A DNA stretch of 64,000 nt from an uncultured Desulfospira sp. (GCA_963663165.1 OY760175.1:4224001-4288000); one strand, 5' to 3'; shown: positions 1-64,000, numbered from the stretch's first letter. The notes: generated by a model from the sequence alone, not told the origin. Program-made: numbers and translations.

Positions 1-81
1 TTCAACCGCCCCCCTGACAATGGCTTCATTTCCCAGAAGCATGATGTTTTCACCGGGACTGTCCGTCAGTAGCTTGTGCAT
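1..81 (-). CDS. iorA: Indolepyruvate:ferredoxin oxidoreductase alpha subunit, N-terminus only (runs off the window edge)
   Basis: Manual minus-strand translation from ATG at 81 gives MHKLLTDSPGENIMLLGNEAIVRGAVE, matching the IorA LLGNEAIxRGAxE start motif. Too short for the ORF track. Confidence 0.8.
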   Translation of the reverse strand, partial: MHKLLTDSPGENIMLLGNEAIVRGAVE

Positions 82-224
82 AGGATTTTGAGTCCTTTCA
101 GTATGTTATATTTAAAAGTGTTTATGACTTAACAACATGGTGTTTGGACGAAGAGTTGCCCAGATGCAAGGCGCAGGGAAAGTTGCAACGCAGCAGATGG
201 GTGACTTTTCGTTCAAACACGGGC

Positions 225-560
225 TTAAGCGTATAGTTTTTCAGCATTCTCCAATGAGGAAGCATACCCCTTAAAGCCTTCAATATCCTCACAGGACTGA
301 ACCGAACTGGAGGCAAAAAAGCCCTCTACCATGGTCTTCTCCCCGAGGCGGATAAGCCCCATGAACAGAACGGGCACAAGACTGATGTTGTTTTTCCCGG
401 TCTGGACGGCAAAGTCCAGGGGACTGTGGGTATGGTAAACCGCATAAAGGTTATTGTTCTGGACCGGCATCAGCTGAACAATTTCAGGATGGCCATGATG
501 ATGGTCGTGGGGGTGATCATGGGAATGATCATGGGAATGGTTGCCGCAATGGTTGCACAT
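225..560 (-). CDS. Small hypothetical protein with an N-terminal CxxC and a His/Asp-rich tract (possible metal binding)
   Basis: Begins MCNHCGNHSHDHSHDHPHDHHHGH; AAAGG precedes the ATG. Confidence 0.7.
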   Translation of the reverse strand: MCNHCGNHSHDHSHDHPHDHHHGHPEIVQLMPVQNNNLYAVYHTHSPLDFAVQTGKNNISLVPVLFMGLIRLGEKTMVEGFFASSSVQSCEDIEGFKGYASSLENAEKLYA

Positions 561-576
561 GATTTAAACCTTTCGA

Positions 577-817
577 TTTAGCTGTTAGCGTTAAGCCGTT
601 AGCGGTTAGCTATTTGGACAAAGCACCGGGCTGAGCACTTGAGCCTGTCCCCAAGGTTCTCGCATTAAATTATAATTTTTATCTATATTCCCAAGGGATT
701 GCAAGGATCATTTTCGGTGACGCCGGGTTTGACGGTCAGCCGCCGCACATCAGCACCTTCAATGGTTCCATTCTGCCAACCGCTAACAGCTAACGGCTAA
801 CCGCTAATCGCTAACTA
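577..817. repeat. Two inverted arrays of GCTAACN-type heptamer repeats
   Basis: 577-615 TTAGCTGTTAGCGTTAAGCCGTTAGCGGTTAGC faces 779-815 CGCTAACAGCTAACGGCTAACCGCTAATCGCTAAC. Confidence 0.75.
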
Positions 818-1735
818 CAAATACGACTTAATATTCTCACGGGTAAACCGGTATGCCGAATTGCAGTTATGGCACCGGACTTCGATGGGGAAGGTCTCCT
901 GTTCCAGGATCTCTTTTTTTTCCTGTTCGGGCAGCCCTTTCAGATAACCGGCCATTTTTTCTAAAGAACACCGGCAGAAAAACTCAACCCTTGAACTGTC
1001 CAGGAGCCGGGGCTTGAGATCTGAAAATTCTCTGGTAACAAGGGCTTCGGGCTCCTCCCCGTCGGCAAAGGCCTGTCCTAGGGAATCAATTTTCTGCAAC
1101 ACCTTTTCGGCCCGGGCCGTATCATCCGGGTCTGCACCGGGCATGGCCTGGAGGAATATGCCGCCGGCGCCCCGGACTTGTTCATTTTCATCAAAATCCA
1201 GGCTGAGCTTGAACCCTGTGGGAATCTGCTCTGAAATCAGAAAATAATTGGCAAGGTCTTCGGCAATGCTGCCGTATTCCATGGCCACCTGCCCGGAATA
1301 GGGCCTGGCCGCCCCTTCAAGATATTTGGTAACGGTCAGTAATCCGGCCCCGAAAAGAGAGGAGAGCCCCTTGACCTGTCCGGGGTTTTCAACCTGGATA
1401 TGGCCGGTTTTTAAAAAGCCCCGGACCTCCCCGAATACATTGGCTTCAACATTGAGTCCCTTGATGGGTCCCGAGCATCCAATGGCCAGTCCCAGCCGTT
1501 CTTTTCCCTTAAGGCCTGAGGTCATCAGGATGGCGGCCATATAGGCCTGGCCCAGCACCAGGGTTTCCAGCGGGCCGAATTCATGGTTGGCCCTCATCTC
1601 GTTGACCATCCTGGTGGCATGAACCACCGCCCCTTTGATCCGGTCCCCGGCCATCATGAACCGGTACATTTTGTCTTTGGCCGACGCCTGGAACTGGGCT
1701 TTGATGTCCCTGTCGAAAATATCTTTTTTAATCAT
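815..1735 (-). CDS. hslO: Hsp33 redox-regulated chaperone
   Basis: C-terminal CRC...CHNC zinc centre, SEQIPT and AGGIFLQAMPG motifs. Confidence 0.93.
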   Translation of the reverse strand: MIKKDIFDRDIKAQFQASAKDKMYRFMMAGDRIKGAVVHATRMVNEMRANHEFGPLETLVLGQAYMAAILMTSGLKGKERLGLAIGCSGPIKGLNVEANVFGEVRGFLKTGHIQVENPGQVKGLSSLFGAGLLTVTKYLEGAARPYSGQVAMEYGSIAEDLANYFLISEQIPTGFKLSLDFDENEQVRGAGGIFLQAMPGADPDDTARAEKVLQKIDSLGQAFADGEEPEALVTREFSDLKPRLLDSSRVEFFCRCSLEKMAGYLKGLPEQEKKEILEQETFPIEVRCHNCNSAYRFTRENIKSYL

Positions 1736-2065
1736 GTCTTTAAATCACCGCATAGCAATTAACAAAACAGCCGGTTTCACCCGAAACCGGCGGGCATTTA
1801 TTCCTTTCCCGCTGCCTGGTCCAGCTATTATAAGGTGTTCATGAAAATTGTAAAGCCGGACAAAGGATCAAGAAGAGGGGAGGAGGCCGGAAACCGAAAA
1901 TCGGAGACCGGATGTTGCGAATTCTTTTATATGAAAGTCTCACTAACATCCTGAGAAGACTTTCGTTTTTTGTTGTGGGCGGTTCTTGGTTGGATAACCA
2001 AGGCGGCCCGTGGCCGTTAGTGGATATATCGGGGCCCTCCCCCGATTTTCCATTTTCGGTTTTGT

Positions 2066-2106
2066 TTGACAAACTATGTCCTATGGTGTACTTTTTAGTT
2101 GTACAC
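2066..2106 (+). promoter_or_regulatory. Sigma70 promoter overlapped by a palindromic toxin-antitoxin operator
   Basis: TTGACA (2066-2071), 17-bp spacer, TACTTT (2089-2094). The GTGTAC-N9-GTACAC palindrome (2086-2106) resembles Phd/YefM operators. Confidence 0.65.
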
Positions 2107-2127
2107 ATAACGCTAAAGAGGTATGGC

Positions 2128-2364
2128 ATGCCGGAAATAAATGTTAAAGAGGCAAGAAGCAACTTTGCCCTAATCCTTGACCGTGTTGAGAAGGGGGAAG
2201 AAATCGTCATTACCCGCAGGGGTAAACGGGTTGCCCGTATGATCAATTTCAATGAAGACCCCGCACCGCTCGAAAGCCTTGAACAGTTTAGAAACAGTAT
2301 TCATGTTAAAGGAAAGCCCCTAAGCCAGACAGTGATTAACCAGAGAGAAGCCGAACGATATTAA
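2128..2364 (+). CDS. Phd/YefM-family antitoxin
   Basis: MPEINVKEARSNFALILDRVEKGEEIVITRRGKRVARM is the family signature. AGAGG precedes ATG 2128; the ORF-track extension to 1912 is not credible. Confidence 0.9.
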   Translation: MPEINVKEARSNFALILDRVEKGEEIVITRRGKRVARMINFNEDPAPLESLEQFRNSIHVKGKPLSQTVINQREAERY

Positions 2365-2789
2365 TGGTATACATCGATACAAGTATCCTGGTGGCTTATT
2401 ATTGCCCGGAGAAAATAAGCCACAAGGTTGAAAAAATTCTGATTAAGACCAAAAGGCCGGCCATAAGCCAGCTTACAGAGGTTGAATTGAGCTCTGCTGT
2501 TTCCAGAAAAATCAGGGAAAATGAACTGTCAAAGGATGATGGAAACCGCATTTTATCCGTATTTCAATCCCATAAGGATAAAAACGGTTTTGTTTTTTTG
2601 CCGATACAGCCAAAACATTACTCAATGGCTATGGAATGGATCTCTGCCTTTGATACGCCATTGAGAACATTGGATGCGCTGCACCTTGCTGTTGCCCATA
2701 TTAATAAAATTTCCCTTCTGACAGCGGATATAAAATTTTTTGACTCCGCAAAATTATTGGGCGTAGAAGCCAGTCTTGTTACCCAGTGA
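2364..2789 (+). CDS. vapC: VapC-family PIN-domain toxin
   Basis: YIDTS, E, LRTLDALHLAVA and LLTAD acidic PIN motifs; start overlaps the antitoxin stop. Confidence 0.9.
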   Translation: MVYIDTSILVAYYCPEKISHKVEKILIKTKRPAISQLTEVELSSAVSRKIRENELSKDDGNRILSVFQSHKDKNGFVFLPIQPKHYSMAMEWISAFDTPLRTLDALHLAVAHINKISLLTADIKFFDSAKLLGVEASLVTQ

Positions 2790-2812
2790 TCCCATGACAA
2801 CCAAATTTACGT

Positions 2813-4210
2813 TTAATTCAGTTCAAGCCGGTTGGTGTCTCCGCCTAGGGCCTGGTAAAGGGTCATGAGGTTTTTGAGCTGGTTATACCGGTTTTCGGCC
2901 AGGGACAGGTCGGCGTTTCGCCGGGTTTCCTGCTGGTCCAGCCAGTCCTGGACCCCGGTGGTCCCTTCCCGGTAGCGGACCTGGGCCATGTGCTCGGCTT
3001 TTTTAGCCAACTCCAGGGACTTTCTTAAGGCGGTTTCCTGTTCCATATAATATTTGCGGTCCGACAGGCAGTCGGCCACGTCCTGCAGGGCTTCGTACAG
3101 GGTCTGGCGGAATTCGACCACGGCCTGTTCGTAATCGGTTTCAGCGATTTCCGTGTTGACCTTCATGTCCTGCCACTGGACAAAGGGCAGGCTGACCCCG
3201 GCGCCTAAGGCAGCCACGGGGTTGGACAAAATGTTTAACAGGGTGGTGCTGCTGGTGCCAAGGCTTGCGGTGAGGCTCCAGGTGGGGTAATAGCTTGCCC
3301 GGGTGGCATCGGCATCGGCCCTTAACTTACGAAGCCGCATTTCCGCGGCCTTAAGGTCCGGCCGGTTCCCGAGTACGGCGGCGGGAATGCCGGGGTCAAT
3401 GGCCGGCAGCGGCATGTCTGTCAGCCGTTTGGGGTCGGCCATAATCCCTTCCGGGGCCTGGTTGAACAGGATGGCCAGGGCATGGCGGGCCTGGGCCATC
3501 TGCCGGTTTAAACCGGAAAGCTCGGATTTCTGGCTTTCCACATTCTGCTGCGCCTGGACCAGATCCAGCTCGGAAACCGCCCCGGAGTTGTATTTGGAAC
3601 GGACGATCTTAAGGGTTTCCAGGGTATATGCGATTCCCTCCCGGCTGGTGGTGATGGCCTGGTTCAGGTAGGCGATCTGCCAGTAAAGTTCCGCCGTGGT
3701 GCCGATAAGGGAAAGGGCGGTATTGGCAAGGTCCTGGGCTGTGGCTTTGGCCTCCCATTCAGCAGAGTCCCGGCTGGCGGCCAGCTTTCCCCAGAGGTCG
3801 GGTTCCCAGCTTAAGCCTGTCGAGGTTGAATAACTGTTGGAACGGGTATGGGTTTCCAGGTTTTTCTGGGTACCTGCGCTGGCGCTGGCCGAATAGTCCG
3901 GCCCAAGACCGGTTTGCGCAAGTTCCAGCTGTAAGCGCGCTTTTTTAAGTTTAAAGGCGGCCACCGCCAGATCGTTGTTGGCCTCAAGGGCCCGTACAAT
4001 CAGTTCGTTAAGCTCAGGATCTTCAAATGTCAGCCACCACTGGCCGGCGTCAATGACCTGCTCCCCGCTGGCCGGCAGGATTTCCCATTGAGCCGGTACC
4101 TTGATGTCCGGCTCATGGTAAACCCCCCGGACATCGGCACACCCGCAGCAGAAAAGCACCGGCATGGCCAACATCAGCCAAAATCGCCAGATTTTATAAT
4201 TCATAACCAT
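2813..4210 (-). CDS. Outer-membrane efflux lipoprotein (NodT/TolC family)
   Basis: Lipobox-like CCGC, WWLTFEDPEL, WEPDLWGKL, RPDLKAAE and LYQALGG motifs. Confidence 0.9.
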   Translation of the reverse strand: MVMNYKIWRFWLMLAMPVLFCCGCADVRGVYHEPDIKVPAQWEILPASGEQVIDAGQWWLTFEDPELNELIVRALEANNDLAVAAFKLKKARLQLELAQTGLGPDYSASASAGTQKNLETHTRSNSYSTSTGLSWEPDLWGKLAASRDSAEWEAKATAQDLANTALSLIGTTAELYWQIAYLNQAITTSREGIAYTLETLKIVRSKYNSGAVSELDLVQAQQNVESQKSELSGLNRQMAQARHALAILFNQAPEGIMADPKRLTDMPLPAIDPGIPAAVLGNRPDLKAAEMRLRKLRADADATRASYYPTWSLTASLGTSSTTLLNILSNPVAALGAGVSLPFVQWQDMKVNTEIAETDYEQAVVEFRQTLYEALQDVADCLSDRKYYMEQETALRKSLELAKKAEHMAQVRYREGTTGVQDWLDQQETRRNADLSLAENRYNQLKNLMTLYQALGGDTNRLELN

Positions 4211-4262
4211 TATCTCCTTAAGCCGGCCTTGGCCCTCTTGTCTCTAGTCTCCAGTTTCTTGT

Positions 4263-6224
4263 CTATTCCCTTGCCAGGGCCTGAATCGGATCCAGACGGG
4301 CAGCGCCCCGGGCCGGCAGAAACCCGAAAAGCACCCCGATCACCGTTGAACAGGAAAAGGCCGCGACAATGGACAACAGGGAAAACTGCATGGATATGGT
4401 GGTGACAAAGTATGAAAAAATCACCCCCACCCCGAAAGAGAGAAGAATCCCTAAGGTCCCGCCGATCATGCAGACCAGGACGGCTTCGATTAAAAACTGC
4501 TGCATGATATCGGCCTGCCGGGCACCCACGGCCATGCGGATGCCGATCTCTCTTGTCCGTTCGGTCACCGAGACCAGCATGATGTTCATGACCCCGATCC
4601 CGCCGACAATCAAAGAGATCACGGCAATGGACGAGATCAAAAGCGTCAGGGTGGTGGTGGTCTTTTTAACGGTTTTCAGGATGCTGTCCGAGCTTCGGGT
4701 ATAGACATCCTTGGTGCCGTGCCGGGTGGTGAGAAGATGTTCGATGCCCTGCTGGGCAATGTCGTTGGACATGCCCTTGGCCACCCTCACGGTGATGGAG
4801 CTGAAATACCGCTGGCCTGAAATCCGGCTCATGACCGATGTATAGGGCATCCATACGTTGAGGTTCTCATCCTGGAATGCCGAATCCTTTTTGGCGGCCA
4901 CCCCCACAATGATCACGGGCACACTGCCGGCCAGGATGGTCTTGCCTAAGGGATCCCCCCCGTCGGCAAAAAATTTTTTCTTGGTGTTCTGGTCAATGAC
5001 CGCCACCTGGGACAAATTGGTGATGTCCCGCTCCATTAAAGACCGGCCGCTTTCAATGGTAATGTCCTTTACCCTGAAATAGGCCTGGGACACCCCTTTA
5101 ATAGAGGCGTTGGCCACCACATTGCGAAAGCGGACCTCTTTTCCCGAGGCAATATTGGGCGTTAAGCTGTCCACATAAACCTGGGCCTTGAGGGCTTCAA
5201 GGTCCGCCGGGACAAGGGTCTGGACCCGGCCTGACCGGATGTCTCCCCAGCCCGTGCCCGGATAGATGTCAATGGTGTTGGTGCCGATGGAGTTGATGTC
5301 GTCAATCACTTTTTTGCGGGCACCCTGGCCTACGGCCACCACGCTGACCACAGCCATGATGCCGATAATGATCCCGAGCATGGTCAGAAGGGTCCTCATC
5401 CGGTGGGAGGTCATGGCCAGCCACGCCATTTTAAAGGCTTCAAAAAACAGGCCGATCCGGGCCGCAACGGGGTTTTGTTTTCTCAGGGTTTCCGAGGCGC
5501 CTGGTTCTTTTTGAACCGGCACGGTACTGCCGGCTTCGGGGTTGGGCTCGTCAGACAGGATCTCACCGTCGGCAATACGGATAATTCTCTGGGCCCGGGC
5601 CGCGATCAGGGGGTCGTGGGTCACCAGGATAATGGTATGGCCCTGAAGGTGAAGCTCCTTTAGAATGGCCATGACCTCATCCCCGCTCTGGGTGTCCAGG
5701 GCCCCGGTGGGCTCGTCGGCCAGGATGACCCGGCCGCCGTTCATCAGGGACCGGGCAATGCTGACCCGCTGCTGCTGGCCGCCGGAGAGCTGTCCGGGGG
5801 TGTATTCGCCGCGGTCTTCAAGGCCTAACCGTTTGAGCAGGGCTGCGGCCCGGGCGGTCCTTGCCTTTTTGTGGATCCCGGAGTAAACCGCAGGGATTTC
5901 CGTATTTCCCACGGCATCCAGGTGGCTTAAAAGATGGTAGCTCTGGAAGATAAACCCGAAGTGCTCCCGGCGCAGGGCCGCCAGTTCATCGCTGCCCAGG
6001 GTCCCGGTTTCTTCCCCGTTGATTTTGTAGGTGCCGCCGGTGGGCCGGTCAAGGCATCCTAAAATATTCATCAGGGTGGATTTTCCCGATCCCGAGGTGC
6101 CCATGATGGCCACCATTTCACCGGAATGAATCTTCAGGTTAAGCCCCTTTAAAACCTTTACCCGGGTGCCGCCGGAGGGAAAGGATCGCTCAAGCCCCTC
6201 TATTTCAAGTAACGCCGTTGTCAT
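4263..6224 (-). CDS. macB: MacB ABC transporter (fused ATPase and permease)
   Basis: [18 protein letters not shown] and [28 protein letters not shown] motifs. Confidence 0.95.
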
Positions 6225-6232
6225 GGCTCAAC

Positions 6233-7471
6233 CTACATGGGCGGTGGTCCGCCGCCGCCGCCGGGGGGTGGTCCGCGAAACCCTCTTTTTTTCTTTTTTT
6301 CGTTGCTTTGCTCCGCCTGGACCGCCGATGTTTTGGAGTCTCCCACAATGACCTGTTCCCCTTCTCTGAGTCCTTCAAGGACCTGGACGTAAATATTGTC
6401 CTTTAAGCCCGTCCGGATCATGCGGGGCCGTTCATGGCCGTTTTCAAGCACCCGGACCTCATACCGGTCCTGGCCCATGCTGCTGCCCAGGACGGACAAG
6501 GGGATGGACAGGGCGTTTTTGGCCTCGCCCAGGATGATGGACACCTGGGCTGTCATGAAAATCCGCAGTTTGTGATCCGGGTTGGGGATGTCAAACCGGC
6601 CGTTATAATAGGTGGCCGAAGAGCTCATGGTGGTGGCGGAGGTATCTGAGTCGGTAATGGATTCCGGAGCCGGATCCACGGATTTGAGCTTGCTTTTGTA
6701 AATGGTGTCCGGATCGCCGAGGATGCTGAAGGTGACCGGCATGTCCGGTTTGACCCGGACCACATCGGCTTCGGAGATCAGGGCCTTGACCGTCATGGTG
6801 TTAAGATCGGCCAGGATCAGGAGGGTCGGGGCGCTCTGGGAGGAGACCAGGGTCTGGCCTTCATCGGTTTCAACCGCCACCACCACCCCGTCCATGGGGG
6901 CGGCAATCTGGGTGTAGCCCAGGTTGGTTTTGGCGGTATCCACGGAGATTTCAGCCTGGGTCATCTGGGCATCCAGGGCATCAATTTCCGCTTTGGTGGA
7001 GTCCAGGGTGGCCGCAGCGCTTTCAAGGTCCGCTTTGGCCGAGGCCCGGTCCTTGAACATGGCCTTCTGCCGCTGGTATTCCAGCTCATACTGCTTGAGC
7101 AGGGCCAGCTTGACCCGTTTCTGGGCCTTAATCCGGTAAAGCTCAGCCTGGGCGTCTTTTAAATCATTCTGGGGGACGGACGGGTCAATCACGGCCAGCA
7201 GCTGCCCCTTGGTGACACAATCCCCAAGGCCGACTTTCAAAGACAGGATCTGGCCGGATACCTGGGCGCCCACATCCACCTGCTTGCTGGCATTTAATAC
7301 CCCTGTGGAGGATACGGTTTCCTGGATGGTCTGGCGTACAACCGGCACGGTAACAAATACCGGTTCCGCCGGTTTAAACAGTTTGTCCCGCTCAACCCAG
7401 GCCCCGCCGGCCCCGGCAAGGATGAGAACCAGCAACACAAACGGCCAAATCCGTCGTCTCTTTTTCTTCAT
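6233..7471 (-). CDS. macA: MacA periplasmic adaptor
   Basis: QVDVGAQVSGQI and LGYTQIAAPMDG motifs; C-terminal GPPPM. Alternative start at 7492. Confidence 0.92.
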   Translation of the reverse strand: MKKKRRRIWPFVLLVLILAGAGGAWVERDKLFKPAEPVFVTVPVVRQTIQETVSSTGVLNASKQVDVGAQVSGQILSLKVGLGDCVTKGQLLAVIDPSVPQNDLKDAQAELYRIKAQKRVKLALLKQYELEYQRQKAMFKDRASAKADLESAAATLDSTKAEIDALDAQMTQAEISVDTAKTNLGYTQIAAPMDGVVVAVETDEGQTLVSSQSAPTLLILADLNTMTVKALISEADVVRVKPDMPVTFSILGDPDTIYKSKLKSVDPAPESITDSDTSATTMSSSATYYNGRFDIPNPDHKLRIFMTAQVSIILGEAKNALSIPLSVLGSSMGQDRYEVRVLENGHERPRMIRTGLKDNIYVQVLEGLREGEQVIVGDSKTSAVQAEQSNEKKKKRGFRGPPPGGGGGPPPM

Positions 7472-7692
7472 TATATTCAAACCTCTTTTCATCCGGGGCG
7501 TCCCGGCTGAAAAATACCATGGAAATTTAACTGTTATGCCATGGAAATCATAAAGCCGTCCCTTTTTTTAAAGACCCATGGGGACGGCCTTGGGTCCATG
7601 AACAAAAAATCTGTTGTTAAAATAAAATCAGCGCCATTATATTCAATAGATTTCATCAATTAACATAAAATTGACACATTCTGCCTAATTTT

Positions 7693-9384
7693 TCAGTGGG
7701 TACATTTGGAGATGGACATTTTTTTTGACCTGACCCATGTTTTCTTTAACAGGTGAAAAATCTCTTTGGGCATGCCGAAAGGCAGGTCCACCAATGCATA
7801 ATCATAGTCAATATTGATGGAACCGATATACTGGCTTTCAAGGCCCGATTCATTTGAAATGGCACCGACCACATCGCTTGGTTTTAGACCGTGTTTGTAC
7901 CCGACTTCAATCCGGTATCGCTCCATCCCCTTTTTGGCCGGGCCGATTTTATCGAGATCCAGGCGCGAAGGCCTCTGAGTCCGGTTTGGTTTAACCGGTA
8001 TTTTTTCTTTTTTCAGGTTCTTTGTAAAGCTGTTTTTATCAACCCGCCGGTCTGCCGTCTCATTCAGCAGAAAAGGCTCCCTGCCCTGAACCATCTTTGC
8101 CAGGGCCGCGGCCACCCGGGAAATGGGGACATCCTGTTCTTTTGCCACGGTTTCCACAATATCCGTGAAATCATTTACATCTTCCCCGCGCAGGGCCTGA
8201 AAAATTTTTTCTTTAAAATTTTTGACCCGGGTCTCATTGATTTCCCTGTTGGACGGCAGGAACATTTCTTCAACTTTCCGGTGGGTGGCCTTTTCAATCT
8301 GCCGTAACATCCACCGTTCTTTTTGCGCGACAAACAAAATGGCTTCGCCGGTTCGCCCCGCCCTCCCGGTTCTTCCAATCCTGTGGATATAAGGCTCTGT
8401 TTTGGGCGGCATGTCATAGTTGATGACATGGGAAATTCTGTCCACATCAAGGCCCCTTGCCGCCACATCCGTTGCCACAAGAATATCAATACTCCCGTTT
8501 TTCAGACGGTTCACCGTCTGTTCCCGGGCGGACTGGGCAAGCTCTCCGTTCAGGGCTTCAGCCTTGAATCCTTTTTCTTCCAACATCCGGGCAAGTTCCA
8601 TTGTGGTATTCCGGGTCCTGGTAAACACAATGACGCCATCATGGGATGACGCCTCCAGTATCCGGACCAGGGCATCATTTTTTGTAACCCCGTTGATCAT
8701 CCAGAATTTCTGGTTGATGGTGCTGGTGACATCGGCATCATGCTGGATAATAATCTCCACAGGATCTTTAAGGTACTTGCCTGAAATGTTTCGAATGGGT
8801 GCCGGCATGGTCGCGGAAAAAAGGGCCATCTGGGATGTTTCCGGGATTTGAGATAAAATCCATTCAACGTCATCGATAAACCCCATGTGAAGCATTTCGT
8901 CTGCTTCGTCCAGAACCACACCCGTAAGGCCGGCAAAGGAAATGGTTTTACGCCGCATATGGTCCATGAGCCGGCCCGGGGTTCCCACGACCACGTGGAC
9001 CCCCCGTTTTAACCGGCTAAGCTGGACCTCATAGCTTTGGCCGCCGTAGACCGGCAGGACATTAAGGCCCTTCATATGGGTGCCGTAGTCCTTAAAAGAC
9101 TGGGCCACTTGGATAGCAAGCTCCCGGGTCGGGGTCAATACAAGAACCTGGGGCCGTCTGTTGCCGATATCGATGTGAGACAGCAGCGGCAATGCAAAAG
9201 CGGCGGTTTTTCCTGTTCCGGTTCTGGCCTGACCGAGCAGGTCTTTGTGCCTCATCATATGGGGAATGGTCTTTACCTGGATGGGCGTTGGGGTGGTATA
9301 ACCGACCGTCTGCAATGCTGAGAAGACATCGGGATTCAGGCTCATTTCGTCGAACCGGGCCGGATTTAAATTTGGGGGAGACAT
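7693..9384 (-). CDS. deaD: DEAD-box RNA helicase with a DbpA-type RNA-binding domain (DeaD/CsdA)
   Basis: GTGKT, PTRELA, DEAD, SAT and HRIGRTGRAG motifs; C-terminal YRIEVG...IVGAI-like segment. Confidence 0.93.
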   Translation of the reverse strand: MSPPNLNPARFDEMSLNPDVFSALQTVGYTTPTPIQVKTIPHMMRHKDLLGQARTGTGKTAAFALPLLSHIDIGNRRPQVLVLTPTRELAIQVAQSFKDYGTHMKGLNVLPVYGGQSYEVQLSRLKRGVHVVVGTPGRLMDHMRRKTISFAGLTGVVLDEADEMLHMGFIDDVEWILSQIPETSQMALFSATMPAPIRNISGKYLKDPVEIIIQHDADVTSTINQKFWMINGVTKNDALVRILEASSHDGVIVFTRTRNTTMELARMLEEKGFKAEALNGELAQSAREQTVNRLKNGSIDILVATDVAARGLDVDRISHVINYDMPPKTEPYIHRIGRTGRAGRTGEAILFVAQKERWMLRQIEKATHRKVEEMFLPSNREINETRVKNFKEKIFQALRGEDVNDFTDIVETVAKEQDVPISRVAAALAKMVQGREPFLLNETADRRVDKNSFTKNLKKEKIPVKPNRTQRPSRLDLDKIGPAKKGMERYRIEVGYKHGLKPSDVVGAISNESGLESQYIGSINIDYDYALVDLPFGMPKEIFHLLKKTWVRSKKMSISKCTH

Positions 9385-9400
9385 GGTTTTCCTTAAAAGC

Positions 9401-9424
9401 AAAAAGGCCGGCAGCGCCGGCCTT
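9401..9424 (-). terminator. Terminator-like hairpin in the deaD 5' leader
   Basis: AAGGCCGGC-3 nt-GCCGGCCTT followed by a T run on the minus strand, just before the AAGGA Shine-Dalgarno. Confidence 0.5.
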
Positions 9425-9574
9425 CAATATCAATATTAATTCAAAACAACTTTAAGTATACGTATTTTAAATAAAATGCAAGCTTTATATTGAAATGTCC
9501 AGGGTGACCGCCTGTAACGTTCGTACCGGTAATGTCGATTCGGATGATAAGGATAATAATGTATATTGTTGAGA

Positions 9575-9655
9575 CTTGGGATATGGGATATGGGACTTGG
9601 GGAGGCCGTGGATGCCGCAATCCCCAGGTCCCATATCCCAAGTCCCAAGTCCAAT
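9575..9655. repeat. Inverted heptamer-repeat palindrome (GGGA(T/C)(A/T)T units versus CCCA(A/T)(G/A)T units)
   Basis: GACTTGGGATATGGGATATGGGACTTGGG ... CCCAGGTCCCATATCCCAAGTCCCAAGTC. Confidence 0.75.
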
Positions 9656-9864
9656 TTTTTGGAGATTAGCCTTATCTTCCATTATATTTTTTTTCTAAGG
9701 GGCCAAGATCCGGAACGAGTAACTCTGGGTGCCGTTGCGGCCAGCCTGTGTTCGGGCATCCTCGCCCGGTCAAATCAGTTTCCGCATCGCAGATCAAATA
9801 TATTTATCAAAAAATATATTTTTTGCTTGAAATTTATTTCATTGTTGATATATCTAGCCCCACT

Positions 9865-10389
9865 ATGACCATGAAAGTCGGAAATAAAATACGTCATGCC
9901 AGGAAAAAACGGGGCATCAACATGAAGGATTTTGCCAAAATGGTAGGCATCAGTTACCTGACCCTGCACCGCATGGAAACGGACCAGGTCAGTCCTTCAG
10001 TGGCCCTGTTGTCGGAAATTTCCCACCACCTGGGCGAACCCATTGTCAATTTTTTTACCAATCCTTCCAAGTTGACCCTTATTAAAAAAGGAACCGCCCC
10101 GGAGATTTCTTCTGACAAGATGTGCCTTGAACTGCTTCTCCCTAAAGGCGTCATCAGCGACAATATCTCCGTGTCAAAAGTCAGCCACAAGATCGGAGAG
10201 GTTGTCAGTGAGCATTCCCACAAAGGGTTTGAACTTACGTATATTTTAAAAGGCAAAGCGACTTTCAACTACGACGGCGTTGACTACGAGACCGCTGAAG
10301 GGGACCTGATCTACTTTGATGCCGCCGTACCCCACTCTGTGGTTGCAGACGAACCACACCAGATTTTGTCCGTTTATTTTAGAAAGTAG
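9865..10389 (+). CDS. XRE-family HTH plus cupin transcriptional regulator
   Basis: N-terminal HTH_3 (IRHARKKRGI...); cupin motifs HSHKGFE and FDAAVPH. Confidence 0.9.
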   Translation: MTMKVGNKIRHARKKRGINMKDFAKMVGISYLTLHRMETDQVSPSVALLSEISHHLGEPIVNFFTNPSKLTLIKKGTAPEISSDKMCLELLLPKGVISDNISVSKVSHKIGEVVSEHSHKGFELTYILKGKATFNYDGVDYETAEGDLIYFDAAVPHSVVADEPHQILSVYFRK

Positions 10390-10467
10390 TTTGTGTTTGA
10401 ACGAAGCGCTCTATCGAGCCGTTCAAACACTAGGTTAAAGCTGATCATTGAATGCAAGGAGGGCCCT

Positions 10468-11724
10468 ATGGACCTTACAAGGCAGCAGCAGGAAATGCTG
10501 GATGGAAAGCACGGTCGCGGCATGGCCAAAGCCATGGAAATTCTATTGGCTTACGGGAAATGCTACGACGCCAAGCGGTTGATCCCGGTTACCAGCGTTC
10601 ATATCGCCGGCAATTTTTCGGTACTGTTTGAGGAGGGGGTTGAGTGGCTGGAAACCCTGGCCGATGAGGGGGCAAAGGTTTGCGTGTTCACCACCAAAAA
10701 CCCCGAGTTGTACGATCCCGAACAGGTCGACGAGATGAACATTCCCGAGCATTACCGCAACATGCAGGAAAGAATCCGTGATGCCGTCCAGAAGATGGGC
10801 ATTACCCCGACCTATTCCTGCCACCATTATCTGGTGGGCAATGCCCCCCGGTTCGGGGATCACATTGCCTGGGCCTCATCGGGCAGCCAGGTGTTTGCCA
10901 ACTCCGTCATTGGGGCCCGGTCCAACCGGGACGGCGACCATGTGGCTTTAGCCGCGGCCATCACCGGTGTCATTCCCGAATGGGGAATGCACCTGGATGA
11001 AAACCGGAAAGCCGATGTGCTGATTGATGTGGCCGGCCTTGACATAGAAAATTACGGACCCGCCGATTTCAAGGCCCTGGGCTGGCACCTGGGCAAAACC
11101 GTAAGTTCGGGGATTCCCGCGTTTGTCAACCTGCCGCCGGATCTGCACATCGAAAAGATCAAGGGGCTGTTATATACCATGACGGTTACCGGTGCCGCAG
11201 GGCTGATTCACCTGGTGGGCATCACCCCGGAGGCCCCGACGGTGGAGGCCGCTTTTGGCGGCAAGGTCCCGGATGTCCCGGCCATCATGCCGACACAGGC
11301 GGATGTGGACCTGGCCTATACCCAGATTTCCTGCGCCGACTCCGACAAGATTGAATTTGTCCTGTTCGGGTGTCCCCAGTGCAGTATTCAGGAGGTTCAG
11401 GAGATCGCTCAGTTGCTGGACGGCCGGAAAATTCATCCGGATACCCAGTTGTGGGTCTGTACGTCCCGGTGGGTTAAAACCCTTTGCGAGCGCATGGGGT
11501 TGCTGGAAACCCTTTCCCGGTCAGGCGTCCGGGTGGCCAGCGACATCGGCGCCAACTCCCCCCATATCTATTTAAAGGAGCAGGGGGTCCGGGTGGTGGC
11601 GCTCAATTCGGCAAGGGCCTGCTATTATACCCACAATCTGTCAGGGCTGCAGACATGGTTTGGTTCCACTCAGGAATGCATTGAGTCTGCCATATCCGGA
11701 AAATGGGAGGGAAGAAAAAAATGA
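10468..11724 (+). CDS. Aconitase X large (catalytic) subunit, DUF521
   Basis: MDLTRQQQEMLDGKHG, FANSVIGARSNR, HLVGITPEA and FGCP motifs; AGGAGG precedes ATG 10468. Confidence 0.88.
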   Translation: MDLTRQQQEMLDGKHGRGMAKAMEILLAYGKCYDAKRLIPVTSVHIAGNFSVLFEEGVEWLETLADEGAKVCVFTTKNPELYDPEQVDEMNIPEHYRNMQERIRDAVQKMGITPTYSCHHYLVGNAPRFGDHIAWASSGSQVFANSVIGARSNRDGDHVALAAAITGVIPEWGMHLDENRKADVLIDVAGLDIENYGPADFKALGWHLGKTVSSGIPAFVNLPPDLHIEKIKGLLYTMTVTGAAGLIHLVGITPEAPTVEAAFGGKVPDVPAIMPTQADVDLAYTQISCADSDKIEFVLFGCPQCSIQEVQEIAQLLDGRKIHPDTQLWVCTSRWVKTLCERMGLLETLSRSGVRVASDIGANSPHIYLKEQGVRVVALNSARACYYTHNLSGLQTWFGSTQECIESAISGKWEGRKK

Positions 11725-12122
11725 AACTGAAAGCCAAACCTGTAACCAGAGGCGTGGCCGAAGGAGAGGCCATGGTAACCCAAATGGCCATCTCGTTTAC
11801 CGGGGGAATGGATCCGGATACCGGCATCATCAGAGAACCCGGCCACGAGCTTGAAGGGCAGTCCGTGGCCGGCAAAATCCTGGTCTTTCCCACGGGAAAA
11901 GGGTCCACCACCGGGTCATGGCAGTATTACGCGGCCTATAAACGGGGCAATGCCCCATTGGGCATCATTAACCGGGTGGTTGAGGGTGTGGTGGCCGTCA
12001 GCGCCATTATCACCGACACCCCCATGGTGCATCAACTGGAACAAGACCCCATGGAATGTATTAAAACCGGAGACTGGGTATGCATTGATGCCGATAACGG
12101 GGTTGTGGAAATTGTTAAATAG
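11721..12122 (+). CDS. Aconitase X small (swivel) subunit, DUF126
   Basis: ISFTGGMDPDTG, GHELEGQSVAGKILVFPTGKGST motifs; ATGA overlap with the large subunit. Confidence 0.9.
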   Translation: MKLKAKPVTRGVAEGEAMVTQMAISFTGGMDPDTGIIREPGHELEGQSVAGKILVFPTGKGSTTGSWQYYAAYKRGNAPLGIINRVVEGVVAVSAIITDTPMVHQLEQDPMECIKTGDWVCIDADNGVVEIVK

Positions 12123-12130
12123 TGTCTGGA

Positions 12131-12157
12131 CGGCCCGTCAGGATTTCTGACGGGCCG
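12131..12157 (+). other. 11-bp GC-rich stem-loop between acnX and dctP
   Basis: CGGCCCGTCAG-5 nt-CTGACGGGCCG; no U tract follows. Confidence 0.55.
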
Positions 12158-12266
12158 CCCGGAAATCGGTTCTTAACGCAATGGAAATATAACGCTTAAA
12201 GCTGTAGGAAGGAAGAAGGACAAATAACATCATTTATTAACCCAAAAAAACCAAGGGGGAAGTAAC

Positions 12267-13361
12267 ATGAAAGCGACCAAAATTTTTAATTTTTCAAGCA
12301 TCTTGTGTCTGGTTATTCTTTTTTTGGCATCCGTTGTAACAACATCTTTTGCGGCTTCTGACAAACCCATCAAACTGACATTCTCCACGGTATTTCCTCC
12401 TGTTCATTTTCATACGAAACTCAACCGCCTCTTTTGTGACGAGATCGCCAAAAAAACCAATGGAAGGGTCGAAATCACAATTTATCCCGGATCCACACTG
12501 ACCTCTGCCACCAAAAATTTCGAAGGGGTTGTCAAAGGCCTTTCAGACATGGGCATGTCCTGTCCGCTATACGTTGCCGGCCGTTTCCCGGTCAGTGAAA
12601 TTTTTGAAATGCCGTCCAAACTGGATCACGCATGGGTGACGGCAAAAGTCTATACGGATCTGTTTAATAAGTTCAAGCTTAAAGAATACGAACAGGTCCA
12701 TGTCCTCTATCTTCATGGCCCGAGCCGGAACGTGATCTCCACCCGGTCCGTTCCCGTGCGCAGTCTGGCCGATTTGAAAGGGCTGCTCATACGCAGCAGC
12801 GGCGGTGCCGCCTCTACAGTGGCCGCCTTTGGTGCCATCCCCCGGGCCATGCACATGGGCGAAGCCTACGCCGCCCTGTCCAAAGGGGTTGTGGAAGGCC
12901 AGTTCTCCTCTCCGGAATCCTTAAAGGGATGGAAGCATGCCGACGTGGTCAATTACGCCACCATTACCCCCGTCTCCACATCCAGCTGCCAGTATGTGGT
13001 CATCAACAAGAAAAAATGGGACGCCATGCCGGCGGATATCCAGAAAATTTTCACCGAAGTGAGCGCCAACTACCCGGCCTACCACGGACATGTCTGGGCG
13101 TATCTGGACAACCTGGGGTTTGAGTACTTAAAATCCCTTCCCGGTCGGGAACTGATCACCATTTCAAAGGATCAGGAACCCGAATGGCAGGCGGCAGTCC
13201 AGCCGGTCATCGAAAAATACATCAAAGAAAAAACCGCCATGGGCCTTCCGGCCAAAGAATACCTGGATTACTTCAACGAGCGTGTGGCCTATTGGTCTGC
13301 CAAAAAGCCGAGCCTGGAAGAGTCTAATGCCTGGGTGGAAGCGAACCTGCCCAAGGATTAA
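12267..13361 (+). CDS. dctP: TRAP transporter solute-binding protein
   Basis: Signal peptide; TNGRVEITIYPG, DLKGLLIR and EAYAALSKGVVEG motifs. Confidence 0.9.
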   Translation: MKATKIFNFSSILCLVILFLASVVTTSFAASDKPIKLTFSTVFPPVHFHTKLNRLFCDEIAKKTNGRVEITIYPGSTLTSATKNFEGVVKGLSDMGMSCPLYVAGRFPVSEIFEMPSKLDHAWVTAKVYTDLFNKFKLKEYEQVHVLYLHGPSRNVISTRSVPVRSLADLKGLLIRSSGGAASTVAAFGAIPRAMHMGEAYAALSKGVVEGQFSSPESLKGWKHADVVNYATITPVSTSSCQYVVINKKKWDAMPADIQKIFTEVSANYPAYHGHVWAYLDNLGFEYLKSLPGRELITISKDQEPEWQAAVQPVIEKYIKEKTAMGLPAKEYLDYFNERVAYWSAKKPSLEESNAWVEANLPKD

Positions 13362-13469
13362 TGCTTGAAAGCCGTTAGCGTTTAGCTGTCAGCCGTCAGC
13401 CTTTGGGTTCGCCTTATGGGCTGACGGCTTTCATAAAATCGTGCTTCGATGTTCTTGAAAGGGTTCGCC

Positions 13470-13955
13470 ATGAAAAAAATAGAGTCTTTGATGGACCGTA
13501 TCAGCTATGGGTTCGAGCTCATCGCCCTGATGGCATTGACGGTGATGTTGATCCTGGTGACCGTGGATATTCTGGGGGGCAAAATGTTTTCCCGGCCCGT
13601 GCCCGGCGCCATGGACCTGACCTCTTTGCTCAGTCTGCTGGTGATCGGGTTTGCCATGCCCCGTTCTTATCAAATGGGGCGCCATATCAAGGTGGATTTC
13701 GGGGCCGGCCTGATGCCGGAAAAGGTCCTTTGGGTCACCCGGTTTCTGAGTATAAGCCTGTGCGGGCTGTTTTTTGCCTTTATTATACGGCGAATGTTTC
13801 TTTATGCCGGCGACCTGCTGGAATACGGGGAAAAATCCCTTACCGTAAAAATTGCCTTGTACCCGTTTGGCTATGCCCTGGCAGTGGCTTTTTTACCCCT
13901 GCTGGTCATTGTTTTGCTCCAACTGATCAACCACTGCAAAAAATCGGGAGAATAA
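13470..13955 (+). CDS. dctQ: TRAP transporter small permease
   Basis: Four hydrophobic segments and the HIKVD motif. Confidence 0.87.
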   Translation: MKKIESLMDRISYGFELIALMALTVMLILVTVDILGGKMFSRPVPGAMDLTSLLSLLVIGFAMPRSYQMGRHIKVDFGAGLMPEKVLWVTRFLSISLCGLFFAFIIRRMFLYAGDLLEYGEKSLTVKIALYPFGYALAVAFLPLLVIVLLQLINHCKKSGE

Positions 13956-15263
13956 ATGGATCCTGTTATTGTCGGTATTCTGGGGATTGTTGTACTGGTG
14001 GTGCTTTTTTTAATTGAATTTCCCGTTGCCTTTGCCATGGGGTTTGTTGGGTTCGTGGGGTTCGGCTTTCTGACCAATTTCAATGCCGGTCTTGACATGC
14101 TGGCCATTGATATTTTTGAAAGCTTTTCTTCTTACAGCCTTACCGTTATCCCCATGTTTGTGTTCATGGGGTGTATTGCCTTTGAGATCGGCATGAGCAA
14201 GCGGTTGTTTGACGCTTCCTTTGCCATTTTCGGCAACATGCGGGGCGGCCTTTCCATTGCCGCCATCATGTCCTGCGCTGGATTTGCCGCCATCTGCGGG
14301 TCCACTAATGCCACGGCCGCCGCCATGGGAGCCGTGGCCCTTCCGGAAATGAAACGGTATGATTACGATGACTCCCTGGCCACCGGCTGTATCGCCGCTG
14401 CCGGCAGTCTCGGCATCCTGATCCCGCCCAGTGCCCTGCTCATTGTCTTTGGCATCATGACCGAAGAGTCCATCGGCAAGCTGTTCATCGCAGGGGTCCT
14501 GCCCGGCATCATGCTGGCGGCCCTGTTTGTTTTAACGGCCCAGATACTGTGCCGGATCAACCCCAAATTAGGCCCGGCCGGTGCCTCCACCACCATTAAA
14601 GAAAAACTTAAGGCCATTTTTGCGGTGGGCGAAGTGCTGATTTTGTTTTTTCTGGTGCTCGGCGGCCTGTTCGCCGGCTGGTTCAGCCCCACCCAGGCCG
14701 GCGGGGCCGGTTCAGCCGGTGTGATCCTGGTGGGACTGCTGCGCCGCCGCCTCACCTTTGAAAAGTTTATCAAGGCCGGGCGGGACACCCTGATGATCAC
14801 CTGCATGGTCATGTTCATTGTTGCCGGGGGCATGATATTCGGCCATTTCATTGCCGTTACCAAAATTCCGTTTATCCTGTCGGACTGGGTGATCTCCCTT
14901 GATTTTCCGCCCATGGTCATCATGGGGGTCATTGTCTTTGTTCACCTGATCGGCGGCTGTTTCATGGACGGGTTCGGGCTGATTGTGCTGACCGTTCCCA
15001 TTCTGCTGCCCATTGTCAAGAGCCTTGGCATTGATGTCTACTGGTTCGGCATCATCATTGTTTTAATCTGTGAAATGGGGACCATTACCCCGCCGGTGGG
15101 CGTCAATGTGTATGTGATCAAGGCTGTGGCAGGGTCTGATGTGTCACTGGCAACCATTTTCAAAGGCATTATGCCCTTTCTTTTCGCCTTGATTGCGGCC
15201 GTGCTTTTGCTCATGGTCTTTCCACAAATTGTTACCTATCTGCCCAGCATCGCGACCTATTGA
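13956..15263 (+). CDS. dctM: TRAP transporter large permease
   Basis: GSLGILIPPS, ESIGKLFIAG and ITPPVGVN motifs. Confidence 0.92.
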   Translation: MDPVIVGILGIVVLVVLFLIEFPVAFAMGFVGFVGFGFLTNFNAGLDMLAIDIFESFSSYSLTVIPMFVFMGCIAFEIGMSKRLFDASFAIFGNMRGGLSIAAIMSCAGFAAICGSTNATAAAMGAVALPEMKRYDYDDSLATGCIAAAGSLGILIPPSALLIVFGIMTEESIGKLFIAGVLPGIMLAALFVLTAQILCRINPKLGPAGASTTIKEKLKAIFAVGEVLILFFLVLGGLFAGWFSPTQAGGAGSAGVILVGLLRRRLTFEKFIKAGRDTLMITCMVMFIVAGGMIFGHFIAVTKIPFILSDWVISLDFPPMVIMGVIVFVHLIGGCFMDGFGLIVLTVPILLPIVKSLGIDVYWFGIIIVLICEMGTITPPVGVNVYVIKAVAGSDVSLATIFKGIMPFLFALIAAVLLLMVFPQIVTYLPSIATY

Positions 15264-15385
15264 ATGGAAAGGCTGAAGGGGTTTCGGCTGAAGGCTGTCA
15301 GGGATGCAGGGCCCTTCCCTTTAAAACCGTCCGGTTTTTGCCCGTTTAGATTATGACCGTTATTAAAGTAGAAAGGACTCACCAT

Positions 15386-17380
15386 ATGATTCCCTATAAA
15401 AAATTGTTTGAACCGGTTACCATTGGCCGCCTGGAAATCAAGAACCGGTATGCCATGGCCCCCATGGGCCCTTTGGGGCTCTCCGATGCCCAGGGCGGCT
15501 GGAACCAGAGAGGCATTGATTATTACACGGCCAGGGCCCGGGGCGGGACCGGCCTTTTAATCACCGGCGTCACCTTTGTGGACAATGTGGTTGAAAAGCA
15601 CGGCATGGGCCATGTGCCCTGCTCCACCCATGACCCGGTCCATTTTGTCCGGACGGGGAAGGAGATGACCGAACGAATCCATGCCTATGATGCCCGGATC
15701 TTTTTGCAGATGTCCGGGGGATTCGGCCGGGTCACCGTGCCCACCAACATGGGGGAACATCCGCCGGTGGCCCCCTCGGCCATCCCCCACCGCTGGCTGG
15801 ACAAAACCTGCCGGCCCATGGAAATCAAAGAGATCCTTCATATCGTTGAGATGTTCGGCCAGGGGGCGTTTCATGCCCAGCGGGCCGGGTTTGACGGGGT
15901 CCAGATCCATGCCGTGCATGAGGGGTATCTCATTGACCAGTTTGCCATCTCCTTTTTCAACCGGCGCACGGACGAATACGGCGGCTCCCTGGCCAATCGG
16001 CTCAGGTTTGCCCGGCAGGTGGTGGAAAAAATCAAGGAGACCTGCGGGGATGATTTTCCCGTGACCCTGCGCTACAGCCCCAAAAGCTTTATCAAAGACT
16101 TTAAATCCGGCGCCCTGCCCGGCGAAGAATTTGAAGAAAAGGGCCGGGACATTGACGAGGGGATTGAGGCGGCCAAACTCCTGGTTCAATACGGGTATGA
16201 CAGCCTGGATGTGGATGTGGGCTCTTACGATGCCTGGTGGTGGAGCCATCCGCCCATGTACCAGGACAAGGGGCTTTACATGCCTTTTGCCAGGGCCATG
16301 AAGGAGAATGTGGATGCCCCCATCATCTGTGCCGGCCGAATGGACGATCCGGCCACGGCGCTTAAAGCCGTTGAAGAGGGCGTCTGCGATATGGTGAGCT
16401 TAGGCCGTCCCCTGCTGGCCGACCCGGATTATGTGAACAAGGTCATGTGCAACGACGTTGCCGCCATCCGGCCGTGCATCTCCTGCCAGGAGGGATGTAT
16501 GGGAAGGGTCCAGACCTATGCGGCCTTAAACTGTGCCGTGAATCCCCAGACCTGCCGGGAACGGGTCGCGGCCTACCAGCCTGTTTTAAAGAAAAAGCGG
16601 GTGCTGATCGTGGGCGGCGGTGTGGCCGGGTGTGAAGCGGCAAGAGTCCTGGCCACAAGGGGCCATGAACCGGTGCTGTATGAAAAATCCGGCACCCTGG
16701 GGGGGCACCTGATTCCCGGGGGGGCACCGGACTTCAAGCACGATGACATTGCCCTGGTGAACTGGTACACCCGCCAGCTGGAGACCCTGGGGGTGCCGGT
16801 CCATTTAAATACCGCCCTGGATGAGTCTTTTGTGTTGTCCAACGCCTTTGACGCGGTCGTCATTGCTACGGGCTCAAAGCCCAATATCCTCTCTTTGGGG
16901 GATGATGATAAGGTGTTCACCGCCGAACAGGTGCTGTTAAACCAGAAAGATCCCGGGGCCTGCACCGTGGTCATGGGCGGCGGTCTGATCGGGTGTGAAA
17001 CCGCCCTGTGGCTGGCCCGGCAGGGCAAGCGCGTCACCATAGTGGAGCAGATGGATGAGATTCTCTCCGTAAACGGCCCCCTGTGCCATGCCAACAGTGA
17101 AATGCTCGAAGCGTTGATTCCCTATAACGGCATCGAGGTTAAAACCGGCACCCGGGTGACCTCATTTGAGAACGGTACACTGGGCCTTACAACCCACGGA
17201 CAGGAAAGCCGGATGCCGTGTGACAGTGTGATCCTGGCCGTGGGGTATCATCCGGACAACAGCCTGTACCAGGCCATTCGCTTTAAGGTTCCCAACACCT
17301 GGGTGCTGGGGGATGCCAGGCGGGTGAGCAATATCATGTACGCCATCTGGGATGCCTTTGAGGTGGCCAACGGGATTTAA
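15386..17380 (+). CDS. NADH:flavin oxidoreductase / 2-enoate-reductase-like protein (old yellow enzyme barrel, 4Fe-4S, FAD)
   Basis: NRYAMAPM, HAVHEGYL, CISCQEGC...C and GGGVAG motifs. Confidence 0.88.
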   Translation: MIPYKKLFEPVTIGRLEIKNRYAMAPMGPLGLSDAQGGWNQRGIDYYTARARGGTGLLITGVTFVDNVVEKHGMGHVPCSTHDPVHFVRTGKEMTERIHAYDARIFLQMSGGFGRVTVPTNMGEHPPVAPSAIPHRWLDKTCRPMEIKEILHIVEMFGQGAFHAQRAGFDGVQIHAVHEGYLIDQFAISFFNRRTDEYGGSLANRLRFARQVVEKIKETCGDDFPVTLRYSPKSFIKDFKSGALPGEEFEEKGRDIDEGIEAAKLLVQYGYDSLDVDVGSYDAWWWSHPPMYQDKGLYMPFARAMKENVDAPIICAGRMDDPATALKAVEEGVCDMVSLGRPLLADPDYVNKVMCNDVAAIRPCISCQEGCMGRVQTYAALNCAVNPQTCRERVAAYQPVLKKKRVLIVGGGVAGCEAARVLATRGHEPVLYEKSGTLGGHLIPGGAPDFKHDDIALVNWYTRQLETLGVPVHLNTALDESFVLSNAFDAVVIATGSKPNILSLGDDDKVFTAEQVLLNQKDPGACTVVMGGGLIGCETALWLARQGKRVTIVEQMDEILSVNGPLCHANSEMLEALIPYNGIEVKTGTRVTSFENGTLGLTTHGQESRMPCDSVILAVGYHPDNSLYQAIRFKVPNTWVLGDARRVSNIMYAIWDAFEVANGI

Positions 17381-17483
17381 ACCGGGGCCCTTGAGACCAT
17401 AAATGCCCATAAGGAGATCGCCGTTGACCTGAACCCGGAGCCGGCGGCAAACGTCCCTCTTTACCGTGATATCCGCGATCTCC

Positions 17484-18008
17484 TTAAGGGCGTTCCCCCA
17501 TCTGTTTTTTGACTTCGGCGACCAATTGCTGATGCCGATGGTTGTCCGGGTCGGCCAGAAGCGCTTTCTCCCCCCAATCCAGTGCTTTTGGAAAATCCTT
17601 TTGCTGGCGGTAGTTTTCGGCAATCGCATACAGCACATGCTTCAGCGGTGCGTTCCGGCGTTCAGGTGAAAAATCCAATACCGTTTTAAAATCAGCCACA
17701 GCAAGGTCATGATTTTTTTTAACCGTATAACAGCTTCCCCGTCCAATAAGGCTTTCTTCGTCGTAGGGGTCTAAAGTCAAGGCGCTGGAATAAAACCGGA
17801 CGGCATCATCGAGCCGGTCCTCTATTTCGCAGATTTTACCCAGATAAAAATAGGGGTTGTCCCCATCTTCATGGCGGTAGAACGGGTCCATTTTGACAAC
17901 GGTCTCAAAGGCCCGTACGGCACCGATTCCGTCGGGTTTATGGAAACATCTTAACCCCTCATTGAACCATTCGGTCACAGAGCGGTTCTCTTCTGTATTC
18001 ATTGGCAA
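17484..18008 (-). CDS. Tetratricopeptide-repeat protein
   Basis: Repeated TPR-like helices (YFYLG...A...ALTLDP; ALLADPDN). Confidence 0.8.
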   Translation of the reverse strand: MPMNTEENRSVTEWFNEGLRCFHKPDGIGAVRAFETVVKMDPFYRHEDGDNPYFYLGKICEIEDRLDDAVRFYSSALTLDPYDEESLIGRGSCYTVKKNHDLAVADFKTVLDFSPERRNAPLKHVLYAIAENYRQQKDFPKALDWGEKALLADPDNHRHQQLVAEVKKQMGERP

Positions 18009-18328
18009 CCCCGTATGATAAAAATTAACTTCAAGGGCATCATACCATTTTTTATTTCAGGCGCAACCCGGAACCCGGAATGTGTCAGGGCAATCGCATG
18101 CAAAAAAGCAGTCCATCCCGGAATGAAAGATAAGGTTCAACCGAACAAGCCCCCCGCTGACGCCGGTTTCAGTGCGGACCCGGTTTCCTGTGTGCTTCAA
18201 ATCCAAGGGGCGATAATTCAGGGGGAATTTCCCTTCCATTTTTTTTAAATAAAGCATATAGTTAGAAAATCGCACAAATTCTCACATGAAATCATCCTTT
18301 CATCATGGACAATCAAAACTGGAGGTTA

Positions 18329-19900
18329 ATGATGGCGAAATTATCAAGTGTATTAACTCAAGATAATCAGGAGGAAGAGTCGCAGGGTACCGGTTTTGCA
18401 CGCCGAACGGATTTCAGATGGTTGGCATTGGGCATCGCCATCTTTCTTTTTGTATTGCTGGTTCTTCCCATGCCGGATTCCATGTTGGAGAAGGCCTTTT
18501 CAATATATTCCGGATTAACGCCGCAGGCCCAGGCCGGGACATCGGTTGAAATTATGGCAAACCATATTAAAGTGATCATTGCACTTCTTGCCATGTGCGT
18601 GGTGTTCTTTGCCACCGAAGCGGTTCCCTTACCGGCCGTGGCGCTTTCAATCGGTTTGATCCAACTGTTTTTCGGCACCACACCGCCCATGCGGATTGTG
18701 CAAACCTATGCGCATGATGCGGTCTGGTTTATTGCAGGATCTCTTGCCATTGGCGCCACCCTGGTAAAATACGGACTTGATAAGCGTATCGGCATGCTGG
18801 TGATGAAATGGTCCGGCACCAATGTTCGGCGAATCATTGTCGGGATCATTATCGGCACGGCCTTTCCAGCGGCCTTTATTGGAGAACACGCGGTGGCCGG
18901 CATGTATCTGCCTTTGGCCGTTGCTCTTTTTACGCTGACGAGTAAAAAAACAGATTGTCCGAATTTAGGTAAACTTCTGACCCTTACAATCGCTTTCGGT
19001 TGCATGATCGGCGGCCCCATGTCGCCCACAGGCGGAGCGCGAAATGCGATTATGATCGGATTTTTAACCGATTTCAATATTGAGGTCTCTTTTATCCAGT
19101 GGATCAGCATGGGCATCAGTTACACACTGCTGATGTCCGTTGTGATGTCTTTCATCCTGCCGTTCTTAATCAAACCGGAGACCGATGATCTCTCCTATGC
19201 CGTGTCTGTTCTTAAGCAGGATCTGGAGAAACACGGGAAGGTGACCGGTAAACAATGGCTGGTGGCAGGCATCATGGGGCTGGTCGTTTTTATGTGGATT
19301 ACTGATAAAAGCTTAATTCGGGACCTTTTGGGTTTTTCCCTGGGTCTGGGCGGTATTGCCATATTGGGTGCCGTACTATACATGCTGCTGGGTCTGACCA
19401 CCTGGGTGGATTATGAAGAGGGAATCAGCTGGGGCGTGGTTGTCCTCTATGCGGGGGCCATTTCGCTGGGTTCGGCATTTAAAGCCACGGGTGCCGCGGC
19501 ATGGTTGGCGGACCAGATCATGGTACTGGTGGCGCCTTTGGGGATAAAATCCGGAATTCCGCTGGTCATTCTGGCGGTTTTTGTCGGGGCGGGGTTGACC
19601 AACCTCATGAGCGCCGGCGCCACCGTCGCGGTGATCGGCCCTGTCATCATCGGCATGGCGGAATCCTCGGGCACCAACCCTTTAATTGTTGGAATCGCCC
19701 TGGCCATCTCCTCTTCCGCAGCGTTCTGGCTGGTCATCGGGACACCGGCCAGTTCCATTGTTTACAGCAGCGGGCTGCTCTCCTCAAAAGATTTTATCCG
19801 GGGCGCAAGTTTGGCCTGGCCGGCGGCGGTTCTCGTCATTATCGGCATGATTATTTTCTACTGGATCCCAGTTTTAGGCATCCCTATCGGTTTAAATTAA
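18329..19900 (+). CDS. DASS/SLC13 anion:sodium symporter
   Basis: FFATEAVPL, GGPMSPTGGARN, ISWGVVVLYAG and TNLMSAGA motifs. Confidence 0.88.
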   Translation: MMAKLSSVLTQDNQEEESQGTGFARRTDFRWLALGIAIFLFVLLVLPMPDSMLEKAFSIYSGLTPQAQAGTSVEIMANHIKVIIALLAMCVVFFATEAVPLPAVALSIGLIQLFFGTTPPMRIVQTYAHDAVWFIAGSLAIGATLVKYGLDKRIGMLVMKWSGTNVRRIIVGIIIGTAFPAAFIGEHAVAGMYLPLAVALFTLTSKKTDCPNLGKLLTLTIAFGCMIGGPMSPTGGARNAIMIGFLTDFNIEVSFIQWISMGISYTLLMSVVMSFILPFLIKPETDDLSYAVSVLKQDLEKHGKVTGKQWLVAGIMGLVVFMWITDKSLIRDLLGFSLGLGGIAILGAVLYMLLGLTTWVDYEEGISWGVVVLYAGAISLGSAFKATGAAAWLADQIMVLVAPLGIKSGIPLVILAVFVGAGLTNLMSAGATVAVIGPVIIGMAESSGTNPLIVGIALAISSSAAFWLVIGTPASSIVYSSGLLSSKDFIRGASLAWPAAVLVIIGMIIFYWIPVLGIPIGLN

Positions 19901-19925
19901 TCCATTTAATCAAAGGGCAGACCCT

Positions 19926-20288
19926 ATGACATATGTACTGTTTTTTGTTATCTGCGTAACCTTGAGTTTAATTTTTTTTATCGGTCGAAACAAAAGACTC
20001 GGTGAATTTCACCAGGATTTTACATTAGAAGCGGAAAAACGAAACGCCTGTAAAACAGAGCGGTATATGTCTTTCAGAGACGTTCAGGAAACCCAGCATG
20101 CCTTAAAGCGCAAAATTGAAAACAGCCTTGAAGATGGGGAACATAAGGAGCTGCTCCTGGATATCGTCACCGAATGGGCACAGCTGCGGATCAAGGCGTT
20201 TCAGGACCGACGCTCCTGGTTAAGAAAACCGGAATCCCATGACGTGCAATCACCCGTCGTCCAGTCCCATGGCAAGATAGAACATTAG
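19926..20288 (+). CDS. Hypothetical membrane-anchored protein
   Basis: One N-terminal hydrophobic helix followed by a charged helical region; directly follows the DASS gene. Confidence 0.6.
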   Translation: MTYVLFFVICVTLSLIFFIGRNKRLGEFHQDFTLEAEKRNACKTERYMSFRDVQETQHALKRKIENSLEDGEHKELLLDIVTEWAQLRIKAFQDRRSWLRKPESHDVQSPVVQSHGKIEH

Positions 20289-20488
20289 TGCCGGCAGGGG
20301 TAGCGGGGTCCAATGGGGCCTGGTCCAAACCGAACAAAGATCGGGCCGGGCCGGACCAGATCGTAGACCCCCTGGAAACAGCTCCCAGTGACCTTAAGCC
20401 AGGAGCCCGTTTTTTGTGCCCGCCGGGATTTGGCTTTCGGTGTGCGGTCTCCCCTCATCCGGTCTTCATTTTATACATCAAGCTGACG

Positions 20489-21466
20489 TCAGAACATTTT
20501 CCGGCTCATGTCATCAATGGCTTTGGCGGCGGCATCATAGACCCCTGGAAAGGAGCTGAACCCTAAGCCCTGGGTCAGGCAGGGGATAAAATAATGTTTG
20601 CCGCATTCGGTGCAGGCTTTTTCCACGGCTTTTTCGATGGCGTCCACTGTCCACTCCGGGTGGTCCAGAGGGCCTGAATCCAGCTGTCCCATAAAGGTGA
20701 GCTGACCGCCATAGGTTTTGATCAGTTCCGGGGTGTTGTTGGTGGTCATCACCCCCTGCCAGATATCAATGCCCATTTCAATCATAAAGGGCACCAGGTT
20801 GGCGGCGTAGGAGTCACTGTGGTGGACGATGAGTTCAACCCCGTTGTCTTTCCAGAACCCATAAATCTTCTTGTAGGCCGGCACATAAAATTCCTCAAAC
20901 ATGTCCGGGGACATGAACGACGAGATCTGGCTGCCCCAGTCGTCATGGTGGAACAGGGCATCGGGCTTGAGATACTTGACCACTTCCCTGGCATGGGCCA
21001 GTTCATATTCGGCCAGAAAATCGATAAGTTCCTCCATGCATTCGGGCTCTTCATAGAGGGCCATCATGGCATTTTCCATCCCCATGAGGCTGTGGGTCAT
21101 TTCAAAGAGGCCCGGGGCATAGAAGATGGTCACGTATTTGTCCTGCCTGTCCACAGACTCAGCCTGTTTGACCGCAGGTTCCCATTTCTCTTCCGGGAAA
21201 ATCACCGAAGGCGCTTTGATCACCTCTTTCCATTGGGTGATGTCCTTGAGGGCTTTGAGTTCACCGGTATGGACAGGAAATGCCCCTAACTGGTCTTCGG
21301 GCCATTGGTAAGTAATCCCCCATTCGTTGACAATGGTCTGTCCGCGCTGGGGTCTGATTCTCCTGGGGGCGGTAAGAATAACTTCCATAAACTCGTACTG
21401 GTTGACGAACCGGTCCGGATTTCCGCCTTTCATCGTTTCAATCAGGTTCTGTCGTTTGGTCAGCAT
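20489..21466 (-). CDS. Uroporphyrinogen-decarboxylase-fold corrinoid methyltransferase (O-demethylase MT-type)
   Basis: HHDDWGSQ...MSP, HHSD and C-terminal FIPC zinc ligands; adjacent to a corrinoid protein. Confidence 0.85.
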   Translation of the reverse strand: MLTKRQNLIETMKGGNPDRFVNQYEFMEVILTAPRRIRPQRGQTIVNEWGITYQWPEDQLGAFPVHTGELKALKDITQWKEVIKAPSVIFPEEKWEPAVKQAESVDRQDKYVTIFYAPGLFEMTHSLMGMENAMMALYEEPECMEELIDFLAEYELAHAREVVKYLKPDALFHHDDWGSQISSFMSPDMFEEFYVPAYKKIYGFWKDNGVELIVHHSDSYAANLVPFMIEMGIDIWQGVMTTNNTPELIKTYGGQLTFMGQLDSGPLDHPEWTVDAIEKAVEKACTECGKHYFIPCLTQGLGFSSFPGVYDAAAKAIDDMSRKMF

Positions 21467-21482
21467 GAGGTGCCGCTCCTTT

Positions 21483-22124
21483 TTATTCGGCCTGGGTTAC
21501 CAGTTTTTTTGCCTTGACGGCAGCGCCGCCGGCATCAGGGGCATATCCGTCGGCTCCGGCCTCATCGGCGAATTCCTGGGTTATCGGGGCCCCGCCCACG
21601 ATTATTTTAAACCCTTCAAGGCCGCTGGCCTTAATGGTTTCAACCGTCTTTTTCAAGGCGGGCATGGTGGTGGACAACAGACCGGAGCAGGCCACCAGGG
21701 TTACATTTTTATTGGCCTTAATGGCTTCCACAAATTTTTCCGGCGACACATCGACGCCCAGGTCCACCATATTGAACCCGGCACTTTCCACCATCATGGC
21801 CACCAGGTTTTTGCCGATATCGTGCAAATCGCCCTGGACGGTTCCGATAATGCATGTGCCAAGGGACATGGAATCGCCTTCTGCCGCCAAAAGGGGCTTG
21901 AGTACCTCAACGCCTTTTGACATGGCCTTGGCGGCGATGAGCATTTCCGGTACAAAAAGGTCGCCGGCGGAAAATTTTTCACCCACAACCGACATGGCGT
22001 CCACCATGGCCTGCAAAATATCCAGGGGCGGATCTCCTGCATCAATGGCTTCCTGGACTACGCCGGGAAGAAGCTTGGTTTTTCCTTTTTCGGTAAGCGC
22101 CTTGACTTCGGTTAGTTTTGACAT
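21483..22124 (-). CDS. Corrinoid (B12-binding) protein, MtaC/MetH type
   Basis: FVPEML, GDLHDIGKNLV, SGLL and VGGAP motifs. Confidence 0.95.
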   Translation of the reverse strand: MSKLTEVKALTEKGKTKLLPGVVQEAIDAGDPPLDILQAMVDAMSVVGEKFSAGDLFVPEMLIAAKAMSKGVEVLKPLLAAEGDSMSLGTCIIGTVQGDLHDIGKNLVAMMVESAGFNMVDLGVDVSPEKFVEAIKANKNVTLVACSGLLSTTMPALKKTVETIKASGLEGFKIIVGGAPITQEFADEAGADGYAPDAGGAAVKAKKLVTQAE

Positions 22125-22278
22125 GGTTTTTCCCTACTTTTGTTGCCGTTAATTATTCTGGTAATCCATTGAACTATTGGAGTCCTATAATGAACTATTT
22201 AACTGAACCAAACAAGCCTTCCCGGTAATTTTCTATATATTCCAGGCAAACCTTGTCACGTTCAAGGCACGCTTGCAC

Positions 22279-22294
22279 AGCATAAATCAGGCCA
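22279..22294 (-). promoter_or_regulatory. Possible sigma54 -24/-12 promoter for the corrinoid/methyltransferase pair
   Basis: Minus strand TGGCCTGATTTATGCT has the correct GG-N10-GC spacing. Confidence 0.4.
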
Positions 22295-22444
22295 ATACGG
22301 TGCCCCCCTGACCCTGTTTTGAAAATGAAAACCGGTGACACTTTCTCTGGACAACGGATAAGATTTAATCTAATCCTAACCATACGAATGATAATTTCCG
22401 GTATACTCTGGTATCGTCAATGAACATCACACAGGAGCCAGGCC

Positions 22445-24635
22445 ATGGGAAAAAAACGCCAATCAAAACGGGTTGTGGTTGCCCTGTCGTTTATTCTGGT
22501 ATGGGCCAATCTGATCATCTTTACAGGGCAGGGATATGGGACGCAGCCCCCGTTTATTCCGGCGGATATCACGGTTACCCAGGATGTGGCGGCCACCGGG
22601 GTGGAGCCCATTGGGGCCAACCTGACCACCATTGCCGGGGGAACCAATTTCGCCATCAACAACCATGTCTGGAGCAGCGGGTTTGAGCCCATGGTTGTCC
22701 GCAAGTTTGTCCGTGTTGACCGGGCCGGGTCGGACTGGTTTGAATGGGATTCCTTTGGCGGATCCGGGTATTGGAATCTGGCCTGGACCGGGCTTTTAGA
22801 CGGTGCCGCCATCCGGTTTTACCGGATCGTGGACCAGGGCGGCAATCCCTTAAGCTATGATGGCGGCACCAACATGAACGACACCACCGGCGCCGACCAT
22901 GTGGTTTTCCTGGGAGAAACCACCATCCCGCCGGGCGGCTATATAGCCAATGACGACCGGGACGGTTATACGTCCGACGACAGGGCCCGGGTCTATGTTA
23001 ATGACGATGGCTTAGGCCTGCAATTCGGGGATTATGCCTATATCAAATTAAAGACCAATTATATCGGCTTATGGCAACGGCACATACAACGTGGCCTGGA
23101 ATTCCGGGACCGGCAATGCCCCGGACATGACCATTGCCCAGTGCCTGTACTGGGCGTACAAAACCGGGGACAGCCCTCAAACCCGGGTGGTTCCTTATCT
23201 TACCGGCCTTGAGGAGTATACGGAAGACGAGTGGATGGCCCTGGCCGAATTTTTAGGGGTTCCCTATGACCCGTCCGTGGATACGCCAGAAACTAAGCCA
23301 TATGCCTACCTAAGGTATACGTACAGGGACGGCAACGGCACCCCCTGGACCGATGAATTTCGGGAAATTGTGGTTGAATACGGCAACGAGACCTGGCACA
23401 ACGGTGCCGGCGGATACGGCTGGGACGGCTGGGGACGGCCAGGCTGGGTCCACCATGGCGGCAAAGAGTACGGGCTGTTCGCCAGATACATGTTTGACCA
23501 GCATGTCATGCAGATGCCCGAATGGGCCTTTTACAGCCTTGGCGATAAAATTAAATTTTCCCTGGGGGCCAACTATGACGGGTCTGCATCCGCCTATGGC
23601 GAGCTGGCCCTGTTACAGGGGGCAACCATCTCCTATCTGGGCCATGCCAATTATGTGGGGCCCAAATGGGAAACCAATGACACCGGAACCTCGGTGTTTG
23701 ACAATCACGGGGTCCAGATGACCCTTCTGGGGCTGCACGGTTCCATGCAGGAGCTGATTCTGGAAGCCGCGGCCACCCGGGACGCCTTAAATGCATCCGG
23801 GCAAACCGATTATAGGCTCCAGGCCTATGAAGGGGGCCCTTCCGGGTACTGGACCAATGATGAAGATCCTGACGTCGACGAGTTTTATGGAAAGTCGGCG
23901 GCCATGGGCCTGGCCGCCCTGGATGCCTGGTTGTTTTCCAGCCTGAACGGGTATGCGTACCAGTCTTACCTGGGGTTTTCTTCCGGGACATGGTGGACGT
24001 CTCACACCCTGCCCGAGGCCTGCGGATTCAGGGCCCATGCCGGCTGGCTGGCCCTGAAGATGAGAAACCGGTATGCCCTGGGATCAACCATGGTTGAGAC
24101 CATCCACAACACCGAACCCATTTTTGAGGGAGAAGAGGGGGATATTCCCTTAATTTCTTCCTATGCCCTGACCAACGGGGAGTCGTTTTCCGTGTTTGTC
24201 CTGTCCCGGAAACTGGACGGCAATCATGATGGCGTGGATTTTGGAACCGGACTTACCCCGGTGACCCTTCACCTGCCCTTTGACCGGGTCAGTGCCATTA
24301 CCCGGTACCGCCTGGAAACCCCGGAAGGCGGCCCGGTTGACCCAAGGCTCAACAATATCGAAGACCTGAACGTGGTTATCGGCGCTAAGGATATTGATCC
24401 GGCGGATTTTTCCCCGGACTTTGCCCTGAACCAAAAGACCGGGGCTGAGGACGGGGGGATTGCTCCGGGCAGCATCAATCTTTACGTTTTTAACCTGATA
24501 CAGGATCTGCCCTGCACCCCGGACCGGGACGGTGACGGTGACGTGGACGGCAAAGACCTGGCCGGGTTTGCCCAAAATCTTACCCTGGACTGCCTGCTGG
24601 ATATGGCCCAAAATTTCGGCACCCAGGCCCAGTAA
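22445..24635 (+). pseudogene. Secreted clan GH-A-like glycoside hydrolase with a C-terminal dockerin/EF-hand-like motif, split by a frameshift near 23052-23070
   Basis: ORF 22445-23212 has a signal peptide and a degenerate tail after KTNYIG. The second frame is open from 23052 (AYGNGTYNVAWNSG...) and carries EYGNETW, AYEGG and DRDGDGDVDGKDL. Confidence 0.65.
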
Positions 24636-24699
24636 ACTCGGGTTGTTTACTCTCCATGACTGTGCCCATGGCCATGATGACCCGTACAATGGCTTTGCC

Positions 24700-25731
24700 T
24701 CATGAAGCTTTCCGGGCAATAATCAGACGCGTTTCCATATTGGACCACTCGGCCATATCGATCACCTTTTCCCGCTCAAATCCGGCCTCTGCCAGAGTTT
24801 CATAAAGTTCGGAAGTGGTTTTCATGTGCATTTTGCTCTGGCCTGAGATCTGTTCCTTTAAGTCCCAGATCAGGGAGGTGAGCGGACCACTGCGGTCATC
24901 ATCGATAGTGAAGGTGAGCCGGATGAACAGCCCGCCGTCTTTCAGTGCGGCAGCGACCTGCCGGTAAAAGGCCAGTGCCTCGTCACCCCGTCCGCCGAAG
25001 GAGCAGGCCTCGAATGCCATATCGTATCCCGACCCGAGATCGTCTTTGGTATAGTCGCCGGACATGGTCCTGACCCGCTCCTGCATGCCGTACCGGTCGA
25101 TATATGTCTGGGTCATGGGGGTGACCTCGGGCTTGTCAAAAATGACCACATCAAGGTCCGGGTTCTCCTGGGCAAAGCCAATGCCGAAAAGGCCATGGCC
25201 ACCGCCAAGATCAATGAGCTTCCTGGCGGCGGTAAATTCAGGGAATTTTGTAATATTTCTGAGCGTTCCCTGAAGCCTGCCCAGAAGGGTGCCGCGGGCC
25301 ATCCAGTCGATGCACTGCTGATCATAGACATGGTCATGGGGGTCGGCGTCCCGGGTAGCACCGGTTTTCATCACCTGGGCCAGCTGCATCCAGGTATCGC
25401 GGGATTGGGTCGAAAAATTCAAATACCGGGCAAAATAGTCCGCGTCTTTGACCAGAAAAGGGGCCACATCAGGGGCGGTCTGGTATTTATTCCCCTCTTT
25501 GGTGAGCAGGTGCATGGCGGCCAGGACGTCCAGAAGCCGGCCGGTGATCCGGGATTGGGTCCCTATCTTTTCAGATAATTTTTCCACCCCGCAGGGCTCG
25601 GCCAGTTCGTTGAATATGTTGAGTTCCAGAGCGGTAAGAAAAATTTGACCTTTTTCAAAACTTGCGGCCAGGTCCCGCAGGTACTTTGACCGGTCTTCAA
25701 TGGGGGGGGTGGCGGTTGCCAGTCTTTCCAT
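24700..25731 (-). CDS. Class I SAM-dependent methyltransferase with a dimerisation domain
   Basis: ALELNIF...RLLDVLAAM, LIDLGGGHG and GDY motifs. Confidence 0.88.
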   Translation of the reverse strand: MERLATATPPIEDRSKYLRDLAASFEKGQIFLTALELNIFNELAEPCGVEKLSEKIGTQSRITGRLLDVLAAMHLLTKEGNKYQTAPDVAPFLVKDADYFARYLNFSTQSRDTWMQLAQVMKTGATRDADPHDHVYDQQCIDWMARGTLLGRLQGTLRNITKFPEFTAARKLIDLGGGHGLFGIGFAQENPDLDVVIFDKPEVTPMTQTYIDRYGMQERVRTMSGDYTKDDLGSGYDMAFEACSFGGRGDEALAFYRQVAAALKDGGLFIRLTFTIDDDRSGPLTSLIWDLKEQISGQSKMHMKTTSELYETLAEAGFEREKVIDMAEWSNMETRLIIARKAS

Positions 25732-25850
25732 GGTGTTCTCCTTGAAATGTTATGTGAGTTTTTATGAAAGTCTCTTAATAAAAGTTACTTTCAATTTTGG
25801 TTATGGGCGATTCTTGGTTGGATAATCCAAGCCGTCCGTGACGGTTATTC

Positions 25851-26612
25851 TCAGCCGCCATCGGCGGCCAGCAGTTGTCTGGTACATGGGTGCCGGGGAT
25901 CGGTCATCACTTTGTTGACCGGCCCCTGCTCAACGATACGCCCTTCAGATACCACGGCCACCCGCTGGCAGAATGCGGCCACCAGGCGGATGTCATGAGA
26001 AATATACAGATAGGCCATTCCCCGGTCCCGCTGCAGGGCCATGAGAAGGTGCAGGATATTGGCCTGGGCAGAGACATCGAGCATGGATGTCGGTTCATCG
26101 AGAACCACAAAGCTGGGGTTTAAGGCCATGACGCGGGCAATGGCAATGCGCTGTTTTTCCCCGCCGCTCACCTCGGCCGGGTATCTGTCCAGAATATCCT
26201 CGTCCAGGCCGACCCGGGCGAGCTGCGCCTTAACGGCCCCGGCCTCCTTTGACCGGGAAACCAGGCGATGAAGGCGAAGCGGTTCTTTGAGCAAATTGCC
26301 GATCTTCATTCCAGGATGCAGGCTTGACTGCGGATCCTGGAAGATAATCTGCATCTTTTTTTTGAGCCACCGTGACAATTGGTAATTGGGGTGGCTGATA
26401 TCCCTGTCTTGGAACAGCAGCCGGCCTTCACTTGGTGCCATCAGGCCCACGGCAAGTTTTCCAATTGTTGATTTGCCTGCCCCGCTCGGGCCGATGAGCC
26501 CCAGGGTTTCTCCGGGGTTCACCATAAGGTTGATTTTATGGACCACGCGGCTCTTGCGCTTCAGGACATGGCCCTGAACAAAAACCTTGCCCACATCCTG
26601 CATTTCAAACAT
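25851..26612 (-). CDS. Opp/Nik-family ABC ATPase (F type)
   Basis: GPSGAGKST, FQDPQSSL, SGGEKQR and DEPTS motifs. Confidence 0.9.
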   Translation of the reverse strand: MFEMQDVGKVFVQGHVLKRKSRVVHKINLMVNPGETLGLIGPSGAGKSTIGKLAVGLMAPSEGRLLFQDRDISHPNYQLSRWLKKKMQIIFQDPQSSLHPGMKIGNLLKEPLRLHRLVSRSKEAGAVKAQLARVGLDEDILDRYPAEVSGGEKQRIAIARVMALNPSFVVLDEPTSMLDVSAQANILHLLMALQRDRGMAYLYISHDIRLVAAFCQRVAVVSEGRIVEQGPVNKVMTDPRHPCTRQLLAADGG

Positions 26613-27534
26613 GGCGGCACCTCACCCAATGATCCCCGGCAATTCTTCTAAGGGCCGGGGTATGGTGCATACAGTCGGCATCCGCTTCAGGGCACCGGCC
26701 GGCAAAGCGGCAGCCCAGGGGCCGGTGGAAAATCCCCGGGGCTTTGCCCGGCAAGGGATGCAGCCCGGCGCTGGGATGGCTTTTGAGCAACCCCTGTGTA
26801 TAGGGATGGCGGGCCGCCCCGTCAAGGATGGCATGGCTGGCACCGACCTCAACAAACTGGCCGGCATACATGACGGCCAGCCGGCCCGGCAGGGTTTTTG
26901 CCACATCAAGGTCGTGGGTGATCAAGAGAAGCGATCGCTTTCCTTTTTCGGTAAACCGGTCCAGCAGGGCCACCAGTTCAGCCTTGGTGACGTTGTCCAG
27001 CCCTTTGGTGGGTTCGTCAGCCACCAGCAGATCGGGTTCCCGGCAGGTGCCCAGGCCAAACAGTGCCCTGCCCTTCATGCCTTCACTGAGCTGATGGGGG
27101 TACATCCGGGCCACGGCCGGTGACAGGCCAACCCGTTTGAGAAGCCTTTCAACCGCCGAGGTTGCCGACGGGCCGTGGCCTGGGGCCCGCAGCACCTCTT
27201 TTGCCTGGGTCTGGAAGCGGAATACGGGGTTAAGACAGGTTCCGGCGCTTTGGGGCACATAACCGATCCGGGTGGCGCGGATTTTTTTAAGGGTGTTTTT
27301 GTCCGCTGTGGTCAGGTTTTCTTCTTCAAAACGGATGGTACCCCGGACAGCGGCATTGGGGGGCAGAATTCCCATTACGGCCATGGCCACCAGGGATTTG
27401 CCGCAGCCGCTTTCCCCGATGATGATGGCCCGTTCTCCTGCCGAAAGTTCCAGGCAGACGTCGTCCACCACGCTCACCGACTGCCGGTTGAGGCAAAACC
27501 CGATTTCCAGATCTGAAATGCAAAGCAGGCTCAT
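26605..27534 (-). CDS. Opp/Nik-family ABC ATPase (D type) with a C-terminal Cys cluster
   Basis: GESGCGKS, YPHQLS, HPYTQGLL and GCRFAGRC...C...C motifs. Start MSLLC at 27534 overlaps the permease stop. Confidence 0.9.
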   Translation of the reverse strand: MSLLCISDLEIGFCLNRQSVSVVDDVCLELSAGERAIIIGESGCGKSLVAMAVMGILPPNAAVRGTIRFEEENLTTADKNTLKKIRATRIGYVPQSAGTCLNPVFRFQTQAKEVLRAPGHGPSATSAVERLLKRVGLSPAVARMYPHQLSEGMKGRALFGLGTCREPDLLVADEPTKGLDNVTKAELVALLDRFTEKGKRSLLLITHDLDVAKTLPGRLAVMYAGQFVEVGASHAILDGAARHPYTQGLLKSHPSAGLHPLPGKAPGIFHRPLGCRFAGRCPEADADCMHHTPALRRIAGDHWVRCRHV

Positions 27535-28364
27535 AGCGAGGTCCACCGCTGGCGTCCGCCGGACAGGGGATGGGACCGCTGCTCCAGGCTGTAGCCGATC
27601 ATTGCTATGGAAAGGGAGGCCACCACAATGGCCCCTACCGGTGCCAGAAACCACCACCAGCACCCTGCAGACAGCCCCCCGCTGGTAAAGGCGTGATTGA
27701 GGATCCACCCCCAGTCAATGGTTTGGGCATCCCCTAACCCGATAAAGCCTAACCCGACCCCCATGAGCAGATAGCCCTGCAGGGCAAAGACAAACTTGAC
27801 CACCGACAGGGGCAGGACAAAGGGAAGAATGTAGCGAAAAAGAATATAGACATGACTGGCTCCCATGGCCCGTACCCCTTGGACAAACGGCCATTGGGAC
27901 AGGCTCAGAACCTGGGCGCGCACAATGCGGGCGCAGGCACACCAGCCCACCACCCCCATGATGGAGCCCATGGCATAGAGTGACAGGGAATAGTGGGCCG
28001 AAAGGATGATCAGCAACGGAAAAACCGGCACGGCAATGACCACGTCGATCAGCCGGGAAAGAATTTGGTCTGTAAGCCCCCCGAAATAACCGGAAACCAT
28101 GCCCACCAAGGTTCCAATCAAGGTTGCCAGCCCGGCCCCAAGCAGGCCGACCATGATGGAGTTGCGCCCGCCCGCAAGGACCCGGCTGAGCAGGTCCTGC
28201 CCCAGCTCATTGGTGCCGAGCAAGTGATCGGTGCCGGGGGGAATAAGCGGGGGGGCCACGATATCCGTGGGGCCGTATGGGAGAATATGGGATGCGGTAA
28301 AGCATAACACCAGAAATACGCCCAGAACCCCAAAGCTCCACCAGCCAATGACTTGTCTATTCAC
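27531..28364 (-). CDS. Opp/Nik-family ABC permease (C type)
   Basis: HLLGTNELGQDLLSR motif and an EAA-like loop; the start is approximate. Confidence 0.88.
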   Translation of the reverse strand: MNRQVIGWWSFGVLGVFLVLCFTASHILPYGPTDIVAPPLIPPGTDHLLGTNELGQDLLSRVLAGGRNSIMVGLLGAGLATLIGTLVGMVSGYFGGLTDQILSRLIDVVIAVPVFPLLIILSAHYSLSLYAMGSIMGVVGWCACARIVRAQVLSLSQWPFVQGVRAMGASHVYILFRYILPFVLPLSVVKFVFALQGYLLMGVGLGFIGLGDAQTIDWGWILNHAFTSGGLSAGCWWWFLAPVGAIVVASLSIAMIGYSLEQRSHPLSGGRQRWTSL

Positions 28365-29334
28365 CGGTTTGCACCCTTGGATCAATCCGGCCGTAAGACA
28401 GATCGGCCAGCAGGTTTCCCGCCACCACCATGATGGTAAACAGTAAAAATACGCCCTGAAGAACCGGCAGGTCCCGTGCCCGGATGGCCTCGTAGGTGAG
28501 CAGCCCGATCCCCGGCCAGGAGAAGACCGATTCGATGAATACGCTTCCGGTCATCAGGTGGGCGATTTGCAGGGGGATAAGGGTGGCCACCGGCAGCAGG
28601 GCATTGGGCAGGCAATGGCGGAACATCAGCCGCATGTCACCGATCCCCGCAGCCCTTGCCGTGATGACATAGTCTTCCCGCACCGTCATGGCCAGGGTGT
28701 TTCTGACCAGGTAGTAGGTGTTGGGCGCAGAACACAGCGATAGCACCAGCAGGGGCAAAACGGCATGGTGGGCAAGGTCAAGCACGCCAATTCCGCCTTC
28801 CAGGGCGCCCATGCCGGCAAAACCGCCCAAAGGAAAGATATTCAGACCGTATCCGAAAATAAGGATGGCAAGGATGGCCCAGATGTAGGACGGGACAGCG
28901 TTGATGAATAACGCACCAAAAAGCAGAAAAAAATCCCTCTTTTTTTCGGTGTACCATCCGGAATAACTGCCGATCAATACGCCAAGGACCAAAGACAATG
29001 CCTTGGCAGGGAACAAAAGCGCCAGGGACCAGAGCAGTTTATCAAGGATGAGCCCGCCCACCGGCCGGGCATAGGTAAAAGAGACGCCCCAGTCGCCCCG
29101 GAAAATATCAACGACATAATCCATGTACCGGACAATGACGGAACGGTCCAGATCGAACTGCCGTCCCAGCATTTGGGAATCAACGGCCAGGAACCGCCCG
29201 CCCGGCGCCGAGTCGAGCAGGTAGTCGACATAGGTGCCGGGCATGGCGTGCAACAGGCAGAAGCTGAGGGTGATGCCGACAGCCAGGGCCATCAGGGAGG
29301 ATATCCCCCGGGAAAGAAGATAGTCGTTTTCCAT
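28357..29334 (-). CDS. Opp/Nik-family ABC permease (B type)
   Basis: GDWGVSF, EDYVITARAAG and ESVFSWPGIG motifs. Confidence 0.9.
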   Translation of the reverse strand: MENDYLLSRGISSLMALAVGITLSFCLLHAMPGTYVDYLLDSAPGGRFLAVDSQMLGRQFDLDRSVIVRYMDYVVDIFRGDWGVSFTYARPVGGLILDKLLWSLALLFPAKALSLVLGVLIGSYSGWYTEKKRDFFLLFGALFINAVPSYIWAILAILIFGYGLNIFPLGGFAGMGALEGGIGVLDLAHHAVLPLLVLSLCSAPNTYYLVRNTLAMTVREDYVITARAAGIGDMRLMFRHCLPNALLPVATLIPLQIAHLMTGSVFIESVFSWPGIGLLTYEAIRARDLPVLQGVFLLFTIMVVAGNLLADLSYGRIDPRVQTGE

Positions 29335-29355
29335 TGGTTTTTTTGCCGGATCTGG

Positions 29356-30111
29356 TTACCTGGTCAAAAGGGTCTCGCAAAGGCCCTCAATATCCGGCAG
29401 CGCCATGTCCAGGGTCTGGCCGTTCAGGGCTGCGGAGAAAATTTCCGGTTTCTGGGGAATTCTGGCGATGATATCAACTTTCGGCATATGGCCGTTAAGC
29501 GCCTCTTCCACCTGTTCATTGAGTTTGTTGAGGACAAAACAGATCCGTTTTTCAGCCTTTTGAGCCATTTCCTGCATTTTTTGGGATAACAGCACCGACT
29601 CGTAGGTGGGGTCCACAATGCCCACGATGACATCGCATCCGGATTCCACCCCGCGGCCGAAATGCTCCACACCGGCCTCGGAATCGATCAGTACAATGTC
29701 GTTGTCCTCTGTTTTAAGGTTTTCCAGAAACATTTTGGAAAGGACCCCCATGGGGCAGGCACACCCTTCACCGAATTCCTCAATCTTGCCCACCGGCATG
29801 AGTTGAATCCCCTGGGCCTCGGAAAGGCAGTCCTCGGGGATATCTTCAATTTTCCAGCTGTCGGTAAACAGTTCCAGCGGGCGTCCTTTGGGAAAGGCCG
29901 CCATCATTTTTTCCTGTAAGGCCTTCTTTCCTCCCAGGTGGCCCAGCAAAGAGCCCTGGGCCGGGGTCCCCATGAGCCGGCCAAGGCCGACATTGCTTTC
30001 GTCTGCATCCACCACCAGCACCCGGTGTCCGCGCTGCTGAAACGCCCTTGCCAAAAGCACGGTAATGGTACTCTTGCCGCAACCGCCCTTACCGCATATC
30101 ATGATTTTCAT
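29356..30111 (-). CDS. CooC/AcsF-like nickel-insertion P-loop ATPase
   Basis: GKGGCGKST, VDAD, GCAC metal motif and EAGVEHFGRG. Confidence 0.85.
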   Translation of the reverse strand: MKIMICGKGGCGKSTITVLLARAFQQRGHRVLVVDADESNVGLGRLMGTPAQGSLLGHLGGKKALQEKMMAAFPKGRPLELFTDSWKIEDIPEDCLSEAQGIQLMPVGKIEEFGEGCACPMGVLSKMFLENLKTEDNDIVLIDSEAGVEHFGRGVESGCDVIVGIVDPTYESVLLSQKMQEMAQKAEKRICFVLNKLNEQVEEALNGHMPKVDIIARIPQKPEIFSAALNGQTLDMALPDIEGLCETLLTR

Positions 30112-30131
30112 TTGAGTTCCGTCCTTTCCAT

Positions 30132-31793
30132 TTATTGGGATTTGGCCGGCTGAACAGCCAGCAGGGTATAGAGGTCCACGAGATTTCCGTACATGGTTTC
30201 CACGGGACCTTGAAAAGCAATCTTGTCCTTCCGGTAGGCCATGAGTCCGTCGGACAGACAGACGGGCAAGGCGGGAACGTCCTTGGCCAGAACCGCCTGC
30301 ATGTCTAAAGCCAGCTGGTTTCTCTTCGAAGGGGTTGTGGTCCGGTGCAGTTCATCGGCCAGTTGGTCGAATTCTTCGCTGCTGTAACCATACCAGTTGG
30401 GCCTGTTGAAAAAGGACCGGGTTTGAAAATGGGTGAGGTCATCGGCGTTGTCGTGCATCAAATCCGGCATTCCCGACATGAACAGGTGGTTTTTGTGCAC
30501 CTCCTTGGACCACATGGAAAAATCAACCTGTTTGAGTTCAAGGGTGATCCCGAACCGTGAGAAATCCTCCCGAAGCACCTCGGCCATTTTTTTGACCACA
30601 CAGGCGGATCCTTTGCCCCCCAGTACGAAGATCAGCTTTACCGGGTTTCCTTCAGGATCGTGCAATACACCGTCTTTCATGGTGTATCCGGCACCGGTGA
30701 GCAATGCTTGGGCACGATCCGGGTCAAAGGTATAAGCGGTTTGATTCTTTTCAATGCAGTCGGCTGCATAACGGGGCATGAGCCAACTGGTCGCCGGGGC
30801 GCCATAACCGTGGAATACGAGTCTGGCAATCCGGTCCCGGTCTACCAGGTGGGCCAGCGCCCGCCGAAAGGCCGGGGAGGCGGTGGGGCCGATGCGGCAG
30901 TTGAAACAGAGCCCATAGAGCCGCTTGCCCGGATACCGGATCAGGGCCAGCTGATCCTGCCGTTCCAGGAGGGGGGCGATCCATGGCAGCACGGCATCTG
31001 CCGCATGGATTTCGCCTGATTTAAGGGCCAGATTGATGATGTCGGCATTTTTAATGACCCGTAAAACCACTTTTTCAAAGGCTGGTTTGGGGCCGTGGTA
31101 GCCGTCGAACCGCTGCATTTCAAAAAACTGGCCGGGAATCCGCCGCACAAAAGAAAACGGCCCGGTGCCGACGGGATGCTGGTCTTCGTAGCGCATGGGT
31201 TCTGCGATATCCTTCCAGATATGCCGGGGAATAACAGCAATTCCGGGGCAGTGGGAAAGATGGTCGAGAAACTCGGAAAAACTGTCTTTGAGATAAAAGG
31301 TCACCGTATGGTCATCCGGGCATTCCACGCTGTTTACCATCCACAGCACGGTGGAGAGCCACAGCTGTTTTTCTTTCATGTAATCATAGGTGAACTTTAC
31401 GTCTTGGGCCGTGAAGGGCTCCCCGTCATGCCAGCGGGCATTTTTTACCAGGGAAAAGGTCCACTCCCGGGCCGACGGGTCGCTTTGCCAGCCCTCGGCC
31501 AGCCAGCCGTCATATCCCCCCTGGCTGTTTTTGGTTACCAGCCCCTCGTACATCAGTGATCCGGTGGGGCCGCCCCCCTTATGAAGGATCGATCCTTTTA
31601 GGAAATCTTCCGTCACCGGCAGCACCAGGGGGTCGCCGGCAACGGCACCCGGGATGAACATCCAGAAAAGACACAAGAAGATACTCAGCCTTGCCAGGTT
31701 CTTTGTTCGACTCATCCACGGTTTTGCGTGGATGAGTCTTCCCCCTGAGGACGTTATCCGTTTTGACTTGGTTATGACTGTATGTGTTGTCAT
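30132..31793 (-). CDS. Family 5 ABC solute-binding protein
   Basis: LAEGW, WHDGEPFTAQDVKFT and VGTGPF motifs; the true start may be about 31715. Confidence 0.9.
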   Translation of the reverse strand: MTTHTVITKSKRITSSGGRLIHAKPWMSRTKNLARLSIFLCLFWMFIPGAVAGDPLVLPVTEDFLKGSILHKGGGPTGSLMYEGLVTKNSQGGYDGWLAEGWQSDPSAREWTFSLVKNARWHDGEPFTAQDVKFTYDYMKEKQLWLSTVLWMVNSVECPDDHTVTFYLKDSFSEFLDHLSHCPGIAVIPRHIWKDIAEPMRYEDQHPVGTGPFSFVRRIPGQFFEMQRFDGYHGPKPAFEKVVLRVIKNADIINLALKSGEIHAADAVLPWIAPLLERQDQLALIRYPGKRLYGLCFNCRIGPTASPAFRRALAHLVDRDRIARLVFHGYGAPATSWLMPRYAADCIEKNQTAYTFDPDRAQALLTGAGYTMKDGVLHDPEGNPVKLIFVLGGKGSACVVKKMAEVLREDFSRFGITLELKQVDFSMWSKEVHKNHLFMSGMPDLMHDNADDLTHFQTRSFFNRPNWYGYSSEEFDQLADELHRTTTPSKRNQLALDMQAVLAKDVPALPVCLSDGLMAYRKDKIAFQGPVETMYGNLVDLYTLLAVQPAKSQ

Positions 31794-31804
31794 GTTTTCC
31801 CCGG

Positions 31805-33997
31805 TTAAAACCGAAAACTCAGTTCAAAGGTAAACGATTGGTCCGTCATGGGATAACCCCGGGAATTTTCGTATTTTTCATTGAACAGGTTGTTGATATA
31901 AGCACTGATGGTCAGGTCCTTGATGCCATATTTGTTGTTGCTGTTGTAAAGGATCTGGGTGACCCCCAGATCGAATACGTTATACGCTGACATGTAATTG
32001 TCGGTGGAGACATAATTGCCTGATCCGGCAGGGGATTCGGAGACTTCATGGGCAATTTGCTCATCCTGATATTTGTAATCAAGGGATATGGTGGTTTTTT
32101 TGAAGGGATGGTATCGCAAGCCGGCGTTGACCCGGTGCTTGGCAACGTCACCGAGTTCCTTTCCGGCAGGCTCATCTCCATCGTAATCGTATTCCTGGAA
32201 CATGTAGCCGACATAAAAGGAAAGGCAGTCCAGCAGGTTGCCGCTGATTTCCACTTCGGCGCCGTAGCGGTTGACCTCATCCAGGTTGATATACATATCG
32301 CTGCCTTCAAGTCCTGCCGGGAGTCCGGCGCCGGTGAAGACTTTTTTCCCGTTTTTCATTTGATACATGGAATATGTGCCGAAATCCCAGTTGTCTGCCA
32401 CATAGTCCTTGATCTGATAATAGGAAAAATCCGTCTTGAGGTTAATGTTTTTCCACAGCCGCCGGTTGATAATCAGGTCGTAGTTGACGCCATGCTCAGG
32501 GTCCACCTGGGCATACCGGCCAGGGCATACCAGGCAGAAGGGGGCAACATTCCAGAACCGGCTGACGCCAATGGACACAGAGGTGTCGCGCAGGCAGGCG
32601 GCGTGGTCATCCAGCTTGTAAGTGGCAAACAGTTTGGGCATCCATGAATCAAAGGATTTATCGATATATTTCTGGGCGGGATCAAGGGTGACCTGATACC
32701 CTTGGACAGAGCCCCACCCCATGATGGTGGAGTAGTTGTTGATGCTCAGATCTACGGCCTCGTACCGCAAGCCGGCCCTCACGCTGAAGTTTTCAGTGAC
32801 CTGCCAGGTATCTTCGATAAATCCGGATTTATGGCTTCTGACTTTGTTGTCGTCATCTTCTCGTGGTTCAAATGTAACATAGTAATCAAGGGCGTCGAAG
32901 CCCACAACAAGGGTGTGGTTTTTGAACGATTTGATCTCATCCTGGATATTGTAGGCCAGGGTTCTGCCTTTGGAGTTGGGATTTTCCACCAGCACACCGT
33001 TGGTGATCTGGGTGGAATAATGATCGGTTTTTTCGATATAGGACACCCCCAAAGAGATATCACCGATGGACGTCGGCTGGAAATAGGATAACCGGTGGGC
33101 CCAGTTTTCCAGATAGTATCGGCTGTCCGCTGTAATATTACTGGCAGTGTTGGATGTCACCACCGGGTAGCTGGAATCATAATCCCCGGAAGGGTCATTT
33201 AGTGCGTAGGATTCGCGTTCCTTTTGCACCAGGTTGCCCATGTATTTGAGATACGCGCCGGATGAAAATTTGTAACCGAGCATCAGCCCAAAATCTTCGG
33301 TGTCTGCCGCGCCGTGCCGCAGGTATCCGTCTGTCGTATAATTCCGGTAGGTTGCGGCGTAATTGAACCCGTTATAGCCGCCTTCCAGGACCATCCGGTT
33401 GTCGTAGGTGCCGTATTCTCCAATGCTGGAGGTGATTTTGATGTCCGGCTTGGTGCTGGTTTTTATTTCCGGGATCTTGGTTTTAAAATTGATCACCCCG
33501 CCCATGGCTTTACCGGAATATCTTGCCGAATGGGCGCCGGGAATGATTTCCACGGATTCAAGCAGATCCATGGGGACCAGGCTGTAATCCACCACCTGGC
33601 CAAAGCTTAAGGGTTGATCAAAGGTAACGCCGTCTACCGCATTGACATAACGCCGGACCCCGAATCCCCTAAGCAGAATCGGAGATTCCCCCCGTTCAGA
33701 CCGGACATCAATGTCGCTTTTTCCCCTGTAGTCGACCAGGGCGCTGTCCCTTAGAATGTCCACCACATTGTGGACGGCGGTGGCCTTTTGATAGGTTTCA
33801 AGGTTGATGGTTGATTTTTCAGGATCAAGCGTCGGCACCTCCTCGTTCTTAGTTGCCGTGACGGTGACATCTTTGAGGGTGTGCGTTTCAATGGTTTCGT
33901 TTTCGGATTCATCGGCTGCATGGCTGTTTCCTGCCGGTGACAGGAAAACAAGACAGGCCATTGCGGCAAAGCAGATCAGTTTTGCAAGAAATTTCAT
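31805..33997 (-). CDS. TonB-dependent outer-membrane receptor
   Basis: Signal peptide, TonB box VTVTA, plug motif ESVEIIPG...YSG.AMGGVIN, NNLFNEKY and a terminal F. Confidence 0.92.
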   Translation of the reverse strand: MKFLAKLICFAAMACLVFLSPAGNSHAADESENETIETHTLKDVTVTATKNEEVPTLDPEKSTINLETYQKATAVHNVVDILRDSALVDYRGKSDIDVRSERGESPILLRGFGVRRYVNAVDGVTFDQPLSFGQVVDYSLVPMDLLESVEIIPGAHSARYSGKAMGGVINFKTKIPEIKTSTKPDIKITSSIGEYGTYDNRMVLEGGYNGFNYAATYRNYTTDGYLRHGAADTEDFGLMLGYKFSSGAYLKYMGNLVQKERESYALNDPSGDYDSSYPVVTSNTASNITADSRYYLENWAHRLSYFQPTSIGDISLGVSYIEKTDHYSTQITNGVLVENPNSKGRTLAYNIQDEIKSFKNHTLVVGFDALDYYVTFEPREDDDNKVRSHKSGFIEDTWQVTENFSVRAGLRYEAVDLSINNYSTIMGWGSVQGYQVTLDPAQKYIDKSFDSWMPKLFATYKLDDHAACLRDTSVSIGVSRFWNVAPFCLVCPGRYAQVDPEHGVNYDLIINRRLWKNINLKTDFSYYQIKDYVADNWDFGTYSMYQMKNGKKVFTGAGLPAGLEGSDMYINLDEVNRYGAEVEISGNLLDCLSFYVGYMFQEYDYDGDEPAGKELGDVAKHRVNAGLRYHPFKKTTISLDYKYQDEQIAHEVSESPAGSGNYVSTDNYMSAYNVFDLGVTQILYNSNNKYGIKDLTISAYINNLFNEKYENSRGYPMTDQSFTFELSFRF

Positions 33998-34193
33998 ACA
34001 GTTTCCCTCCATACCTACAAATAAAATTGGTTTGGCCCAATCATTGCGTTGACGGAAGGGATACTTGGATGATATTCTTACTCTCTGAATATCCTTTCAC
34101 CGCTATGAAAGGGTCTCACATTAGGGGGCAGCCTTGCATTCCTTGGCCGGAGTAAGGTTGCCTTCTTTTTTTACACTCTTTTTATTCCAAAAC

Positions 34194-34244
34194 AAAAAAA
34201 GCCACGCAGTCATACCCCGCTTGGGGGCAATGGACCTTCGTGGC
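34194..34244 (-). terminator. Terminator-like hairpin in the leader of the TonB operon
   Basis: GCCACG...CGTGGC stem followed by T7 on the minus strand, about 200 nt upstream of the receptor start. Confidence 0.55.
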
Positions 34245-34488
34245 CTTTGGTTTTATTATGCCTCAAGTTGTTGCCTTGACCCGCGCTGTTCGCGGATCAA
34301 ACTTATTGTGTTCCCTCTAAAACGTGCCGTAAGGGGGCTTCAGCCACCACAGTTCAAAGTTTGTGTTCGTTTCCACACGTTTTGAGCATTTGAGCATATG
34401 CTACCTAACTTGTGGGTTTGCAAAAGTCAAGTGTTTTCCTTGGGTCAGGAGTTCCCCGCGGCTTTTTAAAAAATATGCGCTGAAGTAT

Positions 34489-36342
34489 TCATACCTTAAA
34501 AAGGGTCTTTGCCAGATACCCGATGGATGAGGACAGCCCGACCACAAGGATGGATCCGGCATTGTGGGTCACGGCCCCCCACACCGGGGTCAGCCAGCCC
34601 GTGGCGCCGGCAATGACCGATACCAGGTTGATCAGAAAGCTTAATGCAATGCTGATCTGAATGACCCGGCTCATGGTCCGGCCCAGGGAGAACAGAACCG
34701 TAAGCTTGTCCAGCCGGTCGTTCATCAGGACAATATCTGCGGTTTCAAGGGCCGCATCGGATCCGTTCAGCCCCATGGCAATGCCGGTGTCCGCTGCCTT
34801 GAGGGCCGGGGCATCGTTAATGCCGTCCCCCACATAGACCAGGACGCCCTTGTCATAGGCGGCAATGCGCGCCAGTTTGTCGGAAGGCGACTGGCCGGCA
34901 AAGGCCGTATCAATGCCAATCCTTCGGCTGATGGCATCTGCCGGGGCTTGCTGGTCCCCTGAAATCACGGCAATATCTGTGATTCCCATGGATTTAAGCT
35001 GCTTGACCACCTGCCGGGCTGCGGGCCGGGCCTGGTCTTCCATGCAGATATATCCGGCCGGGGCCTGGTCGATGTTTATTTCCACCGTGGTGTACCCTTT
35101 TTCAGAAAAGGCCTCGGTGGTGGCGATTTCCACGGCCCGGCCATCCACTCGGCCCTTGACCCCGAGACCCGGGATATGGACCACCTCATCGGCCTCCGGT
35201 ATCTCCAGGGACAACTCCCCGGCCTTTTGTAAAATGGCCCGGGCCAGGGGATGGTTCATTTTCATTTCCAGGGCCGCAGCGGTTCTCAGCAGGGTAGGCT
35301 CATCCTCCCCTTCCCCTTGAAGAATCACCTCTTTGACTTCCGGCGTTCCGTTGGTCAGGGTGCCGGTCTTGTCAAAAAAAACAGCCGTGGCTCTGGCCAT
35401 ATGCTCCAGATAGATTCCGCCTTTGACCAGAATTCCCTCCTTGGCGGCAAAGCCAATGGCACAGACGGTGGCCACAGGCCCTGCTAAAAGAAAGGAACAG
35501 GGGCATCCCACAATCAATACCGTGATGGCCCGCTCTAAATCCCGGGTGACGGCAAATGTGATCAGGGCGCTTGACAGGATAACCGGGGTAAACCACCGGG
35601 CATACCGGTCCACAATTTTGGCGGAATCCGTTTTGGACTGTTCCGCTGCGGAGACCATGGAGATGATTTTGCCCATGGTTGAATCTTTGCCCACCTTTTC
35701 GGTTCTTACCCGGATAAATCCGTCACTGTTCACGGTTCCGGCCCAGACCTCATCCCCTTGTTTTTTGGGTTTGGGCACCGGTTCCCCGGTCACGGCAGAT
35801 TCATCCACGGCACAGGCCCCGTCCACCACAATGCCATCCACCGGGATCATGCCGCCGGGTTTTACAATGACCACATCACCTTTGCCCACCTCGGACACCT
35901 TAACGGTTTTTTCCCGGCCGTTTTCTTCCAGAACCGCCGTATCCGGGGTCTTCTTTATCAAATCCTCAATGGCGTGGCGTGCGGAATCACTGACCGCTTC
36001 TTCCACCAGGGCGCCGGCCACCATGATGGCGGACACCACGGCCGCCTCCAGAAAATGACCGCTGACAAGACAGGCGATAATGGCAATGGAGACCAGTTCA
36101 TCCACGTTCATCCGTCGCTTCATGATGCCCCTGGCAGCCTCCATGATGATGGGAACCCCGTTGACCAGAACCGATAGCAGCAGCACCATATCCGTTACGC
36201 TGAAAACCGGCAGGTTTTTCACCGGAAGCATCCCGGCCAGGTATGCCAGGGGGATCAGGGCCGTGCCGGCGGCGGTTTTGATGAAATCTTCAGATGAAAA
36301 AAGTTCTTTGTATATATTTAAGTTTGCATGCCGTCGAATCAT
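34489..36342 (-). CDS. Heavy-metal P1B-type ATPase lacking an N-terminal metal-binding domain
   Basis: TGE, CPC, DKTGTLT, HP and GDGINDAP motifs. Confidence 0.92.
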   Translation of the reverse strand: MIRRHANLNIYKELFSSEDFIKTAAGTALIPLAYLAGMLPVKNLPVFSVTDMVLLLSVLVNGVPIIMEAARGIMKRRMNVDELVSIAIIACLVSGHFLEAAVVSAIMVAGALVEEAVSDSARHAIEDLIKKTPDTAVLEENGREKTVKVSEVGKGDVVIVKPGGMIPVDGIVVDGACAVDESAVTGEPVPKPKKQGDEVWAGTVNSDGFIRVRTEKVGKDSTMGKIISMVSAAEQSKTDSAKIVDRYARWFTPVILSSALITFAVTRDLERAITVLIVGCPCSFLLAGPVATVCAIGFAAKEGILVKGGIYLEHMARATAVFFDKTGTLTNGTPEVKEVILQGEGEDEPTLLRTAAALEMKMNHPLARAILQKAGELSLEIPEADEVVHIPGLGVKGRVDGRAVEIATTEAFSEKGYTTVEINIDQAPAGYICMEDQARPAARQVVKQLKSMGITDIAVISGDQQAPADAISRRIGIDTAFAGQSPSDKLARIAAYDKGVLVYVGDGINDAPALKAADTGIAMGLNGSDAALETADIVLMNDRLDKLTVLFSLGRTMSRVIQISIALSFLINLVSVIAGATGWLTPVWGAVTHNAGSILVVGLSSSIGYLAKTLFKV

Positions 36343-36558
36343 TTTCAGCTCCTTTTGTTTGGTTATCAGATAGTTTGAATATCAATTTATGATCGCTAAC
36401 CAAATATACGCATTATATTTATTAGTCAAGCAGTTTGTTGATCAAATATTTTTATTATAAAATTAAGCCGTCGAATTTATACCATGGCCGCCAGCCAGGG
36501 CAATCGCATTTGTGATTCGGCATGATATTCTTTGTGAATTTAATGTAGAAGAGGTAAT

Positions 36559-36627
36559 TAGACTGAAGGTGGTTAGGCTGAAGGGATGCGCAACCCTAAA
36601 CCCCTTCAGTCTTCAGCCTAAATCCCT
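36559..36627. repeat. REP-like palindromic element (GGCTGAAG family), copy 1
   Basis: 58/69 identical to 44096-44164; internal CTGAAG/CTTCAG inverted symmetry. Confidence 0.8.
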
Positions 36628-36795
36628 ACATAATTGGAGATTAAACGGATTATTCCAAACCCGCTTATCCCAAGGCCGCCATCAGAATTCCTTGACATTT
36701 GAAGCTGGTTTACATATGGGTCTGAGATTGACATGAAAGCCTACAACCAAAGGCTAACAGCTAGTAGCTAACAGCTAAAAACGGGAGCGGAATCG

Positions 36796-38016
36796 GTGGC
36801 AAAGCAGGCGGGCGGTTTTTATTATGGGTACATCGTTGTTCTGGCAAGTTTTCTGATTCTCCTGCTGGTGTTCGGGGTTCATTACACCTTCGGCCTTTAT
36901 GTGAAGCCGATTTTTGCTGAATTCGGATGGGGCATGGCCGCTATTTCCGGTGCTTATTCCCTGTCATGGCTCATTCAGGGGCCTTCGGGCATGATCATGG
37001 GAAAGTTAAACGATAAATACGGCCCGCGCATGGTGCTTTCCCTGTGCGGGGTTTCCCTGTTTATCGGCATTATTTTAACCACCCAGATTAAAGAAAGCTA
37101 TCAGCTTTATCTGTCTTACGGGCTGTTTACGGGGATCGGAACCGGCGGGATTTATGTTCCCATTGTGTCAACCATTACCAAATGGTTTGCCCAAAGAAGA
37201 GGGGTTATGACCGGGATTGCCATCAGCGGGATGGGGTTTGGGACCTTTGTCATGTCGCCGGTGGCCAATTATCTGATTTCCAATTACAGCTGGCGGGTTT
37301 CCTACAGCGTCCTGGGCACGGCCATGCTGATGGTGGTGCTGCTGTCGGCCCAGTGCCTTAAATCCAATCCGGAAAGTTTGTCCCCGGGGACAGGGAGCAA
37401 GGGAAACCCGGAAGGAAAAGCACCAGCAGGTCCATCGGTTTCTTTAAAAGAGGCCGTTTCCCAGGTGGGGTTCTGGATGATTCTGGTTATGTTCTTCTGC
37501 TTTGGGTACTGCCTGATGGCCATGCTGGTTCATATTGTTCCCCATGCCATTGAGATCGGCAAATCGCCTGCCGCTGCAGCCGGTCTGGTGTCCGTCATCG
37601 GGATTGCCAGCATCGGCGGGAAGGTTTTTTTTGGCTATTTTGGAGACCGCCTGGGCAGCAAAGCCACCTATATCATCTGTTTTGGGATTATGTTCGGGTC
37701 CTTGTGGCTGCCCATTTGTGCCGCCGGTCTGGTTTTTCTTTACGGTTTCAGCGTATTGTTCGGCCTGGCTTACGGCGGAAATGCCTGTGCCCAGGGCCCG
37801 CTTGTGGCGGATATCTTCGGGTTGAAGGCCCACGGTGAAATTTTAGGGACTCTGATCATTGGCTTTACCACCGGTGCTGCGGTGGGGCCGTTGCTCACGG
37901 GCTATCTGTTTGATATAAACGGCAGCTACACCACGGCCTTTTATATTGCGTCCTCTTTTTCTGCCCTTGGTCTGGCATTGGCGTTTACCCTGGGGGGCAG
38001 GCCGGCCCGTTCATAA
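36796..38016 (+). CDS. MFS transporter (oxalate:formate antiporter-like)
   Basis: About 12 hydrophobic segments; GKLNDKYGPR and KWFAQRRG motifs. Confidence 0.88.
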   Translation: MAKQAGGFYYGYIVVLASFLILLLVFGVHYTFGLYVKPIFAEFGWGMAAISGAYSLSWLIQGPSGMIMGKLNDKYGPRMVLSLCGVSLFIGIILTTQIKESYQLYLSYGLFTGIGTGGIYVPIVSTITKWFAQRRGVMTGIAISGMGFGTFVMSPVANYLISNYSWRVSYSVLGTAMLMVVLLSAQCLKSNPESLSPGTGSKGNPEGKAPAGPSVSLKEAVSQVGFWMILVMFFCFGYCLMAMLVHIVPHAIEIGKSPAAAAGLVSVIGIASIGGKVFFGYFGDRLGSKATYIICFGIMFGSLWLPICAAGLVFLYGFSVLFGLAYGGNACAQGPLVADIFGLKAHGEILGTLIIGFTTGAAVGPLLTGYLFDINGSYTTAFYIASSFSALGLALAFTLGGRPARS

Positions 38017-38075
38017 GATACGGCCGGCTTGGCCGGAATGTTTTTCATGGACTCCTCAAATAAAGGAAGGCGGCT

Positions 38076-39734
38076 GTGGAATCTTCAGGATTTGATTTTG
38101 ATTACATTGTCATCGGGTCTGGGTTTGGCGGCAGCGTATCGGCCTTGAGACTGTCCCAGAAAGGGTACAAGGTCGCCGTTATTGAATCGGGCAGACAATG
38201 GAAGAATACGGATTTTGCAAAGACCAACTGGAACCTGCGCAAATATCTGTGGATGCCGAAAATTTTCCTTTACGGCATCCAGCGCATGACCCTTTTAAAC
38301 GATGTGTTTATTCTCGGGGGTGCCGGTGTCGGCGGGGGCAGCTTAAATTACGCCAATACCCTTTATGTGCCGCCGGACGCTTTTTTTGAACATGATACGG
38401 TGAAGCGGCTGGGCGGCAAAAAAGGGCTGCTGCCCTATTACCGGATCGCCCAAAAAATGCTCGGGGCAACGGAGAATCAATATATCGGCGAATCCGATCG
38501 TCTCATGCTAAAAACCGCCGATGCATTCGACCGGGGCCATACCTTTCAAAAAACCCAGGTCGGGGTTTATTTCGGGCAGGAAGGCAAAACAGCCAAAGAC
38601 CCTTATTTTTTCGGGCAGGGACCGGACCGGACAGGATGTGAGCTTTGCGGGGCCTGCATGACCGGCTGCCCCAAGGATGCCAAAAACAGCCTGGATAAAA
38701 ATTATCTGTTTTTTGCCCAAAAATTCGGGGCGCAAATCATCCCGGAAAACAAGGTAACGGATATCCGCCCCCTTTCAGAGGACGGCGCCGGCGGGTATGT
38801 GGTCACCTCTGTTAAAACAACGGCCCTGTTGGGCCGGAAGACAGCCTTTAAAACCAGGGGCATTGTGGTGTCCGCCGGGGTGATGGGCACCCTTTCTTTG
38901 CTGCTCAAACTTAAGGAAAACGGGCGGCTGCCCCGCCTGTCCGGGGATTTGGGAAAAATTGTCCGGACCAACAGTGAGGCCATTCTCGGGGCAAAGGCCA
39001 AATCCCGGGATGTGGATTTTTCAAAAGGGGTGGCCATTACCTCCAGTGTTCATCCCGACGAAAACACCCATATGGAGCCGGTCCGGTATGCTGCGGGAAA
39101 CGATTTCATGGGCCTGTTGATTGTGCTGTTGACCGACGGCGGAGGAAACATTCCCCGGATGGTCCGGTACTTTTTGAATGTTCTTCGCCATCCGGTTCAG
39201 TTTATTCGTCTTTTAAACCCCCTGGGGTTTGCCCGCAGAACCCTGATTATCCTGGTCATGCAGACCCATGACAATTACCTGAATGTGTTCAGAAAGCGGC
39301 GCTTTTTCTGGCCTTTTGAAAAAAGCCTGACCTCGGTGCAGGCCAGTGTCAGAAAAAATCCTGTCTATATTCCCATTGCCAATAAATTTGCCCGGATTCT
39401 GGCCAAAAAGATGAACGGGATCCCGGCCGGGATCGTTACCGAAGTGTACATGAATGCGCCCATTACCGCCCACATCATGGGCGGTTGCAGCCTTCACAAA
39501 GAGCCGGGACGGGGCATGATTGACGAGAAAAATCATGTCAGGGGATATCAGAATATGCTCATTGCCGATGCGTCCATGATCCCGGAGAACCTCGGGGTGA
39601 ACCCGGCCCTGTCCATCACGGCGTTATCGGAACGGGCCATGTCCTTTATCCCGGTCAAGCCGTCAAAGACCATAAGATATTTAAAGGCCGATCACGCCTG
39701 GGGCATTGCCCCCTATCTTGAGGTTGAAGGCTGA
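38076..39734 (+). CDS. GMC oxidoreductase, cholesterol-oxidase (ChoD)-like
   Basis: IGSGFGGSVSALRL, GVGGGSLNYAN, CELCGACMTGC, AHIMGG and GVNPALSITALSER motifs. Confidence 0.85.
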   Translation: MESSGFDFDYIVIGSGFGGSVSALRLSQKGYKVAVIESGRQWKNTDFAKTNWNLRKYLWMPKIFLYGIQRMTLLNDVFILGGAGVGGGSLNYANTLYVPPDAFFEHDTVKRLGGKKGLLPYYRIAQKMLGATENQYIGESDRLMLKTADAFDRGHTFQKTQVGVYFGQEGKTAKDPYFFGQGPDRTGCELCGACMTGCPKDAKNSLDKNYLFFAQKFGAQIIPENKVTDIRPLSEDGAGGYVVTSVKTTALLGRKTAFKTRGIVVSAGVMGTLSLLLKLKENGRLPRLSGDLGKIVRTNSEAILGAKAKSRDVDFSKGVAITSSVHPDENTHMEPVRYAAGNDFMGLLIVLLTDGGGNIPRMVRYFLNVLRHPVQFIRLLNPLGFARRTLIILVMQTHDNYLNVFRKRRFFWPFEKSLTSVQASVRKNPVYIPIANKFARILAKKMNGIPAGIVTEVYMNAPITAHIMGGCSLHKEPGRGMIDEKNHVRGYQNMLIADASMIPENLGVNPALSITALSERAMSFIPVKPSKTIRYLKADHAWGIAPYLEVEG

Positions 39735-39804
39735 AGGCGGGAGGCTGAAGATCAAACGGGGAGGGAACTCGCCAGCCGAGAAACCGCCTTCAGCCAGAAG
39801 CCCT

Positions 39805-40290
39805 TTACTCCCGGCTAAAATTGGACCGGATGCTGACAACAGGCACGGGGCAGTGGCGGAAAACCTTTTCAGCAACACTGCCAAACAGAAACCGGGAAAG
39901 GTTGCCCCGGCCCTTGTTGCCCATGACAACCAGGTCCGCGCCCAAGGGTTCCACCGCGTCGAGGATGACGTTGTAAGGCACCCCGGTTTCAATCCGGATC
40001 TCCATTCTGTGCCGGTCGTCGGCAAACCGTTCTTTTAGCATGGCCTCTATTTCCTCAAGCCGTCTCTTTTTTAATTCGGCGATGTAATCTTCAATGCTTG
40101 TGGCTGCCGGAACAAAGAACCCGGAATGAATATCAATGGCTTCAACGCCGAGAATGTCCCGCTGGTTGATCACGTTAAAGACAATCAGCTTTGTATCGTT
40201 CTCTTTTGACAGGGTGATACCGTACTCAAGGGCTTCAAGGGAATAAGGCGATAAATCCACACATACCATGATGGTTTTTATTTTATCCAT
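39805..40290 (-). CDS. Universal stress protein
   Basis: IMVCVDLS and DLVVMGNKGRG...GSVAEKVFRHCPVPV motifs. Confidence 0.92.
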   Translation of the reverse strand: MDKIKTIMVCVDLSPYSLEALEYGITLSKENDTKLIVFNVINQRDILGVEAIDIHSGFFVPAATSIEDYIAELKKRRLEEIEAMLKERFADDRHRMEIRIETGVPYNVILDAVEPLGADLVVMGNKGRGNLSRFLFGSVAEKVFRHCPVPVVSIRSNFSRE

Positions 40291-40459
40291 AGGGTTTCCC
40301 TCCTTTCATACTTTCCGGTTCAAGGGCCTGTTTTGGCCTGGCCTGCCCGGACATTATCCCCGGCCTGACAGTGACGATTTGGCCGGAGCAAACCAAGGCT
40401 TTCCAAATACCAATTTCCAACTATTCCAACTATAACTATTTCAACTATATAAATAACTT

Positions 40460-40475
40460 TGCAAATGGTATGCCA
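40460..40475 (-). promoter_or_regulatory. Sigma54 -24/-12 promoter upstream of the universal stress protein gene
   Basis: Minus strand TGGCATACCATTTGCA closely matches TGGCAC-N5-TTGC. Confidence 0.7.
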
Positions 40476-40714
40476 GGGGGTGGCCGCGGGCGGCCCGCAG
40501 GGTTTTCATGGCCGAAAAAAAGACACCTGTTTCTGGAAACAGGTATCAATTAAGGGGATTGGATGCCGGTTACCCAGGCATCACCCTTGTGTACCCCGCC
40601 GTATTTAAACCCGGAAGGGAAGGAAAAGGGCGGCTAAAGGTTTACAGCGTATAAAAAAAATTGACACAGGGGTCAAACCTTGATTAGAGCATTATCTCCC
40701 GGCAGCTCATGCCG

Positions 40715-41389
40715 TTAAATTTTAGCTGATTCTGACACCTCGGCCAGCCCGTCCGGGTCCTGGATCAGGATATCCTTTGACTCAACCTGGATCAGGGCAA
40801 GGCCGGACAATTTTTTTAACGCCCTTGAAATGGTCTCGGGGGATGTCCCGATGAGGTTGGCCAGCTGGACTTTGGAAACTGGCAGGGTGACACGTTTCTC
40901 GCTGCCCTGTTCAATGGACAGGGTCAGGATATAGGCGGCCAGCCGGGAGGGGACCTCTTTGAGGCTTAAGTTTTCGATCTGTACGGTAAACTCCCGCAGC
41001 CGCCGGGACAAATCCGCCAGCATGTCCATGGCCAGGGCAGGGGTGATGGTGATCAGCTGCACAAACCGGGCCCGGGGCAGAAAAACGATCCGGGAATCTT
41101 CCAGGGCCATGGAGGAGGCGGGAAAGGTCTTTCCCTCAAAGACCGGGACCTCTCCAAATATGTGACCGGGGCCGTAAATATGAAGGATCTGCTCTTTGCC
41201 TTCAAGGGAGAGTTTAAACACTTTGATTTTACCGGTTTGAACGATGTAGAACCCGTCGGCCCTGTCGCCTTCATGGAAAATCATTTCGTCTTTTCCCATG
41301 GTCAGCTGCGTGGCAATGGCGCTGACCGTTTCAAGTTCCCGGTTTGAAAGCCCTGAAAACAAAGGGACGGTTTTTAAAAAGGGGATCAA
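40715..41389 (-). CDS. Crp/Fnr-family regulator (HcpR/Dnr-like)
   Basis: cNMP-binding domain (GHIFGEVP) and HTH LANLIGTSPETISR; TTG start after AAAGGA. Confidence 0.88.
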   Translation of the reverse strand: MIPFLKTVPLFSGLSNRELETVSAIATQLTMGKDEMIFHEGDRADGFYIVQTGKIKVFKLSLEGKEQILHIYGPGHIFGEVPVFEGKTFPASSMALEDSRIVFLPRARFVQLITITPALAMDMLADLSRRLREFTVQIENLSLKEVPSRLAAYILTLSIEQGSEKRVTLPVSKVQLANLIGTSPETISRALKKLSGLALIQVESKDILIQDPDGLAEVSESAKI

Positions 41390-41594
41390 TTTTTTTCCTT
41401 TCTTTTTATGCCCAAATCTATCTGTAAATTATGGTGTTGTAAAGACCGTGAAGACGTTAAGTTTCAGGGCAGATAAGATCTGTGGCATCGCGCTTTTTTC
41501 CTTGTCATTTGATACTGCCGGGGTTAAGTTCTCTAAAAAGAGATCCCCCTGCTTTCCCGTAAGTTAACGACACCTTTTGAAGAGGCTGCAATCC

Positions 41595-42287
41595 ATGTCC
41601 CCGGATGAGAAGACCTTTTTGACACTGTCCCAGGCGGTTGGCGCCCTTGCCGAAGATTTCCGGCAGTACGGCCCCCAGCCGCACATGTGCCATGAAATCG
41701 GGCCGATGATTCTAAAAGACGATTTTAAAACCGGCATGTTCAATCAGCAGAAACGGGCCTGGATCGCCCGCAGCGGCTGCTTTCCTGAGGAGCCGGTGGC
41801 GGACGAGGCGATGGGGTTTTATCTGATCCATATGCTGGAGACAAATAAGATCTGTGCCAAAGATATGGCCAAAATCTGCGGCAGGGTTTTTGAGGCCCCT
41901 GCCCTGGCCGGAGAGCAGGGGGGAGAGCCCGGAATATGGGTCAGAAGCCAGATGGCCGGATTTGCCTGCAACCGGTGCGGACACTGCTGTACCGGGCTGG
42001 GCAATACCTGCACCACAGAAGATTACCGGTTATGGGAACGCCTTGGCCGAACCGATATCCTGGCCTGGGTTAAACCCGAGCCCTCCGGCGGCAACGGCAT
42101 TCAATACCGGATCTGGGTGGATCCCCAAACCGGAACAGAAACCGATTCCTGCCCGTTCCTTGGAAAACAGTCCGGCAAAAAAAGCTTTTTTTGCACCATC
42201 CAGGAAGTCAAACCCCGGGTCTGCCGGGAGTATCCCTTTACCCGAAAGCATGCAAGGCTTACCGGGTGTCCGGGATTTGACGAATAG
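41595..42287 (+). CDS. YkgJ-family CxxCxxCC cysteine-cluster protein
   Basis: CNRCGHCC...CPFL...CTIQEVKPRVCREYP motif. Confidence 0.82.
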   Translation: MSPDEKTFLTLSQAVGALAEDFRQYGPQPHMCHEIGPMILKDDFKTGMFNQQKRAWIARSGCFPEEPVADEAMGFYLIHMLETNKICAKDMAKICGRVFEAPALAGEQGGEPGIWVRSQMAGFACNRCGHCCTGLGNTCTTEDYRLWERLGRTDILAWVKPEPSGGNGIQYRIWVDPQTGTETDSCPFLGKQSGKKSFFCTIQEVKPRVCREYPFTRKHARLTGCPGFDE

Positions 42288-42422
42288 ATGGACTGTTGGC
42301 CACGCCGCTGATATGGTATGCTGATATCGATCTTCCCGTATAACGGGATCATGGCGCGGGAAATGGGGGCTTGTATTTGTAGCGAGAAGAACCACAAGAA
42401 CGACACAGGACGCAGAGAACAA

Positions 42423-44090
42423 ATGATCAAGATTTCAGTTGAACCCATCGGCATAACCATTGAGGCAGAAGACGAACAACCCCTTATGGCATCCCTGGCC
42501 AAAGCCGGGATCAGAATCGAGGCACCCTGCGGGGGCAACCAGATTTGCGGGGCCTGCCGGCTGTGGGTTATGTCCGGCAAGGTCCCTGCCACACCCCACG
42601 AAAATATCGGCCCGGAAGATGAAAAAAAAGGGCTGCGGCTGGCGTGTATGGCAGTTCCCGAAGGGGATGTCACCATCCGTCTGGAGAATAACTTTGCCTA
42701 TGATAAACAGAACATGGACCAGGGCCGGATCCTTGGACAAACCCTTAAATCCGGGAATGGAATAAGCAATCCGGCAGTAAAAATAGACCAGGGACCCAAT
42801 GGATTTCAACTATGGTACGATAATCAGGCTGAGCCTGCGGCCCTGGAGAGCTGGCAGCCCGGTGACAGGCCCACGGGCCTTGCTATTGATATCGGCACCA
42901 CCACCATGGTCATTTCCCTGGTGTCGTTAAATACCGGGGCCGTCCTCTCCTCTGCTTCCCGTTTGAATCCCCAGGTCGCCCACGGCCATGATGTCCTCAC
43001 CCGGATCAATTACGCCAATACCCCTGAAAAGATAGACGAAATGGGGGATCTGGTGCAGCAAAAGCTCAATGCCATGCTCAAAGAGGCCTGTGCCGCCGCC
43101 GGCATCAGGCCCCGGGAGATTATCGATGTGGCCATCGGCGCCAATACCACCATGCTTCAGATGGCCGCCAAAATGGACTGCGCCGCCATTGGCAGGGCCC
43201 CGTTTGTTTTTGACATCAAAGGGGGGGAAAGCTTCAGCGCGGCCAAATGGGGACTTAATGTGAACAGGGCGGCCAGGGTCTATCTGCCGCCGGTAATGCA
43301 CGCCTTTGTGGGAACGGACATCACGGCGGGCCTGTTGTTGTGGCCGGATTTTTTTGATGAAGACAAGTCTGTTTTATATCTGGACATGGGCACCAACGGC
43401 GAACTTTGCCTGAATGTAAAGGGAAACCGGTTTACCACCTCCACGGCTGCCGGCCCCGCTTTTGAGGGCATGGGCCTGTCCACGGGCATGCGGGCCACGG
43501 ACGGGGCCGTGGAAAAGGTCGTGTGCCGGGAGGGGTGGTTTGCATTTGAAACCATTGGTGACGGACCCGCCAAAGGGATCTGCGGCAGCGGTATTATTGA
43601 TTTTCTGGCCGTGCTGCTGGACTCCGGGTATCTGGAGCCCAGCGGCCGGTTTTCAAAACCCGGGTCCGACGATATTTATATTTTGGAGGATGAAGACCAG
43701 GTTAAGTTCAAATACGGGCAGGACCTGTATCTGACCCAGAAAGATATCCGGCAGATCCAGCTGGCCAAAGGGGCCGTGAGAACCGGTATTGATCTAATTC
43801 TGGAGGCCGGGGGCATCACGGCCGGGGACCTGGATAAAATTTTTATCGCGGGGGGATTCGGCAATTATCTTCGCCCGGCCCACATGGAAAGAATCGGCCT
43901 GATTCCCCCTGACACCGCCACAAAAATTTTCTTTTGCGGAAACGCCTCCATAGACGGCAGCACCGCCCTTCTGGCCGATAAAGAAACCCGCACCTTTATC
44001 GAAAAAGGCTTAAAAACGATGACCTACGTGGAACTGGCCAGCCAGCCCAAGTTTATGAAGCATTTTGTCAACAGCCTTCAATTTCCATAG
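42423..44090 (+). CDS. ASKHA-domain reductive activator of corrinoid proteins (RACE/RACo type) with an N-terminal 2Fe-2S domain
   Basis: CGGNQICGAC...RLAC, IDIGTTT, DMGTNGE, AAGPAFEG and AGGFG motifs. Confidence 0.9.
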   Translation: MIKISVEPIGITIEAEDEQPLMASLAKAGIRIEAPCGGNQICGACRLWVMSGKVPATPHENIGPEDEKKGLRLACMAVPEGDVTIRLENNFAYDKQNMDQGRILGQTLKSGNGISNPAVKIDQGPNGFQLWYDNQAEPAALESWQPGDRPTGLAIDIGTTTMVISLVSLNTGAVLSSASRLNPQVAHGHDVLTRINYANTPEKIDEMGDLVQQKLNAMLKEACAAAGIRPREIIDVAIGANTTMLQMAAKMDCAAIGRAPFVFDIKGGESFSAAKWGLNVNRAARVYLPPVMHAFVGTDITAGLLLWPDFFDEDKSVLYLDMGTNGELCLNVKGNRFTTSTAAGPAFEGMGLSTGMRATDGAVEKVVCREGWFAFETIGDGPAKGICGSGIIDFLAVLLDSGYLEPSGRFSKPGSDDIYILEDEDQVKFKYGQDLYLTQKDIRQIQLAKGAVRTGIDLILEAGGITAGDLDKIFIAGGFGNYLRPAHMERIGLIPPDTATKIFFCGNASIDGSTALLADKETRTFIEKGLKTMTYVELASQPKFMKHFVNSLQFP

Positions 44091-44095
44091 GGATA

Positions 44096-44164
44096 TAGTC
44101 TGAAGGCGGTTAGGCTGAAGGGTTGCACGATCCTAAGTCCCTTCAGCCTTCAGTCTAAACCCCT
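44096..44164. repeat. REP-like palindromic element, copy 2, between convergent genes
   Basis: 58/69 identical to 36559-36627. Confidence 0.8.
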
Positions 44165-44166
44165 TT

Positions 44167-45138
44167 TTACTTAACTGCCGCAATCATGGCCTTGATATTA
44201 TCCATGGGCGCGTTGGGCGGGACGTCACATCCGGTGCTGAGGATAAAATTTTCTTTTCCCTGCATGGCATCCAGCAGCTCCCGGCACCGGTGCTTAACCG
44301 AGTCGGCATCCCCAAAGGTCACCACGGAAACCGGATCAACATTGCCGATCAGCACCGTATCATGTTGCAATGACTGATGCGCATTGGGAAAATTCACCTG
44401 TTTGTCCAGACTAAGGGCGTCCGGGCCTGTTTTTTCCATTTCCGCGATCAAGTGGCTGGTATCCCCGCAGATGTGCAGGATGCTGATCTGTTTAATCCCT
44501 TCTCTAATAATGTGTTGACAATACCGGCCGGAGAATTCCTCAAACTGAACGGGTGATATCATCATGGCGGAAGGTTCAAGGATGCAGATCAGGTCTGCCC
44601 CGGCATTTTCCAGCAACCTGATATAGTCCATAATCACCCGGCTCGCATATGAAAGAAGCTGGTGAAGCATGTCCGGGTTTTTCCGTGTCGCTTTCATGAC
44701 ACGGTTGATGCCCATGATTTCACAGGCTAAGGTAAAGGGGCCGATTACATATGACCCCACAGGGATATCCAGTTCTTTTTTCACCCCGGCCGCAACTTCG
44801 GCAAAAAGAGGCATTCTGCCGCCGGTGACTTTGTTCTCAAAGATTTCTTCGACATGGTCTGCATCCTCCAGCAGCCCTTTGGCCACGGCCGGCGGATCAT
44901 TATCGGAAATTTTTAATTCACACCCCAGGAATTGGGCCTCCACGGTCAGGTCCATCATGGTGAACAGGGCATCGGGCCTTGTCTCTGCCCCAAGGGCCAG
45001 TAACGCGTTAATTTGTGCCTGAGGATCAAAAAGCGCTTCTTTAATCGAGACCCCTGTCAGCTGGATTCCGGGAAATCCCATAAGGGGGATAACAGGGGTA
45101 CGGTCAAAATTATTCATAAATATTTTAAGGGGATTCAC
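44167..45138 (-). CDS. MtaA/CmuA-like (URO-D fold) methyltransferase
   Basis: DLTVEA, GPFTLA, LHICG, GNVDP and ILSTGCD motifs. Confidence 0.88.
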   Translation of the reverse strand: MNPLKIFMNNFDRTPVIPLMGFPGIQLTGVSIKEALFDPQAQINALLALGAETRPDALFTMMDLTVEAQFLGCELKISDNDPPAVAKGLLEDADHVEEIFENKVTGGRMPLFAEVAAGVKKELDIPVGSYVIGPFTLACEIMGINRVMKATRKNPDMLHQLLSYASRVIMDYIRLLENAGADLICILEPSAMMISPVQFEEFSGRYCQHIIREGIKQISILHICGDTSHLIAEMEKTGPDALSLDKQVNFPNAHQSLQHDTVLIGNVDPVSVVTFGDADSVKHRCRELLDAMQGKENFILSTGCDVPPNAPMDNIKAMIAAVK

Positions 45139-45155
45139 TTAAAGCTCTCCTTTTT

Positions 45156-45809
45156 CTACGCAGACTTCAGTGAAAGGATGCGCTCGGCTTCCGTTACGGC
45201 AGACACCGCATCGGCAGCATAGCCGTCCGCACCGAATTTTTCGGCGATTTCTTTGGTAACCGGCGCCCCCCCGACCATGACCAGAACGTTGGGGTCGCAG
45301 GATTTGAGCATGGGGATTAGCTTTTCTATGGCCATCATGGTAGTGGTCATTAATGTGGAAACAGCGATAATATCCGCCCCGATGCGCTGGTGTTCCTCCA
45401 CAAAACGGGCCATGGGAACGTCTTCACCCAAATCATGCACCTTGAAACCGTTGGCGTTCAGCATCAGTTTGACCAGGTTCTTCCCAATGGCGTGGATATC
45501 CCCTTCTACCGTGCCCAGAATAACGTTTCCCTTGGACTGGGTTTCCATGGTTTTGGTGATGTGCGGGCGCAACACCTTTAATCCCTCTTCCATGGCATCG
45601 GCGCACAGCAGGACCTCGGGAACAAAATATTCCTGGCGCTTGAATAATTCCCCGGCCTTGGCCATGCCCTGGGCCAGCCCGTTTAAAATGGCTTCTGTCA
45701 CATCAATATTGTTTTCTATGACTTCATTGGCTGCCATGCGCGCATCGTCTTCTTCGAATTTGAGTACGGCCTCGCTGAGTTTTGCAAAAATTTCCTGTTT
45801 GGATGCCAT
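45156..45809 (-). CDS. Corrinoid protein (MtaC/MtbC type)
   Basis: YFVPEVL, GDIHAIGKNLV, STLMTTTM and VGGAP motifs. Confidence 0.93.
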   Translation of the reverse strand: MASKQEIFAKLSEAVLKFEEDDARMAANEVIENNIDVTEAILNGLAQGMAKAGELFKRQEYFVPEVLLCADAMEEGLKVLRPHITKTMETQSKGNVILGTVEGDIHAIGKNLVKLMLNANGFKVHDLGEDVPMARFVEEHQRIGADIIAVSTLMTTTMMAIEKLIPMLKSCDPNVLVMVGGAPVTKEIAEKFGADGYAADAVSAVTEAERILSLKSA

Positions 45810-45835
45810 TGTTTAACTCCTCTAATCGTTACCGG

Positions 45836-46894
45836 TTAATACCATCCGAAATCATCCACAGCGCGTTTCATGGCCATGATATTGTCGGGGGGTGACTTGG
45901 GGGGCAATGCGCAGCCCGGAGCAAAGATAAATCCGTTGGCCAGGTTTTTGCCTTGTTCGATTATCCGTTTAGACGCCTGGTAAACCTCTTCTTCAGATCC
46001 GGATTGAATCAGGCTTGGGTCCAGATTGCCGATAATAATATCATTGGGAAAATATTCAGCGGCGCGGTCCAGATCAACTTCGTGGCCAAAGCTGACAAAG
46101 CCGGGATTCCCCATGGGGATGTTCTGCCAGTGGGGCAGATTCATGTTCTGCTCGCCGCAAATGTGTTTGAGCATGGTGGTAAAGCCCATCTCTATCAGCC
46201 GGTTGTGCAATCTTTGGGTATGGGGCAATGCAAAGGCTTCAAACATTTTAGGGGAAATCAGTTGATTGGATGCGGCCGGTTCACCGCCAAAGATCACTAT
46301 TTTCTCGGTCCCGAACAAGTCTTTGATATGCTGGGCCAGGCGTTCTAAAAACGTAACGGTTTTTTCCAGCAGCTGGTGGGCGGCCTCGGGCTGCCGGATC
46401 AGCCACCGTGAAAAAAGCGAAGCCCCGGCAATGTTGGATGCAAAGGTAAAAACCCCTTCAAGCTGGCACATCAGCCGCCAGGGTTTAATGTCATCGGTTT
46501 CGGACAGCACCTTCTGGTAAAATTCCATCTGCCGCGGCACCATCCCCGTCAAGGGAGATTCGGGAACTTCAAGCTCAAAGGCCTCTTCAGGGCATGTGAC
46601 CGGATGTTTCAGAACCGAGGGGGCCTGGGAAAATTCACCGTCCGGCCATTTGATTTCTCCGCCCATTTCCCACGCCCCCATGGAGGCGTATGCAAGGTAT
46701 GGCGTATAAAGCCAGCCGTATTGTGACGCGGTCTTGCGGTAATTTTCCAACGTGGTTGAAAAATCATTGTAGAGCGTCACGATGGGGTAGTTGTTGCTGA
46801 CCATGGCAAAGCCATTGCCGCCAAGTGCAAAAATGGGGACTTTATCAGGTTTGTGACCTGCCATTAATGCATTGATTCGTTCTGCATCGTTCAT
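45836..46894 (-). CDS. URO-D-fold corrinoid methyltransferase
   Basis: EPAAS..ISP, KHICG, GNLDP and FAPGCALP motifs; AGGAGG precedes ATG 46894. Confidence 0.87.
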   Translation of the reverse strand: MNDAERINALMAGHKPDKVPIFALGGNGFAMVSNNYPIVTLYNDFSTTLENYRKTASQYGWLYTPYLAYASMGAWEMGGEIKWPDGEFSQAPSVLKHPVTCPEEAFELEVPESPLTGMVPRQMEFYQKVLSETDDIKPWRLMCQLEGVFTFASNIAGASLFSRWLIRQPEAAHQLLEKTVTFLERLAQHIKDLFGTEKIVIFGGEPAASNQLISPKMFEAFALPHTQRLHNRLIEMGFTTMLKHICGEQNMNLPHWQNIPMGNPGFVSFGHEVDLDRAAEYFPNDIIIGNLDPSLIQSGSEEEVYQASKRIIEQGKNLANGFIFAPGCALPPKSPPDNIMAMKRAVDDFGWY

Positions 46895-46911
46895 GTATCC
46901 TCCTTGCATGA

Positions 46912-48150
46912 CTAAGTTGCGTTTAAGGTAGGCCAATCTATCATTGCGCTGAACGGGTCCCAGGACCGCGCCAAAGTGATTGCTTTTTTAATGCTTCCAA
47001 TATGTGTTAACCCGTTGATGAGGTTGGCACCGATTAACCGTTCGTCCTCAAATACCAGCAGGTTAAAACCGCTGTCGCTTTCAGGTTCTCCGGTTATGGA
47101 GACCTGGATGTTTTCCCCCTGGCGGTGGACATCCCCGATCTGGGCATAGGTCCAGTCAAAAAACGGGCTGACATGCTGGGGGACAAGCCCCGGATGAGAG
47201 GCCGTTTTTCCGGCCATATTGATGCCGGCGGTCCGGCCCTGGTAACAGGCATTTCCCCAGGTGCCAAGCCAGGCCTGTTGGCCGGTTTGCCGGTTGAGGC
47301 CCTGGCACACGTCTCCGGCCGCATAAAGCGTATCCATATTGGTCCGCATCTGATCGTTCACCAGAACGGCCTGGTCCACGGCCACCCGGCTTTTGTCCAG
47401 GAACTGGATATTGGGCCGGATCCCTGTGCAAACAGCCACAAAGTCGGCCTGCTCCATGACCTCATCGGGAAAAAAGCAGCAGACCCCTTCGTCGTCCTGT
47501 TCCATGCTTTCCATACTGCATCCGATACGGATTTCAATGCCCCGGCGTTGAAAATACGCTGCCAGCCGGGCCGCCGTTTCCGGATGGGCACCCCGGGGCA
47601 GCAGCTGGGATGCCACGTCCAGCAAAATAACCCTGGCACCTCGCCGGTGAAGGATTTCGGCAAGCTTGACCCCGACAAAAGAGGCCCCGAGGACAACGAC
47701 TTTCTTTGCGGTCTGCATGGCCTTTTCAATGGCCAGGGTGCTGTCGGCCGACCGCAGGACAAAGGCGCTGGAAGCGTCTTGCAGGCCGGGAACCGGTGGA
47801 ATGACGGGACTGGCACCGGTGGCGATGAGGCATTTGTCATAAGCCAGGGTGTTCCCATTTTTCATTTGCACCGACTGGTTCAAGGCATCCAGGTGTTCCA
47901 CCCCTGATCCAAAATGGCAGGTGACATCATAGCGCCGGTAAAAATCCGGGCCAAAGGGGAAACACTGCTTCCAGGACAACTTGCCTTTCAGGTAATAAGG
48001 CGCCAGCATGGGGTTAAAGGCCGGACCGTCCGTGTCCGACACCAGGTGAATCTCCCCCCCAAACCCGGCGGACCTGGCCCCCATGACGGCATGGGCGGCA
48101 GCGCCGCCGTTGCCCAGGATGGCGATTTGCTGGCTGGTGGTCCGTTTCAT
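46912..48150 (-). CDS. FAD/NAD(P)-dependent pyridine nucleotide oxidoreductase
   Basis: ILGNGGAA, IATGA, VLGASFVG and YAAGD motifs. Confidence 0.87.
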   Translation of the reverse strand: MKRTTSQQIAILGNGGAAAHAVMGARSAGFGGEIHLVSDTDGPAFNPMLAPYYLKGKLSWKQCFPFGPDFYRRYDVTCHFGSGVEHLDALNQSVQMKNGNTLAYDKCLIATGASPVIPPVPGLQDASSAFVLRSADSTLAIEKAMQTAKKVVVLGASFVGVKLAEILHRRGARVILLDVASQLLPRGAHPETAARLAAYFQRRGIEIRIGCSMESMEQDDEGVCCFFPDEVMEQADFVAVCTGIRPNIQFLDKSRVAVDQAVLVNDQMRTNMDTLYAAGDVCQGLNRQTGQQAWLGTWGNACYQGRTAGINMAGKTASHPGLVPQHVSPFFDWTYAQIGDVHRQGENIQVSITGEPESDSGFNLLVFEDERLIGANLINGLTHIGSIKKAITLARSWDPFSAMIDWPTLNAT

Positions 48151-48680
48151 TTTAACCCGCCGTCCTGGCTTTTCAAAAAGCTTTTGAGTATGTTCACTGA
48201 CGCCTCGCTGGTTCTTTGGGCCGCAATGTCGTCGGTATAGCCGAACTGCAAGGCCCCGGTGGTGCAGGTTCGCACACAGGCCGGGTCCAGTCCGTTTTCA
48301 ATGCGTGTAATGCAAAGATCACATTTAATCATTCTGCCGTCTCCGGCAAATTTAGGCGCGCCAAAGGGACAGGCCAGTTCACAGCTGTGGCAGCCGATAC
48401 AAAGGTCCCGGTCAATGTCCACCACCCCGGTCTCAGAATGCCTGAAAATAGCCCCCGTAGGACAGACCATCAGGCAGGGCGCATCCCCGCAGTGCATGCA
48501 GGAAAGCGAAATATGGGCCACCGTGGCCGGATAGTCCCCCTGTTCCAGGCCGGTCACCTGGCGCAGGGCCGTATCCGGCGCTTTAAAATCGTTCTGGTCC
48601 CGGCAGGCCACCACACAGGCCATACAGCCCGAACAATGTTGCGCATTAAACGTGAAGGCCAGTGTTTTATTTGTAACCAT
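48147..48680 (-). CDS. DmsB-type 4x[4Fe-4S] electron-transfer subunit
   Basis: CSGCMACVVAC, CMHC..APC..VCP, CIGCHSCELACP and KCDLC...PAC motifs. Confidence 0.92.
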   Translation of the reverse strand: MVTNKTLAFTFNAQHCSGCMACVVACRDQNDFKAPDTALRQVTGLEQGDYPATVAHISLSCMHCGDAPCLMVCPTGAIFRHSETGVVDIDRDLCIGCHSCELACPFGAPKFAGDGRMIKCDLCITRIENGLDPACVRTCTTGALQFGYTDDIAAQRTSEASVNILKSFLKSQDGGLK

Positions 48681-48695
48681 ATGTATCCTTTCCCT

Positions 48696-50831
48696 TTAAG
48701 CCTTTTTGATTTCACAGAGCAGCGATTTAAATCCGGGGAATCCTGAAATCGGGTCCAGGTAATCCGGGTCAATCATCTGGTTGACCTCAATTTCCGGCCA
48801 GCCGTGAAACATGTTCACCAGCCCGGGGCCAAGGGTTGCCGTGATTTGGGCCTTAACGGCAACCTGTCCGCGATGGGTCGATAAAATAACATCATCATTA
48901 TTGCCAATCCCCCTTTGCGCGGCATCTTCCGGGTTCATCAGCACGGTGGGATGCGGGAGAAGGGAGCGGTCCCACGCATTTCTGAAGGTCCGGGAATGCA
49001 CGTACATGGGGACCCGGATCCCGGTCCCCAGGACCAGGGGAAATTTTTGGGCCGCTTCAGGGGCGGACACCGGGCTTAAGGCCGGTTCCTGATAAACCGG
49101 CAGGGGATCTAAGCCCGCTTCTTTCAAATCAGTGGATGTAAATTCCATTTTGCCGCTGGGCGTGGGAAATCCGTTGGTTTCATATTTTCGAAAGGGGGGA
49201 TTTTCCAGGTTTTCCACGGTCAAGCCGGCCGGATGCTGTTTGAGCTGTTCCAAGGTGAGGCCTGAAGGTTCAAGAATCCAGTCCAGACAGGCTTCATAGC
49301 CCTGGCTCATGAGGGGATCATCCGGTGCAATCCGCCGGGCCAGATCAAAAATAATGTCGCTGTCCGGTTTGGACTGGCCAAGGGGCTCAATGGCCGGTTG
49401 GGTATAAATCACATGGTTTCCCGGGTAAATCCGCAACTCACTGCGCTCAAAGGAAGTGCAGGCGGGCAGCAGGATATCGGCCTGTCTGGCCGTATCGGTC
49501 ATGAAAAGATCAACGTTGACGAACAGATCCAGCTGGTCAAGGCCGGCCAGCAGGGCATCGTTTCCCGGCCACATGCGCTGATTGTACCCAAATGCCACCA
49601 GGGCACGAATGGGATACGGTTTGCCGCTGGCCAACTGTTCCGGCAACGCCATGGCCTGGGCCTCATTGACCATCCGGCACCAGAGGGGAAATTGTTCCTG
49701 TCCTACCCGGGGGGGCAGTTCATCCAATGGTTTTGGAAAGATAAATTCGCGCTGCCGGGTTGGAATGGCTGTGGATACATGAAGCCAGGATTCGGGCATG
49801 ACATAATTGCCGCCGGGAACATCATAGTTGCCGGTCAGGCCGGAAAGGCAGATAATGGCCCGATGGTTCTGTACGCCGTTGGTATGGTGAACCGTCGGGC
49901 TTGCACTGGTCATGATGGATCCTGCCCGGGCCCCGGCAAACAGGCGGGCGGCTGCCACAATCTTTTCTGCCGGCACCCCGGTGATCGCCTGGGTTCGTTC
50001 CGGTGTGAACTCCTGTACCAGGGCTTTGTATTCATCAAATCCCAGGGTCCACCTGGAAATAAAATCTTTATCAAACCGGTTTTCCCGGATAATGACATGG
50101 GCCATGCCCAGGGCCAGTGCGCCGTCGGTTCCCGGGCGCAGTCCAAGCCGGATGTCCGCATACCGGGTCTGGTGGGTGACAACCGGGCTGACCTCAATAA
50201 TTTTCAACCCCCTTTTCCGGGCAGCGATGAGTTTTTTGGCCCCGGGCGTTGAGGAATTAAACGCATTTTTACTCCACAGCATCAGACAGTCGGAATGTTT
50301 AACATCCGGGCCGCCCCAGCGGCCATAGGTCAGCTTGGCCGCAATGACCGTGGCATAAAAGCAGGTGCTGGATTCGGTGGCAAAATTGGGCGTCCCGAAA
50401 CTGATGCCCAACCGCTGGGCAAAGGGGCGCAGCCATTTGGTATACCCGACCCCGAACACCACGGACTCAGGGCCGGATTCCGCCTTAATGGAAAGCAGTT
50501 TGCCGGCTATTTCCGAATATGCCTCTTCCCAGCTGATGGCTTTAAACCGGCCGCTGCCCCGGGGACCGGTCCGTTTCATTGGCGCCATCAGGCGGTCTTT
50601 GTTGTAGATATACTGCCGGCTGGCCGCCCCTTTTGAACACAAGGTGCCCCGGTTCTGGGGAAAAGAGCCCATGCCTTCAACCTTAATGACCTTTCCGTCT
50701 TTGACATAGGCATTGATGCCGCAGCTGGACGAGCCGCTTTCGCAAATGGCACAGATGGTTTTTTTTATTTCGATACCGGTTTCCTTGCAGGGTATCTTAT
50801 TTATTTCCAGGCGTTGAAGATCTGTCAGCAT
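48696..50831 (-). CDS. Cytoplasmic Mo/W-bisPGD oxidoreductase (DMSO reductase superfamily, probable Cys metal ligand)
   Basis: CAIC-x6-C...LCSKG Fe-S motif, SSTCF, PGTDGALALG and ADILLPA motifs; no twin-arginine signal. Confidence 0.9.
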   Translation of the reverse strand: MLTDLQRLEINKIPCKETGIEIKKTICAICESGSSSCGINAYVKDGKVIKVEGMGSFPQNRGTLCSKGAASRQYIYNKDRLMAPMKRTGPRGSGRFKAISWEEAYSEIAGKLLSIKAESGPESVVFGVGYTKWLRPFAQRLGISFGTPNFATESSTCFYATVIAAKLTYGRWGGPDVKHSDCLMLWSKNAFNSSTPGAKKLIAARKRGLKIIEVSPVVTHQTRYADIRLGLRPGTDGALALGMAHVIIRENRFDKDFISRWTLGFDEYKALVQEFTPERTQAITGVPAEKIVAAARLFAGARAGSIMTSASPTVHHTNGVQNHRAIICLSGLTGNYDVPGGNYVMPESWLHVSTAIPTRQREFIFPKPLDELPPRVGQEQFPLWCRMVNEAQAMALPEQLASGKPYPIRALVAFGYNQRMWPGNDALLAGLDQLDLFVNVDLFMTDTARQADILLPACTSFERSELRIYPGNHVIYTQPAIEPLGQSKPDSDIIFDLARRIAPDDPLMSQGYEACLDWILEPSGLTLEQLKQHPAGLTVENLENPPFRKYETNGFPTPSGKMEFTSTDLKEAGLDPLPVYQEPALSPVSAPEAAQKFPLVLGTGIRVPMYVHSRTFRNAWDRSLLPHPTVLMNPEDAAQRGIGNNDDVILSTHRGQVAVKAQITATLGPGLVNMFHGWPEIEVNQMIDPDYLDPISGFPGFKSLLCEIKKA

Positions 50832-50880
50832 TAAATTTGGATTCCTTAACTCATTGAAGGTTTCAATTATAACGGTTTGT

Positions 50881-51630
50881 TTACCACATGGTTAAAAACG
50901 GTTTGCCGTCTGAAATGGCATACAGCCGTTCATTGGAGCCGCGGATATGGGCTTCGGTATATTTAATCAGCCGGTCTAAATCGTTTTTCTTTAAAAGATG
51001 AATAAACTCCAGATGCTCCTGTGCAATGATGGCTGACATGGTGATGTCTGCGGTTGTTTCAACAATCATGTTAAGAAGGTCCAAAACAGACGCATAAGCC
51101 ATTTTGAGTATGGGGTTGCCCCCGATGTCGGCCAAATGCTGGTGAAAAATAAAGTTCTGTTTGTGGGCCACCGTTCCCTGCTCAATGAGATCCATGGATT
51201 TTTGGGCACATTGTTCAAGAATTTCGATATCTGCCGGTTTTACCCGCTGATGGACAAGTTCAATGATGTCTTTTTCAAGAAACAGCCGGGCTTCGGTCAT
51301 ATCTTCAAGTTTAATCCGGCCAAGCCCCATCAGATTATTCAACGCCTGGGTCAGCGGCCGGTGGGACGGCTCCCGGATAACGGCCCCGCCGTTGGCACCT
51401 TTTGAAATATCCACAATATCAAGCGTGTTCAGGATCTGGTATGCCTGACGAACGGTATTGCGGCTCACCTTAACCTGCTGGGCAAGTTCCCGCTCCGTGG
51501 GCAGCCGGTCACCAATTTTTAACTCACCGTTAAAAATTTTTTTCCGAAGCTGGTCAACGATGAACTCAAAGGTGTTTTTAATTTTAATCGGTTCGTATTC
51601 AATCTTTGTACTGGACAAGGTTCTTTCCAA
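50881..51630 (-). CDS. FadR/GntR-family regulator
   Basis: GDRLPTERELA..VSRNTVR winged HTH and FCD domain FHQHLA..GNP. Confidence 0.9.
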   Translation of the reverse strand: MERTLSSTKIEYEPIKIKNTFEFIVDQLRKKIFNGELKIGDRLPTERELAQQVKVSRNTVRQAYQILNTLDIVDISKGANGGAVIREPSHRPLTQALNNLMGLGRIKLEDMTEARLFLEKDIIELVHQRVKPADIEILEQCAQKSMDLIEQGTVAHKQNFIFHQHLADIGGNPILKMAYASVLDLLNMIVETTADITMSAIIAQEHLEFIHLLKKNDLDRLIKYTEAHIRGSNERLYAISDGKPFLTMW

Positions 51631-51881
51631 AATTATCTGTGTTAAGCCCTGTTTTATTCCGCCGAGCGCCGCAATAGATCATCATCAGAAAAGGAAAAGG
51701 GCGGCTATCTGGGTTAGGGTGAATGGGTCACCCAATTGTCGTTTACACATAGAAGCCGGTTTGTGTCAAGCGCAAATTTTATTAAAGATTCAATAAATTA
51801 TTTCAAATGCCGGTTTGAATACAATGCTTGCTTATATGATGTGTATAACAGGTGCCTATAACGTATGCCGGTGTTAGAGCG

Positions 51882-52178
51882 ATGCAAACACAATCAAAAA
51901 CATTGGTCAGAAAACAATTTTTCATTTCCCCAGCCCAGGTAAAAAAACTTGAAACGCTGAGTTCCTCCTTGAAAGGGCGTTCCGCTGCTCAAATTGTTCG
52001 GGATGCTATAGACGCTTATGACCCTGATGGTGAACTGGCTCAAAACCAGGAACAAGAATTATTGGCCATTGCTCATGCAAAGGTAAAAGACGCCATTGCC
52101 AGAACAGAGGCTACCATTAAAAAAGCAGATCATTGCCTTGAGAATCTTTCTGCGGTTAAAGGGGAGATCAAACAATGA
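51882..52178 (+). CDS. Ribbon-helix-helix (CopG-like) DNA-binding protein
   Basis: RKQFFIS strand, two helices (SAAQIVRDAIDAY) and a coiled C-terminus. Confidence 0.65.
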   Translation: MQTQSKTLVRKQFFISPAQVKKLETLSSSLKGRSAAQIVRDAIDAYDPDGELAQNQEQELLAIAHAKVKDAIARTEATIKKADHCLENLSAVKGEIKQ

Positions 52179-52368
52179 CGGGTTGGAAAGAGTCGGTGTT
52201 GGACATTATCCGGCAAATACCGTTCAAAGGCTTAATGACAGAACCGAGAAATTGGCTGATCAAACCAACGGCATTGATAAACGGGTGGTTCGGCTTGAAA
52301 CTCTTGTGGCGGTTGCCGAAACAGGCCAACCGGTGCAAAAGTCATTCAAACAACGTGAATCAGAATAA
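52175..52368 (+). pseudogene. Small coiled-coil partner of the RHH protein, apparently frameshifted near 52216-52220
   Basis: ATGA-coupled MTGWKESVLDIIRQI continues more plausibly in the other frame as TVQRLNDRTEKLADQTNGIDKRVVRLETLV. Confidence 0.45.
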
Positions 52369-52556
52369 AAGGGAAACGTTTGTTTTCAACAGTCCCCTCG
52401 TTTTATGGGGCCGATGTCCATAACTATGATAATAGTCTGGGGTTTGGAATTCAGCATTTAGGGGTGTTCGTTTTTGATGTAGTCCTCGGTGAAAATTTCA
52501 ATCTATTTCATTGTTGTAAATTATCATACAACTACAGTGTGTGGACGGGGGAACTA

Positions 52557-52669
52557 TTATCTTGGTTCCGTGTCTGGTCGAAAAATATCAATTTTGGTTT
52601 CAAGGCATTTTTTAAGAGATTGGTCATAGACGCCAACGCTATACCAGGAATCAGGTTTTTGATACAAAT
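52557..52669 (-). pseudogene. brxL: Detached 3' end of brxL (last 36 codons plus stop)
   Basis: Translates to LYQKPDSWYSVGVYDQSLKKCLETKIDIFRPDTEPR*, which joins ...IKIGRGLD in frame when 52670-56875 and one ACAAAT are removed. Confidence 0.9.
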
Positions 52670-52807
52670 TGAGAATGGTCACAGAAAATCATGGAAAAAT
52701 TGAAGATAATTTGCAAGATATGTCAGGTTTGAGGCAGAAGTTCCCTTGTTTATCTCGCAAATAATCGTGAAACTCCTGCCTCCCCACCCAATAACAGGGC
52801 AGGAGAT

Positions 52808-53395
52808 ATGCTATCAGAAGTTCTAAAAAGCGAAAGTCTTTTTTGGAATCTATACAAAATAGATCTGGCAACAGCCGAACGTTATAGACAGATGAAGTGC
52901 CCCCACTGCCAGGGACCGTTGTATTATGCCAATTATCTGCGCAAACCCAGGGGGGAGCCTGAAGGGTTGTCTGAAGAATGTTTTTTACAATTCAGTTTAT
53001 GCTGCGGAAGGGAAGGCTGCCGACGGCGTTTGATCCCGCCAACCTGCCGTTTCCTTGGTAAAAACATTTACTGGTATGCGGCCATTCTGACGATTGTGTC
53101 CGACTGGCAGAACCAATCTGTAGGTATCACGATGTCCAGGTTTGCTGAAACAATCGGTATCTCCCGCAACACCCTTAGACGCTGGGTCGGTTTGTTTAAA
53201 GAAATATTTCCAACAAGCGCTCAATGGAAGAAAATCCGGGGCCGAGTGCCTGCAAGCGTGAAAAATGACAGTCTTCCGGCAAGTTTGGTCAACTTCTATC
53301 TGCATCAACAGGCATCCATCAAAGAAACGTTGATCTCCTGTTTGTCATTCTTGTCTCAAGGCAATGAAATATCACAAAAAATAAGGGCCGGGTAA
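52808..53395 (+). CDS. Transposon ORF1: Cys-rich (CPHC...CC...C) protein with a C-terminal HTH-like segment
   Basis: CPHC.G.L..ANY.RKPRG, FSLCC..EGCRRR and IGISRNTLRRW; AGGAG Shine-Dalgarno. Confidence 0.8.
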   Translation: MLSEVLKSESLFWNLYKIDLATAERYRQMKCPHCQGPLYYANYLRKPRGEPEGLSEECFLQFSLCCGREGCRRRLIPPTCRFLGKNIYWYAAILTIVSDWQNQSVGITMSRFAETIGISRNTLRRWVGLFKEIFPTSAQWKKIRGRVPASVKNDSLPASLVNFYLHQQASIKETLISCLSFLSQGNEISQKIRAG

Positions 53396-53510
53396 TCTCA
53401 CGCAGAAGATGGGCGTGGCCTTGGGCGATCAACTGTTCTATCAAAGGGGCCGGGATTTTTATCAGCATTCCGCTGAAAATTTTAACTTAAAATTGAAAGG
53501 ACCCCGGCCT

Positions 53511-54956
53511 ATGAACAGTAAAAACCAAAGTCCGGTTGATAAATGGGCTTTGTTTCGCTTCTCAGTCGTTGGTGGTTTGCTGGCAAATCCGCCGGCCAAG
53601 GGTGAGCTGCGTAAGGAACTGGAAAAGCTTTCCAATCAGATTTACACCCATCCCATCACGAACGAATCGACGGTATTTCATTTTTCAACTATTGAAAGCT
53701 GGTATTACAAGGCAAAAAATGCCCAGGACCCCATCATTGCTTTAGGACGGAAAGTTCGTTCAGACTATGGCGGTTCAATTGTATTCACGCCTGAACTGAT
53801 CCGGATGCTGGGCAGACAATACCGGACCTATCCGAACTGGAGCTACAAACTGCACGCAGATAATTTCGCAGCAGAACTTCAAGAAAAAGCCAATTCAGTA
53901 TCGATACCATCCTATGCCAGTGTCCGGCGGCGGATGGTCGAAAGAGGGTGGACCAGGAAACCCTCAGCCAAGAAAAAACAGACAGCGGGCATGAAAACTG
54001 CCGCAACGCGGTTCGAAAGCCATGAGATCCGTGGATATGAAGCAGAATGTGTTCACAGCCTGTGGCATCTGGATTTTCATGAAGGCAGTCTGCGGGTGGT
54101 GGATAACAACGGTAACTGGTATACGCCCAAAGCCTTATGTATTCTTGACGACCACTCCCGCCTGTGCTGCCACATCCAATGGTATTCAGGAGAAACCACC
54201 CAGGATTTGATTCATGGATTGACCCAGGCCTTTTTCAAAAGGGGGCTTCCCAGGGCACTGATGACGGACAACGGATCTGCCATGACCTCCCATGAGTTTT
54301 GCAACGGGCTTAAGAAAACAGGGATACTTCATGAAACGACATTGCCCTACAGCCCTTATCAAAACGGTAAGCAGGAAGCCTTTTGGGGCACCCTTGAAGG
54401 CAGATTGATGGCCATGCTGACCCGGGTGGACCCTCTGACACTGGAATATCTCAATCACCGCAGTCAGGCTTGGGTCGAGATGGAATATAACAAAACCAGG
54501 CATAGTGACATCGGCACATCTCCTGTTCAACGCATGCTTGAAGGCAAAGATGTTTCCCGGCCGGCACCGGATGAAGAACAATTACGTTTCGCCTTTACAG
54601 TTTGCGAAGTCAGAAATCAGCGCAAGTCTGACGGTACCGTGTCCATCAACGGGGTAAGATTTGAGATCCCTTCCCGGTTTCACCATATCCCTCGGTTACA
54701 TGTCTGCTTTGCCAATTGGGATAAATCCATGGCCTGGCTCATGGACCAGAGAACCGGCAAACAGATTGCGCCGATCTACCCCCAAGACAAAATCAAAAAT
54801 GCTTCAGGAAAACGAAAGATCAAGTCGAGACCTGAACATACCATTCTACCGGATGAAACATTGAAAGAATCCGAGCCTGCATTATTAAGAAAACTGATGG
54901 CCGAGTATGCCCAAAGCGGCATGCCCCCAGCCTATCTGCCCAAAGGAGAATCATGA
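53511..54956 (+). CDS. DDE transposase/integrase (rve core with a Mu-transposase-like C-terminal domain)
   Basis: LWHLDFH, ILDDHSR, MTDNGSA, NGKQEAFW and DGTVSINGVRFEIP motifs. Confidence 0.92.
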   Translation: MNSKNQSPVDKWALFRFSVVGGLLANPPAKGELRKELEKLSNQIYTHPITNESTVFHFSTIESWYYKAKNAQDPIIALGRKVRSDYGGSIVFTPELIRMLGRQYRTYPNWSYKLHADNFAAELQEKANSVSIPSYASVRRRMVERGWTRKPSAKKKQTAGMKTAATRFESHEIRGYEAECVHSLWHLDFHEGSLRVVDNNGNWYTPKALCILDDHSRLCCHIQWYSGETTQDLIHGLTQAFFKRGLPRALMTDNGSAMTSHEFCNGLKKTGILHETTLPYSPYQNGKQEAFWGTLEGRLMAMLTRVDPLTLEYLNHRSQAWVEMEYNKTRHSDIGTSPVQRMLEGKDVSRPAPDEEQLRFAFTVCEVRNQRKSDGTVSINGVRFEIPSRFHHIPRLHVCFANWDKSMAWLMDQRTGKQIAPIYPQDKIKNASGKRKIKSRPEHTILPDETLKESEPALLRKLMAEYAQSGMPPAYLPKGES

Positions 54957-55780
54957 ACAACAAACAGCTTCTGGCTTATTACGGCCTTAAATGGAATCCT
55001 TTTTTGTCCAATATCCCCGTGGAGGCTTTATGGCATCCGCCATTGATGAACAGTTTTATTTTTCGTCTTGAGAATATGACCCTGAACGGGGGCTTTGCTT
55101 TGATCAGCGGGGACCCTGGCCTTGGCAAATCCAAGGCGTTGCAGATGATTGCCCAAAAGTTCGGTAAACTTGACGAGGTAGTTGTCGGGGTAATGGAACG
55201 TCCCCAAAGCAGTGTCGGAGACTTTTACCGGGAAATGGGAGTTTTGTTTGGTGTCAATTTAAGCCCTGCCAACCGGTATGGCGGGTTCAAGGATCTTCGG
55301 GAGCGCTGGAGGCATCATGTAAAAACCACCTTGTTCCGGCCCATCCTGCTCATAGATGAAGCCCAGGAGATGCTGACCGGATGCTTAAATGAACTGCGTT
55401 TGTTGAACAGCGCGGACTTTGACTCCCAAAACCTGTTGACCACCGTGATTTGCGGCGATGACCGGCTCCCGGAACGGTTCAGATCAAGATCCCTGGTATC
55501 GCTGGGAAGCCGGATGCAGTTCCGGTTGACGCTGCTTCCCTATGTCCGGGATGACCTGCTGGATTACATGGATCACAGCCTGAACCAGGCCGGCGCCCCG
55601 CACTTAATGACGAAAACTCTGATCAGGACCCTTGCAGACCATTGCGCCGGCAACCTGCGGGTTCTTAACAGTATGGCCGCAGACCTGCTGGCTGCGGGGA
55701 TTGAGAAAGAACTCAATCAATTGGACGAAAAACTTTTTATGGAAGTCTATTCCAGACAGCCGCCCAATAAAAAATCATAG
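54953..55780 (+). CDS. ExeA/MuB/TnsC-like AAA+ ATPase
   Basis: YGLKWNPF, Walker A GDPGLGKS, Walker B LLIDEAQ and AGNLRVLN; ATGA overlap with the transposase. Confidence 0.9.
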   Translation: MNNKQLLAYYGLKWNPFLSNIPVEALWHPPLMNSFIFRLENMTLNGGFALISGDPGLGKSKALQMIAQKFGKLDEVVVGVMERPQSSVGDFYREMGVLFGVNLSPANRYGGFKDLRERWRHHVKTTLFRPILLIDEAQEMLTGCLNELRLLNSADFDSQNLLTTVICGDDRLPERFRSRSLVSLGSRMQFRLTLLPYVRDDLLDYMDHSLNQAGAPHLMTKTLIRTLADHCAGNLRVLNSMAADLLAAGIEKELNQLDEKLFMEVYSRQPPNKKS

Positions 55781-55789
55781 GAGAACAAT

Positions 55790-55972
55790 ATGGGTATTTA
55801 TGATGATCCGGACATGAAACTGGAAGAAATTACACAGGAATTGGAACATTTTATCCTGGATATGGTCCTTGCCGGACTTGAAAACTTGAATATGGAATAT
55901 CGGGCCTTCAGGCAATTCCAGAAACAAAGGCTCACGGAAAAGAACCGTCATAAAGAACACGAGCCGTTTTAA
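55790..55972 (+). CDS. Small hypothetical protein inside the transposon
   Basis: 60 aa, AGGAG Shine-Dalgarno, co-directional with its neighbours. Confidence 0.55.
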   Translation: MGIYDDPDMKLEEITQELEHFILDMVLAGLENLNMEYRAFRQFQKQRLTEKNRHKEHEPF

Positions 55973-56009
55973 ACGTACGCCCGGACTCTAAAGGTCCGGG
56001 CCTGCCTCA

Positions 56010-56798
56010 ATGGAAAAAATACTATGGAAAATCGGCAATTATTTTAAGCACCGCTTCAGCCTGGCAGTTCTTGATGAAATTAAGGGCCGGTGGCCCGTTC
56101 TCCCCTCTTGTAAAAACATCCCTTATCTTAAAGCTGAAAATGCCGGAGGAAGGCACATCCTGATCAGACCTGATCCTGTTATTGAGCCTTATTATTTTCT
56201 TGCCGACGATTTAAACATTGACCTGCTTATCCGGCATCATCAATCCATATCAAACCGCTTTAAACCAGGCAGGATGGTTATGGAAACATCTCCCGGCAAT
56301 TATCAAATTTGGATTCACAGTGACCGTCCGTTAAGCCTTCCCGAAAAAAAGTATTGGTTGGAAAACATGCACAGTGATCCCGGCGCCGACCCGAAAAACA
56401 GGTGGGGCAGATGCCCCGGGTTCAGGAACAGAAAAGCAAAACATAGAACGCCTTCAGGACAATACCCTTTGGCAAAGCTATTATGGGTGGACTGGAAATG
56501 CCAGGCTATTGTCCCTGAAATAGAATTATCCTCCCGACCTCAAGAAGTCTTTTCCCATCAACCCCGGGGGGGAGTGTGCCATAACGGTAATATTTCCCGC
56601 TCCCTCTATGATAAGGGTGACGAATCTGCCACTGATTTTGCATATGCTCTGGCCCTCTATAGAAGAGGTTTTTCACGAATGGAAATTTACAATCGCATTA
56701 TCAATGAAAGGCAGGATTGGATTAATCATGCGGATGAACGAAAAAAAACACAGTATCTGATCAGGACATTACAAAAAGCTGAAAAAATTATCAGTTAA
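56010..56798 (+). CDS. RepB'-family (RSF1010-type) DNA primase
   Basis: LADDL, ETSPGNYQIW and DPGAD...GRCPGFRNRK catalytic-domain motifs; C-terminal helical bundle GDESATDFAYALAL...YLIRTLQKA. Confidence 0.85.
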   Translation: MEKILWKIGNYFKHRFSLAVLDEIKGRWPVLPSCKNIPYLKAENAGGRHILIRPDPVIEPYYFLADDLNIDLLIRHHQSISNRFKPGRMVMETSPGNYQIWIHSDRPLSLPEKKYWLENMHSDPGADPKNRWGRCPGFRNRKAKHRTPSGQYPLAKLLWVDWKCQAIVPEIELSSRPQEVFSHQPRGGVCHNGNISRSLYDKGDESATDFAYALALYRRGFSRMEIYNRIINERQDWINHADERKKTQYLIRTLQKAEKIIS

Positions 56799-56875
56799 AA
56801 TCGGGCTCTCTTGGCCTCCGGGAAAGCCCTTATTTACCATGAAACGTTGTCCATGAATTATCGTGATTGCTCTCA

Positions 56876-58868
56876 ACAAATCCAGGCCGCGGCCGATTTT
56901 AATTGTCCAGCCATTATCGATCCTGATTTCACGGTCATGGAGATGTTCGTTTATTTTGATATCAAGCGCGATATCCAGTTCTAAAAGGCTTTGTTTTACA
57001 TCGTTCAGCCGGTCTGAAAGTTCTTTTAGGTCTGTCTGGTCATCGTAGCTCGTTAAAAGTGAAATTTTCTGGACTGTTGGTGTTTTAATCACCGCCTCAC
57101 AAAACCGGATGAAATTTTGAACCTGGTGGTTTGCCCGGATATATGGATCTTCTATCTCTATGGTTTTAGCTCCTGTCAGGTACGGGGATAAAATGGATTC
57201 ATAGCTGTATCCCGTTGCGCCATAGTTGATGGTAAAATGTTGCTCCCGAGGTTCCTCTTTTATGAGGAGTTCCGCGCCGGGTTCTTCTTCCGGTTCAGGC
57301 AGTTTTAGCTGATCCACCGAAGCAATTTTTTGTTTTTCCGCACTTTTCTGCCGGCTGTTTTCCTTTGTTCCTTCACTGCCGTGGATATCCTTTCTGACAG
57401 GTTCCTGGGTGGCGTCTGCTGTTTTTGATTCCGGGCAATAAACAACAATTTCTTGGTCTTTGCTGTTGATATACGACAAATTGATTTTTGCAAATTCATC
57501 ATCTGATTTGCGTTTGTTCATCTGCTCTTTGACACGCCTTCGGCATTCAATGGCATAGGAGACATATTCTTCAAATTCTTCATCTGAAACATTACCCGCC
57601 GGATGAAGGATTTTCAGAAAAGAGGCCACAGTCTTTTTGATGCCTTTTTCATCCCGGCCTTCAACGGATTTGCCAAGGCGAATTCGCTTGCTGACCTCCT
57701 CGTACCGGTTGGTGTGCTTGAGTTGATGGTGAAAGGCTTCGGCAAGATAATCGGTGATAAATCCGTAGTTTTTCGTTAGAAAATCACTGCTGTTTTTGGG
57801 CATTTCCCAGCCGGGCAGATAAAGGGCAAACCTGTCCATCACAGCCAGGTCAAATTCCTTGGGAAGGGGCTGAAAAAGGTCATAAACTTCTGAGTGAACG
57901 ATCTGCTGGACAGACAAGTCAAGGTTGCCCACAAAGGCCATGGATGCATCAGCAATTACCTCAACCCCACGGGAAAACCGGCCGTTGGCCATGAAATCTT
58001 TCATGATCTGAATGGTATCCTGATCCTTGACCTTGATCCCGCCGACTTCATCAAATGCCACGGTGTCCCAGAACCCGACCAGTCCGATTTTTTTCCGCTG
58101 GTTATTATAAAACAAAGTTGCTTTAGTGGCCTGGCCACCGCTGATCAGGGTTGAGTATGGTGAAAATTCACTAAAAAAGTATGACTTGCCGGTACCTCGC
58201 GGTCCAAGCTCAATAAAATTAAAATTGGGTTCAACCAGCGGGAACAATCGGGCTATGAAGTGGAGTTTCAGCCGTGGGGATAAAACCGTTGGTTCCAGCC
58301 CCACGGAACGCAAAATAATATCTATCCACTCATTGCGGGTAAGTTCGTTTCTTCCTTCGCAGTAACGCTCAAAATCGAATCGACTGAGCTGAATCGGGCG
58401 CAGGTCTTCCACATAAAAAGCATAGTCATCTTCTTCAATCTCATTATATGCGATGGTAACTTCCGCCCACAATCCACCCTGGAGCAACCGGTCATTTTCA
58501 TCAAAGTATTTATGGGCAATGGCAATCCGCCTGGAGTCGAAATTCTCTAATGCCGCCCAATGCCTGCGGTCTTTTTCCACATAATTGACGTGGACTTTAT
58601 CAATAAATCTGTATTTCCCTTTGGTCGCCACTTTGGACTGGGCTTTGTTGGCTTCATTGGGACGCACATAATTGTCATTGAGCGTTTCCAGAACCGCCTC
58701 AAGTCCGGCCTGAATTTCTGCCGGTTCATCACTGGCGCAATATCGTGCCAGCAAAAATTCCAGCACAAAGGTGGGCACATTGGTACCTTTTTTGATGCGG
58801 TGGAGCAGATCTTTGCGAACCACCTTTCCGTCAAACACTGAAATCAGTTTTTTATCTAATGCATCCAT
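56876..58868 (-). pseudogene. brxL: BREX BrxL-like ATPase with a C-terminal MIT_C-like domain, interrupted 36 codons before its stop
   Basis: NVPTFVLEFLL, ELGPRGTGKSY, VAFDEV, KDFMANGRFSRG and RRRVKEQ motifs; IEDPYIR...HDREIRIDNGW. The ORF-track tail to 56769 is transposon-derived. Confidence 0.88.
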
Positions 58869-58871
58869 ATT

Positions 58872-61403
58872 TTATACCGTATAATCTGTTTCCAAGTCGA
58901 TCTGGTCATAGGCCGTCATTGTTGTGGGATTCAATGCCTTGATTTTAAATTTGCCTTCAAATTCCATGCTCATTTTAATGGCCACCTTCACTTTCTCACC
59001 GGCCTTAAGCGTAATGACGCCGGTCGCGGGATTTACAGATCCGCCGGGCTTTGCCTCACCCACGACATTGCCTTTCTTGTCATGGGCTTCCAGCAAGATT
59101 TCAAACTCTTTATCAGGTGAAAATAGACTCTGGGAGATCGCCTGCACATCAATGACCGGCAACCTTGTTGTAATCCGTTTTGCGCCATTTTTATAGCTCA
59201 GCTCTATGGAAACATCCTTGTCATCGCCCAAGTTGCTTTGCTTCAACTGCAACTGGATCACCGGCACTACACACTCCTGGAGCGAACACCCACCATGGTA
59301 ATAAAGCAACCCGTCCCTATATGATGCCATGCTCAAAGGTCCGGCAAAACAGTTGTAATCTCCTTGGATACCAGCTTTTTCAGCCTCCACACAAAAGTGA
59401 ACGGCATCTGCCTGACCATCTCCTATCAAGGCCCGGTCATGGATATTCACCCAGTTCCCGGGCAATTTTGTACAGGTATCCCCGGGGCCTGCATGGGTAT
59501 TCATAAAAAATCCATGGTCTGTGGCAATGACCGCCTCTTCAAATCCTGCTTCCTGTAGCTTATGAACCGCCACACGAATTCGTTTAAGCGCATTGGTTAT
59601 TTCCGTGGGTGCCGTATCCGGATTATTTTCAAAATGCGTATCGATTTCCACAGACCTTAATACCAGCAGATCCGTATCCGGACTGATGTCAAAACGTTTT
59701 CGAACAAAATCCTCCAGCCGGGTCTCCTGGAAACGGCTTCCATACTTCTTTTGTATCAAATCCATGCGATGGGCAACATTGGTCACGACAATTCCATTGA
59801 CCTGGGGGGCAAACCCGGCATCGGTTTTGACCAGTTTAAAATCAACAGACGCACCGGGCAAAAGACCTGCCATTCCCACAGGGGTAATACTTGGCAGCTG
59901 CACCAATGCCGGTGTGATTTGTGCCTGGGTGTCTTCCAAAAGCTGCTTTTCCAGTTCAACACCCAGCTCATACCGCAGGGCATCCACCATGATCAAAGCA
60001 ATTTTATGGCCGCTGATTTCAAGTTTCGGGGCCACCATATTATCAAACACCTGGGTGTTCGCCATTCTGCCGGTGACCGGCCAGCCTGTCTGCTGAAAGT
60101 GCCTGGTGAAAAGAGACTGCACTTTTCCCGTGAGTACTCCATATTGCTTTCGCACAAACACCTGAACCGGCGTAAAAATCCCCTGGATATCTTTCCATAC
60201 ATAATCACTGACGGCCTGCTCAAATTCCCGGTGCCTCTGGTCCACCTCCCTGAACCGGCTGATATAAAAGTCAATCAGCGCGTCCATGGATTTCCCATGA
60301 TCCTGCAACGCCCGGTCATTATCCCGGCAGCATTCAATCAGGGTAACAGCAGATCGTAAAAAATCCCACTGGGCCTGGCTTTCTCCTTTGCCATGCCATA
60401 CCGAAGCAGCATGGTTTGAAATGATTCCCCGGGCCTGATCAATATCATCGTCCAGTAAGGCCGATATGGCATTTTTCAAAAAGGTCCGCTCTTCAAAGGG
60501 AAAGGTGTCTTTAATCCCCAGATCCCTGATATGGCTGCATGCCTCAACCAGGTTCAACCCTTGGGATTTGCTTTCTATGGATTCCGCACGCTGGACGTAG
60601 ATATTCTGGGTCCGCCGGTCATTTCGCAGGCGATCGCACAGATCTTCTATCAAAGGTCTGGCAGCCCCTGGTGCATGGGGGACATCGCTTAAACTATCGG
60701 GAAGGGATTCGGGCAGATCAAACATGAATTCGCTGAACAAAAGATAGCGCCACAATTCGTCTGCAATGGAAGACCAGGTTTTCCCTTTTGTTTTCAGGCC
60801 AAGTCCCATGCTGCCCTTTAAAAGGTCTTTTACCTCCCCCACCCAGGCGTCATTTCCTTTAAGCGCATCCAGCTGCCTGTCACTGGGACTGAGCAGGGCA
60901 AACAGGATATCCCGGGTGGATTCCACGGCCAACAACGCCCTCAGGTTGGGCCAGTTGAGACCGCCGCCAATGGCATCAATCACCGCAAAGCCTGGATTTT
61001 CATTTTCCGTGAACACAGCCCGCACCTGGGTGGCATGGTCAGGTTTGGCCTTCAGGCAGATGCTCAAATAAGTGTCCCCGTCACCGTCCGGAAAAATAGC
61101 GCCGCACGCCGGATAGAGCGCAAAGGGATCTCTTTGTTTTTCTTCATCTTCAATGGGTTTGGCTGCCGGCACATAAATCAGCAGCTGTTCTATCTCATTG
61201 CGGCCCAGGGCCGACAGCGCTTCAATGGCTTCGGCCCGGCTGGTGATACTGGAGGGACTTGCATCCACCACCCGGCGCGTGTCATCAGCCATTTCAAGGC
61301 ACAGCTGCCCATAGCGGCCATCCGGGTCATACACGGCTAAAACCTGCGCTTTTTGCAGGCGGGGTATTAATATCTCTTCCTGAATAAAGGCTTTTATGCT
61401 CAT
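58872..61403 (-). CDS. pglZ: BREX PglZ alkaline-phosphatase-domain protein
   Basis: MVDALRYE, LPSITPVGMA, ATDHGF and YYHGGCSLQECVVP motifs. Confidence 0.92.
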   Translation of the reverse strand: MSIKAFIQEEILIPRLQKAQVLAVYDPDGRYGQLCLEMADDTRRVVDASPSSITSRAEAIEALSALGRNEIEQLLIYVPAAKPIEDEEKQRDPFALYPACGAIFPDGDGDTYLSICLKAKPDHATQVRAVFTENENPGFAVIDAIGGGLNWPNLRALLAVESTRDILFALLSPSDRQLDALKGNDAWVGEVKDLLKGSMGLGLKTKGKTWSSIADELWRYLLFSEFMFDLPESLPDSLSDVPHAPGAARPLIEDLCDRLRNDRRTQNIYVQRAESIESKSQGLNLVEACSHIRDLGIKDTFPFEERTFLKNAISALLDDDIDQARGIISNHAASVWHGKGESQAQWDFLRSAVTLIECCRDNDRALQDHGKSMDALIDFYISRFREVDQRHREFEQAVSDYVWKDIQGIFTPVQVFVRKQYGVLTGKVQSLFTRHFQQTGWPVTGRMANTQVFDNMVAPKLEISGHKIALIMVDALRYELGVELEKQLLEDTQAQITPALVQLPSITPVGMAGLLPGASVDFKLVKTDAGFAPQVNGIVVTNVAHRMDLIQKKYGSRFQETRLEDFVRKRFDISPDTDLLVLRSVEIDTHFENNPDTAPTEITNALKRIRVAVHKLQEAGFEEAVIATDHGFFMNTHAGPGDTCTKLPGNWVNIHDRALIGDGQADAVHFCVEAEKAGIQGDYNCFAGPLSMASYRDGLLYYHGGCSLQECVVPVIQLQLKQSNLGDDKDVSIELSYKNGAKRITTRLPVIDVQAISQSLFSPDKEFEILLEAHDKKGNVVGEAKPGGSVNPATGVITLKAGEKVKVAIKMSMEFEGKFKIKALNPTTMTAYDQIDLETDYTV

Positions 61404-62027
61404 GCAATGGCTCCTGCAACAATCGACTGTACAGCTCCGCAGAACTTGTTAAAACTCAAAGAGCGGTTTTGATTGATATCCATACACCGGGCAACCTGTC
61501 TTGCACACTCTGCTTTGCGCAGCCCCCCTGCAAAATAAACCGGCCCGTTTTAAAATTCGTTCCAGGGCTTCCCAGGTGCCGCCCTGGATATTGTCGGGGT
61601 CCCGATAGGTCGCTTTTCCCGGAATGTTTTTGGGAACCTTGGGATACGCTGTTTTAACTGCGGCCCAGTCCCCGAAGTACCAGGATTCAAGCTCCTCGAT
61701 CACAATGCGGTTGGTCACCTTGAAATTTTCACCGGCCCGGGCGCATGATCTGGTTAAAAACCCGGCGTCCCTGGCATACTGCTCCAGCTGCTGTTTCAAA
61801 ATCATGCAGTCATCATCGTCCCGGTCCACCAGCACCAGGATCGACCAGGTGTCGGGCATCCATGCGCTATATCCTTTCAGCCGTGATGGCAGCTGTTTTA
61901 ACAGATCATCCTTGCACTGGAACCGGATAATCTGATGTTCAGCCCCATCCAGCATGCTGGGCAGCAGGATATCCAGAGCCGCTTCCATGGAATACTCCTC
62001 CACAAAAACGATCAGTTTCTCCAGCAT
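61400..62027 (-). pseudogene. DUF4276-family (TOPRIM-like) protein with a 1-nt frameshift near 61537-61539
   Basis: VFVEEYS, LVDRDDDDC and EELESWYFGD motifs. Removing one base gives GYFAGGLRKAECARQVA...* ending in an ATGA overlap with pglZ. Confidence 0.75.
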
Positions 62028-63268
62028 TATTTTTTCCCCTTTTTTATTGACTTGGGCGCGCCAAAGTTGACCAGGGGATCGCCAAAACCCAAATGACCTT
62101 CCATCCAGAGATGTCCGATGGAGCCGCCGGCTTCTATCATTTCAGGCATACCCGGGATATCAGAGACCCTGACCGCCTTGGTAAAACCGCTGTCATCCCG
62201 GTACAGGACACGCACTTCAGTATCCCGCATGGCATTGAGCAGAAACGGAGAGTGGCTGGTGATCAACAATTGTGCGTTTTCAGACGCAGCCCGGCACTCC
62301 TCGGCCAGTTCCGGCAGCAGACGGGGGTGAAGAAAATTTTCCGGCTCTTCAATGCCCACAAAACGCGGCGGTTCCGGATCATAAAGCACTGTCAGGTACG
62401 CCAGCATTTTCATGGTCCCGTCTGAGGCAAATTTTGAGAGCACCGGTTTTTCAAAGGGCGCGTCCTTGATCTGCAACAGCAGCCGTCCGTCCGGCATGGG
62501 GTCCGCATCAACGCGCTCCAGCCGGGGGATTCTTTTTCGAAGGATTTCAAATATCTTTTCAAGGCGGTCCGGGTGCTGCTCCTTTAAATACTGGATCACA
62601 TTGGGCAGATTGTCTCCTGTCTTGCTCAACCGCTCCTGGGGGCCTGCTTCGGGCTGGTTGCGGGTTTGATCAATGGAGAGATAGGAGACATACCAGTCCG
62701 TGATAAATTCTCGTAATGCCGCAATCCTTGGATGATCCGACAACTGTCCCAGGGTGTTGACAGCGATCAGATCAGGAGACGTCAGGTTGGATTCGGTGCG
62801 AACATCATCCACATCAGGGACCTCTCCGCTGACCGCTTTGCCCATGCCCCGGTGGAACTCCAGAAACCGGAAGGGCTGGCCCTTGCTGCCCCTGCGCCAC
62901 TGCAACCACTCATCCACCACTTCAGGGCCTTTTTTCCCTTCGTCAATGGCCAGATGATAGGTGATAATCGGTGTCTTTGGCGCTTCCCGGTACTTGAGTT
63001 CAAACACAATGGGGCCGTTTGCCCCCCGGGATTTAATCTCTTTTCCCCGGCCCCGGCGGTCCCAGGCATGGCGCAGGCCAAATTGAAAACATTCGGATAG
63101 AAAATTGAACAGATCAAAGATGGTGGATTTCCCGCTGCCGTTGGGGCCTAAAAGCACGGTCATGGGGGTGAGTTTATCCAGGGTGACATCTTTCAGCGCC
63201 CGAAAGTTTTTCACCTTTACCGACTCAATCCTTGGCATGCCTTTTTTCTTTGAAGATATATTGTGCAT
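62027..63268 (-). CDS. AAA_21/ABC-type ATPase
   Basis: [28 protein letters not shown] and TSHSP motifs; AGGAG precedes ATG 63268. Confidence 0.9.
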
Positions 63269-63284
63269 GGGTTTTATCTCCTGT

Positions 63285-64000
63285 TTACCCGGATAATTGA
63301 CCGGTTTCAATGATCTGTTGGATCAGATCCCGCATTTGGGTTTCCGACAGTTCTCTGGGCTGCCACTCCCATTTTGTCACTCCCGTATCTTTGCCCCGGC
63401 GGATGACCGGCACCTCTATCTCTTCCCAGAAATCGTTTTCCACATCATGGGCAATGGCAAGGCTCCGGTCTGTATGGCATTTTCTAAGCACCCGTTCCGG
63501 CCAGATGCTTCCGGCCAGGTGCGCCCAATCATACTCCCCTTTTTCCAATTTCTCCCAGGTTTCTTTCAGTTTTTTCTGCCATTGTTTGTGCTGGAACAGT
63601 TTCCACAAGGGAGCTGCCGTGATCTGGACCCCGTCGTTCAGGTTGGGTTTCCAAAATTTAGCAATCCGCAGCAGTTCATCCCTGAAATCCTTCAGCTCGG
63701 CTTCCAGGTCGGTGAGTTTTGCCAGCTCTTTTTCTTCGGCGGTGCTGCGATTAGATTTGCTGCTTAAATCGTTCAGGTCATCTGTGACGGATTTAAGTTT
63801 TGGCTCAACAAAATCATTTATGCAGGTATAGAGGGTTTGTTCACTTATTTGGGGATAATACACCCAGAGCCTATAAGACCCAGAAGGTATAGAGAAGGGC
63901 CAATAAATTGGAGCGATTCGTTTACTTCGACTATATGTTTTTAAATGATAATTTAAGAACTCATTTTTCAAGCACTGAAGAACATCAATTGTAATTTCAA
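63285..64000 (-). CDS. pglX: BREX PglX adenine methyltransferase, C-terminal part (runs off the window edge)
   Basis: [36 protein letters not shown] and DRSLAIAH motifs; lies upstream of pglZ. Confidence 0.8.

Follow-up and report, generated by a model that had tools for sequence, protein, structure and literature searches.

A multicopy DDE transposon with its own RepB'-type primase gene in an uncultured Desulfospira

The element and its insertion site

The window analyzed here is a stretch of 64,000 nucleotides from an uncultured Desulfospira sp. (GCA_963663165.1, OY760175.1:4224001-4288000), and all coordinates are counted from its first letter. Positions 52670-56875 hold a transposon of 4,206 bp (4.2 kb) that starts with TG at 52670 and ends with CA at 56875. 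The left terminal inverted repeat (52670-52698, plus strand; TGAGAATGGTCAC...ATCATGG), a presumed transposase binding site, agrees with the right one (56847-56875, minus strand) at 20 of 29 positions (binomial P ~8e-7). The motif TGAG..CAC(G)ATAATCnATGG is found again at the element ends of relatives in other phyla. Both flanks carry ACAAAT, the two copies of a 6-bp target-site duplication (52664-52669 and 56876-56881).

The insertion has split the last domain of the BREX gene brxL, which lies on the minus strand. The 5' part of this target gene (56876-58868) retains BrxL_N, BrxL_ATPase, and positions 1-115 of MIT_C by Pfam, and the cut-off 3' end (52557-52669) supplies the end of the MIT_C domain: the 40 aa encoded to the left of the element align to profile positions 111-142 (E 2.3e-7) and carry on from the match in the truncated gene. 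The brxL reading frame is regained when the element is excised together with one 6-bp repeat but not when 5 bp are removed, and the 6-bp duplication is therefore real. Promoter and terminator scans of the element stayed at chance level.

The five genes

All five ORFs of the transposon are co-directional (plus strand), and Pfam places rve, AAA_22, and RepB_primase plus RepB_primase_C among them above cut-offs; it finds no DNA polymerase domain in any of the five. A sequence-only reading of this DNA had listed the TG..CA ends, the 20/29 repeats, ACAAAT, the five ORFs, and a primase ending 77 bp from the right end, and all of these are present.

The first core gene of the family (52808-53395) encodes a predicted Zn-ribbon and HTH protein of 195 aa, in which C31, C34, C65, C66, and C71 are invariant in the alignment. 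Of 78 related loci, 75 have a homologue, and contig ends cut the other 3. Its AF2 model is confident (pLDDT 90), fold searches with it gave generic HTH matches only (Z <= 4.5), and its atlas neighbours are in part DUF6431 proteins. Its identity to the first ORF of Tn6049 (181 aa) is 32%.

The second gene is a DDE transposase (rve, 3.2e-13) annotated as a 515-aa ORF (53409-54956), with predicted catalytic residues D222, D287, and E323 (515-aa numbering) that are invariant in the family alignment. The true start is more likely the ATG at 53511, giving 481 aa, than 53409, because relatives have stops 5' of that point; GAAAGGA precedes this ATG. The best NCBIfam match is IS481 (106 bits, under the cut-off of 224), and the IS21 transposase model gives 38 bits (cut-off 160). 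Pfam reports rve and a weak rve_3 only, with no Mu-transposase C-terminal domain, and a sequence search of the PDB returned just weak retroviral integrase cores.

The transposase stop overlaps the start of the third gene (ATGA), an AAA+ ATPase of AAA_22 type (54953-55780) that looks MuB/TnsC/Cdc6-like. It matches AAA_22 and not PF01695 (IstB_IS21). Although a PDB sequence search gave nothing relevant, Foldseek with the AF2 model (pLDDT 84.8) matched Cdc6/ORC (1e-11), the MuB filament 8XVB (5.4e-11, TM 0.71 on the target), and TnsC 7PLH (2e-9, TM 0.76). A complex prediction with transposase, ATPase, and primase as partner reached no verdict (score 0.00).

The fourth gene (55790-55972) encodes a 60-aa helical protein ending in ...HEPF, a tail that resembles the C-terminal tip of SSB; the host SSB ends in DDDIPF. 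Homologous small ORFs lie downstream of the ATPase in RepB'-type relatives, in primase-less relatives, and in Tn6049. In their alignment the Phe is invariant (11/11), and it is the last residue in 9 of the 11.

The primase and its leader

The fifth gene (56010-56798) encodes a 262-aa RepB'-type DNA primase of the archaeo-eukaryotic fold, with a catalytic domain (PF16793, 3.8e-15, 56.7 bits against a gathering threshold of 24.3) and a C-terminal helical domain (PF22448, 1.1e-7, 32.0 bits against 26.1). Its stop codon lies 77 bp inside the right end of the transposon. The protein matches RSF1010 RepB' in PDB 3H20/3H25 at 1e-11, and D66, D67, D123, and R134 align to RSF1010 D77, D78, D134, and R145, which we take to be the catalytic acidic residues and the motif IV Arg. 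These four positions are invariant across 36 members of the primase family, and Q99 is nearly invariant, in keeping with the motif II Gln stated for the RepB' family (PMC5862659). Judged by its residues, the enzyme is catalytically intact, and the gene is intact in 10/10 full copies.

A 9-bp G+C-rich hairpin (55979-56001, plus strand; z = -4.0 vs shuffles) ends 8 nt before the primase ATG. A hairpin stands at the same site in 9/9 primase leaders of relatives, with at least six different stem sequences, and appears to covary, although MAFFT does not align the two stem types in register. The primase-less relatives L016 and L038 likewise have a hairpin after the small ORF, in L016 with a U-rich run behind it, as in a terminator. 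The hairpin was therefore rejected as a primase-specific priming site, which leaves the element with no candidate for such a site; no ssi-like site was found in it either.

Copies in the genome

The genome contains 10 intact copies, all of 4,206 bp (the window copy plus 9 more), and one interrupted copy with two nested insertions within. The 9 other full-length copies share the end bases of the window copy in different flanking DNA, which bears out the precise bounds claimed from the window by itself. All five ORFs are open in 10/10 intact copies, the primase among them, and the claim that the primase moved as part of the unit holds: with ten intact copies and one interrupted, it moves with the transposon. 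In addition, all 11 PF16793 matches of the genome fall in copies of this transposon. Further copies had been expected to show distinct 6-bp duplications; the copies exist, but the fixed length does not, since the ten duplications measure 6, 5, 5, 3, 4, 6, 3, 5, 6, and 5 bp. These observations support a precisely bounded, recently active DDE transposon with the primase inside the mobile unit.

The copies fall into two subfamilies with 112 differing sites (pN/pS 0.14-0.45); the primase value of 0.27 comes from just 8 substitutions (4 synonymous and 4 non-synonymous). Their orientation relative to the replication fork shows no pattern (6 co-directional, 5 head-on). A derivative of 373 bp that has no genes but shares these ends has reached 3 copies, which speaks against the mechanism proposed below.

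All copies are chromosomal simple insertions with flanking repeats. Nowhere in the genome do a right and a left end meet within 60 bp, as they would in a circle or tandem junction, and 8 public contig sets with the element contain no end-end joints and no empty-site contig. A circular intermediate, which had been suggested earlier, thus finds no trace in either source. Depth inside the element in the public contigs is ~10-19x the flank depth, which fits ~11 copies.

What relatives carry in the same position

We surveyed 78 related loci for the gene position that the primase takes here (the slot), 59 of them resolvable and 19 unresolvable. It is important to remember that these loci were chosen by similarity to this transposase and that many are copies within one genome, so that the counts do not describe an unbiased sample. 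Among the 59, the slot holds a RepA-like AAA_25 protein at 33 (10 of which also carry a CHC2 primase Zn-ribbon ORF), small ORFs only at 17, RepB' at 7, and a DnaG-type primase at 2. Most relatives thus do not carry RepB'. Replication-initiation proteins of three unrelated types nevertheless fill 42/59 resolvable slots, and the search for unrelated cargo came back empty (0 of 59). For the AAA_25 protein, the RSF1010 RepA helicase is the only PDB sequence match; the DnaG-type protein matches DnaG primases. The slot genes of relatives lie inside repeated, TIR-bounded units; for one relative with a divergent RepB' (L042), element ends were not found. A metagenome scan with a single primase gave 6 close loci only.

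In the transposase tree, RepB' elements fill a Desulfobacteraceae clade (starred, 14 rows), and primase-less Desulfobacter/Desulfobacula forms are nested inside it, which points to one primase loss. In the primase tree, 13 primases of Tn6049-like elements and one remnant form a single clade (98/98 support), separate from primases in IS21-like and other contexts. The comparison of the two trees, proposed earlier as a check, supports co-divergence of the primase with the transposase across a Desulfobacterales clade, as expected of a gene inherited with it. Related elements occur in several phyla, and one Desulfobacter genome alone has 12 loci of primase-less relatives.

The same primase clade is also found in IS21-like elements, in the order primase-ParB_N-IstA-IstB (2/2 such contigs), and, outside transposons, next to SSB, a DUF5906 helicase, or a tyrosine recombinase. 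The latter contexts suggest a promiscuous mobile-element gene.

How the primase may be used

Because the slot of relatives holds replication proteins and never unrelated cargo, a role for the primase in the replication step of transposition is plausible; with such enzymes at one and the same place in its members, the family seems to come equipped for the DNA synthesis that accompanies transposition. We consider it an even call whether this active Tn6049-type transposon moves by a replication-dependent route, with the element-supplied primase helping DNA synthesis.

In such a scheme, transposase and ATPase would carry out strand transfer, and DNA synthesis through the element would then be aided by element-encoded functions. 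Within the replication-dependent routes copy-out-paste-in would be favoured, as all copies are simple insertions with flanking repeats and the element lacks both a resolvase and a TnsA-type nuclease. The SSB-like tail of the small protein may recruit SSB-binding host proteins, and the primase could lay primers on the displaced single strand. RSF1010 RepB' primes helicase-independently, and an element with its own primase might depend less on the host restart primosome. In sister elements a DnaG-type primase or a RepA-type helicase would do this job, and those with the small protein alone would rely on the host. Against the preference for copy-out-paste-in, an ATPase of the Mu/Tn7 type would fit replicative movement as in Mu equally well.

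The original suggestion of replicative priming is thus strengthened by the replication genes in the slot of relatives and weakened by relatives that lack the primase yet multiply equally well (12 copies in strain CH34; 12 Desulfobacter loci), so the primase is not essential to transposition in the family. We infer that it is at most a helper of this lineage and not a family requirement.

That equal success of relatives without a slot gene (the 12 Desulfobacter loci; Tn6049, PMC2864759) also fits a primase that is dispensable cargo, kept for the benefit of the host or of another mobile element, for instance in damage-tolerant repriming or in plasmid or phage replication, and so do its kin beside SSB, helicase, or recombinase genes outside transposons. 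We regard this as somewhat unlikely. Random cargo is not expected to be limited to replication-initiation proteins, three unrelated types of which share one position here with no unrelated gene; moreover, the primase has co-diverged with the transposase, and two families with a DDE enzyme and an AAA+ helper (Tn6049-like and IS21-like) have acquired the same primase.

Less probable still, and in our view a poor bet, is that the primase serves an extrachromosomal or transfer stage, in which a single-stranded or circular copy is made double-stranded, for instance once a single strand has entered a new cell (by conjugation or otherwise) or while an excised circle replicates briefly like a plasmid. 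In its favour, RSF1010 RepB' primes the complementary strand at hairpin sites in single-stranded DNA, a RepA-like helicase and a primase-type Zn ribbon occur together in some relatives (two thirds of an IncQ-type replication set), and the family is spread over several phyla. However, the element showed no RepC-like initiator gene and no repeats of the origin type, the substrates of rve-type transposases are double-stranded ends, and the copies are without exception chromosomal simple insertions with no circle junctions in the genome or public contigs. Finally, that the primase is a non-catalytic, DNA-binding or regulatory subunit of the transposition complex is very hard to reconcile with the four catalytic positions and the motif II Gln conserved in 36 family members.

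Returning to a primase that helps replicative movement, a broader reading can be put forward tentatively, as a possibility that we would not yet bet on. Elements of the Tn6049 type may form a class of bacterial DDE transposons that is widespread, has so far escaped recognition, and brings its own replication-start hardware, with one slot whose occupant can be exchanged: an SSB-tail mimic, a primase of RepB' or DnaG type, or a helicase of RepA type that may come with a primase Zn ribbon. The fork would be primed at the transposition intermediate without host PriA restart, the Cdc6/MuB-like ATPase would act as loader, and IS21-like elements would have adopted the same primase independently. To our knowledge, fork start at the ends of replicative or copy-out transposons is understood only for phage Mu. 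One slot with a primase, another primase, a helicase, or an SSB-tail mimic would mark fork start as a step that elements must solve, and these natural swaps are ready-made comparisons for testing it. If true, transposons with replication enzymes, so far casposons and Polintons with their polymerases, would come to include ordinary DDE elements of bacteria, and RepB'-type primases would gain a second habitat besides IncQ-like plasmids. Such 3.5-4.7-kb units are now annotated as an "IS481 family transposase" plus unrelated hypothetical genes.

Relationship to known systems

The architecture had been taken as undescribed. By sequence comparison, its core is of the Tn6049 type, already named in 2010 and barely studied; for the primase-bearing form we found no published description. 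Over 90% of its length, the transposase is 47% identical to that of Tn6049 (E 1e-131), with matches in 19 Cupriavidus records and in pHS87a, and the ATPase is 50% identical. Tn6049, from Cupriavidus metallidurans CH34 and Pseudomonas aeruginosa pHS87a, has the same co-directional order of a small first ORF, an IS481-like DDE transposase, an AAA ATPase ("GspA"), and a small last ORF ending in Phe, and it too has TG... ends, short flanking repeats, and multiple copies (12 in CH34, PMC2864759; 4-bp repeats in pHS87a, PMC4739549). However, it measures 3.5 kb, without a primase or other replication gene, whereas our element has 4,206 bp with the 262-aa primase between small ORF and right end; the inverted repeats of Tn6049 are given as 12 bp, against 29 bp with 20 matching here. 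Published descriptions of Tn6049 give no mechanism or gene functions.

IS481 is the closest curated transposase model and shares the variable target duplication; according to PMC6794481, IS481 transposases probably work by copy-paste. Our transposase is far under the family cut-off (106 vs 224 bits), and a typical IS481 is a single transposase gene, unlike this five-gene 4.2-kb unit with an ATPase helper. Similarly, the IS21 family differs in its IstB_IS21-type helper, and its transposase cut-off is not reached.

Phage Mu (MuA/MuB) and Tn7/CAST (TnsB-TnsC) likewise have TG..CA ends and a DDE enzyme whose helper is a DNA-binding AAA+ protein with the fold of our ATPase. In contrast, our transposase is IS481/IS3-like without the Mu-transposase C-terminal domain, the duplication varies (3-6 bp) where theirs is fixed at 5 bp, and TnsA and TniQ of Tn7/CAST are absent. 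Replicative transposition of Mu requires primosome assembly at the strand-transfer fork; Mu recruits the host PriA primosome and encodes no primase within its transposition module.

RSF1010 RepB' (IncQ; PDB 3H20, 3H25) has the same two Pfam domains and aligned catalytic residues, at ~25-30% identity to the element primase in the catalytic domain only. Its setting is a plasmid replicon that also has RepA, RepC, and defined ssi sites, whereas the element primase is alone in a transposon. The self-synthesizing casposons and Polintons also carry replication enzymes for their own copying; they have a DNA polymerase gene and rely on different integrases (in casposons, Cas1), whereas the element described here, with no polymerase, brings a primase only.

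Boundaries, copies, and target sites

The transposon occupies 52670-56875 of the window (4,206 bp), starts with TG, ends with CA, and is bordered at both ends by the target-site duplication ACAAAT. Its first and last 29 bases match as inverted repeats at 20/29 positions (P about 8e-7). It holds five ORFs, all co-directional, and the stop codon of the last one, the primase gene, lies 77 bp short of the right end. In all these respects it is as the sequence-only reading had described it.

A search of the window's own genome, a single contig of 6.74 Mb, returned nine further full-length copies, each of exactly 4,206 bp, with the same first and last bases and unrelated flanks; one spans the contig's origin. 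The copies thus support the element's boundaries independently of its inverted repeats. An eleventh copy (locus L105, at G000:C1:4928500-4940000, where G000 is this genome and C1 its contig) is broken by two nested insertions. One, of 4,063 bp, is of the recombinase-in-trio type, with its three tyrosine recombinase genes in tandem; the other is an IS of 1,901 bp that encodes a DUF4277 + DDE_Tnp_1 transposase. At each insertion, 6 bp of the element's sequence overlap.

The sequence-only reading had proposed a search for further copies with distinct 6-bp duplications. The copies and their distinct flanks are there, but the duplications vary in length: the direct repeats flanking the ten full copies measure 6, 5, 5, 3, 4, 6, 3, 5, 6, and 5 bp. 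Relatives in other genomes likewise have duplications of 3-6 bp, and excerpts of PMC4739549 give 4-bp direct repeats for Tn6049 in the Pseudomonas aeruginosa plasmid pHS87a. A variable stagger is therefore a trait of the Tn6049-type family.

In-silico removal of the element together with one ACAAAT restores a brxL frame of 699+ aa; a 5-bp removal does not. Left of the element, a 40-aa fragment covers the final 32 positions of the MIT_C model, of which the truncated gene matches the first 115. The element therefore inserted in the Lon-like brxL of a BREX defence locus and severed the gene's tail, and the defence system may be disabled or altered as a result. In this locus (window 56769-61403, - strand, and 52557-52669), PglZ lies directly upstream of brxL. 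The C-terminal domain of brxL, an MIT_C (phospholipase D-like) domain, is unusual, and the transposon cuts off its last ~35 residues.

Both ends of the genome's single contig fall within one element copy and overlap by 11 bp; thus, the assembly was circularised within the repeat that the element forms. Ten of the 11 copies lie on the contig's + strand (two-sided P about 0.01). GC skew places the origin at ~3.95 Mb and the terminus at ~0.7 Mb, with copies on both replichores (6 co-directional, 5 head-on).

Outside the window, the genome also holds three copies of a gene-less 373-bp element (G000:C1:5266572-5266944, 2726987-2727359, and 4409221-4409593) with near-perfect 26-bp inverted repeats, the end motif of the transposon, and the 5-bp duplications TCTGA, CAGAT, and CTTGT. 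It is probably a MITE mobilised in trans by the transposon's transposase.

The ten full copies comprise three sequence types: three are identical to the window's, six are mutually identical, and one is a mosaic. The six-copy type differs from the window's at 112 sites. The mosaic (G000:C1:3867756-3871961) combines the two subfamilies exactly, with 74 and 38 of the 112 differing sites, and its middle tract is window-type, which suggests that copies have undergone gene conversion. Each of the five ORFs remains open in 10/10 full copies. The pN/pS ratios for the two main types are 0.23 for the Zn/HTH protein, 0.14 for the transposase, 0.17 for the ATPase, and 0.45 for the 60-aa ORF. For the primase the ratio is 0.27, which derives from only eight changes, four synonymous and four non-synonymous.

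The gene after the ATPase gene

We refer to the position after the ATPase gene as the slot. A transposase scan of one genome per prokaryote species provided 78 loci, taken from the best 80 stretches of 130 relatives; these were chosen by likeness to the window's transposase, and many are within-genome copies. The Zn/HTH gene and the ATPase gene each flank the transposase in 75 of the 78, the misses being contig ends or rearranged loci.

An AAA_25 protein with a C-terminal winged helix fills the slot in 33/78 loci, followed in 10 by a ~110-aa CHC2 primase Zn-ribbon protein. Among PDB sequences, the AAA_25 protein matches only RepA, the helicase of RSF1010 (7.6e-10). The RepB' primase is found in 7/78 and a protein with a CHC2 Zn ribbon and Toprim in 2/78, the latter assigned to the DnaG type by its sequence match to bacterial DnaG primases (6.7e-19). 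Only small ORFs are present in 17/78, with the right end found within 800 bp, and 12 of these loci are copies in one Desulfobacter genome; 19/78 are unresolvable (contig ends, truncations). When observations are counted per assembly, the slot holds a replication-type gene in 28 of 34. The sequence-only reading had considered that relatives might mostly lack the primase or carry unrelated cargo in its place: most loci do lack RepB', but unrelated cargo occurs in none of the 59 resolvable ones.

Multi-copy comparisons and terminal repeats place the slot genes inside the mobile units. Three AAA_25 elements measure 4,695, 4,227, and 4,167 bp, two DnaG-type elements 4,249 and 4,201 bp, and two primase-less elements 3,541 and 3,464 bp. 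The end motif TGAG..CAC(G)ATAATCnATGG is common to the measured units of all three kinds.

The RepB' primase and its history

Both RepB' domains are matched by Pfam, and the RSF1010 RepB' structures are matched at 1e-11. D66, D67, D123, and R134 align with D77, D78, D134, and R145 of RSF1010 RepB' and are invariant among 36 primase family members; Q99 is nearly so. This agrees with the Gln in motif II and the essential Arg in motif IV that excerpts of PMC5862659 ascribe to RepB'-like enzymes.

A strong hairpin (window 55979-56001), whose stems covary, recurs at the same position in relatives. The primase gene, whose start codon lacks a Shine-Dalgarno sequence, begins 5-10 nt downstream of the hairpin; primase-less relatives retain a hairpin downstream of the small ORF. 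As a terminator or attenuator, this structure may set the level of primase expression. A public contig of 1,148 bases (run X5, record 23) matches the window only at 55985-56165, where it covers the hairpin and ~155 bases from the start of the primase gene. Unrelated sequence flanks this match on both sides, a hint that in a related strain the module also stands in other surroundings.

In a transposase tree of 61 rows (quick method), the window's element belongs to a Desulfobacteraceae clade of 14 rows that has full support. RepB' elements occupy the base of this clade and are dispersed through it. The primase-less forms from Desulfobacter/Desulfobacula branch from within it, and the simplest reading of their lack of a primase is a single loss. 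The other main clade consists of AAA_25 elements; Tn6049 falls within it, a placement of which we are unsure because of its long branch. Two sister elements in one acidobacterial assembly differ in the slot: L042 has a divergent RepB' and L044 a DnaG-type gene (Zn ribbon + Toprim).

Comparison of the primase and transposase histories, proposed by the sequence-only reading, gave a concordant picture. In the primase tree (20 rows, careful method), 13 primases of Tn6049-like elements and one remnant form one clade (support 98/98), with those from two IS21-like contigs and other contexts outside it. Primase and transposase identities drop together (98/97, 78/90, 65/71, 62/70, 61/70, and 66/65%).

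Among sampled genomes the primase family is uncommon: it occurs in 8/201 of the order and 5/401 of the phylum, the window's own genome included. In metagenomes the family is large, with 563 proteins at E <= 0.001 (760 candidates); most of them lie on 1-5-kb contigs, which is what repeats would produce. Among 11 places in seven other genomes, three are Tn6049-like elements or remnants and two (L096 and L097, contigs of 4.4-4.6 kb from two other genomes of the order) are IS21-like units with the order primase-ParB_N-IstA-IstB. In the remaining places, the primase adjoins an SSB gene, a DUF5906 helicase with HNH, a tyrosine recombinase, or degenerate fragments. The IS21-like units, which also encode an AAA+ helper, appear to be another transposon family that has acquired the same primase clade.

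Core genes

The Pfam match of the transposase is rve, and its nearest curated IS model is IS481, at 106 bits (below the cut-off of 224). D222, D287, and E323 are invariant in an alignment of 45 relatives, and the true start is probably the ATG at 53511. The first ORF encodes a Zn-ribbon and helix-turn-helix protein with five invariant cysteines (predicted model, pLDDT 90); fold searches with the whole protein gave only generic HTH domains, and its nearest Atlas clusters are partly DUF6431.

The ATPase matches AAA_22. Its predicted model (pLDDT 84.8) matches the folds of Cdc6/ORC (1e-11), MuB filaments (5e-11), and TnsC (2e-9), and these matches make the protein a DNA-bound helper of the Mu/Tn7 kind.

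Homologues of the 60-aa ORF follow the ATPase gene in RepB'-type relatives, primase-less relatives, and Tn6049. Across 11 of them, the start and one Phe are the only invariant residues; the Phe is terminal in 9/11, with Pro or acidic residues before it (HEPF, EPDF, VKYPF, DDVFPF, DNDF). The host's single SSB ends in DDDIPF. We infer that the SSB-like tail of the 60-aa protein may recruit replication proteins that bind SSB.

A possible role in transposition

All ten intact copies are simple insertions between flanking repeats, and so are the three copies of the gene-less derivative. A Pfam search of the element's ORFs found no resolvase and no TnsA-type nuclease. The catalytic core is of the IS481/IS3 kind, for which excerpts of PMC6794481 present copy-paste as the accepted view. 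Together with a copy number that has risen to eleven in the genome, including identical copies, these observations favour a replication-dependent route, and copy-out-paste-in over Mu-like cointegration. The MuB/TnsC-like ATPase would also suit the latter.

Both copy-out-paste-in and the Mu-like route require that DNA synthesis pass through the element from a fork-like intermediate. In Mu, the start of that synthesis depends on the host restart primosome. At resolvable loci, the slot holds only the SSB-tail-like protein, one of two unrelated primases, or a replicative-type helicase, which suggests that slot genes serve to start DNA synthesis at such an intermediate. The strongest evidence against a strict requirement for the primase comes from primase-less relatives that reach 12 copies and from the MITE, which has 3. 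The sequence-only observation is confirmed, and its interpretation, a primase that serves transposition, is partly supported.

Relation to Tn6049 and other known systems

In a tblastn search of plasmid records, the transposase is 47% identical over 90% to an "IS481 family transposase" of Cupriavidus megaplasmids and P. aeruginosa pHS87a. This relative is Tn6049, according to the pHS87a annotation and excerpts of PMC4739549 and PMC2864759. Those excerpts describe a 3.5-kb transposon with 12 copies in C. metallidurans CH34, a "GspA-like" ATPase gene that is always present, 12-bp inverted repeats, and 4-bp direct repeats; they do not treat its mechanism.

The sequence-only reading knew of no described family with this architecture. 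For the core there is one, since its counterpart is Tn6049 and the family is thus already named. For the form with a replication gene, full-text searches, which covered neither subscription journals nor ISfinder and TnCentral, found no description of a primase- or helicase-bearing Tn6049-type element. PMC5862659, which surveys the AEP primases that mobile elements carry, lists 11 RepB' members and nowhere uses the word "transposon".

Each of the four ORFs of Tn6049 has its own counterpart among the first four ORFs of the window's element; the difference is that Tn6049 has no primase, whereas the window's element has RepB'. We therefore regard the element as a previously undescribed version, with RepB' in the slot, of a transposon type that is named but unstudied, and its main interest lies in a "replication slot" that is family-wide.
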